From NCBI RefSeq assembly GCF_031769215.1, contig NW_026781960.1:62001-126000 (forward strand): a stretch of 64,000 nt of DNA. The letters are read 5' to 3'. Shown here in pieces: positions 1-64,000 of the stretch. Source of the DNA: Ylistrum balloti (Eukaryota). The translations under genes were made by a program, and so were the position numbers. Within the stretch, counting starts at the first letter, position 1. Each line of letters begins with the position of its first letter. Below the pieces are notes generated by a model. The model was not told where the DNA came from and did no database searches. It worked only from the letters and a program-made list of their open reading frames with translations.

Positions 1-2
1 GT

Positions 3-923
3 GGCAGCTGCTGTTGTCGTTACTTCAGCTGTGGTGGCAGCTGCTGTTGTCGTTGCTTCAACTGTGGTGGCGGCTGCTGTTGTCGTTGCTTCAGCCGTGG
101 TGGCAGCTGCTGTGGTCGTTACTTCAGCTGTGGTGGCAGCTGCTGTTGTCGTTGCTTCAGCTGTGGTGGCACCTGATGTGGTCGTCACTTCAGCCGTGGT
201 AGCAGCTGCTGTTGTCGTTGCTTCAGCCGTGGTAGCAGCTGCTGTGGTCGTTACTTCAGCTGTGGTGACAACTGCTGTTGTCGTTGCTTCAGCCGTCGTA
301 GCAGCTGCTGTGGTCGTTACTTCAATCGTGGTGGCAGCTGCTGTTGTTGTCACTTCAGCTGTGGTGGCAGCTGCTGTTGTCGTTACATCAGTCGTGGTAG
401 CAGCTGCGGTGGTCGTTACTTCAGCTGTGGTGGCAGCTGCTGTTGTCGTTGCTTCAACCGTGGTGGCAGCAGCAGTGGTGGTTACTTCAGCCGTGGTGGC
501 AGCTGCTGTGGTCGTTACTTCAGCTGTGGTAGCAGCTGCTGTGGTCGTCACTTCCGCTGTTGTGGCAGCAGCTGTGGTCGTCACTTCAGCTGTGGTGGCA
601 GCTGCCGTTGTTGTCACTTCAGCCGTGGTGGCAGCTGCTGTTGTCGTTACTTCAGCTGTGGTGGCAGCTGCTGTGGTCGTTACATCAGTCGTGGTTGCAG
701 CTGCTGTGGTCGTTACATCAGCAGTAGTAGCAGCTGCTGTTGTCGTTACATCAGCTGTGGTGGCAGCTGCTGTTGTCGTTACTTCAGCTGTGGTGGCTGC
801 TGCTGTGGTCGTCGTCTGAGGTACTGTTGAAGCTGGTGTTGTAGAGCTCTGAGTATACTGTAGCATCATACCAGCTATCAAAAAGGCCATCGCCCAAACA
901 GTTCGTGTCCGTCGAATTTCCAT
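3..923 (-). CDS. Secreted mucin-like Thr/Ala-rich protein, N-terminal part (runs off the left edge of the window)
   Basis: ATG at 923-921 gives MEIRRTRTVWAMAFLIAGMMLQYTQSSTTPASTVPQ (basic N-region, hydrophobic core, likely signal peptide), then ~25 copies of an 11-aa unit VTTTAAATTAE/D (33 bp), with no stop seen to the window edge. A polypyrimidine+CAG acceptor lies at 940-938 (exon starts 937). A perfect CAG|GTAAGT donor at 3277/3276 is a candidate 5' UTR exon end. The + strand 1..819 ORF is its antisense shadow. Confidence 0.85.
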   Translation of the reverse strand, partial: MEIRRTRTVWAMAFLIAGMMLQYTQSSTTPASTVPQTTTTAAATTAEVTTTAAATTADVTTTAAATTADVTTTAAATTTDVTTTAAATTAEVTTTAAATTAEVTTTAAATTAEVTTTAAATTAEVTTTAAATTAEVTTTAAATTAEVTTTAAATTVEATTTAAATTAEVTTTAAATTTDVTTTAAATTAEVTTTAAATTIEVTTTAAATTAEATTTAVVTTAEVTTTAAATTAEATTTAAATTAEVTTTSGATTAEATTTAAATTAEVTTTAAATTAEATTTAAATTVEATTTAAATTAEVTTTAAA

Positions 924-1065
924 TTCAAGACAAGGTTCTGGAAAGAAAGATGGAAAATATTACTTAGTTATCCACATACCGCTTCCTTCTTCTGATACAC
1001 AATACTGATCATTTTGTACGTTCATAGTACGTCACATCTACAGGTAATCCCCTGAAGAATATATA

Positions 1066-1469
1066 CGACTGGTTTAACCAAAGAATGTAAACCACTGGTT
1101 TAACCAGAGAATGTAAACCAGTGGTTTAACCAAAGAATGTAAACCACTGGTTTAACCAAAGAATGCACAACACTGGTTTAACCAAAGAATGCATAACACT
1201 GGTTTAACCAAAGAATGCATAACACTGGTTTAACCAAAGAATGCACAACACTGGTTTAACCAAAGAATGCATAACACTGGTTTAACCAAAGAATGTAAAC
1301 CACTGGTTTAACCAAAGAATGTAAACCACTGGTTTAACCAAAGAATGCACAACACTGGTTTAACCAAAGAATGCATAACACTGGTTTAACCAAAGAATAT
1401 ATACCACTGGTTTAACCAAAGAATGTATACGGCTGCTTTCACCAAAGAATGTATACCACTGGTTTCACC
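1066..1469. repeat. Minisatellite, 26-bp unit (CACTGGTTTAACCAAAGAATGYAWAM), ~15 copies, in intron of the mucin-like gene
   Basis: Direct reading of tandem units. Confidence 0.95.
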
Positions 1470-4039
1470 CATCCACATACCAGCGCCAACCCAGTGGAGC
1501 TGTACCGACAAGACTGTAATGCCCTTTATTACACGACTGACCTATCAGGTCAAAGAACATGAACAGTGCGTCACACACCGGTATAGCTTATTCTAAATAT
1601 CAGCCGTAAATGCATCTATAGCATGTGATGAAATTGTGAACATTTGAATACTTTCATTTTTCTCGATTAAGCGATCTGTATTTGTTTTAACTGACCGTCC
1701 TACTGTGTTTCGGAACCCGTTTTGTCAATACCATAGACAAATTGTGTCGTTTATGAAAAAAAGTTTTGTTGACAATTTGTCCGAATTTTAATACTAACGA
1801 CAAACAAATCAGTACATGGGAAGAGCGAACAGTCTTTCACTGTTCTATGTCAATATATTAAACACAATCAACTCAATATTTTCATTCTAAAGAAGAAGTA
1901 TCGATACATTCTGTTATACCAGCCCAAGTAGACCAAATATCTACAAACTTTACAATGAAAAATAAAATATTAACGTACGTTCACGCATCACAATGTTACA
2001 AAATAATGTATTGTACTGTATAAGCTACCCACAACACTAGCAATCAATACTTAATGAATATCAAGCCTCAATAGAATAAATCACTGTTAAATATTCATAT
2101 ATACATGTGGTGTATGTAGATTACAGGTGCGCCGTACCTACGTCAGGGGTGAACTGGTGTGGTTTTACATTTAACACCTGTGTAAGAAAGTATCGTGTCA
2201 GAGACGTTTTATTAAGTCATTGTATTCCCGACATAGACGCACGGCTACACACCGTGAATTTAATCCGCCCTAGTGACTGAATACACTCGTTGCATAATCT
2301 TTGTCTAAAATACGCTCTACCTTTATACATATATATTTACGTCATTCCACTTTCGTGTTAAGACTTTATTTAACTTTAACGCCCAATCAACAACCATCTA
2401 TTTTACTTTTGACAAAATTTAGCAATACCTGTTTATTCAGGACATCATATTATTGTTTTGAAAAAACAGAAAAGTTGTTAAAAAAAAAACAAAAACAAAA
2501 AAGCGCCTTAAGAAGCAGTAGACTTACACTTATCGGCGCAAAAAATTGTATTTCAGGTGTAATAGTGTATTTTGAGCATATTATGTGATGCTAGATGACT
2601 ATGGTATGTAGACCTGAATACTCTTATACCGGTAGACGATTAACATAAACCACGTGATCAGCAATAGCTACATCCAGGAAAATCACAAATACAGGTAAAT
2701 CAATAATTCTTGGAAAAATAATTGTGCGCTGGATTCTGTTCAATTAAATTGTTATCGGTAACAATGTTTTATGGCCTCGTTTATTGAGTAAATGTTACAT
2801 CGCCTTGACTAGAAATGTCCTACACCTTCTGACCGCGTGTGTAACCTTTGCAGCTCATACTTCCAGACAGAAGCGGTCAATAATATTGACAGGAGTAAGC
2901 CGCGCTCGAATGGAAGGTAAATATTCGATCTGTCAGCATTCGTACGGTAAATATTCAGTATTGCATGGCTCAGTGACAAAATATTTGTAAACAATTCATA
3001 TCCGAATGTTTAAGGTGCAATTAATACAATAATTAATAAACATTATTTAATCTGTATGTTTGATTTTTACAAGAACTCTGACAAACCTAATTTCATTAAT
3101 GCATGCAACTTTTATTTTTATTTTTATTTTCAAGTATTATTTTGAACCCCTTCTGACTCTGATGTATCTAATTCTTAATTGTTTTGACAGTTCTGTGAAC
3201 ACTTTTGTAAATCGGAACAAGTAATGAAATTGTCAAAATCAAAATATGCAATCAATTAATGTAAAAAATGACTTACCTGTTTTTTTACCTGTGTAATATT
3301 TACAAGATCCAAAATACTAGAGATAAAGCACACACTTCGGTTGTCGAAAATCAAATATAAATAATATTATAACTGTTTCTGAAGTATCACTGTATTAAAT
3401 CCATAGTTAACAACAGGTGGTTCCAGACGTCCTTCTCTTACGGTAAGCGTTGTTCCAGTGACAGAGCTGAACCACTTTTGTCGAGATATATTAAACCTCC
3501 GATAAAGGTAGGCGGGTCCAGTTCAATTGTCATCGGCGTCTCGTGGTAGTGCATTGGTTCGCCGGCCGGGTACACCCTTACACGCTTCGGTGACGATAGG
3601 TTCGGCTCATGAATCTATACTGAACATTTCGTGAATGGAATTCAGGCAGTGGGTTTAAATGACTACAATACTACGGTATGTGTGTCGTAGTATTGTCGAC
3701 CTTGTGAATTCTACACACTTACTACATATTATCTGAATACAATAAGGCGTTGAGAAGTTGTATACCACGAATGGAATTCAAACTATGTACCTCGGTCCCT
3801 TTGTCAAGAAATATAGTGATGTAGAGACCATTTCAGGAAAAAGTGGGGGTTTAAAATCTGATTTTGGAGATCCAATGAAAACAGTTGAAAGATGAATTTG
3901 AACAAAGATGTTACTGGCGTATTATCTCACGACTGTTACACACACGTATTTCGTTCCGAACTTTAGTTGAGTATATGACTGATATAAAGGAAGACTAACG
4001 ATCGGAAGGATAAACAGTCGATGACAAAGCCGCGGCTGG

Positions 4040-4355
4040 AAAACAAACTAAAGACGAAGACATCCGATGATCACGATGGAATAAATCAAACGACGACAGA
4101 ATCAGACAAACGACGACAGAATCAGACAGTTGATGACAAACGAAGGCAGCGACAATCATACGGACGACGACATTCAAACAGACAACGTCGAACGGACGGA
4201 CAACGCCGAATGGAAGGTCGGACGAACGACTGTGATGCATTGGGTAAACTGGGCAACGACGGACTGACGGACAATGACGAACGGACGGACGGAAAAACGA
4301 CTGTGGTGCAGTGGGTAAACTGGGCAACGACGGACGGGCGGACAATGACGGACGA
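4040..4355. repeat. Low-complexity GAC/ACGG-rich degenerate repeat
   Basis: Recurring ACGACGGAC/ACGGACGG motifs and two copies of GTGxxxTGGGTAAACTGGGCAACGACGGAC. The overlapping ORFs on both strands are repeat-derived. Confidence 0.7.
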
Positions 4356-6703
4356 ATGATTTCAGTTGATTATATATGACACTGATTAGAGATATTGATA
4401 TGAAACAGGAAGACAAATCAGGCAATTCATGGAGGTGTGCTTTCTTTATTTGTATAAGAATACATCTTGTTCCGGCACTGAAAGGAGGTAAACCATAATT
4501 ATGTTATAATACAGAATAGATTCGTATGGTCTCAATATCGTTCTTTTTCTTTTCTAATAAGGTTCTGTGTTTGTATGTGTTTGTAAGATGAAAACACGCA
4601 CAATGTATGAGAAATGGCGTTCTGATCACGATGGAAATGTTTAACAGCAAACGGTCTTCGATTAAAAGAATGAAAGACATCAATGTATGTATTCGTTTTA
4701 AAGTAATCCAGCGACAAAAGATTTACACCGTTGACAGACCAACGGAAATGTGATGTTGTTTATTACTTTATCGAGGAATCTGACAAAGTAGCTACAAATG
4801 TCAACACATTATTTCTATAGAAAGGTGAGATATACGTCTACAAATTTCTTTATCTGGTGTTTTACCTGTGGTAGTAATACACATATTGACTTAGATTTAC
4901 AAACACAGTGTTGTACATTTTCATTTTAAGAAATTTGATTTACACTATACCTATTACGTACTTGTCCGAGATGGGTCGGGCTCGATTTACGGTGCGTGAA
5001 CGGAGATTCTCCGCTGAGATGAAGCGGTGGTGTGTGTCAATGACCGCAGGGCTGTACTGTTCACAATTATCTATTGCTAATTACAAATGTACCAGGTGAG
5101 ATTTTTTAACGCTCGTATCTTACTGACATTTATCTATATATATATAGTTTTTGAAATTCAAACATTCACATATTAAAATTGGTCGTGAGATTAAATATTT
5201 CCATGTATACTTAAAGGCAGAACCAGGTCTGAAATAGGATCCGGAATGGTTCCGGAAGGATAAGCGTTTTCAATGACGACAACCGCCATGAAGATCAGCA
5301 ACTCTAAACATTACACTCTTCCCTGGAATCATTTTTCACCGGACATTTAAATTCGGTGATCATATCTTAACAAAATAATTCAATTCATTATGACCAACAG
5401 ATAACAAAACTGGCGACAATATATATGATTTGGGTTTGACGTAAGGACACGCCATATATCGTGGATTTACTATATATTTTCTCCTTTTAATCTTCAATAA
5501 AAATAACTCTAAGACTGTTCCAGTATATCTTTTCCCGTTTTCCGGTAGTAAAATTAGAGATGTAAAAAATGTAGATCACTAGGGAAATTAATTTTAAAAA
5601 GACTTCGGTAAGACATCAATAATGATTAGTGATATTAGAAACCAGTAAACGGAAGTCAGGTCTTGTTAACCGATGGATAGCAGATGGTCATCGTACACTT
5701 GGAGAAATCACTTTAATATTACAGATAGTAGAACAAAGCAAATCTTTGAGAGGAACACTAATACCAAGACAGAAGTTATCGATATATCAACAACATTTTG
5801 ATTCAAACTGAACATCTATAAAACGAGGGCAAGATATGACCAAAAAATAGTTTACAAGGAGATAACAAGGAACGCAGGACCAGGTGTTTCGGAAGGGTAC
5901 AAACGTCTTCTGCTTCATCAAAGACACACGCCAAGTTTGCCACTAAACGCTTTTCTCGCTTTTCTCGGAAATATATTTACATGTATTCCCACTGAAGAGG
6001 GAGAAAATGACAAACACCAAACTTTCATATTACTACAAACTTTCTGATGATTTACCTGTTTAAAGATATCAGAAACCGAGAAGAATATAGGATATTGAAT
6101 TATATTTTGCTGTGAACCAGTTTCTGCGGCAGAAATAAAGAATAGAAGTAAACAGTGAGCTTATTACTATAATATAGCTTAGAGTCGAAACAATGTGACA
6201 CTGTTACTAATATTACTGAAATTTACGATAAAAAACTCGTTTGAAGTTGAGGAATATGCCTTACGTTTAACGTTCAATATCAAAGTGTTTTATCTGCAAT
6301 CATGGAAATCTGCAGAATAAAATCCAAGTTGTTAACAAACCAACTCTAAGTGAGTGCTACCAAGTGTTGGCTTTCATCTGAGACAAAACCCCATTCTCCA
6401 TCAGCGAATTATTCCAGACATCATCCTCATGTTATGCAGGTACAAAGAAAGTGTCATAAATAAGGCACCAATTTAACTGATACATACTTTAAAACCTGTT
6501 GAACCAGATATAAAACCACACAGTCATAAGGATGCTCCACCCTTACTAAAATCAGTCAGAAAAAAACAGATATTTCAAATGGTTTCCATAATTTTCCATT
6601 AAACACAAGTTATTGATTGTACAAAAGGCACACAAGTGAATAGCGCCTTTTAATACAAATTTAGGATTAGATACGAGAGGGACAAACAATGAATTAAACT
6701 GTT

Positions 6704-6745
6704 TCATACAGCTACTTTGTCCTTCTGGGACTCGTCAATGATGCC
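6704..6745 (-). ncRNA. Degenerate minimal hammerhead ribozyme (dispersed family copy)
   Basis: Minus strand reads GGCATCA-TTGACGA-GTCC-CAGAA-GGAC-AAAG-TAGCTG-TA-TGA. Stem II is intact; the core has C3>U and GAAA>AAAG. Confidence 0.7.
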
Positions 6746-6974
6746 AAGGGCCTAGATTGTGAAGCCCAAGTGGCGACTGAGCAAAAGATTGAGTAATCGA
6801 AATAAAGTCAAAATCTAGACGGGGAGGTGTACTATAATTAAATGAATTTCGTAATTCTAACATGTACCGTCGAACCCTATTATCTCGAAGTCGGAGAGAC
6901 CATGAGTTAAATGTGAAACTTTGCCGGGACCGATGAAATGCTTCGAATTAAATTATGTCTTCAAGTTATATGAG

Positions 6975-7095
6975 ATCGAGATAACGATGTCTGACTGTAG
7001 ATGATAATTCGAGATAACGATGTCTGACTGTAGATGATAATTCGAGATAACGATGTCTGACTGTAGATGATAATTCGAGATAACGATGTCTGACT
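6975..7095. repeat. 33-bp tandem repeat (~4 copies) inside a MITE-like insertion (~6860-7095)
   Basis: Unit CGAGATAACGATGTCTGACTGTAGATGATAATT. The insertion begins TACCGTCGAACCCTATTATCTCGAAG and interrupts homology between the 6.7-kb and 23.1-kb family copies. Confidence 0.75.
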
Positions 7096-8778
7096 GTAGA
7101 TGATAATTTTAGAAGAACGTCAAGTATATGGGTTCTGAACCCTGCCACAATTCGAATGAATTATCACGTGACATCCAAAGTTAACTACACAAATGTTATT
7201 GTAATGTTTTTATATATAGAGCTAGCCTGACAATTAATTCTACAAAACCCGAGTGTGAAAGCAGAATACTTTAGCAGATATTTACAACCATAAAAGCAGT
7301 AAGCATTGTTCAGTAAACAACATAATGGGAAAATTGAAAAATATTATTGAACACAATAGTAGAGTTGAACTTTGGGATAAAATATTGAATTATTTCAAAC
7401 GTTACATTTTGTATTATTATAACCACATCCAGAATTAATCGCAAAGTAGAGAAGTCTAGCCAAACCACCCGTTTGTAGGGGTAAGTGACAACAATTGAAT
7501 CGATCGTGTGGATCAGGCGAGACCCCTGATTACAATTTGAATACGTAATAAGTTTAGAAGTAGACATATTTCTGGGTGTTATTTGGTCGTAAATATACTT
7601 CTGTGGTAAATAAAGACGCGTTACGCCCAAAATGTACCACTTAACACTTGAGTTGATATCCTAAGGTAATTGTTGTCTCAGTTTGTGAATAAATACACTT
7701 TTAATTGTTGGAATATTGTTTAAGTCGTTTTTAAGAGAACTCTATTTTTCGCTATTCTCGAGGATGAAATGTTAGAGACATGAACCCTGCAAGACTTGGA
7801 ACATTCGAACAAGTATTCGTTAGAGATTGGAATTTGCTAATGACTCATCTCGTGTATTAACGTAGACAAAAATCTCACTCAAAATATAAGGGATTTACAG
7901 TAAGCAAACGTTAATTTATGAATTTCTAAGAAAACTTCTCCTAATCCATCTTGCGTCAAGTTTTTGGTGAAACCGAGAATTTCCAAATCATAAAAAAGCG
8001 GCGGGTTAAAATGAGGTTCCGGAAGGTCACGTGATGAACTCGGCTATCTCCGATCATAACAGCAAATGGGGGTAACACAACAGCGAGAGTCGACCAGTGT
8101 TAGTTTGAAGCTATTGATCTTTAACCATTTTTCTCAGATCGTGCTATTATTTTGCGGGTAATGTAATTTGAAGTATTACAACACCTGAAATCACGGAAAA
8201 GTAAGTCTAACCAAACAGTCACTTTAAGCTGATGTGAAAGGCTTATATCACTATCATTAAACCAAATAAGTAAAGGTTGAGAGTTCTAGGAGGTAATCAG
8301 TGTTTGCCGAATTCTATATTTTAACGTACATTATTTGCATGTATCAAAATAGTAATGAAGTATCAATTTTGAAGTAGTCTGCCGGAAGACCTGGTCTTAT
8401 TCTCCTTGTCCTTTCCCAGGAGTCTCCGTGTCTGTTTTTCTTTTGTTTATATATTTGCCCTATGATTATGATGACATGTTGGTATCCTTTTAGGGAAATT
8501 AACATGTCGGATTAAAACATTATGAACTTTGTGACTATTATATACCATTATCACAGTGATCTGAAGAGAATAAGATGTTTTACGAGACCTTTTTATTAGA
8601 TAATCTATATCAGCGGCGGTAAAGAGGGACACTTTCACTGACTGCGTTAACAAGACCTTTATTTTCCTATTGTAAAACCTAGGGAGATAATAATTGGGTT
8701 TGGGGTTTAAAAAAACTTGCTGTCAGTGGTATGTAAGTTATGTTAATTACAGGTTAGTTTCTCTTAATCGTCTGATGA

Positions 8779-9140
8779 CATTTGAGGGTTAAATACGAGG
8801 TCGGGAGAGAATGTACTTATGTCCGGGTAAATTATGTGTTACTCGGTTAAAATCATTTGATGGTTAAACACGAGGTCGGAAGGGAGATGAACTTATGTCC
8901 GGGTAAATTATGTGTTACTCGGTTAAAATCATTTGATGGTTAAACACGAGGTCGGGAGGGAGATGTACTTATATCCGGTAATTTGGGTGTTACCCAGTCA
9001 AAATCATTTGAGGGTTAAACACGAGGTCGGAAGGGATATGTCCTTATATCCGGGTAATTTGAGGGTCAAACACGAGGTCGGGAGGGATATGTCCTTATAT
9101 CCGGGTAATTTATGTATTACTCGGTTAGAATTATTCGATA
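8779..9140. repeat. Tandem repeat, ~75-76-bp unit, ~4-5 copies
   Basis: CATTTGAGGGTTAAACACGAGGTCGG... recurs at 8779, 8854, 8930 and 9005, with a partial copy near 9057. Confidence 0.9.
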
Positions 9141-11084
9141 GTTAATATAAACTTTGTTTCATTCAATATTAAGTTTATTACATCACATAACACAATACAA
9201 ATGCATAAGATGAACTCGGTTAAAAGTGTTTAATGGTTATAAATTCAAATTCCGGAGGGGGTTTCCTTATGTCCTCCATGATAAATCACAGAAGATAAAC
9301 TTTTCTTAATCAACCGTTTAATTCAATCTTAATTAATGATGTGACCGACAGGTTAACAAATCACTGGCCTTATCTCGGTACTATAAATTTATATTAAAAA
9401 TCTTAAATATCCCTTTTTGTCATGTAACTACACGTATTATAATGGATCTGTACACGGGTTCTTTCAGCTTCATACCTATATTCAGTTGTATTTAGAAAGA
9501 GAAGCAGTTTCATCAATAATGATATCCAATGTTGACACTTTATACAATTAGACCTCGATTTCAAATCTTATCGCAAGATATCGTTCTGCATCACGTAGCT
9601 TGTCACACCAATATATTTCAGGGCGTTTGACACTGTAAATCTGCAGTAAATCACGGTTATATATTTAATACAGGGCGTATAATAGTTGAAAGTGTTTGGG
9701 TGGGTCGTATCATTTCAGGCTTATTGTGGAAATATGTTGACGTATTGGGCAGATGGTGCCCGTGACTTAGCACTCCGAAAACGATTAAAATGCTGTGCGA
9801 TTTTCTTTTTTTACACATGTTGTGAAAAATACAGTGCAAAAAGTGTCATCGCCAAGGTCAAATTCAGCTTTACACGGAAGTTTAAAAGTGAAACATAGTT
9901 TTAAAAATAACGTATTACTGCACCGATAAGTTTGTGGTTAGCGTCAAAGTAGTTTAAAGTCCGTAAAGTAAAGGTTGACATAATTTGAGAGTAAAGCAAT
10001 GCAAACTGAAAGCCGATTACTTAAGGAACTTTCAAATAGTATAACATAAAGTAAACAAAGTAAATAACAAACCTTTCAAGTTTTAAACACATCTAATAAA
10101 ATCATATCTTCTTGTCGCGCATGTCTTTTTGTCAGTTCTTCTGTGTGCTGGCCTACAAACTAATGCACTGCATTGTAAAGTTCTCGTTTCTTTTTATTTT
10201 AACTTAGATGCACTGAAAATATATTTCTATCATTAGAATTATCGTTATCACTTAACAAGGATTTTGTGCTGCAAATGTCATAATACTTATGACGCTATCA
10301 ATTAATTACGTTCTACGACTTTCTTGGTGGTGAAACACATCCGAGTTGAAATTTGCTAATCATATATGGGGAACCATTTTTGCTTCCATTCTTCAGAAAC
10401 AAAACAATTAATTCTATAAATGGATTAGTAATTGTGTGTCCGTATCATTTTGAATGTTACTGAATAGTTACATTTAGTACTCGCCTTAAGGCTGAAACAT
10501 GAAGTCGTTTAACAACTTCAGTATATATCCACGGTGTAATCTTGTCATTTCCGAGGAGTCTACAAACATTAAAAGACATGAAGTAGCGGATAATATTTTT
10601 CTGCACGGAAACCGGTGCCTACACAGATTAATACAATAAACTCTGGTTCATAAGCCATGTCAAGATATATATCACTCGTGGTAGCTGTCCAAATCTGTTT
10701 AAGGTCATAATTACTCGAGAAAATACTTGACAATACACATGATAGGTAAAATCCGCGGTTATTGCTATGTCAAGGGAGTCATAATGGACATTTAGTCCTA
10801 TGGAGCACTTTCTGGGTAATACCAAAGAGAAAAAAATTTCCGTAAAATGACCAGTTTGACCCCTTGGGGTCAGCGACCTCTCCGGTTAATATTATAGACG
10901 TCACCAAGCAGCGAAGTGAAACCATAGCTTTTCAACTACATACACATCAACAACAGTAAACATGTAAAACACCGATCTTTTACAATTCCGTCATATCTAA
11001 ATTTATTTAATTCCTTGTTTTAAGGATGATCATTCTAAAAACAAAATTAATATGAAAGTAAAAAGTTAGAGAGAAAAAACTCAA

Positions 11085-12258
11085 GTAAGTAAGTAACTGG
11101 GTGAAGAGGGTTTGTGGGTGTGTATAGGGGACGAGGTAAGTAACTGGGTGAAGAGGGTTTGTGGATGTGTATAGGGGACGAGGTAAGTAACTGGGTGAAG
11201 AGGGTTTGTGGGTGTGTATAGGGGACGAGGTAAGTAACTGGGTGAAGAGGGTTTGTGGGTGTGTATAGGGGACGAGGTAAGTAACTGGGTGAAGAGGGTT
11301 TGTCAATGTGTATAGGGGACGAGGTAAGTAACTGGGTGAAGAGGGTTTGTGGGTGTGTATAGGGGACTGGGTGAAGAGGGTTTGTGGATGTGAAGGTAAG
11401 TAACTGGGTGAAGAGGGTTTGTCAATGTGTATAGGGGACGAGGTAAGTAACTGGGTGAAGAGGGTTTGTGGGTGTGTATAGGGGACGAGGTAAGTAACTG
11501 GGTGAAGAGGGTTTGTCAATGTGTATAGAGGACGAGGTAAGTAACTGGGTGAAGAGGGTTTGTGGGTGTGTATAGGGGACGAGGTAAGTAACTGGGTGAA
11601 GAGGGTTTGTCAATGTGTATAGGGGACGAGGTAAGTAACTGGGTGAAGAGGGTTTGTCGATGTGTATAGGGGACGAGGTAAGTAACTGGGTGAAGAGGGT
11701 TTGTGGATGTGTATAGGGGACGAGGTAAGTAACTGGGTGAAGAGGGTTTGTGGATGTGTATAGGGGACGAGGTAAGTAACTGGGTGAAGAGGGTTTGTCA
11801 ATGTGTATAGGGGACGAGGTAAGTAACTGGGTGAAGAGGGTTTGTGGGTGTGTATAGGGGACGAGGTAAGTAACTGGGTGAAGAGGGTTTGTGGATGTGT
11901 ATAGGGGACGAGGTAAGTAACTGGGTGACTGGGTGAAGAGGGTTTGTGGGTGTGTATAGGGGACGAGGTAAGTAACTGGGTGAAGAGGGTTTGTGGATGT
12001 GTATAGGGGACGAGGTAAGTAACTGGGTGAAGAGGGTTTGTGGATGTGTATAGGGGACGAGGTAAGTAACTGGGTGAAGAGGGTTTGTGGATGTGTATAG
12101 GGGACGAGGTAAGTAACTGGGTGAAGAGGGTTTGTCAATGTGTATAGAGGACGAGGTAAGTAACTGGGTGAAGAGGGTTTGTGGATGTGTATAGGGGACG
12201 AGGTAAGTAACTGGGTGAAGAGGGTTTGTGGATGTGTATAGGGGACGAGGTAAGTAAA
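11085..12258. repeat. G-rich minisatellite, 47-bp unit, ~25 copies
   Basis: Unit GTAAGTAACTGGGTGAAGAGGGTTTGTGGATGTGTATAGGGGACGAG. Explains ORFs 11007-12387. Confidence 0.95.
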
Positions 12259-14827
12259 GGTATGATAATGGAGTATAGAATTACTCAGGACAGAAAGGCT
12301 TTTTATTCGGGTTATGTCTGTAGTCGATCTGAATTTTCTTTCGGTAAGAGCGTCGAACAATAAAGCATTCTTCCGCACCGATGACAATGTGATCCTACAT
12401 GTTGTAAGGAAACCATCATTTCACTATCATTTTAACATAAAATAAAACCTCAATACCGTGCCATGAGTGGTTTCCCTATACAAGTAGTCGCCAGTCAATG
12501 CAGGTTTTCAGTATATAATTTCCCATATACATTTTTTCCAGTTATGTTATCTTTATTGATGTCGTACGTACTGGATTTCGTGGTGGATAAATAGTACTTC
12601 TGAAATCAACGATAATAATAATAAAAAAAACCAAGAAACTTAAAAGATAAAATATTTTTTAAAGCAAGGTATGGATTTTGAAGTATGAATATATATGTAT
12701 AATAATGTTACGATATTGAGAATGAATTTCACGGTTAGAGACATGCTACTCTCTGTTCATTTTCCATTACACATTATTAATGTACAAGTTACATACATAA
12801 AAGAATTTGAAAAGAACTGAGTCCTCCAAATGTTCATCTGTGTATCAGATTCTAACCTGCCATGCGTGATAGACTTTGAATACACAATATAAAGTGTCAA
12901 TATAGAAAAAAGATAAGTAACGAGAAATATTTCAACGCCAGAGGGAAAGTTCAGTATTAATAAACCCTTTTTTCTTCAAATTTTCAGTGTAAACATTTTG
13001 TTTAATTCAGTGTAATATCATCCCAAAAAGCAGGCACAGCTCATGCAGCGATAAAAGCCGTTTTTAATGCATATGAATTATAATGATAGCTCCTGTACAG
13101 AACAATATTGTTCATTGTTATGAAGAATGGTCCTTTGAAAGAACCGTTTATTAATAATGTGATATTGCCGACCACGACAACACCCAGAATGTGTCGTGTT
13201 TCAAGTTCGTATCGGACTACATATTGCTTGAATTTTTACCCTATCTGTTACATACCAGGAAATATGAGGCTTACTCTCTCGTGATTTTCGTTCTAAAATT
13301 TCACTGAAAGGAACACGATAATGACGTCATGATATTATTCTTCTAAATGATCTCATCTTTTACCTCAAATTTTCTCACTTATGTTTTCAATGTTTCAGGT
13401 TTAGTGTTGTTAAATAACGAATTTACATTTTGGTGGATTTCAAGAGTAACACTTGTATAAATTTAACACAATTTCGAAAACTTCCGAACGTCTGTTTACT
13501 ATTTTTCTGCACTTGTAGTTGCCTCACTAGTCTACCTCGATTAGAAAGCTTAATTTTGCCATGCGTAGAAATTCATACATGAATATACCAGATCGATTTT
13601 ACTCTCAAATGAAATTCTAATCACACCTTGATGATTTACCAATATACATATAGTGTGAATTTATTACCCTTGAACAGCAATACAGATTATATCTCGTTGA
13701 AACACATAGTCCACGTGAACTCATATTATAGACCGTTTGTATATACATACGCTATCCGGCATAGGGGGAGTAATTTGAGTGCGAGGGGAATCAGTGTTTT
13801 CCTTCCTTTTTAGTCAATGAAGTCGTAGTTAAAAAACATATTCATCTTTAAAAACAGGAAAGTTTATGGCAGATTTGACCGTGAACGAATACAAATGTTC
13901 AATTCCTACAAAATGTCTAATTTCTACAGGGTACCAAAAGTTAGTCACCTCAAACAAACTTGCAGCCGAGGAACTAAACACAGAACAATTTTCACTCCTC
14001 CACAACATTACTTGTCAATCGTGACCTTAATTTTAACACGTGAAAACGTGCAAGTAAAATCAAGTCGATTGTTGAACGCCTTCCTGAAGATGCAAAGATG
14101 GCAATCAATACTTGTGACATCCTGTCATATTCCCTTCGAATTTCCAAACTATTTTTAGTAGCATTGTTAAGCAATTAGGACAACAAAAAGACATTTTTAC
14201 AGTTTGTTGACACTGCCCTAAATTCAAATAGAGTATGACTCCTGGTCATGATATATCAACACAATACCTACACTCCCCCTTATTGGTCTGGAATGTACTA
14301 TAAGTAGGTCAGCTGATTATCAAGAAGCCGATTTAGTATGGGCTGGTTCTTATACAAAACAACTGGGCTAAATCGACCTCATGGAACAATGAATGGCATC
14401 CCATAAAAGGACCGAAGTACTATTATAGTATTTTCGCGTGTAAAATAATATTCGGGAGAAAATGATCACCTTGGTGACCGTGGGATATTGTGTACATACA
14501 TGTACCTATATATCATACTGTTAATTGATCATGTTTATATATCTACTTATTCCATCTTATATCTGTATGGTCGATACTAAATATACATAAGACAAAATTC
14601 GATAGATAAATGCCGTTTTAATGGTATTGATTTACTTGATATGAAAACAGTGACATGTTTGTCAACGCCTGTTTCGCATTTTGCAGATCTGTGTTGCTAA
14701 CATGCTTCATTTTCCCGTTCAGACCTCTACGTTTCGACACTAGGAATATAACACAAACAGTATTTGACAAATCCAATCCTATATATCGTTCGATCAACCC
14801 TTTGTCGAGACAAATGCATCACGAATT

Positions 14828-14829
14828 TA

Positions 14830-14866
<37 letters not shown>
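14828..14866. repeat. (AT)n microsatellite
   Basis: Direct reading. Confidence 0.95.
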
Positions 14867-14872
<6 letters not shown>

Positions 14873-15176
14873 GATCATTATTAAGATAAAAAGACACGTG
14901 AGTCAATACGTGTAAATATCTAACTTTATCAGGCATACTGAATCTAATAAGTAATTTGTATTGACAGGAGTACAATGGTGGTGGATTCTAGTCCACGAGA
15001 TTTGTCGTAACTTACAATCCGTGTTTTAATTCATTTGTATTGCGACACGCTTCACAATATACATATGTACAAGAAGATATTTCGCTTATTAAAACGATGA
15101 AATTTGATTGATATGTGGGTGCTAACATCTCCAATTATGTTTTGACATTGATTTCGACTTATTTCAAACCAATGTT

Positions 15177-15845
15177 GCAACGCTATTACCTAGAATAACG
15201 AAACAGCTGTAGATGTAACATCACTGACGAGTCCCAGAAGGACGAAACAGCTGTATGATGTAGCATCAGTGACAAGTCCTAGAAGGACGAAACAGCTGTA
15301 TGATGTAGCATCACTGACGAGTCCTAGAAGGACGACACAGCTGTATGATGTAGCATCACTGACGAGTTCTAGAAGGATGAAACAGCTGTATGATGTAACA
15401 TCACTGACGAGTCCTAGAAGGATGGAAAAGCTGTATGATGTAACATCACTGACGAGCCCTAGGAGGATGAAACAGCTGTATGATGTAGCATCACTGACAA
15501 GTCCTAGAAGGATGAAACAGCTGTATGATGTCACATCACTGACAAGTCCTAGAAGGATGGAACAGCTGTATGATGTAGCATCACTGACGAGTCCTAGAAG
15601 GACGAAACAGCTGTATGATGTAGCATCACTGACGAGTCCAAGAAGGACGAAACAGCTGTATGATGTCACATCACTGACAAGTCCTAGAAGGATGGAACAG
15701 CTGTATGATGTAGCATCACTGACGAGTCCTAGAAGGACGAAACAGCTGTATGATGTAGCATCACTGACGAGTCCAAGAAGGACGAAACAGCTGTATGATG
15801 TAGCATCACTGACGAGTCCTAGAAGGATGAAACAGTTGTTTGATG
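15177..15845 (+). ncRNA. Tandem array of minimal hammerhead ribozymes, 45-bp unit, 14 recognisable copies plus one decayed lead copy
   Basis: Unit: CATCA-CTGACGA-GTCC-TAGAA-GGAC-GAAA-CAGCTG-TA-TGATG-TAG. It has the conserved core CUGANGA...GAAA...UH, stem I CAUCA/UGAUG, stem II GUCC/GGAC and palindromic stem III ACAGCUGU. Copies with core and stems intact start near 15219, 15579, 15624, 15714 and 15759. Confidence 0.88.
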
Positions 15846-18800
15846 ATGTTAATTTCATTTCTTGGCTATATGGCATCAAATTCTGAATTTGTATTGAAAG
15901 GCGCTATTCTCGTTCTAAAAATTTACAAACTAATAAGACAGAACATTCATTATATGGAATTCTTTGATGTATAAAATATCTTATTAAAATAGTTCAATAC
16001 GTGTGTGATATTCTAAAACATGTTGCCATCACAATATTGATATATTTCAAACTTGTTACGTTATTCAGGCTGTTGGTATCAAAATGAGAACCGATAAGGA
16101 AGAATGATACTTGACTTGGGAAAAAGGAGACCATGGCCCTAAAAGCGATAGTATCTTTATAAGGAAAAGACAACGTCAAAAACGTAATCATGTTCTGTAA
16201 ACACAAACATACAATTTTCAAGATGGCGTTTGATTTCTGTATGTATAATAAATAATATATTCTTTTATTGTACCTTGGATAAAGATATTACCTGCTTAGA
16301 TGTACCCACCAATATTAAGTCGGAATCCCTTAAACTTAACAGTAATCGGTAGACTTACAGAAAACAAGGAGGGGAAGTGTGTTGTGTAAATGCTGGCACT
16401 ACGTAACTATAAACCTACGTCTTTAATCTGATGATACAATTGCTGGTTAAATAAATAGTCGATACTACAGGCTACTCCTTGGCTGTATTGTACGACAGGT
16501 TGCGTCTTATGAAGGGCGTTGACGTGTGTCAGTGAAAAGGTCTTCAGAACTGGCCTACTTGTTACACATCTCCCACCCTACCCGTCTATTGTGATACGGT
16601 CCGGATGACACACCAGGTAGCTACCTATTACAGAATGTAGACTAGACACACGATATAAAAAGGTGATCATTCGTTGTTACACATGTTTACTCAGCATGGG
16701 ATCGCCTTTTTATTGCACAGCTTTATTTTAATGTATTGATATTTTTTCGTCCCGTGTTATATTATTCTAGTTTTCAAATGTGTTATTGTCTTGCGATCGA
16801 CGCATTTATACGTAAGCTCTAGTTTTGCATCAAATTCATCAATTAAAGCATCTTTGGATTGTGATTGTGTAGACATGTTATTTTAGTCTTGTTGTTTTAT
16901 AACATTTGTAAATCTTGTTGTTTCTTGTTTAGTATTTTATTATCATGAATAGAGTGTGTAAGGGAAAATGATAGAAGTGTATGGTTGTCTGAAATTACGA
17001 AATAATTCAGTTTAAGGGACATTATTTTCTGTAATATAGTTTACATTATATACATATCTGCACAAACATCACCCAGAAAAGTGCATAAAAAAGTTAAACT
17101 TATGAAACAAAAGAAATACAATGAATGCTTTCTGAATATACCTCCATGAATCCCTGGTAACCACATTACACTAGGGCTGTATAATGTTTTTATCATTCCA
17201 TAATCTCTTTATTCGTGTTTCAAACTTGATTAATGTAATTTCAGTATTACAGTATTTTTCTATTAACATAACGTTTTGAGTCCGTTACGAAAACTTAAAC
17301 AAGAAATTGATACAATCTATAGATAAAATTTGGCTGATAAAATGCACGTGATGCTTTCTGGATCATCAACTCTATCGATAGATCTATCACTGATATCAAC
17401 AATAATGACGTAAAATAGCCCTTGTTCACAGTAGCAATCATTGGTTTCTCTGAGTATTGCTCAGTATTCAGCTCATGCTATAAATATTCTTTAATATGGT
17501 TTAGTCGTTGTTAGTATAGTAATCTTTAGCTATCATAGTCTATAAAAATAAAAATATACTGTACTTTGGGACATATGGCTGTTTCTTACAATTGTATAAT
17601 TAGTATTAGGTATCTTTGGATACCTGAAAAAGTGAATAGAACTTTGTGTATCCGAACGACAGCGGCCCTCTCCATTTAAATATGACTTACCGTATATATA
17701 AATTTCGGCGTTGTTAACCGTATTTTTATTACCAATATACTGTCGAACAAGTCAGCGAAGTATCTACTTGCCTATGGTTTTCTGCTGTACAATTCTACAG
17801 ATACCTGACTAGATTTTGGAATGTTAATGCGACCATAGGATTGTCGTGTCTAAGGAGCATTACCATAAAGATGTAGATTTGTAAAGTTGGACACCTCTAT
17901 TCATCGTGGCTAACAAAACCCGACATACATTTGATCAGTAATATATCACGCCCTGTCTATAGCTCCTATTATTTAAAGGTCACTAAAATGCGCGGGGACC
18001 TGGTGGGAACGCATATGTCCTTAACACAATGGCGAGAGATAAACCATTATTTAATAGTACATTGTACACAGCAAAGAATACCGAAAATTCGAAATGTCCA
18101 ATAAGTATTTGAATACATTTTAAACAGATTCCAAACAGATTGACAATAAAAAAAAAAAAACAAACAAACAAATATATTGCAAATGTGCAGAATTTATGGG
18201 CTTACCGAAGATTGTCTTTCCTGAACGACATGCATGTCGAAGTCAAATGACGAAAGAAATCTAAGATCGTACAGAAGACACACAGAAGTAAACAGCACCT
18301 TTAATACAAACTTATTACAATAGAGCCAATCGATAAACTGCATCGTAAAATAGATTTAGCTATACACTGAATGGAAAATGTAGATGATTTGAAAGGAAAA
18401 CTGAATTTTTCTCAATATATATCCTTATTTTGTATCATTATGATATCAAATTATGGAATATCGACCTCATAACAACATTAAAATGTCGGTATGAATGAAG
18501 TGACAAGACATAATTGTTTGAAATACTGATACTTGTGTCCCATCTAATATCGAATTCATGGCTAATATGATATCTTTTTATAGAATTTACTACTAGCTTT
18601 ATATTGTAATATGTGTATCCCTGGTTACTATGTTGTTATTTCCCTAGTTCTCGCCTTGAGAACAGGACATGTACACCATGGTTGTCGTTCATAGAGACAA
18701 ACTTCCGGTTTGTTTTAATATCATTTAACATCGTCAGATATCTAAGACTATCGATGTCAAAACTGATATATTTTTATATTACATACTGATTTTTTTAACC

Positions 18801-21800
18801 TGTACAGATATCTGATGAAACTAATCGATTGAAATAAAATTTCTGAATTCATCTTTTGAACATGTTTTGAATCCGAAACAGCTGTACACACTACAGTGTG
18901 TAATTGTATCACAGTGTCACACGTACACTTCTGATGATCTTCATTACATTTAGTTGTGACATATGGCCAAGGCATGATAAATAGGATTTTTGTCAGAAAC
19001 TAGATTTAAACGAAGGATTCAATCAAAAGCCTTCCTTTTAATATATTCTTGTTTTTATTTTATATCTGCTGTAATTTATATCATATTCCTGTTTACGGTA
19101 CAGTTTAGAAAGGCAAAACAATCACTTATCTCAAACACATGATAAATGCTGACTTATAAATCAACAAAGAGAGAGTTTTTATTTCTACTTTGAATAAATT
19201 ATAAACAAACTTTCAATATCATTGCAAAACGTTAGTGAAAACGGAAGGGATGCAGACAGAAGGAAGGCTTACAAGATAATGTGATGTTTAATCATAAGTT
19301 TCATTAAAGCTTTTTTTTTGTTAAAAGTGAAACCCATCCTTGACACTATACTACAATGAATACTTATATGTATTAGGCATTTTCTACCTGTACAATGAAA
19401 AGTTTGGTGACGTGCATCTCCCCGCAATACAACAATCACAAATGAATTTCACTGGTCTCCGTGGCATGTAGCACCAGCTGGCAAATCCTAGAAGTGTGAA
19501 ACAAGTATATGATGCAGGTTAATTCATTTTCTGTCTCTATCATATTTTAATATGTATTTAAAGTGCTATACACTAAATTATGTTTCTGTTGTACAATCTA
19601 TTGAGATGTGAGTCTTTGGATTTCTTACCTTATCCCAAACTTTGGTGCGTTGTCATTCGAACGATAAGACATCTGTTGTTTTTCAACAGATTTTGAGTGT
19701 GAACGATATACTTGTAAGTATATGGTGTGATATTTTATAGGGTATATAGTTAATGATAGCTAATTGTGTACTCTTTAATGAATCGTTTTGTAAAGCTGTT
19801 TTTTTTTTCATTTATCCAAATACAGAATAAAACATTCGAAAACACATCAACTTCGCATTCCCTTTTCATACCTCATACATGTTTTCAAAATATACCATAT
19901 TTTAGCCTTAATAAATTCATTTACTGAAAAAGTCGAAAAGAATCATGAATCATACAATTATATTTATCAGAAAAAAATTGTTGTGATAACAATCTACCCA
20001 GTGTACTTCATGACACTAAAAGTTTCATCACGATCAAATAAGAAGTTCATTAATTCTTATTGACGTGTTTTACATTGGTTTAACATTCACACCCACCCCG
20101 CCCCAGTCGGCCTCGTTAAACGTCACGATCTATTACGCCGTACCTTGGTCTATCCTGATCTGCTGGGTACGGAATGACGTGTGACAAGTAAGATTTTCGC
20201 CTTATATACCTGGACAAAAATAGAAACCCTCAGGGGGGTCTATGTCACGTGGTTAGCACCCTACAAACCCACTGAATCGTGTCCTGTTTTCAATGTCAAA
20301 CGTTGTGTTCAGTGACATTCTTCAGTGCGCCCAGCCTTTTACGACTTAAGACGCTTAGCACAAATTATTCAAGTTATACATAGTTTGTCAATCAAATAGG
20401 TTAAATCCTGGTTATATAGCCATCACAAATATAACAATGGGACAGACTATTGTTGAATACGATATTGGATATTCAAATACTTCAACGGGTGCCTTTTAAT
20501 TTTCTCAATCAACAATAAACAGCTGAGAAAATCCAGGCTGTAAGCTATCGATACTTTTACTTCCGATATATAATACTTTCCCTGGTGCACAAGTGGCTAA
20601 TTATAAATTGTGCGGTTAGTGTTTACAATGCATGGCGATGTTTTTGTGTTTACGTCTATTCCTTAATAACCCCAAATTTCGCGGGCTCACCCAAGGATTG
20701 GTCAACTTATTAGGTGAATGTTTAAATTTCTGTCAAATTATATCTTAAATATCGTATTGATATGAAGCCCGTGCTTCTTTGTAAAAGCAGATTCTAAAAT
20801 AAGATATTTTGAAACCTTGTTGTGGATTTTGTTCCAATTTGTTCAGCGCGAAGAATTTTCATGTTAATGATGTTCCCAGAGTCTGGAGCAGTTGTGGACT
20901 TAAGTGGACATTTCGGAGTGGTTGCTTAGAAAGCAAAGAAAGAAACTGCACTTGATTGTAAGATTGTCCACTTTGTCTACAGACAACATTACAAAACGAA
21001 CAAGATATTTTTATTGTATAAAGTAAATAGTGTTGTCCCCGATTGATTTTATCGCTGTCAGCTTGATGAAAGTTATCCATATATATCAATATGACAGGCA
21101 AATCGTTATATGAAGTTTTTGAACATGCCGATATCATCAATTCTGTTCATTTGAATATTCTCTATTCTTTTAAACGCGGTAATGGCAGCGTTTTGATTTT
21201 TTCTGACACTAGCGGTAATAAATTTGTGGCTTTTGAGCTAGTAGATCATGGTCTCATTAAAAAAATCGGTTCATTTTGAATCTCGTGAGACCCATATGAT
21301 ATTGTCCGACGTATGTTTAAACAGAGTTGATTTACCACACTTTTGAGAGATAATATTGTCATTACCAGCAAACAGTGACTTAAACAGATCGAAAAATATC
21401 CTGTAACACGGTAAATTTCAACATATTTGATAACATTACGTACAGGATAAGCAAACATTGAAAAGGACGTAACTCCTTGAGGATGTTTAACAATGGTGAA
21501 TCAAGGAACCCGATTGTATAGGACAGGGATTAATGGGGTCATGTGACCAAATGCGTCTCATGTGGGTCAGATTATGCGATTTAATGTAATTAAAGAGAAA
21601 CTAACGCCTGTGATACCAGTTTTTATCTATACAACATATACCCCGCGGTGTGGTGTTTGTCGGGACAGGCACGTCCGGACACTGTCATCAACATTTACTG
21701 AATATAATAGACACATATTTCCCGTGGTCATCGATACTGCCAAGGGTCAGTCGTACAAACGGCTATTGAAAACCACAGACGATGACCAAGGAATGAAGTA

Positions 21801-22289
21801 CCACACCCACACGCTGAATGGTCAGGTCGTCCAGTTTAACAGGATTTGACCGGGCTAACCCATAAAATCACTGACCATGACGGATTTGGTGACAGTTGTG
21901 ACAATGACCGAAAGAGTTCAGTTTCAGTTGACCATTCATAGCTGGAACTAGATTTTAGATTGAATCTGTCCAGTGTATTTGTAGCACCTCGTACCTCTGA
22001 TGAAGTGACAACCAAAATAAATACCACCGTTAATGCAAGTATTGGGTGTGAACAAAGGGAGGTAATCGATGGAATTCAAGCAGATATTCTGATGGCTCGA
22101 TTCCAATATGGAATTCATGTACTAATTAGTCGTAAGGTTTCCGTATAAAATCTATTTCCTTTCTACAAAACTGTCGTAAATCACATGACCACTAAACGTT
22201 TTATCTAGTATTAATTCGTTTGTATGTTATCATTATTGCCGAGTCAACAGTTATTTTTAGTTGAGGTCTCGTTTAAGTACATGTAGCTG

Positions 22290-22475
22290 GTTTCTACATT
22301 AAGTGATGTGTCTATGGGAGGCCCGTCGCATGAAATCAAGAGTGATTAGAGTAAGGTGACTTGTCTAAGGACACAGCCAGGACACCATATGGCGGCCCGT
22401 TTCTCAGGTTACCTAGAACAATAACAGGACGAATCAGGAACCGTGGAATCTGGATGTGTCGCTACAGTTACTCAA
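22290..22475 (-). mobile_element. Degenerate SINE-like element
   Basis: The minus strand carries CTGTGTCCTTAGACAAGTCAC, resembling the GTGTCCTTGRGCAAG box common in the bodies of tRNA-derived SINEs. The head is decayed. Confidence 0.4.
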
Positions 22476-23130
22476 GGTTTATAAATATATATACATCATG
22501 TTTCATGTCATAATTGGATAATATTGAAGACACGTTTTAAAATAATTATTACTATTTCACAATTTTACAGCTTTCGTTGCAATGTATCCATCCCATTAGT
22601 TTAGGATGTCTGAGGATAGCCTTGTCTAATGAGGGTACATGCGCGTATGTACATATCTTAATTTGTCAATGTACAACAACGTCAAGCTGGCAAACGTAGT
22701 TTGGGTATAACCCGTTGGTATAAATAAACGTGAAGCGATATATCAAATACACGGGAAAAGGTACACCTAAAATTTTAACATTATAAGCATTGAAACAGAC
22801 AAAGGGTGTATTCAGATATTTTCTCATAGTTTTGTAGAATTTGAAATTGTTAGGATATAGCACATATAAAAGGTTTTTTTGTGTAATTTTGTGTTTGCAC
22901 TTTTGTTTTTTTTCTCTGTTTTTCTGTTTATTTATTTTCCCAGGCTCTGTAAATTTGTATGAAAATTGCAGTTAAATAAAAAAAAAATGTAAATACATCT
23001 ATAATAATTCTGCTTCTCTAAAACCGATATAGATTTGTTAACTGAACATTATGTATATTGAAGATTATACAAAAGACACCTTTTCATAATTTTGAGCTAG
23101 ATACGGTATAGCCAAACCAATGCCTTAAAT

Positions 23131-23176
23131 TGCATCGTACAGCTGTTTCGTCCTTCTAGGACTCGTCAGTGATGCA
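23131..23176 (-). ncRNA. Solo minimal type I hammerhead ribozyme, core intact
   Basis: Minus strand: TGCATCA-CTGACGA-GTCC-TAGAA-GGAC-GAAA-CAGCTG-TA-CGATGCA. Core and stem II are identical to the array consensus; stem I has 6 bp plus an A-C mismatch next to the core. Confidence 0.85.
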
Positions 23177-25200
23177 AAGAACCTAAATTTTGAAGTCTAA
23201 GAGGCTACTGAGGAAACTCCAAAGTGATCGGAAGAAAAGTCGAATGAAGACGGTAAGTTTCAGCAGCCCCATATATCAGACAATTCAGTTTAGAACAGCG
23301 TCAACTATATTCTGAACCGTAACACAATTCGAACGAATTAAAACGAGGCATGCAGGTTACGGCAAACTTTGGGGACTTAAAATCAACACGTGAATAGCAC
23401 ATTTGAATAATTTAGTGTTAGATACAATAAGAACCAAATAATTGTCATTCAAAGGGAAGTAACTCCTAAAATGTTTTGGTAATACTTTAACAAGATAGTG
23501 TGATTTCGGTTACACTTTAAAAGGTACAATACAATACTATAATACCGATAGAAGATCGGGAAACAAGTCTGAAGTTTATATATATTTTTTTCTTATGGAT
23601 ATTACGAACTATACGCGATAAACATCGATAAGATGGTTAGGACATGCACAGTGAATAAGATTTCTCTCGATCATAAATACAAAACTATGTAGACACACAA
23701 TTAAAAAACACAAGATGTAAAAGATAGCCTGGTGACAAAAAAAAATCAGAGTTATATCCATCGTGTTTAACAAAGAAATGTTTATTTTGCCATTTATAAG
23801 GTGCGTTTTAAGTATCAAACTGAACTTTCTTCAGTAATGAAAGATAGATTATTACAGAATTGAAACGACGGAGATGAAAGTATTCCTGGTGTAGATTCGT
23901 AAGTGTGTCACAAAGTTTAACATATATATTGTAAAAAAAACTGACAAAAACGATATGAAAGTTGCGGACAAAGCCATTCTATATAGTACGAATCTAGCAT
24001 TAAGAGGCGATATGAATGACAGATCTGGATACAAATATTATATTTCACGTTTTATTATACAAAGTCAAAATTTCAAACTTCAAATCTTTTATTATGTAGC
24101 AGGGTTAAAATTTGTAAAAATACCAACCGTTGAACACACTGTTGAGAGTTATTGTATTTACTCTGAAGACATAAATGGATTTCCCCTCAGCAGTTAAACA
24201 ACAGCACAATATCAACAATTATAATGAACTGCATTCAAATGTCGCACTTATACAGCACACTATTTGGGTATAAATTGTACAACTAGTCACGTTAGATTGA
24301 AATGAGAATTTTTAACATTTTATATTTACATTAAACCGACTCTATACATATACATTCGTGTACGTTATATTCAACATGTACATGTAAATCTATAGTTTTA
24401 ATATATATGGATACTAGAGAATACAATATATATAGTTTCTGAATAAAAATTAGTTTTTAAATAAGATGGAAACGTGATAGTAATCATACCTATTTAAGGA
24501 ACAGGGGACATTTAGTGGGGAGCGCACCTTGCTATTATCGATGATTTTTTTGTGTTTAAATGATAAATATAATCTCATAAAATTAACATTAAAACAATAT
24601 AGCGTAACCGGTTCATATACAAATTACGAAACAACAAATATGATATGAAAATATCAAAGGAAGTAAATGTAGGATTTAGATAAAATATTTAGTTCGTTAA
24701 TTTCTGACCTGCCGTAATGAGAGTCTGTTACGTGTAATTGTGGAATGCTGAATACTACGCCAAGTTTAGAAAGTACACTATCAAATTGGGAAAGAATTCC
24801 GACGGACAATATCTCAACTGAGGAGCAGCAAGATAATAGGCCCTTTATGGTATATTTCGTTGTATTGAGAGATTAAAACCCGCTAATCTAGCTGTTACTC
24901 TACCGTGAACGAGTGCGGAAGTCGAGATTATATTGAAAACCCGGTGAACACATATATGGGCGACGGGAACAAAGCGATGACACGTACACATATACAGGTG
25001 TAATGCGGTCACAGGTGTGTGTGTTACAGTTCTGCAAAGATGGCGGTAAACAGGAAGTGGATAGAAAAACGATAAACAGAAAGTAGCCAGTATATTTGGC
25101 CCGTGTGTGTATGTTTACACAAATACCGGGACGGGATAGCATTCCGTAGTCTCACAAGAGCTCTACAGGAGAACATGGAGTCATACATGTACCCACAACA

Positions 25201-28200
25201 ATGTCAGATCGAATGGCAGGGTTGGTGAATACCATGTACGTACAGGTAGATATGAACAAAGTTTGTAGACTTGCTGAAGCTCTCAATCCTTTTATGAAGA
25301 TATAAGTGTTTTCCGCATGTTTATTACACTTGAAGGGGTCCTCAGATTCTGCTAACCTCGTATCACTGCACCAGATTAAGTCTGATACTCAACTTTCAAG
25401 ACTAGTTTTGTAAAGAAACAAAGTAATACTGTGATATAATGGGATATTTAATATACTGGTACAAAACATGAATTTATCGCAGATAATGATAAAAATGCAT
25501 GCAGATATTCAATCTTTTCTATCCTTGGTGAGTGTCAAATCCCTCTCAGTAACGTAATATATTATGTAAAGTGTTTCACAGAACACAGCACATACTTCAC
25601 CCTACTCCAATCTACCTACCATCAAAAGCGGAATAGGAAATTCCAGCATTTCTAATTTTCCGGATTGCTCTTCTCTTGTAGCCGTAAAAGAAAACTCATT
25701 CTGCTGGTCGTAGCTGTGATTTACATGTTCATAGCCGCTTTGGGATATTACGTCATCACTGACACAAGTTATGACGTCACACCAAAAGATGTTCGACGTT
25801 TGAGTATTCTCCTTAAATCGACCATAATAACAAATTGGAATGAAACAACTTATGATGTAGATACGTCATCAACGATACCGATCCAGAATGGGACAGTTCG
25901 GAAGTATTCGTGTGACGTCACCACGGAGCACCAGGATCTGCTGTGTGACGTAGTAGGTATAACTTGCGTCATATTTCAGCATTTCTTGGATATAAATTAT
26001 TGGAATTCAAAGGCAAGATGGCAGATGCTGTTCGAGGATATAAACCAATGGGTTACTTAATGACTATCATCTGTTCTACTATGAACGGTTTTACAAGAAT
26101 ATACAAGATTTCAGCTACAAATACTAAATGCTTTAGAGTCACAAATATCTTTTTTGGAACGTTATATTTTCGCGAATTACGGACTTACGTAAGTTATTAC
26201 TCTATATTGTGTGAGGGAAGACTCGGATTTATATCGTTTTATTTGATTGACACATAAATTATTTTTTACAATTAACTTCTCTTTTTCATTTATCGACAGT
26301 TACATAAGATAAAGGTAAAAGAGAAAAAATGTTTACACATAATCGCCCTTTACTACGTCTTTTTTCAGGCTAGACCTAATTTCCTGTCCAACTATAAAAA
26401 TCCATGCTGGAAGGAGTCCGCTAGTCCAGTTCAATGTATCCCGTACTTTCAGCTGATAGGAGTTGACAAATCTGGTACCACAGACTTATTCTATAGGCTT
26501 GTCCGTCATCCTCACGTGGAAGGTAACCAAGGTTACATCGGGAAGGAAACGTTCTGGTGGGCATGGAAACGTTACGGTAAGACCCCGTCCTCCTCTTACC
26601 TCTCCTGTTACCTGTACATTATGATTTCATTGTGATGGTGATTGTAAATGAGAACGAAAACTTCGGACTATCTAACGCCTTCCTTTCACTGAGAAGTATA
26701 AAACGCCTCCGATTCGAAACAACGAAACATGGGATAGATGTTGGCGGGTATCAGTGGAAGGCTTCCTTTATCACAAATAATATCTTTTTTAATATTTATG
26801 TTTGAAGGGCTGGATCTCCAAAAAACAGTTCCACGCAGAGACTTTGCGTATTACGTACATTTCTTCCAAGAAGCGGCTGCCACTATAGCGGGGACAGTAG
26901 ACGACTCGGGTTTTCATGACGTCATCACAGGTAAGGTTAGCCAAACATCGATCAAAATTGGTAGGGGTATCATGACATCAAAGAATGTATCTATAACCTA
27001 TCATGACGTCATCACAGGTAAGGATAGCCAATCATGGATCGATATCTCTACGGTATGATGACATTAGAAAATGTATGGATAGCCTATCATGACGTCATCA
27101 CAGGTATGAAAGTCAATCATGGATCGGTATCACTACGGTATCATGACATCATAAAATGTATTTTTAGCCTATCATGACGTCATCACAGGTAAGGATAGCC
27201 AATCATGGATCGATATTACTAGGGTATCATGACATCAGAAACTGTATCTATAGTCATTCGTTATGGGCATGCAATTGACAAATGAGCAACACTGTTATCA
27301 ATTTCATGGTTAAGATAAACAATAATTGGTGGAACACCAGACGTAGTATTAAATTCCAGTAAAATGATGAAATAGATGAAATTAGATATACTCATGTATT
27401 TTCTATTTGTTTATGATTTCCAATTACCACTATATACTCTGGTTTGAAGGAGATGGATCGCCGATGGATTTTTGGGATTTCCGTGGTTGGACAGACATCC
27501 CACAAAATGACGGTCTGAAGGATCCAGGGATACTTACTCCACATCTTATTCACCATATCAACCCGAACACCAAGTTTATCGTGCTCCTACGTGACCCTAT
27601 AGAGAGGTAGGGTTAACAACACCCACCCCCCACTCACCCACAACAACAGTGTTACACGACTTTCTTATCACTTAACCTGTTTACATTAATTCTTTGTGAT
27701 GGAATGACGAACAAAGGTGGCGTATGACCAACAACAATGCTTTTCGAAACTAGTTAGTTTCATGCAAGACTGACACGGTCGAGAAACGGTCTTGTTTCCA
27801 TGTCAACCAAGATTCAATGTGTTTGTAATACTATTCTTTTACAGGACAACATATCGTAGTTTGAGAAAAAAATGTTTTCTTTTTCTTTTTAGGTTATATT
27901 CAGATTACCACTTTCTGCCCATCAAAAGAGTTCGTACTCCCGAAACCTTCCATAGAGCCGTGTCAAGGTCGTTTGGTGTTCTGTCGTCCTGTCTCCATGG
28001 CAACACACTACGTCACTGTCTGTTTGACAGAAGTCTTCATCAACAGTTTAACAAAAATGTAATACTATCCATAGTATTGTTATTTAAAGCTACATGTATC
28101 GGAATTCAAATTAATACATTGTAAATATACATATCTTTTGAAGTCAATTTCGACATGTATGCTGACATATACGTTTAATTGCCTGTCATCGAAATTTAAC

Positions 28201-31200
28201 AAAAGTGCATTCTAAACTTCTAAACTTAATTTAAGTCGGCAGCTTTATTGTAACCATTGTTTTGTACTAGGTTATGATTGCCTTATGTTATAGAACCATT
28301 GTTTTGTACTAGGTTATGATTGCCTTATGTTATAGAACCATTGTTTGGTACTAGGTTATCATTGCCTGATGTTATAGAACCATTGTTTGGTACTTGGTTA
28401 TGATTGCCTTATGTTATAGAACCATTGTTTGGTACTTGGTTATGATTGCCTTATGTTAAAGAACCATTGTTTGGTACTTGGTTATGATTACCTGATGTTA
28501 AAGAACCATTGTTTGGTACTTGGTTATGATTACCTTATGTTAAAGAACCATTGTTTGGTACTTGGTTATGATTACCTTATGTTATAGAACCATTGTTTGG
28601 TACTTGGTTATGATTGCCTTATGTTAAAGAACCATTGTTTGGTACTTGGTTATCATTGCCTGATGTTAAAGAACCATTGTTTGGTACTTGGTTATGATTG
28701 CCTTATGTTAAAGAACCATTGTTTGGTACTTGGTTATGATTGCCTGATGTTAAAGAACCATTGTTTGGTACTTGGTTATCATTGCCTTATGTTAAAGAAC
28801 CATTGTTTTGTACTAGGTTATGATTGCCTTATGTTATAGAACCATTGTTTGGTACTTGGTTATGATTACCTTATGTTAAAGAACCATTGTTTTGTACTAG
28901 GTTATGATTGCCTTATGTTATAGAACCATTGTTTGGTACTTTGTTATCATTACCTTATGTTAAAGAACCATTGTTTGGTACTTGGTTATCATTGCCTGAT
29001 GTTAAAGAACCATTGTTTGGTACTTGGTTATGATTACCTTATGTTATAGAACCATTGTTTGGTACTTGGTTATCATTGCCTTATGTTAAAGAACCATTGT
29101 TTGGTACTAGGTTATCATTGCCTGATGTTAAAGAACCATTGTTTGGTACTTGCTTATCATTGCCTTATGTTAAAGAACCATTGTTTGGTACTTGGTTATG
29201 ATTGCCTGATGTTAAAGAACCATTGTTTGGTACTTGGTTATGATTACCTTATGTTATAGAACCATTGTTTGGTACTTGGTTATCATTGCCTTATGTTAAA
29301 GAACCATTGTTTGGTACTAGGTTATCATTGCCTGATGTTAAAGAACCATTGTTTGGTACTTGCTTATCATTGCCTTATGTTAAAGAACCATTGTTTGGTA
29401 CTTGGTTATCATTGCCTGATGTTAAAGAACCATTGCTTTGTACTAGGTTATGATTGCGTGTTGGTTAAGAACCATTGTTTGGTACTTGGTTATCATTGCC
29501 TGATGTTAAAGAACCATTGTTTGGTACTTGGTTATCATTGCCTGATGTTAAAGAACCATTGTTTGGTACATTGTTTGGTACTTGGTTATCATTGCCTGAT
29601 GTTAAAGAACCATTGTTTGGTACTTGGTTATCATTGCCTGATGTTAAAGAACCATTGTTTGGTACTTGGTTATGATTACCTTATGTTATAGAACCATTGT
29701 TTGGTACTTGGTTATCATTGCCTGATGTTAAAGAACCATTGCTTTGTACTAGGTTATGATTGCGTGTTGGTTAAGAACCATTGTTTGGTACTTGGTTATC
29801 ATTGCCTGATGTTAAAGAACCATTGGTTTGTACTAGGTTATGATTGCGTGTTGGTTAAGAACCATTGCTGTCACCTATGTGTGTTAAATGGTGGATGTTT
29901 TCATGGTTTCTGTCAGACATGTAAAGCCATTGTTTTTTTGCAGGCACGACTACACATAGGGTTTTATATTGTGTATCTTCATGAATGGTTCAAAGTTTTC
30001 CCAAGGAGTCAATTTCTGATCATACGATTTGAGGACTACATCAACAACATTCCAAAGTATATCAATCAAGTTTACAGATTTCTGGGTCTAGGTAAGGACT
30101 GTGTTATGTTACGGAATTAACGTACATTCCAAAGTATATCAATCAAGTTTACAGATTTCTGGGTCTAGGTAAGGACTGATTCTATAAACTAACAGATTAG
30201 ATCTGTGATATTAAAGCATTAGTGACGAAAACGACCGGGCGGATGTTTACAGAACTAGCGATGATAAACATTTATTTGGTGATTTTGACTAACATGGAAA
30301 TTATATTATGGTCGCGGGTGACATATTCAGAGACTGGAGACTGATTTCGTTGTTGCATTGACATCCTTAAAGAACCAAAAGATTCAAATAAAAGACGACA
30401 TGGATAAAAATGTGATAATTCCATATCACATTTTTTAATTAATCAAGACTAATGTGGTAATTAGATTTTGAAATACCAGTGACTTCTTTTTAATGACATG
30501 TAGCAAAAATGATGGGATACAAAATTATCTGAAAATTATATATGTGTTACCTACTTATGATGAATATACGAATCTAAATCTTGATAAATGTTTGTATTGC
30601 GGCACGAAAACAATAGTGAAATGAACATAGGATATACTCTATCGATTCTTAAAGCATCAGTTAATTGATTTCAGAATAAAAAAATCGGTCCATGATCTCA
30701 TTTCTCAAAATTCCATTTCCTTGAGCGATGGGAAGTTGCCCGTTATTTCAGACACAATGACTGGTAAGATGTAGGTTGTTGAAGACTATCGGACTCTTTC
30801 ATGGTTCGTATCGTAATTTCATCGGGATACTGTATATTCCAGTTTTTTGTATAATATGACGTTAGATGCTCTTTATGTCCATAAGTTTTGCCTGATTCTC
30901 TCAATTGTGAACGTGACATCACTTACCTGGATTGACGAAGTTTGGTATGTCGGATGTTGTCGATGAAGCAGAAAGTGCTTACCCTTCTGGAAAACCTGGT
31001 CTTTTTCTCCTTGCATTTTTTTCCAATGATTCCGTATAAATCTTCTTTATGAATTATTTTGTTCATAATTTCCATCGTATGGTTGGCTTTTTGTTTGTGT
31101 CGATTTGTCGATTTATCTATTGCAAGATATGACAAAATTAGAATTTGAACGTAAAGGTAAAATTTTCTTGAATTTCCACAGCTCCTGTATCCCTACAAGA

Positions 31201-31369
31201 GACAGCCGTCCTTGGTATCCTTAGCCCCGTCCGTGAAAACGTTACTAAGCGGAAGGTCATGGCCAGACCAATGTTGAACAAAACCAGAGACATTCTCAGA
31301 GATATCTACCAACCTTTCAATGAGGAGCTCTCCAAAGTTTTAAAGAACGAGGAGTTTTTATGGCTTTGA
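25201..31369 (+). CDS. CHST15: Carbohydrate sulfotransferase 15-like (GalNAc4S-6ST family), type II Golgi membrane protein, 431 aa
   Basis: Exons 25201-25235, 25682-25952, 26369-26576, 26808-26930, 27450-27606, 27893-28058, 29944-30091, 31182-31369. All junctions are GT-AG with matching phases (1296 nt). Features: TM segment RKRKLILLVVAVIYMFIAALGYYVI; 5'-PSB motif FQLIGVDKSGTTDLF and KETFWW; 3'-PB motif KFIVLLRDPIERLYSDY; RLHIGFYIVYLHEWFKVFPRSQFLIIRFEDY; C-terminal DILRDIYQPFNEELSKVL. The first exon is the least certain. Confidence 0.92.
26914..27250 (+). repeat. ~86-bp tandem repeat (4 copies) containing the CHST15-like exon 4 3' end and donor site
   Basis: CATGACGTCATCACAG|GTA recurs with exon-end positions 26930, 27017, ~27103 and ~27188. 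Confidence 0.9.
28255..29870. repeat. Minisatellite, 42-bp unit, ~38 copies, intron 6 of the CHST15-like gene
   Basis: Unit GAACCATTGTTTGGTACTTGGTTATSATTGCCTKATGTTAAA. Explains the LVLGYHCLMLKNHC ORFs. Confidence 0.95.
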
Positions 31370-31768
31370 AAACAAAGACATTTCAAATTAATCCGATAAT
31401 TTTATGAAAACTTCCATTTTTGGCGAATCCTTTTCCAAAAATTTATTTACATCCAATTCAGTTTTACTGGATGGTCTTTGATTAATGTTTCACTGATGCA
31501 TGGTTGTTATTGTCATGAGGTATTTCTATGTGTTTTATGGTCAATATTTATTGGGTGATTCAGATACATTTCATGGTCAGTGTTCATCGAGTGTTTAAGA
31601 GATATAATGGAAATTAGAATGTTTTCTGTAGGGTAGATATTTAGTAATGTTTGGTACAATGATATCTGTATTATATATTCCAGACAACAGTAAAACATTT
31701 TAACATTGTAAAGCAAACATCCTGATGATACAATAAAATATTCTACGGTAAAAATTAATTATTATTTC

Positions 31769-34700
31769 ATAGGGCGGTCTTGTGGTTAAAGATAGAGGGA
31801 TATTCTATAGGGCGGTCTTGTGGTTAAAGATAGAGGGATATTTCATAGGGCGGTCTTGTGGTTAAAGATAGAGGGATATTTTATAGGGCGGTCTTGTGGT
31901 AAAAGATATAGGGATATTTTATAGGGCGGTCTTGTGGTTAAAGATAGAGGGATATTCTATAGGGCGGTCTTGTGGTTAAAGATAGAGGGATATTCTATAG
32001 GGCGGTCTTGGGGTTAAAGATAGAGGGATATTCTATAGGGCGGTCTTGGGGTTAAAGATAGCGTGATATTTTATAGGGCGGTCTTGTGGTTAAAGATAGC
32101 GTGATATTTTATAGGGCGGTCTTGTGGTTAAAGATAGAGGGATATTCTATAGGGCGGTCTTGGGGTTAAAGATAGCGTGATATTTTATAGGGCGGTCTTG
32201 GGGTTAAAGATAGCGTGATATTTTATAGGGCGGTCTTGTGGTTAAAGATAGAGGGATATTTTATAGAGCGGTCTTGGGGTTAAAGATAGAGGGATATTCT
32301 ATAGGGCGGTCTTGGGGTTAAAGATAGCGTGATATTTTATAGGGCGGTCTTGTGGTTAAAGATAGAGGGATATTCTATAGGGCGGTCTTGTGGTTAAAGA
32401 TAGAGGGATATTCTATAGGGCGGTCTTGGGGTTAAAGATAGCGTGATATTTTATAGGGCGGTCTTGTGGTTAAAGATAGAGGGATATTTTATAGGGCGGT
32501 CTTGTGGTTAAAGATAGCGTGATATTTTATAGGGCGGTCTTGTGGTTAAAGATAGAGGGATATTTTATAGGGCGGTCTTGTGGTTAAAGATAGAGGGATA
32601 TTTTATAGGGCGGTCTTGTGGTTAAAGATAGCGTGATATTTTATAGGGCGGTCTTTTGTGGTTAAAGATAGCGTGATATTTTATAGGGCGGTCTTGTGGT
32701 TAAAGATAGAGGGATATTTTATAGGGCGGTCTTGGGGTTAAAGATAGCGTGATATTTTATAGGGCGGTCTTGTGGTTAAAGATAGAGGGATATTTTATAG
32801 GGCGGTCTTGGGGTTAAAGATAGCGTGATATTTTATAGGGCGGTCTTGTGGTAAAAGATAGAGGGATATTTCATAGGGTGGTCTTGTGGTTAAAGATAGA
32901 GTGATATTTCATAGGGCGGTCTTGTGGTTAAAGATAGAGTGATATTTTATAGGGCGGTCTTGTGGTTAAAGATAGAGTGATATTTTATAGGGCGGTCTTG
33001 TGGTTAAAGATAGAGTGATATTTTATAGGGCGGTCTTGTGGTTAAAGATAGAGTGATATTTTATAGGGCGGTCTTGTGGTTAAAGATAGAGTGATATTTT
33101 ATAGGGCGGTCTTGTGGTTAAAGATAGAGTGATATTTTATAGGGCGGTCTTGTGGTTAAAGATAGAGTGATATTTTATAGGGCGGTCTTGTGGTTAAAGG
33201 TAGAGTGATATTTTATAGGGCGGTCTTGTGGTTAAAGATAGAGGGATATTTTATAGGGCGGTCTTGTGGTTAAAGATAGAGTGATATTTTATAGGGCGGT
33301 CTTGTGGTTAAAGATAGAGTGATATTTTATAGGGCGGTCTTGTGGTTAAAGATAGAGTGATATTTTATAGGGCGGTCTTGTGGTTAAAGATAGAGTGATA
33401 TTTTATAGGGCGGTCTTGTGGTTAAAGATAGAGTGATATTTTATAGGGCGGTCTTGTGGTTAAAGATAGAGTGATATTTTATAGGGCGGTCTTGTGGTTA
33501 AAGATAGAGTGATATTTTATAGGGCGGTCTTGTGGTTAAAGATAGAGGGATATTCTATAGGGCGGTCTTGGGGTTAAAGATAGAGGGATATTTCATAGGG
33601 CGGTCTTGTGGTAAAAGATATAGGGATATTTTATAGGGCGGTCTTGTGGTTAAAGATAGAGTGATATTCCATATGGCGGTCTTGGGGTTAAAGATAGAGG
33701 GATATTTTATAGGGCGGTCTTGTGGTTAAAGATAGAGGGATATTTTATAGGGCGGTCTTGGGGTTAAAGATAGAGGGATATTTTATAGGGCGGTCTTTTT
33801 GTTAAAGATAGAGGGATATTTTATAGGGCGGTCTTGGGGTTAAAGATAGAGGGATATTTTATAGGGCGGTCTTGGGGTTAAAGATAGAGGGATATTTTAT
33901 AGGGCGGTCTTGTGGTAAAAGATAGAGGGATATTTCATAGGGCGGTCTTGGGGTTAAAGATAGAGGGATATTTCATAGGGCGGTCTTGTGGTTAAAGATA
34001 GAGGGATATTTTATAGGGCGGTCTTGTGGTTAAATATATAGGGATATTTTATAGGGCGGTCTTGGGGTTAAAGATAGAGTGGTATTCTATAGGGCGGTCT
34101 TGTGGTTAAAGATAGAGTGATATTTTATAGGGCGGTCTTGTGGTTAAAGATAGAGTGATATTTTATAGGGCGGTCTTGTGGTTAAAGATAGAGTGATATT
34201 CTATAGGGCGGTCTTGTGGTTAAAGATAGAGGGATATTTTATAGGGCGGTCTTGGGGTTAAAGATAGAGGGATATTTTATAGGGCGGTCTTGTGGTTAAA
34301 GATAGAGGGATATTTTATAGGGCGGTCTTGGGGTTAAAGATAGAGGGATATTTTATAGGGCGGTCTTGGGGTTAAAGATAGAGGGATATTTTATAGGGCG
34401 GTCTTGTGGTAAAAGATAGAGGGATATTTCATAGGGCGGTCTTGGGGTTAAAGATAGAGGGATATTTCATAGGGCGGTCTTGTGGTTAAAGATAGAGGGA
34501 TATTTTATAGGGCGGTCTTGTGGTTAAATATATAGGGATATTTTATAGGGCGGTCTTGGGGTTAAAGATAGAGTGGTATTCTATAGGGCGGTCTTGTGGT
34601 TAAAGATAGAGTGATATTTTATAGGGCGGTCTTGTGGTTAAAGATAGAGTGATATTTTATAGGGCGGTCTTGTGGTTAAAGATAGAGTGATATTTTATAG

Positions 34701-34965
34701 GGCGGTCTTGTGGTAAAAGATAGAGTGATATTCTATAGGGCGGTCTTGTGGTTAAAGATAGAGGGATATTTCATAGGGCGGTCTTGTGGTTAAAGATAGA
34801 GGGATATTTTATAGGGCGGTCTTGTGGTTAAAGATAGAGGGATATTTTATAGGGCGGTCTTGGGATTAAAGATAGAGGGATATTTCATAAGGCGGTCTTG
34901 GGGTTAAAAATAGAGTGATATTTCATAAGGCGGTCTTGGGGTTAAAGATAGAGGGATATTCTATA
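31769..34965. repeat. Minisatellite, 38-bp unit, ~84 copies
   Basis: Unit ATAGGGCGGTCTTGTGGTTAAAGATAGAGKGATATTTT. Confidence 0.96.
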
Positions 34966-35614
34966 ACCTGTTGTAATTGGAAGAAAAACATTAAATCTAT
35001 TAAGGGGTGGATGACTCCTAATCTAGAATTTAATTTTCCTTTAGATCCTGTGTATATAGTTTTCTCATTCCCTCCTAGGTTTTAAATTGTAGGCCCTTGA
35101 TGCAGTCTCTTACTCAAAATTTGTTTTGAAAGTTGCTATACACTTGTGTATATTTTGCACTTTCTTTAATTTATTCCAGTTCAGATGAATGACTACTACC
35201 TCTTTCCAATAAATGTGGTGATTCGCTCCAATGTTCCCTGTGTCACCAGCACTAGAACAACCCATGTTGTGATCGCTGATATCATTGAAATACTGTTATG
35301 TTGTATAGAATACCATCCATTGAAAAATCATCTTCACCATGAATATGTTCTTAAAAGAAAAAAAAACATATTTCTTGTACATTCATCCATCGACATGCTT
35401 TCCCTGGTATTAGTCTATCTATAGATTTAAAGTCATCAACTTTTGCCTGTATATATTGACAGTCCCTTTCTTGCCTCATATTAAAAAATTGTAACCATTA
35501 AACACTCCATATTTGTGACAGACTTCTCATTCTTGGAAGAGTTATGTCCCCATACACAGAGGTTTGGTGTTTGATGTAGGCGTTCAATTTCTTGTTTTTG
35601 TCTGGAAATGTATA

Positions 35615-36062
35615 AGAGTGTGGCAGTGCTACCTTTTCGTATAAGAGTGTGGCAGTATTACATTTTGTATAAGAGTGTGGCAGTATTACATTTTGTATAA
35701 GAGTGTGGCAGTATTACATTTTGTATAAGAGTGTGGCAGTATTACATTTTGTATAAGAGTGTGGCAGTATTACATTTTGTGTAAGAGTGTGGCAGTATTC
35801 CATTTTGTGTAAGAGTGTGGCAGTATTACATTTTGTGTAAGAGTGTGGCAGTATTCCATTTTGTTTAAGAGTGTGGCAGTATTACATTTTGTGTAAGAGT
35901 GTGGCAGTATTACATTTTGTATAAGAGTGTGGCAGTATTACATTTTGTTTAAGAGTGTGGCAGTATTACATTTTGTATAAGAGTGGCAGTATTACATTTT
36001 GTGTTAGAGTGTGGCAGTATTACATTTTGTATAAGAGTGTGGCAGTATTACATTTTGTATAA
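35615..36062. repeat. Minisatellite, 28-bp unit, ~16 copies
   Basis: Unit GTATAAGAGTGTGGCAGTATTACATTTT. Confidence 0.95.
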
Positions 36063-36389
36063 GTACGGACGATTTACGTGGGAACATTTATAACACGGAG
36101 ACATGTGCTGTTACAGGCTTTTTAACTTACTTTTACTTGTTTGTAACGGTCCATAATTCCGTAATGTCCTGGCGTTTTTGTTTTATTTTTTCTCTTACAA
36201 TAGCGAGCATTAACGAGAAGGAATAAGCAGAATGAAATCGAATGATAAACTGTTATTTTTATTTGGAATGATGATAAAAGAGCTACACAAAGAAAGTTGT
36301 AAATCATTCTGAATGAATGCAGCTTACCATAGAGATGCCCGAGACTAAAAACATACCAACATGGCAACATAATCACAATTCAAACTCAC

Positions 36390-36740
36390 ATTCCATTAAC
36401 CGAGGGCAAAATGTGAACAAAACAAAGATTCACATGGAAACTTCTGTAATAGAACATAGAGAATAAGTCCAGGTGTCCCGGAAAAATAAGTATCTTCGGT
36501 TTCCAAGATAGTAATGTCACATTCTCATTTTGTTTTTTAAAGAAAAAGATCGAGAAAAAACAACTTGATGTAGAAGAGTCTGTCGTATCTTTCATTTCTA
36601 GTTCTGGTGGATACATACGATGGACATAGTATAAATTTCTTGTTATTTAAAGACAAGACGTCATCAATATATCTAAAGGTGAAATTAAACGACTTTGCAC
36701 TATCTTTTTTACCTGTTTTGAAACAAAGTACATAAATGTA
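36390..36740 (-). mobile_element. Penelope-like retroelement reverse transcriptase fragment, frameshifted and truncated
   Basis: Minus-strand frames give KTGKKDSAKSFNFTFRYIDDVLSLNN (YIDD catalytic motif) and YPPELEMKDTTDSSTS, matching the RYIDDVLSxNN...YPxELExKDTT signature of Penelope-like RTs common in molluscs. The fragment is cut upstream by the 56-bp array. Confidence 0.75.
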
Positions 36741-36754
36741 ACAACGTATCACAG

Positions 36755-39362
36755 TCTCTTCTCCACTCTCAACAACTACATGTAACAACCTACACGTACG
36801 TGTATCAGAACCTCTTCTTCACTCTCAACATCTACATGTAACAACCTACACGTCCGTGTATCAGAGCCTCCTTTTCACTCTCAACATCTACATGTAACAA
36901 CCTACACGTCCGTGTATCAGAGCCTCCTTTTCACTCTCAACATCTACATGTAACAACCTACACGTCCGTGTATCAGAGCCTCTTCTTCACTCTCAACATC
37001 TACATGTAACAACCTACACGTACGTGTATCAGAGCCTCCTTTTCACTCTCAACATCTACATGTAACAACCTACACGTCCGTGTATCAGAGCATCTTCTTC
37101 ACTCTCAACATCTACATGTAACAACCTACACGTACGTGTATCAGAGCCTCTTCTTCACTCTCAACATCTACATGTAACAACCTACACGTACGTGTATCAG
37201 AGCCTCCTTTTCACTCTCAACATCTACATGTAACAACCTACACGTCCGTGTATCAGAGCCTCTTCTTCACTCTCAACATCTACATGTAACAACCTACACG
37301 TCCGTGTATCAGAGCCTCTTCTTCACTCTCAACATCTACATGTAACAACCTACACGTCCGTGTATCAGAGCCTCTTCTTCACTCTCAACATCTATATGTA
37401 ACAACCTACACGTACGTGTATTAGAGCCTCCTTTTCACTCTCAACATCTACATGTAACAACCTACACGTCCGTGTATCAGAGCCTCTTCTTCACTCTCAA
37501 CATCTACATGTAACAACCTACACGTCCGTGTATCAGAGCCTCTTCTTCACTCTCAACATCTACATGTAACAACCTACACGTACGTGTATCAGAGCCTCCT
37601 TTTCACTCTCAACATCTACATGTAAAAACCTACACGTCCGTGTATCAGAGCCTCCTTTTCACTCTCAACATCTACATGTAACAACCTACACGTCCGTGTA
37701 TCAGAGCCTCCTTTTCACTCTCAACATCTACATGTAACAACCTACACGTCCGTGTATCAGAGCCTCTTCTTCACTCTCAACATCTACATGTAACAACCTA
37801 CACGTACGTGTATCAGAGCCTCCTTTTCACTCTCAACATCTACATGTAACAACCTACACGTCCGTGTATCAGAGCCTCTTCTTCACTCTCAACATCTACA
37901 TGTAACAACCTACACGTCCGTGTATCAGAGCCTTTTCTTCACTCTCAACATCTACATGTAACAACCTACACGTACGTGTATCAGAGCCTCCTTTTCACTC
38001 TCAACATCTACATGTAACAACCTACACGTCCGTGTATCAGAGCCTCTTCTTCACTCTCAACATCTACATGTAACAACCTACACGTCCGTGTATCAGAGCC
38101 TCTTCTTCACTCTCAACATCTACATGTAACAACCTACACGTACGTGTATCAGAGCCTCCTTTTCACTCTCAACATCTACATGTAACAACCTACACGTCCG
38201 TGTATCAGAGCCTCCTTTTCACTCTCAACATCTACATGTAACAACCTACACGTCCGTGTATCAGAGCCTCCTTTTCACTCTCAACATCTACATGTAACAA
38301 CCTACACGTCCGTGTATCAGAGCCTCTTCTTCACTCTCAACATCTACATGTAACAACCTACACGTACGTGTATCAGAGCCTCCTTTTCACTCTCAACATC
38401 TACATGTAACAACCTACACGTCCGTGTATCAGAGCCTCTTCTTCACTCTCAACAACTACATGTAACAACCTACACGTACGTGTATCAGAGCCTCCTTTTC
38501 ACTCTCAACATCTACATGTAACAACCTACACGTACGTGTATCAGAGCCTCTTCTTCACTCTCAACAACTACATGTAACAACCTACACGTACGTGTATCAG
38601 AGCCTCTTCTTCACTCTCAACATCTACATGTAACAACCTACACGTCCGTGTATCAGAGCCTCTTCTCCACTCTCAACATCTACATGTAACAACCTACACG
38701 TACGTGTATCAGAGCCTCTTCTTCACTCTCAACATCTACATGTAACAACCTACACGTACGTGTATCAGAGCCTCTTCTTCACTCTCAACATCTACATGTA
38801 ACAACCTACACGTCCGTGTATCAGAGCCTCTTCTTCACTCTCAACATCTACATGTAACAACCTACACGTACGTGTATCAGAGCCTCCTTTTCACTCTCAA
38901 CATCTACATGTAACAACCTACACGTCCGTGTATCAGAGCCTCTTCTTCACTCTCAACAACTACATGTAACAACCTACACGTACGTGTATCAGAGCCTCCT
39001 TTTCACTCTCAACATCTACATGTAACAACCTACACGTACGTGTATCAGAGCCTCTTCTTCACTCTCAACAACTACATGTAACAACCTACACGTACGTGTA
39101 TCAGAGCCTCTTCTTCACTCTCAACATCTACATGTAACAACCTACACGTCCGTGTATCAGAGCCTCTTCTCCACTCTCAACATCTACATGTAACAACCTA
39201 CACGTACGTGTATCAGAGCCTCTTCTTCACTCTCAACATCTACATGTAACAACCTACACGTACGTGTATCAGAGCCTCTTCTTCACTCTCAACATCTACA
39301 TGTAACAACCTACACGTACGTGTATCAGAGCCTCTTTTCACTCTCAACATCTACATGTAACA
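36755..39362. repeat. Minisatellite, 56-bp unit, ~46 copies
   Basis: Unit CACTCTCAACATCTACATGTAACAACCTACACGTMCGTGTATCAGAGCCTCYTYTT. Confidence 0.96.
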
Positions 39363-40089
39363 TAGTTTTCGCCTGTTTCTGGTGAAATACGTTTTGTAAA
39401 CACGAGAACACTGTAGCATCATACTGAAATGAGACGGAACATTTGAGATACAGCAGACAAAATGTCATCCAATGATTTGGCTCTCAAACCTTGCGGGAGT
39501 GACCGTTTTGCTCGTAGCCGCGGCGGGTTCGCAAGGAAGACGGGCGACAGGGATTAAGTTACAGTATACGGTTCAGACATGCGTACATCAATCCCCGGTC
39601 ATCGCCGCGATGATGGGCGATAAGGATTAACTTACTGTATACGGTTCAGGAATGCGCACAGGGATTAACTTTTAATAGTAACGTTAACTGTCACACGGTT
39701 ACGATGTTTCCTTGCAGTACATATACAACGCACTTTTTTCAAGTTTAATGTTCGCGAGTTCAGCACCACACCGACCTTCTGTTAAGTCCCGTTAAGTCCT
39801 GTTTGATATTCTGTGACATACAATACGTGAAATGCGTTAAATCACCAGAGAATTAATTCACACTTTCCTCGATTGCACAGTTGTTTTCAAGTCGATGCAT
39901 TTGTGGCCCTGGCAAAAAATTAGCTGTTCGTTTCCAAGCAAAACTTGACGACAGCTCCCAGATGCACAATTTAGTGTTGATAACCACCATATAAGGACAG
40001 CTGGCAGAACCATACACGGATGAGACGCAGCGACATACCTGTGACCCGACCTGCCTGCTCATCGTATGAAAACCATGGACTTTGAAGAC

Positions 40090-41560
40090 AGTAAATAAAT
40101 ATCTATCGAACTGTATCCAAACAATGTAAAATGGCTAATGCAAGGCGTATACAGACCCCCTTGTATAACTGAAAACAAAAGTTTACATGTTGCAGAAATC
40201 TTCAACAACTTCTTAGTAAATGTAGCTAAAATTATTGGGACAACCAGACGTAATATTGACGAGGACCACCCAGGCCAGCAGGTTATGACAGAACACACAC
40301 AACAAGAAACAAAGATCACATTTAAACCAGTAGACAAAGATTTCATCACCAATTAACTATACAAAATAAATCCTAAGAAAGCTACAGGATATGACAACAT
40401 CCCACCAAAACTACTAAAATTAAGCACAACCATGATTAATTCTCACTCACTACATCTAAATTTCCAGACTCACTAAAAATAACACAAGTCAGACCACCAT
40501 AAAAAAAGAACAGCACATTTGATAAAGGAAGTTATAGTTATAGAAACTATATGCTTCCCGCCCTTTCTACGGTTTTTGAGAGATGCATGCACACACAGCT
40601 TTGTCACTTCTTTGAAGGTGTTTTTCACCCCTACTTGTCATCATGTAGGGCTGGCTATGGGTGTCAAACGGCTTTATTGGGGGTCATTGAGGACAGGTAT
40701 GTGGTATAAGACCAGCACAGTTATGTTGGTTGTATACTTGTGGATCTCTCGCCTTTGACTGTCTGCCACACAATCTCCTCCTACTCCGACAGAAATATGG
40801 ACTCTCTAACTCAGCAACATAACTTCAGACTATCTCAAACACAGGACATTAAATGTAAAATTAGGATGTCATACAGGCACTTTTCTCTCAATATACAAAG
40901 TCCCTCAATGTTCAAATTTAGACCCAATCCTCATTAATATATCCAACAACGACATCTGTCACTTTATACAACACTGCGATCTCTACAAATACGCCGACGA
41001 TTTTAGGAAATCCAAACGGCGCGACGCTAGACAACGGCGGCCAAAATTACCTAAAACTTAACCCTATTACACATACATCTTTAGACACTATAAAATCATC
41101 ACTACAAAAAGACAGCAATATAATCATATGCTGGTTCATAGACAACCACATGCAAGAAAATCCAGACACATTTCAGGGCATTGCTATTGGAAAAAAATAC
41201 AAAAAAAATATTACATTTCGATTTGGAAACACAATCAAATGTGAACCAGTAGACAGATTGTTAGGGAACACAATAAATTTTCAGTTGAATTTTCACATAC
41301 GTCTCAAACATCTGCAAAAAAGCATGTAAACAACTAAATGTGCTCAGACGAATAGGAAAACACATTAACATATTAGAACTGATCATCTATCACTGGTTCA
41401 TCTTATCAAATTTCAACTTCTGTACACTCACATGGCACTTTTGTTGCGTAACTAATACCAAAATAATTGCAAAAGTTCTAGAAAGGGCGCTCAGGTTTAT
41501 TTACAATGACCAAAACAACACATACGAACTATTACCAGGTACTTCAACTGTACTGTATAT
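40090..41560 (+). mobile_element. Decayed non-LTR retrotransposon (CR1/L2-type) reverse transcriptase
   Basis: Interrupted frames give AEIFNNFLVNVA, INPKKATGYDNIPPKLLK, LPALSTVFE, ILVDLS-AFDCLPHNLL, VPQCSNLDPILINI, LYKYADD, WFIDNHMQENPDTFQ, KQLNVLRRIGKH and KVLERALRFIYND. These are the canonical CR1/L2-clade RT motifs in order, with stops and frameshifts. Confidence 0.88.
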
Positions 41561-43324
41561 CCGGTGCCGTATTCTATTGTTCATCCAATAGCTTGTGATC
41601 GATGGTCTATTTATATAGCATCGTAGTTCAATGCCACGTAATGTGAAACGCACACGTAAAAGAATATAAAGCAATGTATTTTTATGGATATATGTGTGGC
41701 GACCTGAATGCTGAAGAAATACCTGCTAAAGACAAGGTTAAAAACAGGTGTCAGTGTTAATAGACATAACAGCGAGTCATTATCATTCGGTAGAACGTTA
41801 CAATTACTTAATACAACTGTACACCCATCATTCTATTGCGGTTACTGTATTATTATTGATTTTCGCGAGAGATTATTTTTAATGAAATCGTGGGTTCTTT
41901 TTCGAATGTACATTTCTCCGATCTATTAAGAGTAGTGAGAATAGATTCATTGAGCTATATTTATCCACGAAATCGAATGTCCACGAAATAGCGATTTTTT
42001 ATGAACATACGAATATTGAGCCTCCTGAAGGTATATGAATTTACAGTAACGAACAACGCGATAGGAATTCTATAATTCTGACTATAAACAGGATCAGTTT
42101 CTGGGAAGCAACAACAGAGGCTGATGGCATACGGAACGTGTATCCATTGAAACACTCATGTGAGAAATGTAGGTTAATTAACACGATGAGAATCACGCAG
42201 TCGTAGAGAGTTTAGTCTCGTTGACAGTGTTATATTTTGTTTAATATATAAAATGAAATTCAAAGCAAACACTTGAAGTAAAGGTTAAATAGTTCTTATC
42301 ATTCACACTAAATATTCATCATGAAGACATCAATTCTACATTCTGTTTTTTTAGTTCATGTTAGACAAGACGCCTTTTTCATTTCACCATATCTCGCCGT
42401 CCAGAAAAAAAAAGACATTTAACCATTCACGAAATTCATTTGTCATTCCACAAGATTTTACACATTCATACACATATTCACGAAGGCACATATGTTCCTT
42501 ATAGTAGAATAATGATATATAACGGAGATCCCATGTGCCTTAAAAAACATAAACATTCTCACTTTATACAGATATTATACTGTTTTGACACATTCTCGAA
42601 ATTTCCTTTATTGCCAAACAAGACGGGGAATTTTGTCAATAAAACAATCCTGATGTGCTGAATATTTTGGACAACAGCTAAACGACTGTTCAACCGATTG
42701 GTAGATCTTCAATGTTAAAATAGGTTTTAGATAGAATTACCATTCCATATCTAATTTTTAAAACAATTTCAGGTTTAGTTTTTTTCATTTAAGCTCGAAA
42801 ATAATAAAACGTCAAACAGAAACGCATTTGAGACAAGTGTTAAAACCTGGTCGATTAAGCAAGCAAATATTGTAGAACACGGTCATCCAAGTCATATCGA
42901 CTCTGTATGGGTATATATTATCTAAAGCTAATGTCATAATAGGTAATATTCCACACATTGCAATACAAAAACATGTAAAAGCAACATCTTCATTGATTGC
43001 AATCATGTAAAATAAAAACAAACTTTCTCAAGTTTACAAAACCGTAGATTTATAGTTCAATATGCCTAGCATGATTACAGGGTTTACAAAATACCAGTGC
43101 TGTACAGATATCCATAACTACATATACGACTTTTTTCATACAAAAACTAACTATAACATTACTTTTATGCTTATTTGATATAAGAACAAGTACATGCAAA
43201 TTAAAACGTGTCTTTTTCATAGAAAAGATTTTTATCAAATGCATGTAAAGAGATAGACATCCACGATTACACATGTGATGTTTTCATACAAACACTCATT
43301 TTGACACTATTTGTAAACTAAATG

Positions 43325-44450
43325 AAATCTAGGGGTCCAAAGAGCCTGCAAAGCACACTTGTATAATTTAGATATTCAGCCATTTGATAAATATTTTCAA
43401 ACATGTCAAACAATTTCTGATATAATTATTGGTTGCCGCCCTTTTCGTCCAACAGAGGTCAAATTTTCTATTCATAAAAATGGCTTCAGACCAAACTTGG
43501 ACAATATCCTTGCATGGAAGAAGGACTTTCTAGTACTTACATTTCCCTAATTGGGCCCACGCTTCCTGTCCTAGGGACCGGGATGCGCCGTTTATATAGT
43601 CCTCTTCCCACAAGAATACTACTGACCAATTCTGGGAGATATTCATTTACTCTTATAGGAGAGGTAAGATTTCAAAGAATTTGCAAAATTTGTCCTTTTA
43701 AGCCCCTCTCCTAAAGCCCATGGGAACTGAGAACCAATCTTTAAACAAGCATTGTTCCCTTCACTCAAGAATACTACTGACCAAATTTGGGCAATATCCA
43801 TTCATTCTTATAGGAGTAGTAAGATTTCAAAGAACTTCCACTTTTGGGTCCCGCCTCTAAAGAACCTGAGAATTGAGAACCATTCCTTACATAAACTTTG
43901 TTCCCCTTCCCCAAGAATACTGACCAAATTTGGGTGATTTCTAATCATTCCTAATATAGAAGTAGGAATGTAAGGAATTTCCCAAATTGGGCCCCGCGCC
44001 ACCTACTCCAGGGGACCAGAATCCATTGTTTATACAAATCTGATTCTGCTTCATCACAGATAACTTCACAGTAAATTTGAGAAATATCTATGCATACCTA
44101 AAGGAGGAGAAGGACGTTTTTTCTCCTCCCGCTCAAAGGGGCTGAGATCCTACCATTCATACAGATTTGATTCCTTCTTCACTTTGCTGCAGACTAAATG
44201 TCGGCAAAATCCAACCATTCCTAAAGCAGGAGTAGGAATTTAAAATTTGCCTTATTGGGCCCCGCCACGCCCAGTACAGTACAGCCCAGCCCAGCCCCGC
44301 AGGGCTTACCGTAGGGATGTTTCTGACCAAATTTGGTCAAAATTCTGTAAGTTGGATATGACTAGTAGCGCTTAGTGTGAAAAGTTGACGGACGGAGCAG
44401 TATGTCATGAGGAAGTTTTATCAAGTACATTTAAAGCGAAGTGAAAGAAT
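43325..44450. mobile_element. Non-autonomous Helitron/Helentron-like element with internal degenerate repeats
   Basis: Recurring CAAGAATACT(AC)TGACCAAATTTGG and GGGCCCCGC blocks at irregular spacing, with a 3' GACGGACGG tract. This resembles the satellite-containing Helentron/HINE-type elements described in bivalves. Termini were not verified. Confidence 0.5.
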
Positions 44451-44531
44451 GATGTTCTGTACAAGAGGTAGCACCGTGCTTGAATTTATCGGTAAGGGGT
44501 GAAAATAGTGAATAAACTATTAATGTCATGG

Positions 44532-47500
44532 TTATCTCCCCTGTGGTTTATAACGCATATTAACGTAACCAACATCTGCTTGAATATTAAATGATTCTGG
44601 TTTATGATCTAAAGGATGCAGTCCCAACCAGAATTTTTTGAAACCACTTTGACTTAATTGTCTATAAATGTTTAATAATTTTGGATATTCTGATTTTGCT
44701 GGCCAATCTGGAAATAGGTGATACTCCAAAGAAAACTGTTTAATCCTTGGCAACAGTCCACTCTGTAGAAGATATTCAATCACTGCCCATTCATGACCTT
44801 CCACGTCTATCTTAAGAACGTCTATATCCCGCTATAAAATAAGAACAATTCATACCACTATAAAAGTAATTAAACACGAACATATTGTATGTGTGTACTT
44901 TGAAAAGGCCTCGTATCTTGACAAAAGCGCTTGTAAACAACTACAGAAATGTAATTCGACACTAATGATAAAAAGTTCATTGGGTCTCCAAACCAACCAA
45001 CAATGTTAATGTGACTAGATGTTCTACACAATGGTATTTACATAGCCAATGTTTGAGAGTTTGATGGGACAACAATGTATTAGACTAAATGTAGTCCTTG
45101 ATATGTCACTAAAATTCAAGCTAGTTGTACTATACGAAAATCTATTTTGTTGTAAACAACTTAGAACTTTAAAATGCATCTTTTAACATGTAAGGCAAAA
45201 ACCCTGTCCGACCTCTATCGACCATTGTAAATATAGCAATGGACAAAAAAAGGATTCAATAATGGTGAAATTGACGAATGATACAGGGGCCGTATACGTG
45301 AATAGCTTTACTATTAAAAGTGTCACTGTATCTGATCTGGTTTCTTAACTCAAATGTTTCATGGATGATAAAAACAAAATTTGATGTACATCGAACGAAT
45401 TTCGAGGTTGCATAATGGTATGTTTTCATGGTTTTGATGATGGATGTCGCTCCTTTGTAATCTTCAAAAGGAGCGAATCATCCTGTGATTGGTCAGTTGT
45501 TTTTCTCCATGAACCAATCAAATTCTTTGCCTTCAATTTTGCCAATACAGAGAGCAAAAGTGATCGTAATCCCTGGAGCAATGAGAATGTTCATTCTTCG
45601 TTAAATTTTCGGTAAGACTTTTTACGACCGACATGGTCATCTCATATATAACCATTTTCCTTGTACAATGTGAAGCTGGACGTGTTTAATGGTCGTTGGT
45701 ATCCGTTGTGGTTCCACTATTTTTACACTTATTCTCATTTTGGAACGTGACATTACTTATTTAGATTTGGACAACACACTTCAGGAACATTCGTCTTAGT
45801 CTTCTTGCACGTTTTCGTGAGTCTACATGTAAATCTCTCTTTTGGTCAAATTTTGTTTTCACAAATTTGTGTTTAAATTAAGACTTCATTGACGTGTCTG
45901 TATCCCTATTGTTTTTGTTTAAATCGTTTTAATATACATATACTTGTAGACCTGTTTTTCAGACCTACAATTTGTTCTAGAACTTTAAAAAGCAATTTCT
46001 AATATGTGTTTATATCAAAATCACATAAGCATTATTAGCCCTACTCTTATTAACGTATATGCCATATTAAACTAATATATTTAAAATTTCTTTTCACCAT
46101 TCACTGTAAAGTCGTTTAATTCTAAAATACTGACCTATTTTTTAATCTCTCAAAATAAATGTTGTTTTCGATGGTTCAAATTTTACACTATGGATTCGTG
46201 AATTTTCTTTTTCGTTTCTTATAATAGGCCATGCTAATCCGGAAGTTAAGTTTGTTTCAAAACTTGAACCACCAATGGGACGTTTCCGTTGTCACATCAA
46301 TCACCTTATTAATTTGTGGGATAAGCTACTTCTCTATAAGACATTGCTATAAATTTTTGGCATGACTCCAACTGTTGTTTGAAATATTTCCACATCTGCA
46401 GCAGATAACAACGTTTAGTTGTCATGGTCGATCATTTTGCCCCTTATCTTAATGTCAGCAAACACATGTTAGCGTTAACCTTTGTCAGCTGTGAGATATA
46501 GTGTTTGCTGAGTCACAACAGATAGGTCCCAAATCCGCAGTGTCTGAAAAACCTGTTCATAAATGGCTATCAAGAAATCTTGTTTTCGGGAATATTCTTT
46601 CCAGTGGAAAGGGAATGCCACGCCCTTCTGACATGAGCTCACTATTTAATGGTATAGCGATAAGCTTGACAGCAAATAGGGGCCGAGAATAAGGTTTCGT
46701 AATCTCCCCTAATTTACAAGAAAATACACTTCCAATTGATGGCTATCATACAATTTTCTCACTCTGCGTTTTATCATTTTCGTCATTGTCTGGGCATTTA
46801 ATTGTTATCACAATAAATAAATAAATGATAGATAAATAAATAAATGCTTTCTGTTGGTCAATTTACTTACATCTTTATGTCCTAGAGCCGCCATTATTGA
46901 CCCTAGCGTCATAATCGTCCATGTTTGTTTCTCACGTACATACATATCCTTTCTCGCGTTGAAGTTTTCAATGACCTTACCACCTAGACCGATGGCATGG
47001 AAATGGACTGTAGAATTCCTAATGTAATCTTTAACTCCCATACTGAAAAATAGAGCAGGATTGATGACGATGTTTATCTAGTCTGAACATTAATCATAGG
47101 CATGTTACCATATAGTTGGTCATTTTCGCGAGGTTGATCTTTTCGCTATTTCACAGTACATCAAAATGACGGCAAAATTTTAATCCCCGAAATTATGAAA
47201 CATAGTGTAAGAAATACATTTACATCCAGATCACGAAATTTAGTTCATAAAAATGAAAGTCAATCGTTTTAAAACAAAATCGCGAAAACCTGACTTGTAA
47301 AGGTATTGTTGTAGTGAATCGATATTGAGCTATCAACATATGCTTTGAGCACGTGGTAGACATTTCAACTATTTTTTACGATATAAAAGTCTTTGGGGGA
47401 AATATATTTTGCCATTTAGTTCGATAACTTTTTAATTTCTTCTGTCGTCTCCCAGGTTACATAAGTCAGACACTTCGCATCACAAACGGGTCGAAGAATC

Positions 47501-50500
47501 ACCAAACAGCTGTATGATCCAGATTAATACATTATTTGACTCTACTTTCTCCAATTCTTAATATGCATTGTGCTGTTCATTTGTGTGTCGTATGTACAAT
47601 CTATGATATAATAAGATACCGCTACTCATATGGGGTCTTTTGATAAATAACGCTTATAATCATCCGAAAAAGGTTGCTTAAGTTGTGAATTTTCATTTTC
47701 TATACTTGGTATTTCATATAATATAGGCTGCACTTAGGTCAAATCATTGACCTACTTTAAATAAATTCAATGTGTGTAGCTTTCATACCTAACCAAAGAT
47801 AACAATGCACCACATATGAACGCACCTGGGGTCAAATGAATGCACTTCGCAACCTTGTTCAGCCATGTCGTCGTCAAAGGAAAAATCATTTCCAATCCTG
47901 AAAACAGCACATAAAAAAACAAAATAAATTAAAAAATTCATGGACACAAAAAAGTGACTAGTATGATGCGTTTACCTCAATATCAATTTTACTGCCAAGA
48001 AACGGAGAAGCGAAGTTAACGTTACAAACATATCAAATTGCACTGTCTGAGTTCATACACAATAGTTCCAATTTCGATTTGTTTTCACTAATAATTGAGT
48101 GAATTAAACGAAACGTTGAACAATTTGGATGAGATTTGTGTAGACTGCAAAACAAACATATCCATTTTATAAATTATGCAATACAGGAATAAAGAGCATT
48201 GTTTATCACATATATATACATATTGACAGTTATGATTCAGTCTTGTATCATCTTGTATCATTTCGTTACTATCTTAATTCGCTAATTCATAATTCTACAA
48301 AATTATATATTTCCAAATTGTTTACATATCATTATCAGTAAGGATTGGTTATATTAACACCCAGTGTACACGAAAAAAGTTTCGTTTTTGAGAACACGTA
48401 TTTAAACCCCATGAAAATATAGGATAGTGTAGTAACTATTATACATGTTATGTATCTGCAACGCTACAACATACATTATTGAGTTTTGTTAAATCCTTGT
48501 ATCATCTATAAATGTATCTCATGAAACAGGGTGTGGGTATTTAAAACATTTCTTAATCAGTCTATTTTTATAAACATATGACTGTGTATATATTTGAAAT
48601 AATACTCGCCGTGTCAATTCCTGAAATTTCAGTGTCGTTTTGCAGTAAGAAAATTATCTTCTTTTTGTTCTTTGTTTTGTTTTACTTATGAAAATAAATA
48701 TCCCTTCAAATATCGCAGAGGACATCACTTACCCGAATGAGTATACAAGACAGGGGTACTCTGGCAGGAATTTTCCATCTAGACACACATACCAGTTACC
48801 CATGTGAGTGGAATTTCGACAGCGGTATTCCTGTGGCCTCTTACGAAAATCTCTAAATTGGCAAGAAAGGTCATTTTCAGAAGATATAAGATTCAAGTAC
48901 ACAATGTTTTTAATACAGTCTGAAAGTTCATGTCATCTTAGCAAACATGGGTTTTAGCTTGTCTACCCATCAGCCATGACGGTCGGCAGCTACCTACCGC
49001 AAATAATTCATCATTTTGAATAAAAGATTTGTAAGCTACTTTGGATTTAAGAGTATAGTTCGACTTGGTTAAATTGCCTTGAAAATAAACAAAGAAAATA
49101 CCGACATGTCAACAGAATATTAATTCAAACTCGAATTCGATTTATTTGGCAAAAAATGTACACAGACCCATGGAAATTCAAAGGAAGAAAAGGACCAGCT
49201 GTTCTTTAAGGTAAACGTCGTCTGGTTTTTCGTGATGTACATCTCTGTCGATCTATCGCAGAAATGTCACTTTCCTAAAAGGTACGGAACCAGTAGGCAC
49301 AATAACGAGAATCAAAGCACCCGACCCCATATCGTATAACAAAATACTGGGGTGGTCGGGTGGCGCAGTGGTAACGCACTCCCCTTTCACCTAGCCGTGC
49401 AGGGTTCGATTCGAGGTACGGACTTGAAAAGGTGAGGGTCACATGTCCGACCAAGTGGATTATCTCCATAATCACCCTCAGTAAGTCTATCACAGTTAAT
49501 GTTAATTGTAAAACACGGATTCTGAACGCGAACACTGAAATTATTATCTACATTGTATAACCGTTATATACAGCGTGGGTTCTTCAATACACTGTACGTT
49601 TTTATCCCACAATTTTATACATTCACATGTAGCACCAATTAATCATGATATCAGAGACAATGTAAACTGGCTGACGGTGGCACATACCTGCGTTTAGCAG
49701 CTATTACACTTACATATCAGCGTATATTGCATTACAAAACCTCCAATGATTTGCTCTTATTCAGTGAATTAAAGATAATTGATATTTTGAATTATCAAAC
49801 TTACTCGCGTAATTTTATCCTTTGAAACACAACCTGTTATACAGTACCTAAAAACACCAATGATGAAGGAAAATGACATAACTATACTTAATTAACAACA
49901 TACAAACGTACAGTTCCAGGAACGATGCTGCCGTGAACCAGTCAGTTTGAATGATTGACTGGTTCAGGTTATATGTAGGGCGGTTTACATTGTAGTCATT
50001 TGCATGAACCGGAATGACAGGTATAGATATTGGTTTTGTTCTGTCCTTCTCGATCGTGTCTGAAGACAGCTGTTCTATACTTGCAACAGATATACCACTT
50101 TTCTCTTGTGGACAGACAACAGCTTCTGTAGAAAAAAAAATCAAAAGAACTTTTAATAACCAGAAACAGTGTTAAGATCAGTTATTGATAGGTCTAGATA
50201 AACGTGAAGCCTTCATCACGTTACAACTTGTGTCCTCATCTGTAATATACATAAATCATAATAGATTACAATACATACATCATCAAATATTTACCAGTTT
50301 AATAACACTACATCTTCTGAACGAGAAACGGGTCTACATATATAATACATTGAACAATAGATTCCAAGAAAAATCTGGAAACATTTTAGGAGTGAAAAGG
50401 CAAATCGGATCATTTGTTTTAGATGCATATTGACACATAGTATACAAGCATGTCCTTTTGTATAATGAATCCCCTCCTATGTAAGAATAAAACTTTTTCT

Positions 50501-51558
50501 TAAGTTTCTTAATCTAGAATTTTACATGTTGTAGATTCCTTGACTCAAGTGCCAACGAGAAATGATGTCGGTGTTTATTATTTAGAGTACATTAAATAAA
50601 TTTGTACACTACTAGAACAGGGGATTTTAAGGTATGTTATGAATTTTATCTATATTTTCAATATGCTGCATCATGAAAATCCGCCAATGAATATATTGAA
50701 TCTTTGTTTCAACGTATATTTCGAAAAGCTTGTGGTTTCTGATAGAAGCCTCCGCAGTACCCGTGTACAATTCAAGACAAGAACACAAAACTATGATTTG
50801 GACAGGGAAAAAACAATTGATATTATATATCTATTTATATGTTTGATTTTTTAATTCATTTTATCATTATCAACAAATAAGAAATTAACGATATAATAAG
50901 CCAGGTCATAGAGGTTTTATTCCTGGATGTCGAAAAAGCCTCACAAAATGTTTTGATCGTAAAGTCTGAGATTGTTACCATGCAGGAATTGTTTATCATC
51001 ATTATTTTTATCCTCCTCTCATAAGGAATCGTTATGTTATCTCACAGATATTGGTGTAGTTGAATATCACATGTATTATTCCCCTTTCTTACGTTTATCA
51101 ATATATAACAAGATGTAGATTGAAAAGCAGTATTGCATTAACGGATTCTGTGTCACATCTTGCATCAATATCACAATTAGAAGTGGTGTGATAGACGATT
51201 TGAATTTAACTTCTCGTTCTCCTGTCTTTGCACATGCAAAGTTGTTAATCAATATTAAGAAGATTTACCTGTATTTGTTGTGACCAGGTGAATTGATGTG
51301 CTCTAAAAACTTCACTTGTACAAGTTTAAAAAAGAAGAAGGAAAAAAACCACTTGTTGCTTCAGTAATTGTACTTACTAAAATTACCTGTAATAAATATG
51401 ATTTACTCACCTGTATTATGTGTCAGAAAACTGTTTTGTCCTTTGAATAACACTAAGTACAGCATCACCAAGAAGACACATGTTGCCAGTAAAAATTTAC
51501 TGACCGCGTTCATTGCCAACCGGGCTACAAAACAAGAAGATGGACACTGGAAACACAT
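44532..51558 (-). CDS. METTL24: Methyltransferase-like protein 24-like (FkbM/Methyltransf_22 type), membrane-anchored or secreted, 341 aa
   Basis: Exons (minus) 51558-51411, 50125-49912, 48852-48733, 47897-47826, 47042-46871, 44831-44532. All junctions are GT-AG with matching phases (1026 nt), and there is an in-frame stop upstream of the ATG. Features: TM segment KFLLATCVFLVMLYLVLF; motifs WYVCLD..PCLVYSFGIGNDFSFDDDMAEQGCEVHSFDPS, HFHAIGLG, LGHKDRDIDVLKIDVEGHEW, QFSLEYH. Confidence 0.9.
45400..45620 (-). mobile_element. Decayed coding-like dispersed repeat, probable transposon relic (second copy at ~57390-57590)
   Basis: Shares GAGC(A/G)AAAGTGATCGTAA..CCTG, (C)ATGAACCAATCAAATT/TGGAACCAATCAAATT, GATGTAC(A/C)TC(G/A)AAC and TTGCCTTCAATTTTGCCA/GTGCCTTCGATTTTGCCA with the 57.4-kb region. 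Family not identified. Confidence 0.45.
47477..47518 (+). ncRNA. Heavily degenerate hammerhead family copy
   Basis: GCATCA-CAAACGG-GTCG-AAGAA-TCAC-CAAA-CAGCTG-TA-TGAT. Spacing is identical to the array unit, the core is destroyed, and the flanks are homologous to the other copies. Confidence 0.55.
49349..49460 (+). mobile_element. tRNA-derived SINE head (Pol III box A/box B)
   Basis: Box A TGGCGCAGTGG at 49361-49371 and box B GGTTCGATTC at 49403-49412. No acceptor stem closing a cloverleaf was seen, so a SINE is more likely than a tRNA. Confidence 0.7.
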
Positions 51559-51596
51559 TGTCTATCTTGTTTTGAACAGGAGCAAAGTCATAATAT

Positions 51597-51628
<32 letters not shown>

Positions 51629-51717
51629 TAGCGTTCCTTAAATTGTACAAAAACAAACAAACAAATAGCATTTTAATGCATTTTAGAATTAGAAGTGCCA
51701 AATAATTTATTAAACTC

Positions 51718-51760
51718 AATCATACAGCTATTTCGTCCCTTTCGAACTTACCGGTGACAC
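51718..51760 (-). ncRNA. Degenerate hammerhead family copy
   Basis: Minus strand: GTGTCA-CCGGTAA-GTTC-GAAAG-GGAC-GAAA-TAGCTG-TA-TGAT. The core is mutated and the flanks are homologous to the other copies. Confidence 0.55.
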
Positions 51761-54074
51761 ACTGTTTGCAACTTTGGAGACGAGTGAGGAAAAGCCATAA
51801 TTGACTAAAAAATCATAACCATAATCAATGAAGTTAGCATTTTTCATTTCTGAATATACATGAATTCAGAAGAACGTATAGTGTATATCCTTAAAATACA
51901 AATGGGAATATATTGCAATATGCACTACCTTCATCTGCAGAGCATAGTGGAAAAGAATAAATACCTACATCAACAGATGCCTTACATATTGCTCACCTAT
52001 TCATGATCACGTATGTGTTTTGAAAAAGCCCATAATTGTCCCAAAACACTTAATTAAACACTTATATTGTTAAAAAAAGTAACTGCGATGCCAGTACAAA
52101 ACAAACAAAAACAAGAAAATACCAAAATGGCAAAAACTAGGGCAAAATGGCAAAATAATCATAATTCTAACCCAAATAAAACAAAATGAGAACAAATATA
52201 TATTTACATACATACAAGGAGAATAAGACCAGGTGTCACGGAAGAGCAAAAAACGGCTCCAACAGGCAAACTAATGAGCATCAATTACGTCCAGCTTCAT
52301 GTCACACAAAGAAATAGAATATTTCTCAATGCAATAATTTTTATGATTTCTTCCTCCGCATGTTGGACGTAATTTTTACGAAACACATTTCAGCATAGTT
52401 CACAATCAGCTATTTACACCGCCGTTCACCTTTCTTGAAGAAGAAAGCTCTCATAATAAGAGAATTAAGGCGTTCTTTCAGTCTAGAATGGAGTATGGTG
52501 GTGATCTTATAGAAGAAGTGTTTCTTAGAAAAGGGTGTTGAAGATTGATCAAAGGTTCTTCAAAATCCACATACTAATAATTCTAGATGTCAAATTCAGA
52601 AAGGACGTTCGAAAAATTTTCTTTTGACATGGATAAGACGAAATTGTTTGCACTTTAATTTATCACATTATGCAACCTTCTTCCAATCAACTGCATGTTC
52701 TAAACCCCCAAATGGCCTTGTTGACATGTCAGACTACGTGTTTTTCCCCAAGTATCCTAGGAGTACGCTCCCATGTGATATTTAAAAATCAATTCAGTTC
52801 ACGTTGTAATCAAGCAGTGATGACTCACACTGATCTTTGTCCGAATTGAAATCAATGGAATAAAAAACAACTATTATCTGATGTAGATTTTTATTGATAT
52901 AATATTGCCATTTTGTTTGTTATAGATAACACTAAGTAAACCTTGGAGGGAGACGTTTTTCCAAACATCGACATTCACGAACACTATTGATATGATTTCT
53001 AATATAACCGCCATGGATTTAATCAATCTTATCTTTACAGAATAATTATCAGTTTTAAAGGATTAGATCGTCTAAATATTTGCGCTACTGATACATTTTT
53101 TTTTATCTCCAACAAGTTAACACATGAAACGATGTTGGAAAAATATGAAATCCTTGGACATATAAAATTGTGGTAATTGTTGCCTACATCAGTTATAGAA
53201 ATACATGTTAAAGTATTCAGTCAACGCTAGCACCTCATGGTTGGAAGCTTGTTGGTACTGATTATAACTGATCTGAACACTATTGACTAAAACAAGTCAT
53301 CATGTTATTAATATGATTTACTGTTCGATAATCAGTCGACATTTGTCTGTGTAATAGATGACGTTTCATTCTGGAATAACAAAAATGGTGCAACGTTTAA
53401 AAAACGTGTCTACTTATTTCATAGCCTCAACAAGGCAATTTAGATCACTTCCTTAGGATTTAGTTTTTGAATTTCTATATACACATATAGATATATAATA
53501 TCGTATTTTCGCATTCGATAGGTATACGAACAACTGGACGTGACAATTTAATCTAATCTTTTCAAAACCTTTTGATGGGTTTGTTCTTCCTTATCGCATG
53601 CAAACCATACGCGAACTGGGACTTACTCAAGATAAAATTTGTTGACATAAGCCTAGAGCTTAGCTATGTAAGTGGAGAAACATCACGCTACCGTTAATGG
53701 TTCACGATGGATAAGTTCAATTAGCAAAGGCCATTCTTTTGTTTCATAGGACGGTTTGTCGTAGTTTCACATTGCCGGAAAGAGTACATAGTAGGTATAA
53801 ACAAGTTTTATAAACCAAGTTGGTGTGAAGTCTGCTGGCAATAATAGATGTTTATATACGTAATTGATAACTGAAATAAATTAAAATCTAAATACCAGAG
53901 AAAGTACAAATGTGCCAATACCCATGTAACAGTTTAATAATTCACTTTCGACGAACTTCACTTGAAATTGAAACAATAACAATATGTCCAACATCACAAA
54001 CAGTAATATCTTTTATATTGAACAAATTACAAAAGTGAACAACGTATTTTTATAACGTTTCTGTATTAGAAACA

Positions 54075-54180
54075 ATAGAGTCTGACAATGAGTTAAACAA
54101 TTCTATCAGCTGTTTCGTTCTTTTTTTTAAAGGAGTCACACGTTTTGAAACCTAGGAGGCGACGAAGGAGCTCCCTTAGT
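54075..54180 (-). repeat. Hammerhead-family copy with the ribozyme 5' half replaced by an A-run
   Basis: Minus strand retains CTTCGTCGCCTCCTAGGTTTCAAAACGTGTG upstream and GAACGAAACAGCTGATAG...TTTAACTCATTGTCAGACTCTA downstream, matching the flanks of the other copies. Confidence 0.5.
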
Positions 54181-55239
54181 GAAGTAAAAGCAATGTTGAA
54201 ATCTAGATAGGGAGGCGCATAAGTCCATTTACTTAATTTCATTTACATATCTTTGATATTTTTACAAGAACGTCAACATGTAGCCTAGGTCACATTTTCT
54301 ATGACTGTCCTTAAATCAAAGCAGACTATCATTCGGCATATAGTCTTGTTTTTCGCGATATATGATTATCTAAGAAGTCTATATGAAAACTTATTTATTT
54401 CTCGACCAGTGCAGTAACCTGAACTATAATGGAGTTTAACTCTAAAATGTGCAAAAGTAGTTCAATGTCTCAGTGACCTGTTATATCTAAGATAAGTCGT
54501 TTTGATCTCTGTAAAGACAAAAAAAAAAAAAAAAAACAAGAAAATGCTATGTGGTGCATAAAGGAGCATCCAGTTAGATTACGTATGACTGGGACATTTA
54601 ACAGACGACTGTCCTGACGCTTCGTTCATTACACATATTTGTGGTGACTGTGTATTACACATGTCAATGTAACGGTGAAACAAACACCATCCATCTGGTG
54701 TGTCTGGAATATTATCAGTTGACCTGATGAGATGATTTTTCCATCCTTTTCCCAAGATATGACCTAACAAACGCAGTACAAGTAAATGTATTTTAAGCAG
54801 CCTTCCAGTAAGACACATACGTTTAACATGGACAGTGAAAAAGAATTTTCGAAACCTCCAAAACGGATCAATATACAATAACTTCGTTTTAGGGTGTTGC
54901 TTCCGGTTATATTTCAACAACCCAACCCTTCTACGTTTTAACCAGGATTGCACTTACGGTGCACAAAACTTCCCTTTACCTCTGGCTTTTATCAAAGACC
55001 TAAGAAACCTGATGTATCATACAAAAATACTAGGTGTGTTATAGAAACTTTTCGGTGTGTTCCGAGTGTGTTCAGATGACACTGTGAGACATGTCACCGT
55101 CACAAGAACGGTATTTGGCGACATCAATTTTGTCAGCTGCTAGAGATGGACACTGGCCACAGGCACAGGCAATAGAAGGCATGTCTTTACACTGAATGTC
55201 AGCTTACTTACCTACATTTGTGTATACAAATGCACTTAA

Positions 55240-55720
55240 ATCCGAGCACACACACATACACAACCCCCTCCCCCACACACATGCCCCCTCACACATAAGC
55301 CCCCACACACATATATCCCCCACACACCTACGCCCCACTCACACACATATGCTCCCACACATGCCACCCACACAAACATGTGCCCAGACACACATACGCC
55401 CCCATACACATACGCCCCCACACATACACCCCCATACACACACAAACGCCCCCCAAACAGACACACATACGCCCTTCACACATACCCCCATCACACATAC
55501 GCCCCCCCCACACACACACGCCCCCACACACATACCCCACACACACATACGCCCTCCCATACACATAAACGCCCCATACACATACGCCAACATACACACA
55601 CGTGAAAACTTACGCCCTCCCTCACACACATATACGCCCCCCACATACACACACCCCCATACACACACATACGCCTCCCCAATCACACACAAACACAACA
55701 GTAAACAATATGTGTGTGTG
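55240..55720. repeat. CA/CCCC-rich low-complexity microsatellite mosaic
   Basis: CACACACATACGCCCCC-type units. Explains the overlapping His/Pro/Thr and Cys/Val/Gly ORFs. Confidence 0.9.
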
Positions 55721-57816
55721 ATTACTGTTGACTAGAACATAGCCTACATGATAGGTTAAACCACCATCCTAATTAACTATCATCTTATCATGAAATTTAG
55801 AATGATACTCTTACCATTACATTGATGTACCTGTATTGAAGTATGTAAAGACATTAAAAGGCACTTTCACACCTGATCGTAATACACCTATAACATGTGT
55901 TTTCTTTGCGATAACATAAATGATGGCGCCCGCTTCCTATTAAACGAATATTACGTATATTCTGAAACCACAAGATTACAACACCTGTACATGACACTTT
56001 AAACAGGAATTGTTTACATACCTTATGTCCATTCACATTCTTCCGAATCGTGTTTGTTTCTTCATCTTGTATCACCGTTATATCAATACATTTAAGATAA
56101 AATTTGGTGTTGTATCGTATTGTATGTGTTTGAGCCCATGCAGCAATGAACTGATATACGTTAAGGTGACATCAAACAAAGCTATCTCTTTGAAAACACA
56201 ATAGCCAAACGAATGTATGGTTTTGTTTATATCTTACACAAACACTCTGACCATTGACATGTTTCGTGTTGCTATTAGATCAGAATAATAAATAACGTAC
56301 TTTGTTCCGGAATTGGTAATACATTAAATGCACGTGATGGCCAAAGAAATGTTCAGTATTATCATGAAACCCATAGGGGAAATTGATAACTATTAACAAC
56401 GGTCAAAATACTGCTCTTTTTACAAGTATTTGCAACTACCACATGTCTTCTACGAGTGATTGCATATGTTTAAACAGGAGTTGATTTTGTATGGATTTAT
56501 TGCCCATATCTTACAGTTTCCCTTTCATGTGAGTACTAATTCCCTGATATCATTGTGATTATAGAGAGATTTATACCAAAATGTGACTGCGGGTCGAAGA
56601 AACAACAGCATAAATACAAACTCAATCGATAACCAAGATTGTAGAAAACACGAATTTAGAATTAGATAGAGCCAAATAGCTAAAATTATATTTACAAGTC
56701 AGAGATAGCTTATCAATAGCGAAACCTCCATACATACTGACGAACAACCAATATATCTAACTTTATAACTAGCAAATAGGTTAGTTTCCAATGTGATCAT
56801 GATAGTAACAGTCAAACTTTTGTATTCAGTTTTAATAGTAAAACTAAATGAGTATAAGAGATAAGATAACTCGACCTAATTCGAACAGGGATGATTGATC
56901 TCCCATCGGGCTGTGTAGTATAAACCTGCACAAAAGGCGTATACGTAATTGGAACATTTACCTACAAATAAATAAAAACAAAACTTCTTTTCCATGGCAA
57001 GTAGGACTGAAACGATTTCTCAATTATTTTCCTGCTTCATCAATATATCTATTTGCATAAAGTTCAATTACGTATTTTCTAAAATGGGTTATGTGCTAAG
57101 CTTGCCTTGTTCTCTTGTCAACGTAGGCGCTGAAGACTAATTCAACTCTCCAATAAAAAATACATAATGAAATGACGTTTCTATAACGGACAGCAGTTTT
57201 AATTATACGCAAGGTCTTTTGTTTTACAAACTATTTAGCAATTAGTATAAATCTTAGTCCTCCCAGCGTTCTTCCCTATAGGAAGACTTTGAATTCTCTC
57301 ATCAGGCCGAGACATACCACTTATCCAGGGGTTACAGCCACTTTCGCTCTCTGCACCCCTGATCGTTTGATGTACCTCAAACAAATCTCGAGGTCGCAAA
57401 ACGCAATTGTGAAGGTGTCGAAGTTGTGTGTTTCTCCTTTGTGATCTTTAATGGTCATTTTTTTTCTCCTGGAACCAATCAAATTTATTCTTTTGTGCCT
57501 TCGATTTTGCCATGTTATGTTCCAGGGGTGCAGAGAGCGAAAGTGATCGTAACTCCTGAAGTATTGAGGATGAAGACATACCAGAGTCTTTGAAAACGAC
57601 AGCCATACTCCCTACTTAACATTAAGCATTGCGGTACTGCAACTACTGGTTTGCCAGTTGTCCTTATAATGTGACCTGTTGGGATGTCCTGCTTGGTGCA
57701 GTAACCTCAGTTTGATGACACTGCAAGGTTTGCTTTAGGTAAGCATTAGCAAGCTAACACAAGGAATCTGCCAGGAACACTCCCAAGTCTACAGAAAACA
57801 CATACATTCTCCTTCA

Positions 57817-58008
57817 ATTACCATAGCTGTTGAAATCACGTTAAACAATACAACAAAGTCATCCCAGTCTATCCCAGCACATCACCCATTTTGTATTTTG
57901 TCAACCGCCACTTCCGGTTTGATGAAAATACAAAATGGTTGATGTGCTGGGATAGACTGGGATGACTTCGTTGTATTGTTTAAACGTGATTTCAACAGCT
58001 ATGGTAAT
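57817..58008. repeat. Near-perfect fold-back (inverted repeat, ~85-bp arms), MITE-like
   Basis: ATTACCATAGCTGTTGAAATCACGTT...CCCATTTTGTATTTT pairs with AAAATACAAAATGGTTG...AACGTGATTTCAACAGCTATGGTAAT with few mismatches and a short central spacer. Confidence 0.9.
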
Positions 58009-58514
58009 CGCAAACCTGATATTTTTAAGTATAGGAGTCAGGTGAACGAAATTGACAAAAGCATAATTCTAGAATACAACTGGTAGAAGTTTGTACTAAA
58101 CTACAGGGGCGCCTAAGTGATACCGTTCACTAATATGACTACGTAGGAGATTCGGAACCCAGTTATGATCATGTCAAACTGTGTCGAGCATTAGCATGGC
58201 TGAAAAGACATCTACATTATTAATCATTATAAGCATTACAAGTCATAGGTATCTCGTACAAATAATTAGGAAATGGTGTAAAAGTTATAGCTATAAATAG
58301 ACAAGCATGTTTTCCTAAAGTGTAGACTTCTTGACAGGTAAGTAATGACTAAGTTATGTTAATGACTAAACACGTCTGCTGGCAGAGCCTAAATACTCTG
58401 ACAGGTAAAATATGTGTCATGTTTAATGATCATCGCAATATCTACAAGTAGATATACTGAAAATTATCCTATACATGTAATCAAAGATGAATAATTCAAT
58501 TAATGTGTCCTTAT

Positions 58515-58730
58515 ATACTCCTATGAGAGAAAAGAATAAATCTTTTAATGTAAAAATATATGTTGCCTTAGATCTTTAATCAATCAATTTGTCCTATGAT
58601 ACTCTGATAAGAGAAAAGAATAAATCTTTTAATGTAAAAATATATGTTGCCTTAGATCTTTAATCAATCAATTTGTCCTATGATACTCTGACAAGAGAAA
58701 AGAATAAATTATTAAATGTAAAAATACATG
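58515..58730. repeat. ~87-bp tandem duplication (~2.4 copies)
   Basis: GAGAAAAGAATAAATCTTTTAATGTAAAAATATATGTTGCCTTAGATC... is repeated. Confidence 0.85.
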
Positions 58731-59487
58731 TAATAAGCATGAATAAATTTAATTACTGTGTCATTATGTACTCCTAAGAGTGAAAAAATATAAACTGTAA
58801 TTTATAAGTCCTTACTTAAAACTGAAACTTTCACGTGCATTATATATATTTATTAAAAATGATTTACATATATACATGTATATATATATATATATATTAC
58901 CTGTATATGCATATATTTATATTACCTGTACAAGCATATCTGTAACTCATTTGACAAATTCTTACATACACTGTGTAACACAGATACAAGACTGTATAGG
59001 TCCCAGTATAAAATGATGAACAATTATATTCCCATATTTTGATTACAAGGAATAAACCATGTGATGTTATCTATTATATCTACAAACAAACATGATTTCC
59101 CTCCATATAAAGGTCTCACAATAATACAAAATAAGGCACAGTGCATATTTTAATCTCCTAGAAAATCTGCGTTATATTATTATCCCTGTATGTATTAATT
59201 GATAAATTTGTCAGTAGTTAATTATATCGATGTAATTAGCATTTCCGTTAAAACTGAATCAAATACATCATAGAGTTCAGACAGATTTTTTTACCGACAT
59301 CGATGTATCATTGTTTGCTGATAATATGATCAGAAACAATGAAATGTTATTACAATTTTATTAGAAACCCAAACATTTACATAAACATAGTGTTATCATG
59401 TCCTAAATCAATATTGATCGGATTTCTATTGACCTTTTAAAGTCCGATAGATCTGGACACCTGATAATAAACAAAATTCTCACCAAC

Positions 59488-59607
59488 CTGCAGTCCTGAA
59501 TTGTCCATGTAAACACACAGCTGTACGTATGTTTTAATATCTACAATGGCCTGATATAATGTCTCCGGAGGCGTGTTTGCCCCAGAGCGACGATGTGGTC
59601 GTTTTAA
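59488..59607 (-). CDS. Candidate internal exon of an unidentified minus-strand gene
   Basis: Acceptor GTGTTCCCTAG, donor CAG|GTTGGT, 120 nt, phase 0-0, stop-free: LKRPHRRSGANTPPETLYQAIVDIKTYVQLCVYMDNSGLQ. No family recognised. Confidence 0.4.
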
Positions 59608-60769
59608 CTAGGGAACACTACTGACAAACTGACATAGTAAATGTACAATTACTGTGGTGTTAGTGACGTGTGCGATTTGTGTGTAGTAGACCGATAAGGC
59701 TTTTCCGTGTTACCTTTATGACGAAGTGATTCTTTATACGTATAACAGGGCATATTTCTACGTTTTTTAGACAGAAATATCTCAGATCAGTACAAATTAC
59801 CGGACGAGATATTTGATATGGTCACGGAAATAGTGGTAAGGCTTATTTAGTTTTAATCTCTACGTCCAAGTGGTCAAATCAAAGGTCAACGAATCCTATT
59901 GGATAATGATTAATGATATCACACAGGCGATGCTTTGGCAATGTCCATTACAACACGATATAACAAGAAAAGGTCGAGTCTTTCATCTGTCGAAAAATGC
60001 CCATCACCTTTAGGAACCTTTCATAGTGATGAAAATATTTTGTTTTACATTATATAAAGTGACGATGCGTTTAAAAAGAATCAGGAAAAGTGGCTAGAGT
60101 GCTTACATCTGTTGCTATCGATTTTTCCTTACCTCTCCTTTATCATAGCAACAGTATCATTTTAATAATGTTATTTCATTTTTCCTTTTCCCGTCATATT
60201 TCTAGTCCGGAAAACACTTATCTATCTATCATTCGTTTTATTTAGATTTTGTTTTCATTCATTTATTTGTTGTTTGAGATTAAGCAATTTAAGCTTTATC
60301 CAAGAGGACGTTGTTAGGTACAGCACTTTAGCTAAGCGTGATACGTGTTCTTTTTGGACGTTATCTTCTGTCACAACCCTGTGATCCGTGCTCACAGATA
60401 AAATATGATAACGACTAAAACAACTAGCATACATTGTACATGTACATGCTTTTAAAATCCAGATTCGAAGCAAAGCAACGCGTACGTAGAAACTAGTCCA
60501 ATGTTCATACTTTAAGCATAGGACAGCATTCTATATACTGTATCAGTATTTTCCTATGAGAATTTTACAAGAAACAAAGCATGCTATTGGTATGTTAGAC
60601 TGGAGTATATCAGAATAGTATGGTAAGACAGTTTGGGAAGCAAATTGTAGTGTAACAAGATAAATGCTCAATGGTGGCGTTTTCAGAAGACGAACACGTA
60701 ACGAGACCGCCAACGGACTGTATGTCCGCGTTTGAATAGAAGAACGTTAGAGCGAAGCTCGTGTTTGGG

Positions 60770-63615
60770 CGAACCGTCGGCCAGGAGCACGTTATAGTAG
60801 TGATAATCGACTTCGGATTTACCGTCGGTCGGGACAACGTTATAGTGATAGTCGGTCAGGAGTACGATAAAGTGATAGTCGTGTTCGGATTTACCGTCGG
60901 CCAGGAGTACGATAAAGTGATAGTCGTGTTCGGATTTACCGTCGGCCAGGAGTACGTTATAGTGATAGTCGTGTTCGGATTTACCGTCGGCCGGTAGAAC
61001 GATATAGTGATAGTCGATTTCGGATTTACCGTCGGCCGGGAGAACTATATAGTGATAGTCGAGTTCGGATTTACTGTAACGTTCTCCTGGCCGACGGTAC
61101 ACCCGAACACGACCATGACTGTAACGTTTTCCCGATCGACGTTACACTCGAACACGATAGTCACTGTAACGTTCTCCTGGCCGACGGTACACCCGAACAC
61201 GACCGTGACTGTAACGTTATCCCTACCGACGGTACACCCGAACACGATATTCACTGTAACGTTCTCCTGCCGACGATACACCCGAACACGATATTCACTG
61301 TAACTTTCTCCTGCCGACGATACACCCGAACACGACCATGACTGAAACGTTCTCCGGCCGACGGTATACACGGGTGTACCGTCGATCAGGGGAACGTTAC
61401 AGTGAGGATCGTATTCGGGTGTTACGTCGGAAGTGTGAACGTTACAGTGACGGTCGTGTTCGGGTTTACAGACGGACTGGTGAACGTTACAGTGACGGTC
61501 GTGTTCGGTTGTACCGTCGGCCGGGAGAACGTTACAGTAACGGTCGTGTTGGGGTGTAACGTCGATCGGGAGAACTTTACAGTGAGGATCGTGTTCGGGT
61601 GTTACGTCGGTATTGTGAACGTTACAGTGACGGTCGTGTTCGGGTTTACAGACGGACTGGTGAACGTTACAGTGACGGTCGTGTTCGGTTGTACCGTCGA
61701 TTGGGAGAACGTTACAGTGACGGTCGTGTTAGGATGTATCGTCGGCCGGAAGAACGTCACTGTGAAGATGTTGTTCGGGTGTATCGTCGGCCATGACAAC
61801 GTTACAGTGACGGTCGTGTTCGGATGTAACGTCGGCCGGGAGAACGTTACAGTGAAGATGGTGTTCGGATGTAACGTCGGCCAGGACAACGTCACTGTGA
61901 AGATGTTGTTCGGGTGTATCGTCGGCCTTGACAACGTTACAGTGACGGTCGTGTTTTGTTGTACCAACGGCCGAGAGAACGTTACAATGACGGTCGTGTT
62001 CGTGTGTACCGTCGGTCGGGAGAACGTTACAGTAACGGTCGTGTTCGGGTGTATCGGCGGCCGGGAGAACGTTACAGTGACGGTCGTGTTCGGGTGTACC
62101 GTCGGCCGGGAGAACGTTACAATGACGGTCGTGTTCGTGTGTACAGACGGTCGGGAGAACGTTACAGTGACGGTCGTGTTCGGGTGTACCGTCGGTCGGG
62201 AGAACGTTACAGTGACGGTCGTGTTCGGGTGTATCGTCGGCCGGGAGAACGTTACAGTGACGGTCGTGTTCGGGTGTATCGTCGGCCATGACAACGTTAC
62301 AATGACGATGGTGTTCGGGTGTACCGTCGGCCATGACAACGTTACAATGACGATGGTGTTCGGGTGTATCGTCGGCCGAGAGAACGTTACAGTGACGATC
62401 GAGTTCGGGTGTATCGTCGGAAGTGTGAACGTTACAGTGACGGTCGTGTTCGGGTTTACAGACGGACTGGTGAACGTTACAGTGACGGTCGTGTTCGGTT
62501 GTACCGTCGGCCGGGAGAACGTTACAGTAACGGTCGTGTTGGGGTGTAACGTCGATCGGGAGAACTTTACAGTGAGGATCGTGTTCGGGTGTTACGTCGG
62601 TATTGTGAACGTTACAGTGACGGTCGTGTTCGGGTTTACAGACGGACTGGTGAACGTTACAGTGACGGTCGTGTTCGGTTGTACCGTCGATTGGGAGAAC
62701 GTTACAGTGACGGTCGTGTTAGGATGTATCGTCGGCCGGAAGAACGTCACTGTGAAGATGTTGTTCGGGTGTATCGTCGGCCATGACAACGTTACAGTGA
62801 CGGTCGTGTTCGGATGTAACGTCGGCCGGAAGAACGTTACAGTGAAGATGGTGTTCGGGTGCATCGTCGGCCATGACAACGTTACAGTGACGGTCGTGTT
62901 CGGATGTAACGTCGGCCAGGACAACGTCACTGTGAAGATGTTGTTCGGGTGTATCGTCGGCCTTGACAACGTTACAGTGACGGTCGTGTTTTGTTGTACC
63001 AACGGCCGGGAGAACGTTACAATGACGGTCGTGTTCGTGTGTACCGTCGGTCGGGAGAACGTTACAGTAACGGTCGTGTTCGGGTGTATCGGCGGCCGGA
63101 AGAACGTTACAGTGACGGTCGTGTTCGGGTGTACCGTCGGCCGGGAGAACGTTACAATGACGGTCGTGTTCGTGTGTACAGACGGTCGGGAGAACGTTAC
63201 AGTGACGGTCGTGTTCGGGTGTACCGTCGGTCGGGAGAACGTTACAGTGACGGTCGTGTTCGGGTGTATCGTCGGCCGGGAGAACGTTACAGTGACGGTC
63301 GTGTTCGGGTGTATCGTCGGCCATGACAACGTTACAATGACGATGGTGTTCGGGTGTACCGTCGGCCATGACAACGTTACAATGACGATGGTGTTCGGGT
63401 GTATCGTCGGCCGAGAGAACGTTACAGTGACGATCGTGTTCGGGTGTATCGTCGGCCGGGAAAACGTTACAGTGACGGTCGTGTTCGGGTGTATCGTCGG
63501 CCATGACAACGTTGCAATGACGATGGTGTTCGGGTATACCATCGGCCATGACAACGTCACAGTGACGATGGTGTTCGGGTGTACCGTCGACCGGATGATC
63601 GTTACAGTGACGTTT
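60770..63615. repeat. GC-rich minisatellite, 45-bp unit, ~60 copies, with internal inversion (61073-61370) and ~990-bp higher-order duplication
   Basis: Unit GTTACAGTGACGGTCGTGTTCGGGTGTACCGTCGGCCGGGAGAAC. The variant series starting ~61420 recurs at ~62410. Explains all ORFs from 60683 to 63621. Confidence 0.95.
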
Positions 63616-64000
63616 GTGTAATTTAGATCCTTCATATCAGTCCGACGGAGGGAGAATAATATTTGGTGTTGCGTGGCAACGCATCGAAGAACCCCTGCCG
63701 GTATATTGAAAAGCTCCTTGATCGGTTTGAAGAAATTTATCGTCATTACGTTGTTGCAGTTATCTATTATAGCTAGTGTAACATTTCTAGGCAGGACTAT
63801 TTCAGGCATGTGATAGAACATTGCCAAAGAATTTCTGTGTAATTTGATAAATTCTGTACGTAGTATATCTATGGCATGCAACAACGTGAAACGGGTATGT
63901 ATTCCTCTTTCCTTGGCTTTAAATTTCCATTTCGATTTAGAAAATACAATGTCTTACAATATAAGCTGTATTTTGGAGAGGATGAAGAAAGACAAAAGAG

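What the first reader, a model, noticed from the sequence alone, without database searches (positions are those of the whole stretch)
15177..15845. A minisatellite made of nothing but hammerhead ribozymes (45-nt unit = one minimal hammerhead)
Each unit reads stem I 5' arm CAUCA, core CUGACGA, stem II GUCC-UAGAA-GGAC, GAAA, CAGCUG, UA (GUA cleavage triplet), stem I 3' arm UGAUG, with only ~3 nt left over. Five of 14 copies have a perfect core and stems. Established knowledge: minimal type I hammerheads with a palindromic stem III occur in Penelope-like retroelements, amphibian satellite 2 and metazoan non-LTR retrozymes, usually with monomers well over 100 nt that cleave as dimers. A ribozyme-only 45-nt monomer array is far more compact. 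Inference: a transcript would be cut into 45-nt multiples that could circularise. It would be an ultra-minimal retrozyme-like unit, or a self-destruct cassette for read-through RNA. Novelty could not be checked against databases.
Basis: partly seen in the sequence, partly recalled or inferred. Interest (0 to 1): 0.9.

Follow-up and report, generated by a model that had tools for sequence, protein, structure and literature searches.

The report
Hammerhead-ribozyme minisatellite inside a mobile element
This 657-base stretch really is about 14 back-to-back copies of a 45-base self-cutting RNA motif. It is the ribozyme module of a common ~400-base mobile element, multiplied as ordinary repeat DNA and now decaying, and nothing here shows it is a tiny self-propagating RNA.

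Summary
Observation confirmed. Window 15189-15845 holds 14.6 copies of a 45-bp unit, and every unit is a hammerhead ribozyme (HHR) motif. One unit passes Rfam's type I threshold. A unit plus 6 nt of its neighbour forms a complete type III hammerhead scoring 48.4 bits (threshold 48.5), and that fold is the predicted minimum-energy structure. Five units are perfect, and 6 of 14 junction-spanning ribozymes look competent.

The "ultra-minimal retrozyme" reading is not supported.
- The array sits between the decayed arms of a ~392-400-bp dispersed, retrozyme-like element. Its ground state is one canonical type I HHR about 88 nt from the 3' end: about 25 of 29 copies picked by their arm have at most one unit.
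- Growth was at the DNA level. Here a 135-bp three-unit block that includes a dead unit is duplicated at 134/135 identity.
- Across 927 units, core bases are no better conserved than the rest. The weakest positions are CpG sites at G8 and C11.1/G12, there is no excess of compensatory pairs, and dead variants are amplified.
- No RNA run on record holds the stretch.

One thing remains unexplained. Units are about 95% identical to the family consensus, while the flanking arms are about 65-83% identical. That implies exchange between arrays or re-seeding.

The scan has already reported this satellite several times on other pieces of this genome. I found no published 45-nt ribozyme-only repeat.

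The parts
14955..15188 (+). Decayed 5' arm of the host element. Consensus arm is 269 bp and ends ...TTTAGGCCCTTA just before the ribozyme.
   Evidence: BLAST of the element consensus: arm positions 18-117 match 14972-15070 at 79%. The rest is too decayed to align. Start and end are extrapolated from that match.
15173..15217 (+). Degenerate first unit at the 5' edge of the array. Only the ...CCTAGAA.AACGAAACAGCTGTAGATGTA part is recognisable.
   Evidence: Register listing. The junction test shows 0/7 helix III pairs.
15189..15845 (+). 45-bp tandem array, 14.6 copies. Each unit is one hammerhead motif. The sense strand is +.
   Evidence: TRF; Rfam type I and type III matches, all on +.
15218..15261 (+). 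The unit that passes Rfam's curated threshold as a type I hammerhead.
   Evidence: RF00163, 37.8 bits against a gathering score of 34.
15563..15613 (+). Best junction-spanning type III-like hammerhead: 7-bp helix III between two neighbouring CAGCUG, 5-bp helix I closed by UAG, 4-bp helix II. Predicted cut after A15570.
   Evidence: RF00008, 48.4 bits against a gathering score of 48.5. The MFE fold is the three-way junction: -15.8 kcal/mol, z -2.86. An identical one lies at 15698-15748.
15533..15802 (+). Two copies of a 135-bp (three-unit) higher-order block. The first unit of each copy is catalytically dead (G8A, C11.1U, A13G).
   Evidence: 15533-15667 against 15668-15802: 134 of 135 identical, compared with 91% at lag 45.
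15846..15934 (+). Decayed 3' arm of the host element. Consensus is 88 bp: CAGTTTAATTCATTG...TTTTGTACAATCTT.
   Evidence: Arm positions 3-63 match 15848-15909 at 77%. The end is extrapolated.

Best explanation
The array is a DNA-level expansion of the single hammerhead module of an abundant, non-coding, retrozyme-like mobile element.

The host element:
- Its monomer is about 392-400 bp: a 269-bp 5' arm, one canonical type I HHR with a palindromic loop 3, and an 88-bp 3' arm.
- Copies often carry a 5'-truncated extra piece of the 3' arm upstream.
- It occurs at least once as a head-to-tail dimer.

How the array formed (inferred): in a minority of copies, a 45-bp segment was duplicated. It runs from the last two bases of the 5' arm (TA) to ...GTATGATG. 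It was then amplified by slippage and unequal exchange. The hairpin- and palindrome-rich unit probably favours this.

A by-product of the tandem layout: each minimal type I motif, which alone needs a partner, becomes a self-sufficient type III-like hammerhead with its neighbour.

Selection: the arrays themselves are not kept by selection for cleavage. They accumulate CpG transitions at G8 and C11.1/G12, structure-blind indels, and locally amplified dead variants.

Shown here: anatomy, host element, copy numbers, mutation pattern, block duplication. Inferred: the slippage mechanism, retrozyme-type mobility of the host element, and that transcripts, if made, would be cut.
For: Host element:
- Both flanks are conserved across about 30 array loci, and the junctions are in the same register.
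- Of 29 loci picked by the 5' arm alone, about 25 have at most one HHR unit (some decayed or partly deleted) between the arms. Only 3 have 2, 8 or 11 units.
- The element consensus carries an intact HHR and a terminal direct redundancy.
- A partial upstream 3' arm of variable length is seen in L027, L033 and L046.
- Two 5'-arm hits lie 392 bp apart on C137, with the 3' junction in place.
- There are at least 1,488-1,636 first-look candidates for the arm and 1,851 HHR-to-3'-arm junctions, against 16,311 unit-to-unit junctions.

DNA-level growth and drift:
- A 135-bp block including a dead unit is duplicated at 134/135 in this array. Eleven of 34 substitutions here are CpG transitions at the two CpG sites.
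- In 927 units, the least conserved positions after the loop-1 base are G8 (81%), C11.1 (85.5%), G12 (86.5%) and A13 (90%). Outside CpG sites, core positions average 0.955 identity and non-core positions 0.958.
- The core is intact in 40.8% of units, against 43.7% expected if positions mutate independently. Double changes in stems do not exceed expectation.
- Whole arrays are dead: 0 of 51 and 0 of 20 units intact. Dead haplotypes such as G12C+A13G are amplified to 39 units.
- Indel variants are internal deletions and micro-duplications that ignore the fold.

Fold: type III score and MFE structure.
Against: Array units are much closer to the family consensus than their arms. Units are about 95% identical, and each array's majority unit differs from the global unit at 0.8 positions on average. 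Arms are about 65-83% identical, and they have no close relatives genome-wide. Pure in-situ neutral growth cannot give this, so some exchange between arrays, re-seeding or selection must be added.

Related species carry HHR arrays with a different linker. The module has therefore become tandem more than once, which could hint at an advantage.

No autonomous partner was found, so retrozyme or PLE-type mobility of the host element is inferred from structure only.

Expression and cleavage are untested.
Confidence: 0.68

Rival explanations
1. Ultra-minimal retrozyme. Array transcripts cut themselves into 45-nt units or short multimers. These are ligated into circles, copied by a resident reverse transcriptase by rolling circle, and the multimeric cDNA is put back, preferentially by homology at existing HHR sites. 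Arrays would thus be continually re-seeded with active, consensus-like units.
For: - Neighbouring units form a complete hammerhead.
- The perfect consensus unit is the commonest haplotype: 112 of 927 units, present in 25 of 30 loci.
- Arrays are much younger than their arms yet carry the family consensus.
- Identity rises slightly in the 10-20 nt of arm next to the array.
- Retrozyme circles copied by rolling circle are the published model for the 170-400-nt relatives (PMC7229834).
Against: - Dead units and multi-unit blocks containing them are amplified, which a cleavage-dependent cycle would not do.
- There is no constraint on core or pairings.
- All 30 arrays sit in the same register between at least one recognisable arm. 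None is free-standing.
- No RNA run holds the stretch.
- A 45-nt circle that is almost all helix is a poor template.
Confidence: 0.1
2. Ordinary satellite kept uniform by concerted evolution between loci (ectopic gene conversion, unequal exchange, extrachromosomal circles). The ribozyme content would be an irrelevant passenger. This is a refinement of the best explanation that accounts for the young-array, old-arm contrast.
For: - About 16,000 units on very many contigs provide many donors.
- Array consensus equals family consensus in 17 of 30 arrays.
- Edge units are more decayed than interior ones: 92-93% against 95-96%. This is the classic signature of exchange limited to array interiors.
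Against: Unit haplotypes with two or more changes are almost all private to one locus, so recent exchange is not visible in this sample. The sample is 30 loci, biased towards arrays most like the query.
Confidence: 0.15
3. A host-selected RNA device. Arrays act as self-cutting cassettes that terminate or destroy read-through or intronic transcripts, or that yield small RNAs.
For: Six competent ribozymes in a row would cut any + strand transcript crossing 15345-15795. The HHR repeat is kept in several related species.
Against: - Hundreds of arrays vary widely in their intact fraction (0-95%) and lie on both strands.
- The mutation pattern looks neutral.
- No ORF of 90 aa or more, other than those running through tandem repeats, lies within 9-24 kb.
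- No expression data exist.
Confidence: 0.04
4. The carrier is a Helitron/Helentron-type non-autonomous element of the kind known in bivalves to carry central tandem repeats, and the HHR resemblance is secondary.
For: Arm - tandem repeat - arm is the layout of bivalve elements that carry satellite-like repeats (own knowledge, not tested here). The window is crowded with other short-period arrays.
Against: - The ground state has one unit, not a repeat.
- That unit is a full canonical hammerhead conserved across species while the arms differ.
- Copies have a variable 5'-truncated direct redundancy and a head-to-tail dimer, which are features of PLE and retrozyme insertions (PMC8557442).
- I saw no 3' hairpin in the consensus.
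Confidence: 0.03

Closest known systems
Metazoan non-LTR retrozymes (Cervera & de la Pena 2020, PMC7229834) and amphibian satellite 2
   Same: Canonical type I hammerhead with a 4-bp helix II, a 6-bp helix I in the single-copy form, and a short helix III capped by a palindromic loop. Non-coding, AT-rich, head-to-tail repeats. The ribozyme needs a neighbour to form a stable helix III. The ~392-400-bp host element here fits this size class (170-400 nt).
   Different: The repeated unit in the array is the 45-nt ribozyme alone, not a 170-400-nt monomer with a structured non-ribozyme body. The array lies inside one monomer. There is no evidence of circles, and there is evidence of DNA-level growth.
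Minimal hammerheads of Penelope-like elements (Cervera & de la Pena 2014, PMC4209133)
   Same: Short palindromic helix III, action expected as dimers, location near the 3' end of a retroelement, and partial-tandem insertions with a short terminal extension (PMC8557442).
   Different: Here helix II is 4 bp (PLE minimal motifs: 6-8 bp with a bulged base). No RT/GIY-YIG ORF is attached. Two PLE loci of this genome share no sequence with the element.
Double-hammerhead of avocado sunblotch viroid and newt transcripts (Forster et al. 1988, as cited in PMC4209133)
   Same: Two copies pair through their helix III strands to make an active fold.
   Different: There the copies are hundreds of nt apart on a dimeric RNA. 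Here adjacent 45-nt units do it, helix I closes as a 3-nt-loop hairpin, and the result is topologically a plain type III hammerhead.
Satellites born from parts of mobile elements
   Same: A tandem duplication inside a dispersed element, then expansion by unequal exchange, higher-order blocks and decayed edge units. The 2026 preprint 10.64898/2026.07.22.740005 discusses this route for retrozyme satellites.
   Different: The amplified part is exactly a catalytic RNA motif.

Membership tests
Hammerhead ribozyme (Rfam clan CL00010: RF00163 type I, RF00008 type III) | Score at or above the curated gathering score | tested here: met
   RF00163 scores 37.8 bits against 34 at 15218-15261. The type III reading scores 48.4 against 48.5, just below threshold, at 15563-15613 and 15698-15748.
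Hammerhead ribozyme (Rfam clan CL00010: RF00163 type I, RF00008 type III) | Conserved core C3 U4 G5 A6 N7 G8 A9, G12 A13 A14, an A15.1-U16.1 pair, and H17 not G | tested here: met
   The consensus unit has all of them. Eight of 14 units here and 378 of 927 genome-wide are intact.
Hammerhead ribozyme (Rfam clan CL00010: RF00163 type I, RF00008 type III) | Three helices around the core, supported by covariation | tested here: inconclusive
   The helices are present and form the MFE fold. Within this family there is no excess of compensatory changes, because the units are too alike and are drifting.
Hammerhead ribozyme (Rfam clan CL00010: RF00163 type I, RF00008 type III) | Self-cleavage 3' of H17 | not testable with these tools
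   Needs in vitro transcription. No raw RNA reads were available.
Non-LTR retrozyme (applied to the 45-bp array itself) | Tandem monomers of about 170-400 bp, each with one type I HHR plus a non-ribozyme body | tested here: not met
   The monomer is 45 bp, all ribozyme. The array is nested between the arms of a larger element.
Non-LTR retrozyme (applied to the 45-bp array itself) | Expressed as self-cleaved linear and circular RNA | not testable with these tools
   No RNA run on record holds the stretch. The runs that were laid are contigs only.
Non-LTR retrozyme (applied to the ~400-bp host element) | Non-coding monomer of 170-400 bp with one canonical type I HHR, found head-to-tail | tested here: inconclusive
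   Consensus is about 400 bp with one intact HHR. It has a terminal direct redundancy. One dimer is inferred from coordinates 392 bp apart. Most sampled copies are single. Long multimers were not seen.
Penelope-like element pLTR hammerhead | Linked to an RT plus GIY-YIG ORF, or sharing sequence with such an element | tested here: not met
   No such ORF lies near the array. Fifty-one GIY-YIG matches exist in the genome. The two loci fetched share nothing with the element and show no HHR. Other PLE families were not examined.
Minisatellite / satellite DNA | Head-to-tail units at many loci, with higher-order blocks and decayed edges | tested here: met
tRNA-derived SINE (host element) | tRNA-like head | tested here: not met
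   ARAGORN finds nothing in 8 loci. Rfam gives no hits other than hammerhead in 20 loci.

The most novel reading that the evidence does not exclude
The arrays are not just dead DNA. They are renewed through RNA: array transcripts cut themselves into 45-nt units or short multimers, and cDNA of the active units is copied back into old element copies by homology. That would make this the smallest retrozyme-like replicator known, and would explain why arrays stay at the family consensus inside arms that have decayed by 20-35%.
Probability: 0.1. Interest if true: 0.85.

Novelty: new variant of a known kind. Interest (0 to 1): 0.42.

Why it matters
It shows a catalytic RNA motif turning into a satellite. 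About 16,000 spacer-free hammerhead units lie in one genome, and a related array with a different linker is present in sister species.

The tandem layout turns a partner-dependent type I motif into a self-sufficient type III-like ribozyme by duplication alone. This is a simple route between hammerhead topologies.

It also provides a natural mutant series for a quick bench test: intact and G8A/A13G units sit side by side.

The mismatch between young arrays and old flanks bears on how dispersed satellites stay uniform.

For genome annotation, these arrays should be labelled as expansions of a retrozyme-like element. They should not each be counted as a ribozyme gene.

Tried and rejected
- Autonomous partner. 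I searched for GIY-YIG domains and fetched two PLE-like loci. They show no hammerhead by Rfam and share no sequence with the element. I did not try to obtain those letters another way.
- tRNA-like or other RNA head in the host element: none found.
- Expression. The look-up of sequencing runs listed no RNA holder. The four runs laid are contigs, so they show presence only and give no RNA ends.
- Variant arrays with 53-bp and 42-bp periods, seen by hit spacing, were not read.
- Assembly duplicates. I considered whether array loci with equal layouts (L001/L040, L027/L041) were duplicates. Their flanks differ, so they are separate loci.
- A first fuzzy-regex script timed out.
- Literature. Searches for hammerhead with oyster, Crassostrea, satellite DNA, Helentron, scallop or minisatellite found no description of a ribozyme-only repeat. 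The library lacks most subscription journals.

Full report
**What is there**

TRF reports one array at 15189-15845 with period 45, 14.6 copies, 91% matches and no indels.

Rfam's type I hammerhead model passes its curated threshold on the unit at 15218-15261: 37.8 bits against 34, E 6e-06 for the whole 64-kb window, both strands. A permissive local scan finds the other units on the + strand only.

Five units have a perfect core and perfect stems: those starting at 15218, 15578, 15623, 15713 and 15758. Eight have an intact core.

**The tandem layout changes the topology**

In a lone unit, helix III is only A15.1-U16.1 plus one C-G pair around the palindrome AGCU. This is the partner-dependent form described for metazoan type I hammerheads (PMC4209133).

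In the array three things happen. The CAGCUG of unit n pairs with the CAGCUG of unit n+1, giving 7 bp with A15.1-U16.1. The 3' arm of helix I of unit n and the 5' arm of unit n+1 close into a hairpin (UGAUG-UAG-CAUCA). The core and helix II come from unit n+1.

Rfam scores these 51-nt stretches as type III hammerheads at 48.4 bits, 0.1 below the gathering score. The three-way junction is the predicted minimum-energy fold: -15.8 kcal/mol, z -2.86, and 0 of 200 shuffles fold as well.

Of the 14 junction-spanning ribozymes in this array, six have an intact core and intact stems. Their predicted cuts fall after 15345, 15570, 15615, 15705, 15750 and 15795. Cleavage itself is inferred, not shown.

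**It is a genome-wide satellite**

The same array is found on dozens of contigs of the 648-Mb assembly, with lengths from 0.6 kb to over 10 kb. The unit-to-unit junction (20 nt, at most 1 mismatch) occurs at 16,311 places. The reversed control pattern occurs zero times. Earlier notes of this scan describe the same satellite on at least six other pieces of this genome.

**The array sits inside a mobile element whose normal state is one ribozyme**

Flanks of about 30 array loci align with each other. About 230-300 bp upstream ends in ...TTTAGGCCCTTA. About 88 bp downstream begins CAGTTTAATTCATTG and ends ...GTGTCTTTTGTACAATCTT (alignment A1).

I then searched the genome with a 5' arm alone. This gave at least 1,488 first-look candidates. 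In 29 of the loci returned, about 25 have at most one hammerhead unit between the two arms, in several of them decayed or partly deleted. Only three have 2, 8 or 11 units.

The consensus of the single-unit copies is a ~400-bp element with an intact canonical type I hammerhead. Its helix I is 6 bp (GCAUCA/UGAUGC) and its helix II 4 bp.

Copies begin with a variable, 5'-truncated repeat of the element's own 3' end. In L027 this includes part of a hammerhead. On contig C137, two 5'-arm matches lie 392 bp apart with the 3' junction in place, which indicates a head-to-tail dimer.

These features match what is described for Penelope-like elements and non-LTR retrozymes (PMC8557442, PMC7229834, preprint 10.64898/2026.07.22.740005). 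There is no tRNA-like head. I found no autonomous partner.

In the window, decayed arms flank the array. Arm5 positions 18-117 match 14972-15070 at 79%, and arm3 positions 3-63 match 15848-15909 at 77%. At least eight further decayed copies of the element lie elsewhere in the 64 kb.

**How the array grew**

The array begins right after the 5' arm and ends ...GTATGATG|CAGTTT. The duplicated segment therefore runs from the TA that ends the 5' arm to GATG. This is a plain tandem duplication whose breakpoints are unrelated to the cleavage site.

Within this array, the three-unit block 15533-15667 recurs at 15668-15802 with 134 of 135 bases identical, against 91% identity at lag 45. The block carries a dead unit (G8A, C11.1U, A13G). 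Eleven of the 34 substitutions here are transitions at the unit's two CpG sites.

Across 927 units from 30 loci:
- The least conserved positions after one loop-1 base are G8 (81%), C11.1 (85.5%), G12 (86.5%) and A13 (90%).
- Outside CpG sites, core and non-core positions are equally conserved (0.955 and 0.958).
- The core is intact in 40.8% of units, against 43.7% expected if positions mutate independently.
- Stem positions show no excess of compensatory double changes.

Some arrays have no intact unit at all (0 of 51, 0 of 20). Others are nearly all intact (26 of 29). Dead haplotypes are amplified locally: G12C+A13G reaches 39 units, and G5A+C10.4A+loop-2 G-to-A reaches 19 units. Length variants are internal deletions and micro-duplications that ignore the fold.

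All of this indicates amplification and drift as DNA, indifferent to catalysis.

**What does not fit**

The units are much closer to the family consensus than the arms beside them.
- Units: mean identity is 95.2%. Each array's majority unit differs from the global unit at 0.8 of 45 positions on average, and at 0 positions in 17 of 30 arrays.
- Arms: the aligned parts are about 80-83% identical to the consensus. By global alignment, the 5' arm is 57-73% identical over most of its length (80% in the last 9 nt beside the array) and the 3' arm is 67-82%.

The contrast also holds for arrays found through their arm rather than their units. L074 has arms at 84-86% and four of eight units perfect.

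The arms are truly old. Genome-wide, the best non-self matches of two arms are 78% and 84%.

Neutral in-situ growth from the resident unit predicts several fixed differences per array. Something must therefore keep or reset the units. The candidates are exchange among the about 16,000 units (concerted evolution), re-seeding from RNA or cDNA, or selection on the unit.
- For DNA-level exchange: edge units are more decayed (92-93%) than interior ones.
- Against recent exchange: multi-change haplotypes are nearly all private to one locus.

I leave this unresolved. The sample is biased towards arrays most similar to the query, and I could not fetch more sequence.

**Other species**

No RNA run on record holds the stretch. 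Contigs of four runs were laid on 15000-16000.
- Organism B covers the flanks as well, so it is the same or a very close species.
- Organisms C, D and E cover only the repeat, at very high word depth.
- In D and E the units are joined ...GAUGU-CCCUAA-CAUCA..., giving a 49-nt unit with 4-nt gaps in the laid pieces. That junction is absent from this genome.

CCCTAA resembles the end of the 5' arm (GGCCCTTA|G). This suggests a separate duplication with other breakpoints. The evidence is consensus loose ends with 0.6-0.76 agreement, so it is suggestive only.

**Comparison with the literature**

Described animal hammerhead repeats have monomers of about 170-400 nt with a non-ribozyme body. They are expressed as circles (PMC7229834; its supplement names a 174-nt rotifer example). 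PLE hammerheads are minimal, act as dimers and cleave poorly in vitro (PMC4209133).

I found no description of a repeat whose unit is the ribozyme alone, within a library that lacks most subscription journals.

**Verdict**

The retrozyme-in-miniature and self-destruct readings lack support.

The most likely account is DNA-level expansion of the ribozyme module of a retrozyme-like element, kept uniform by an unidentified exchange process. This is a new variant of a known kind and of moderate interest. This scan has already reported it several times on other DNA of the same genome.

Noticed in passing
G000 contigs C4:355516-356428 and C16:259330-259559 (outside the window): Arrays with the same unit-to-unit junction but other periods: hits spaced 53 bp on C4 and 42 bp on C16. 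Whether the extra or missing bases respect the hammerhead fold is unknown.
   Followed up: no
window 23077-23442 (-): Another copy of the host element with one decayed hammerhead unit. A partial 3' arm lies directly upstream of its 5' arm, which is the terminal redundancy typical of the family.
   Followed up: partly
window 6615-7177 (-), including the 33-bp x 4 perfect repeat at 6976-7108: A host-element copy with a single unit. Its 5' arm is interrupted by about 245 bp that include a 100%-identical 33-bp tandem repeat. A different part of the same element family has therefore acquired a young repeat.
   Followed up: no
window 31763-35166 (+): The 38-bp, 84-copy array (31763-34965) ends 50 bp before a fragment of the host element: arm5 187-268 at 35015-35098 and arm3 28-88 at 35105-35166, with the ribozyme deleted. 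Whether that array is tied to the element was not examined.
   Followed up: no
window 61371-63619: A second 45-bp satellite (50 copies, 83% matches) with an inverted 45-bp array beside it at 61073-61366. It has no hammerhead match and is unrelated to the finding.
   Followed up: no
L081 (G000:C422:248500-254500): Penelope-like ORF of 751 aa with a C-terminal GIY-YIG domain, repeated head-to-tail about every 5.36 kb on C422. Rfam finds no hammerhead at E up to 0.1, and there is no similarity to the host element.
   Followed up: partly
Runs X8 and X12 (organisms D and E), laid on window 15216-15756: Related species carry the same hammerhead as a repeat with a 7-nt loop-1 linker (UCCCUAA), giving about 49 nt per unit. 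This form is absent from this genome.
   Followed up: partly
G000:C137:808025-808639: Two 5'-arm matches 392 bp apart, followed by the HHR-to-3'-arm junction. This is a head-to-tail dimer of the host element, inferred from coordinates only.
   Followed up: partly
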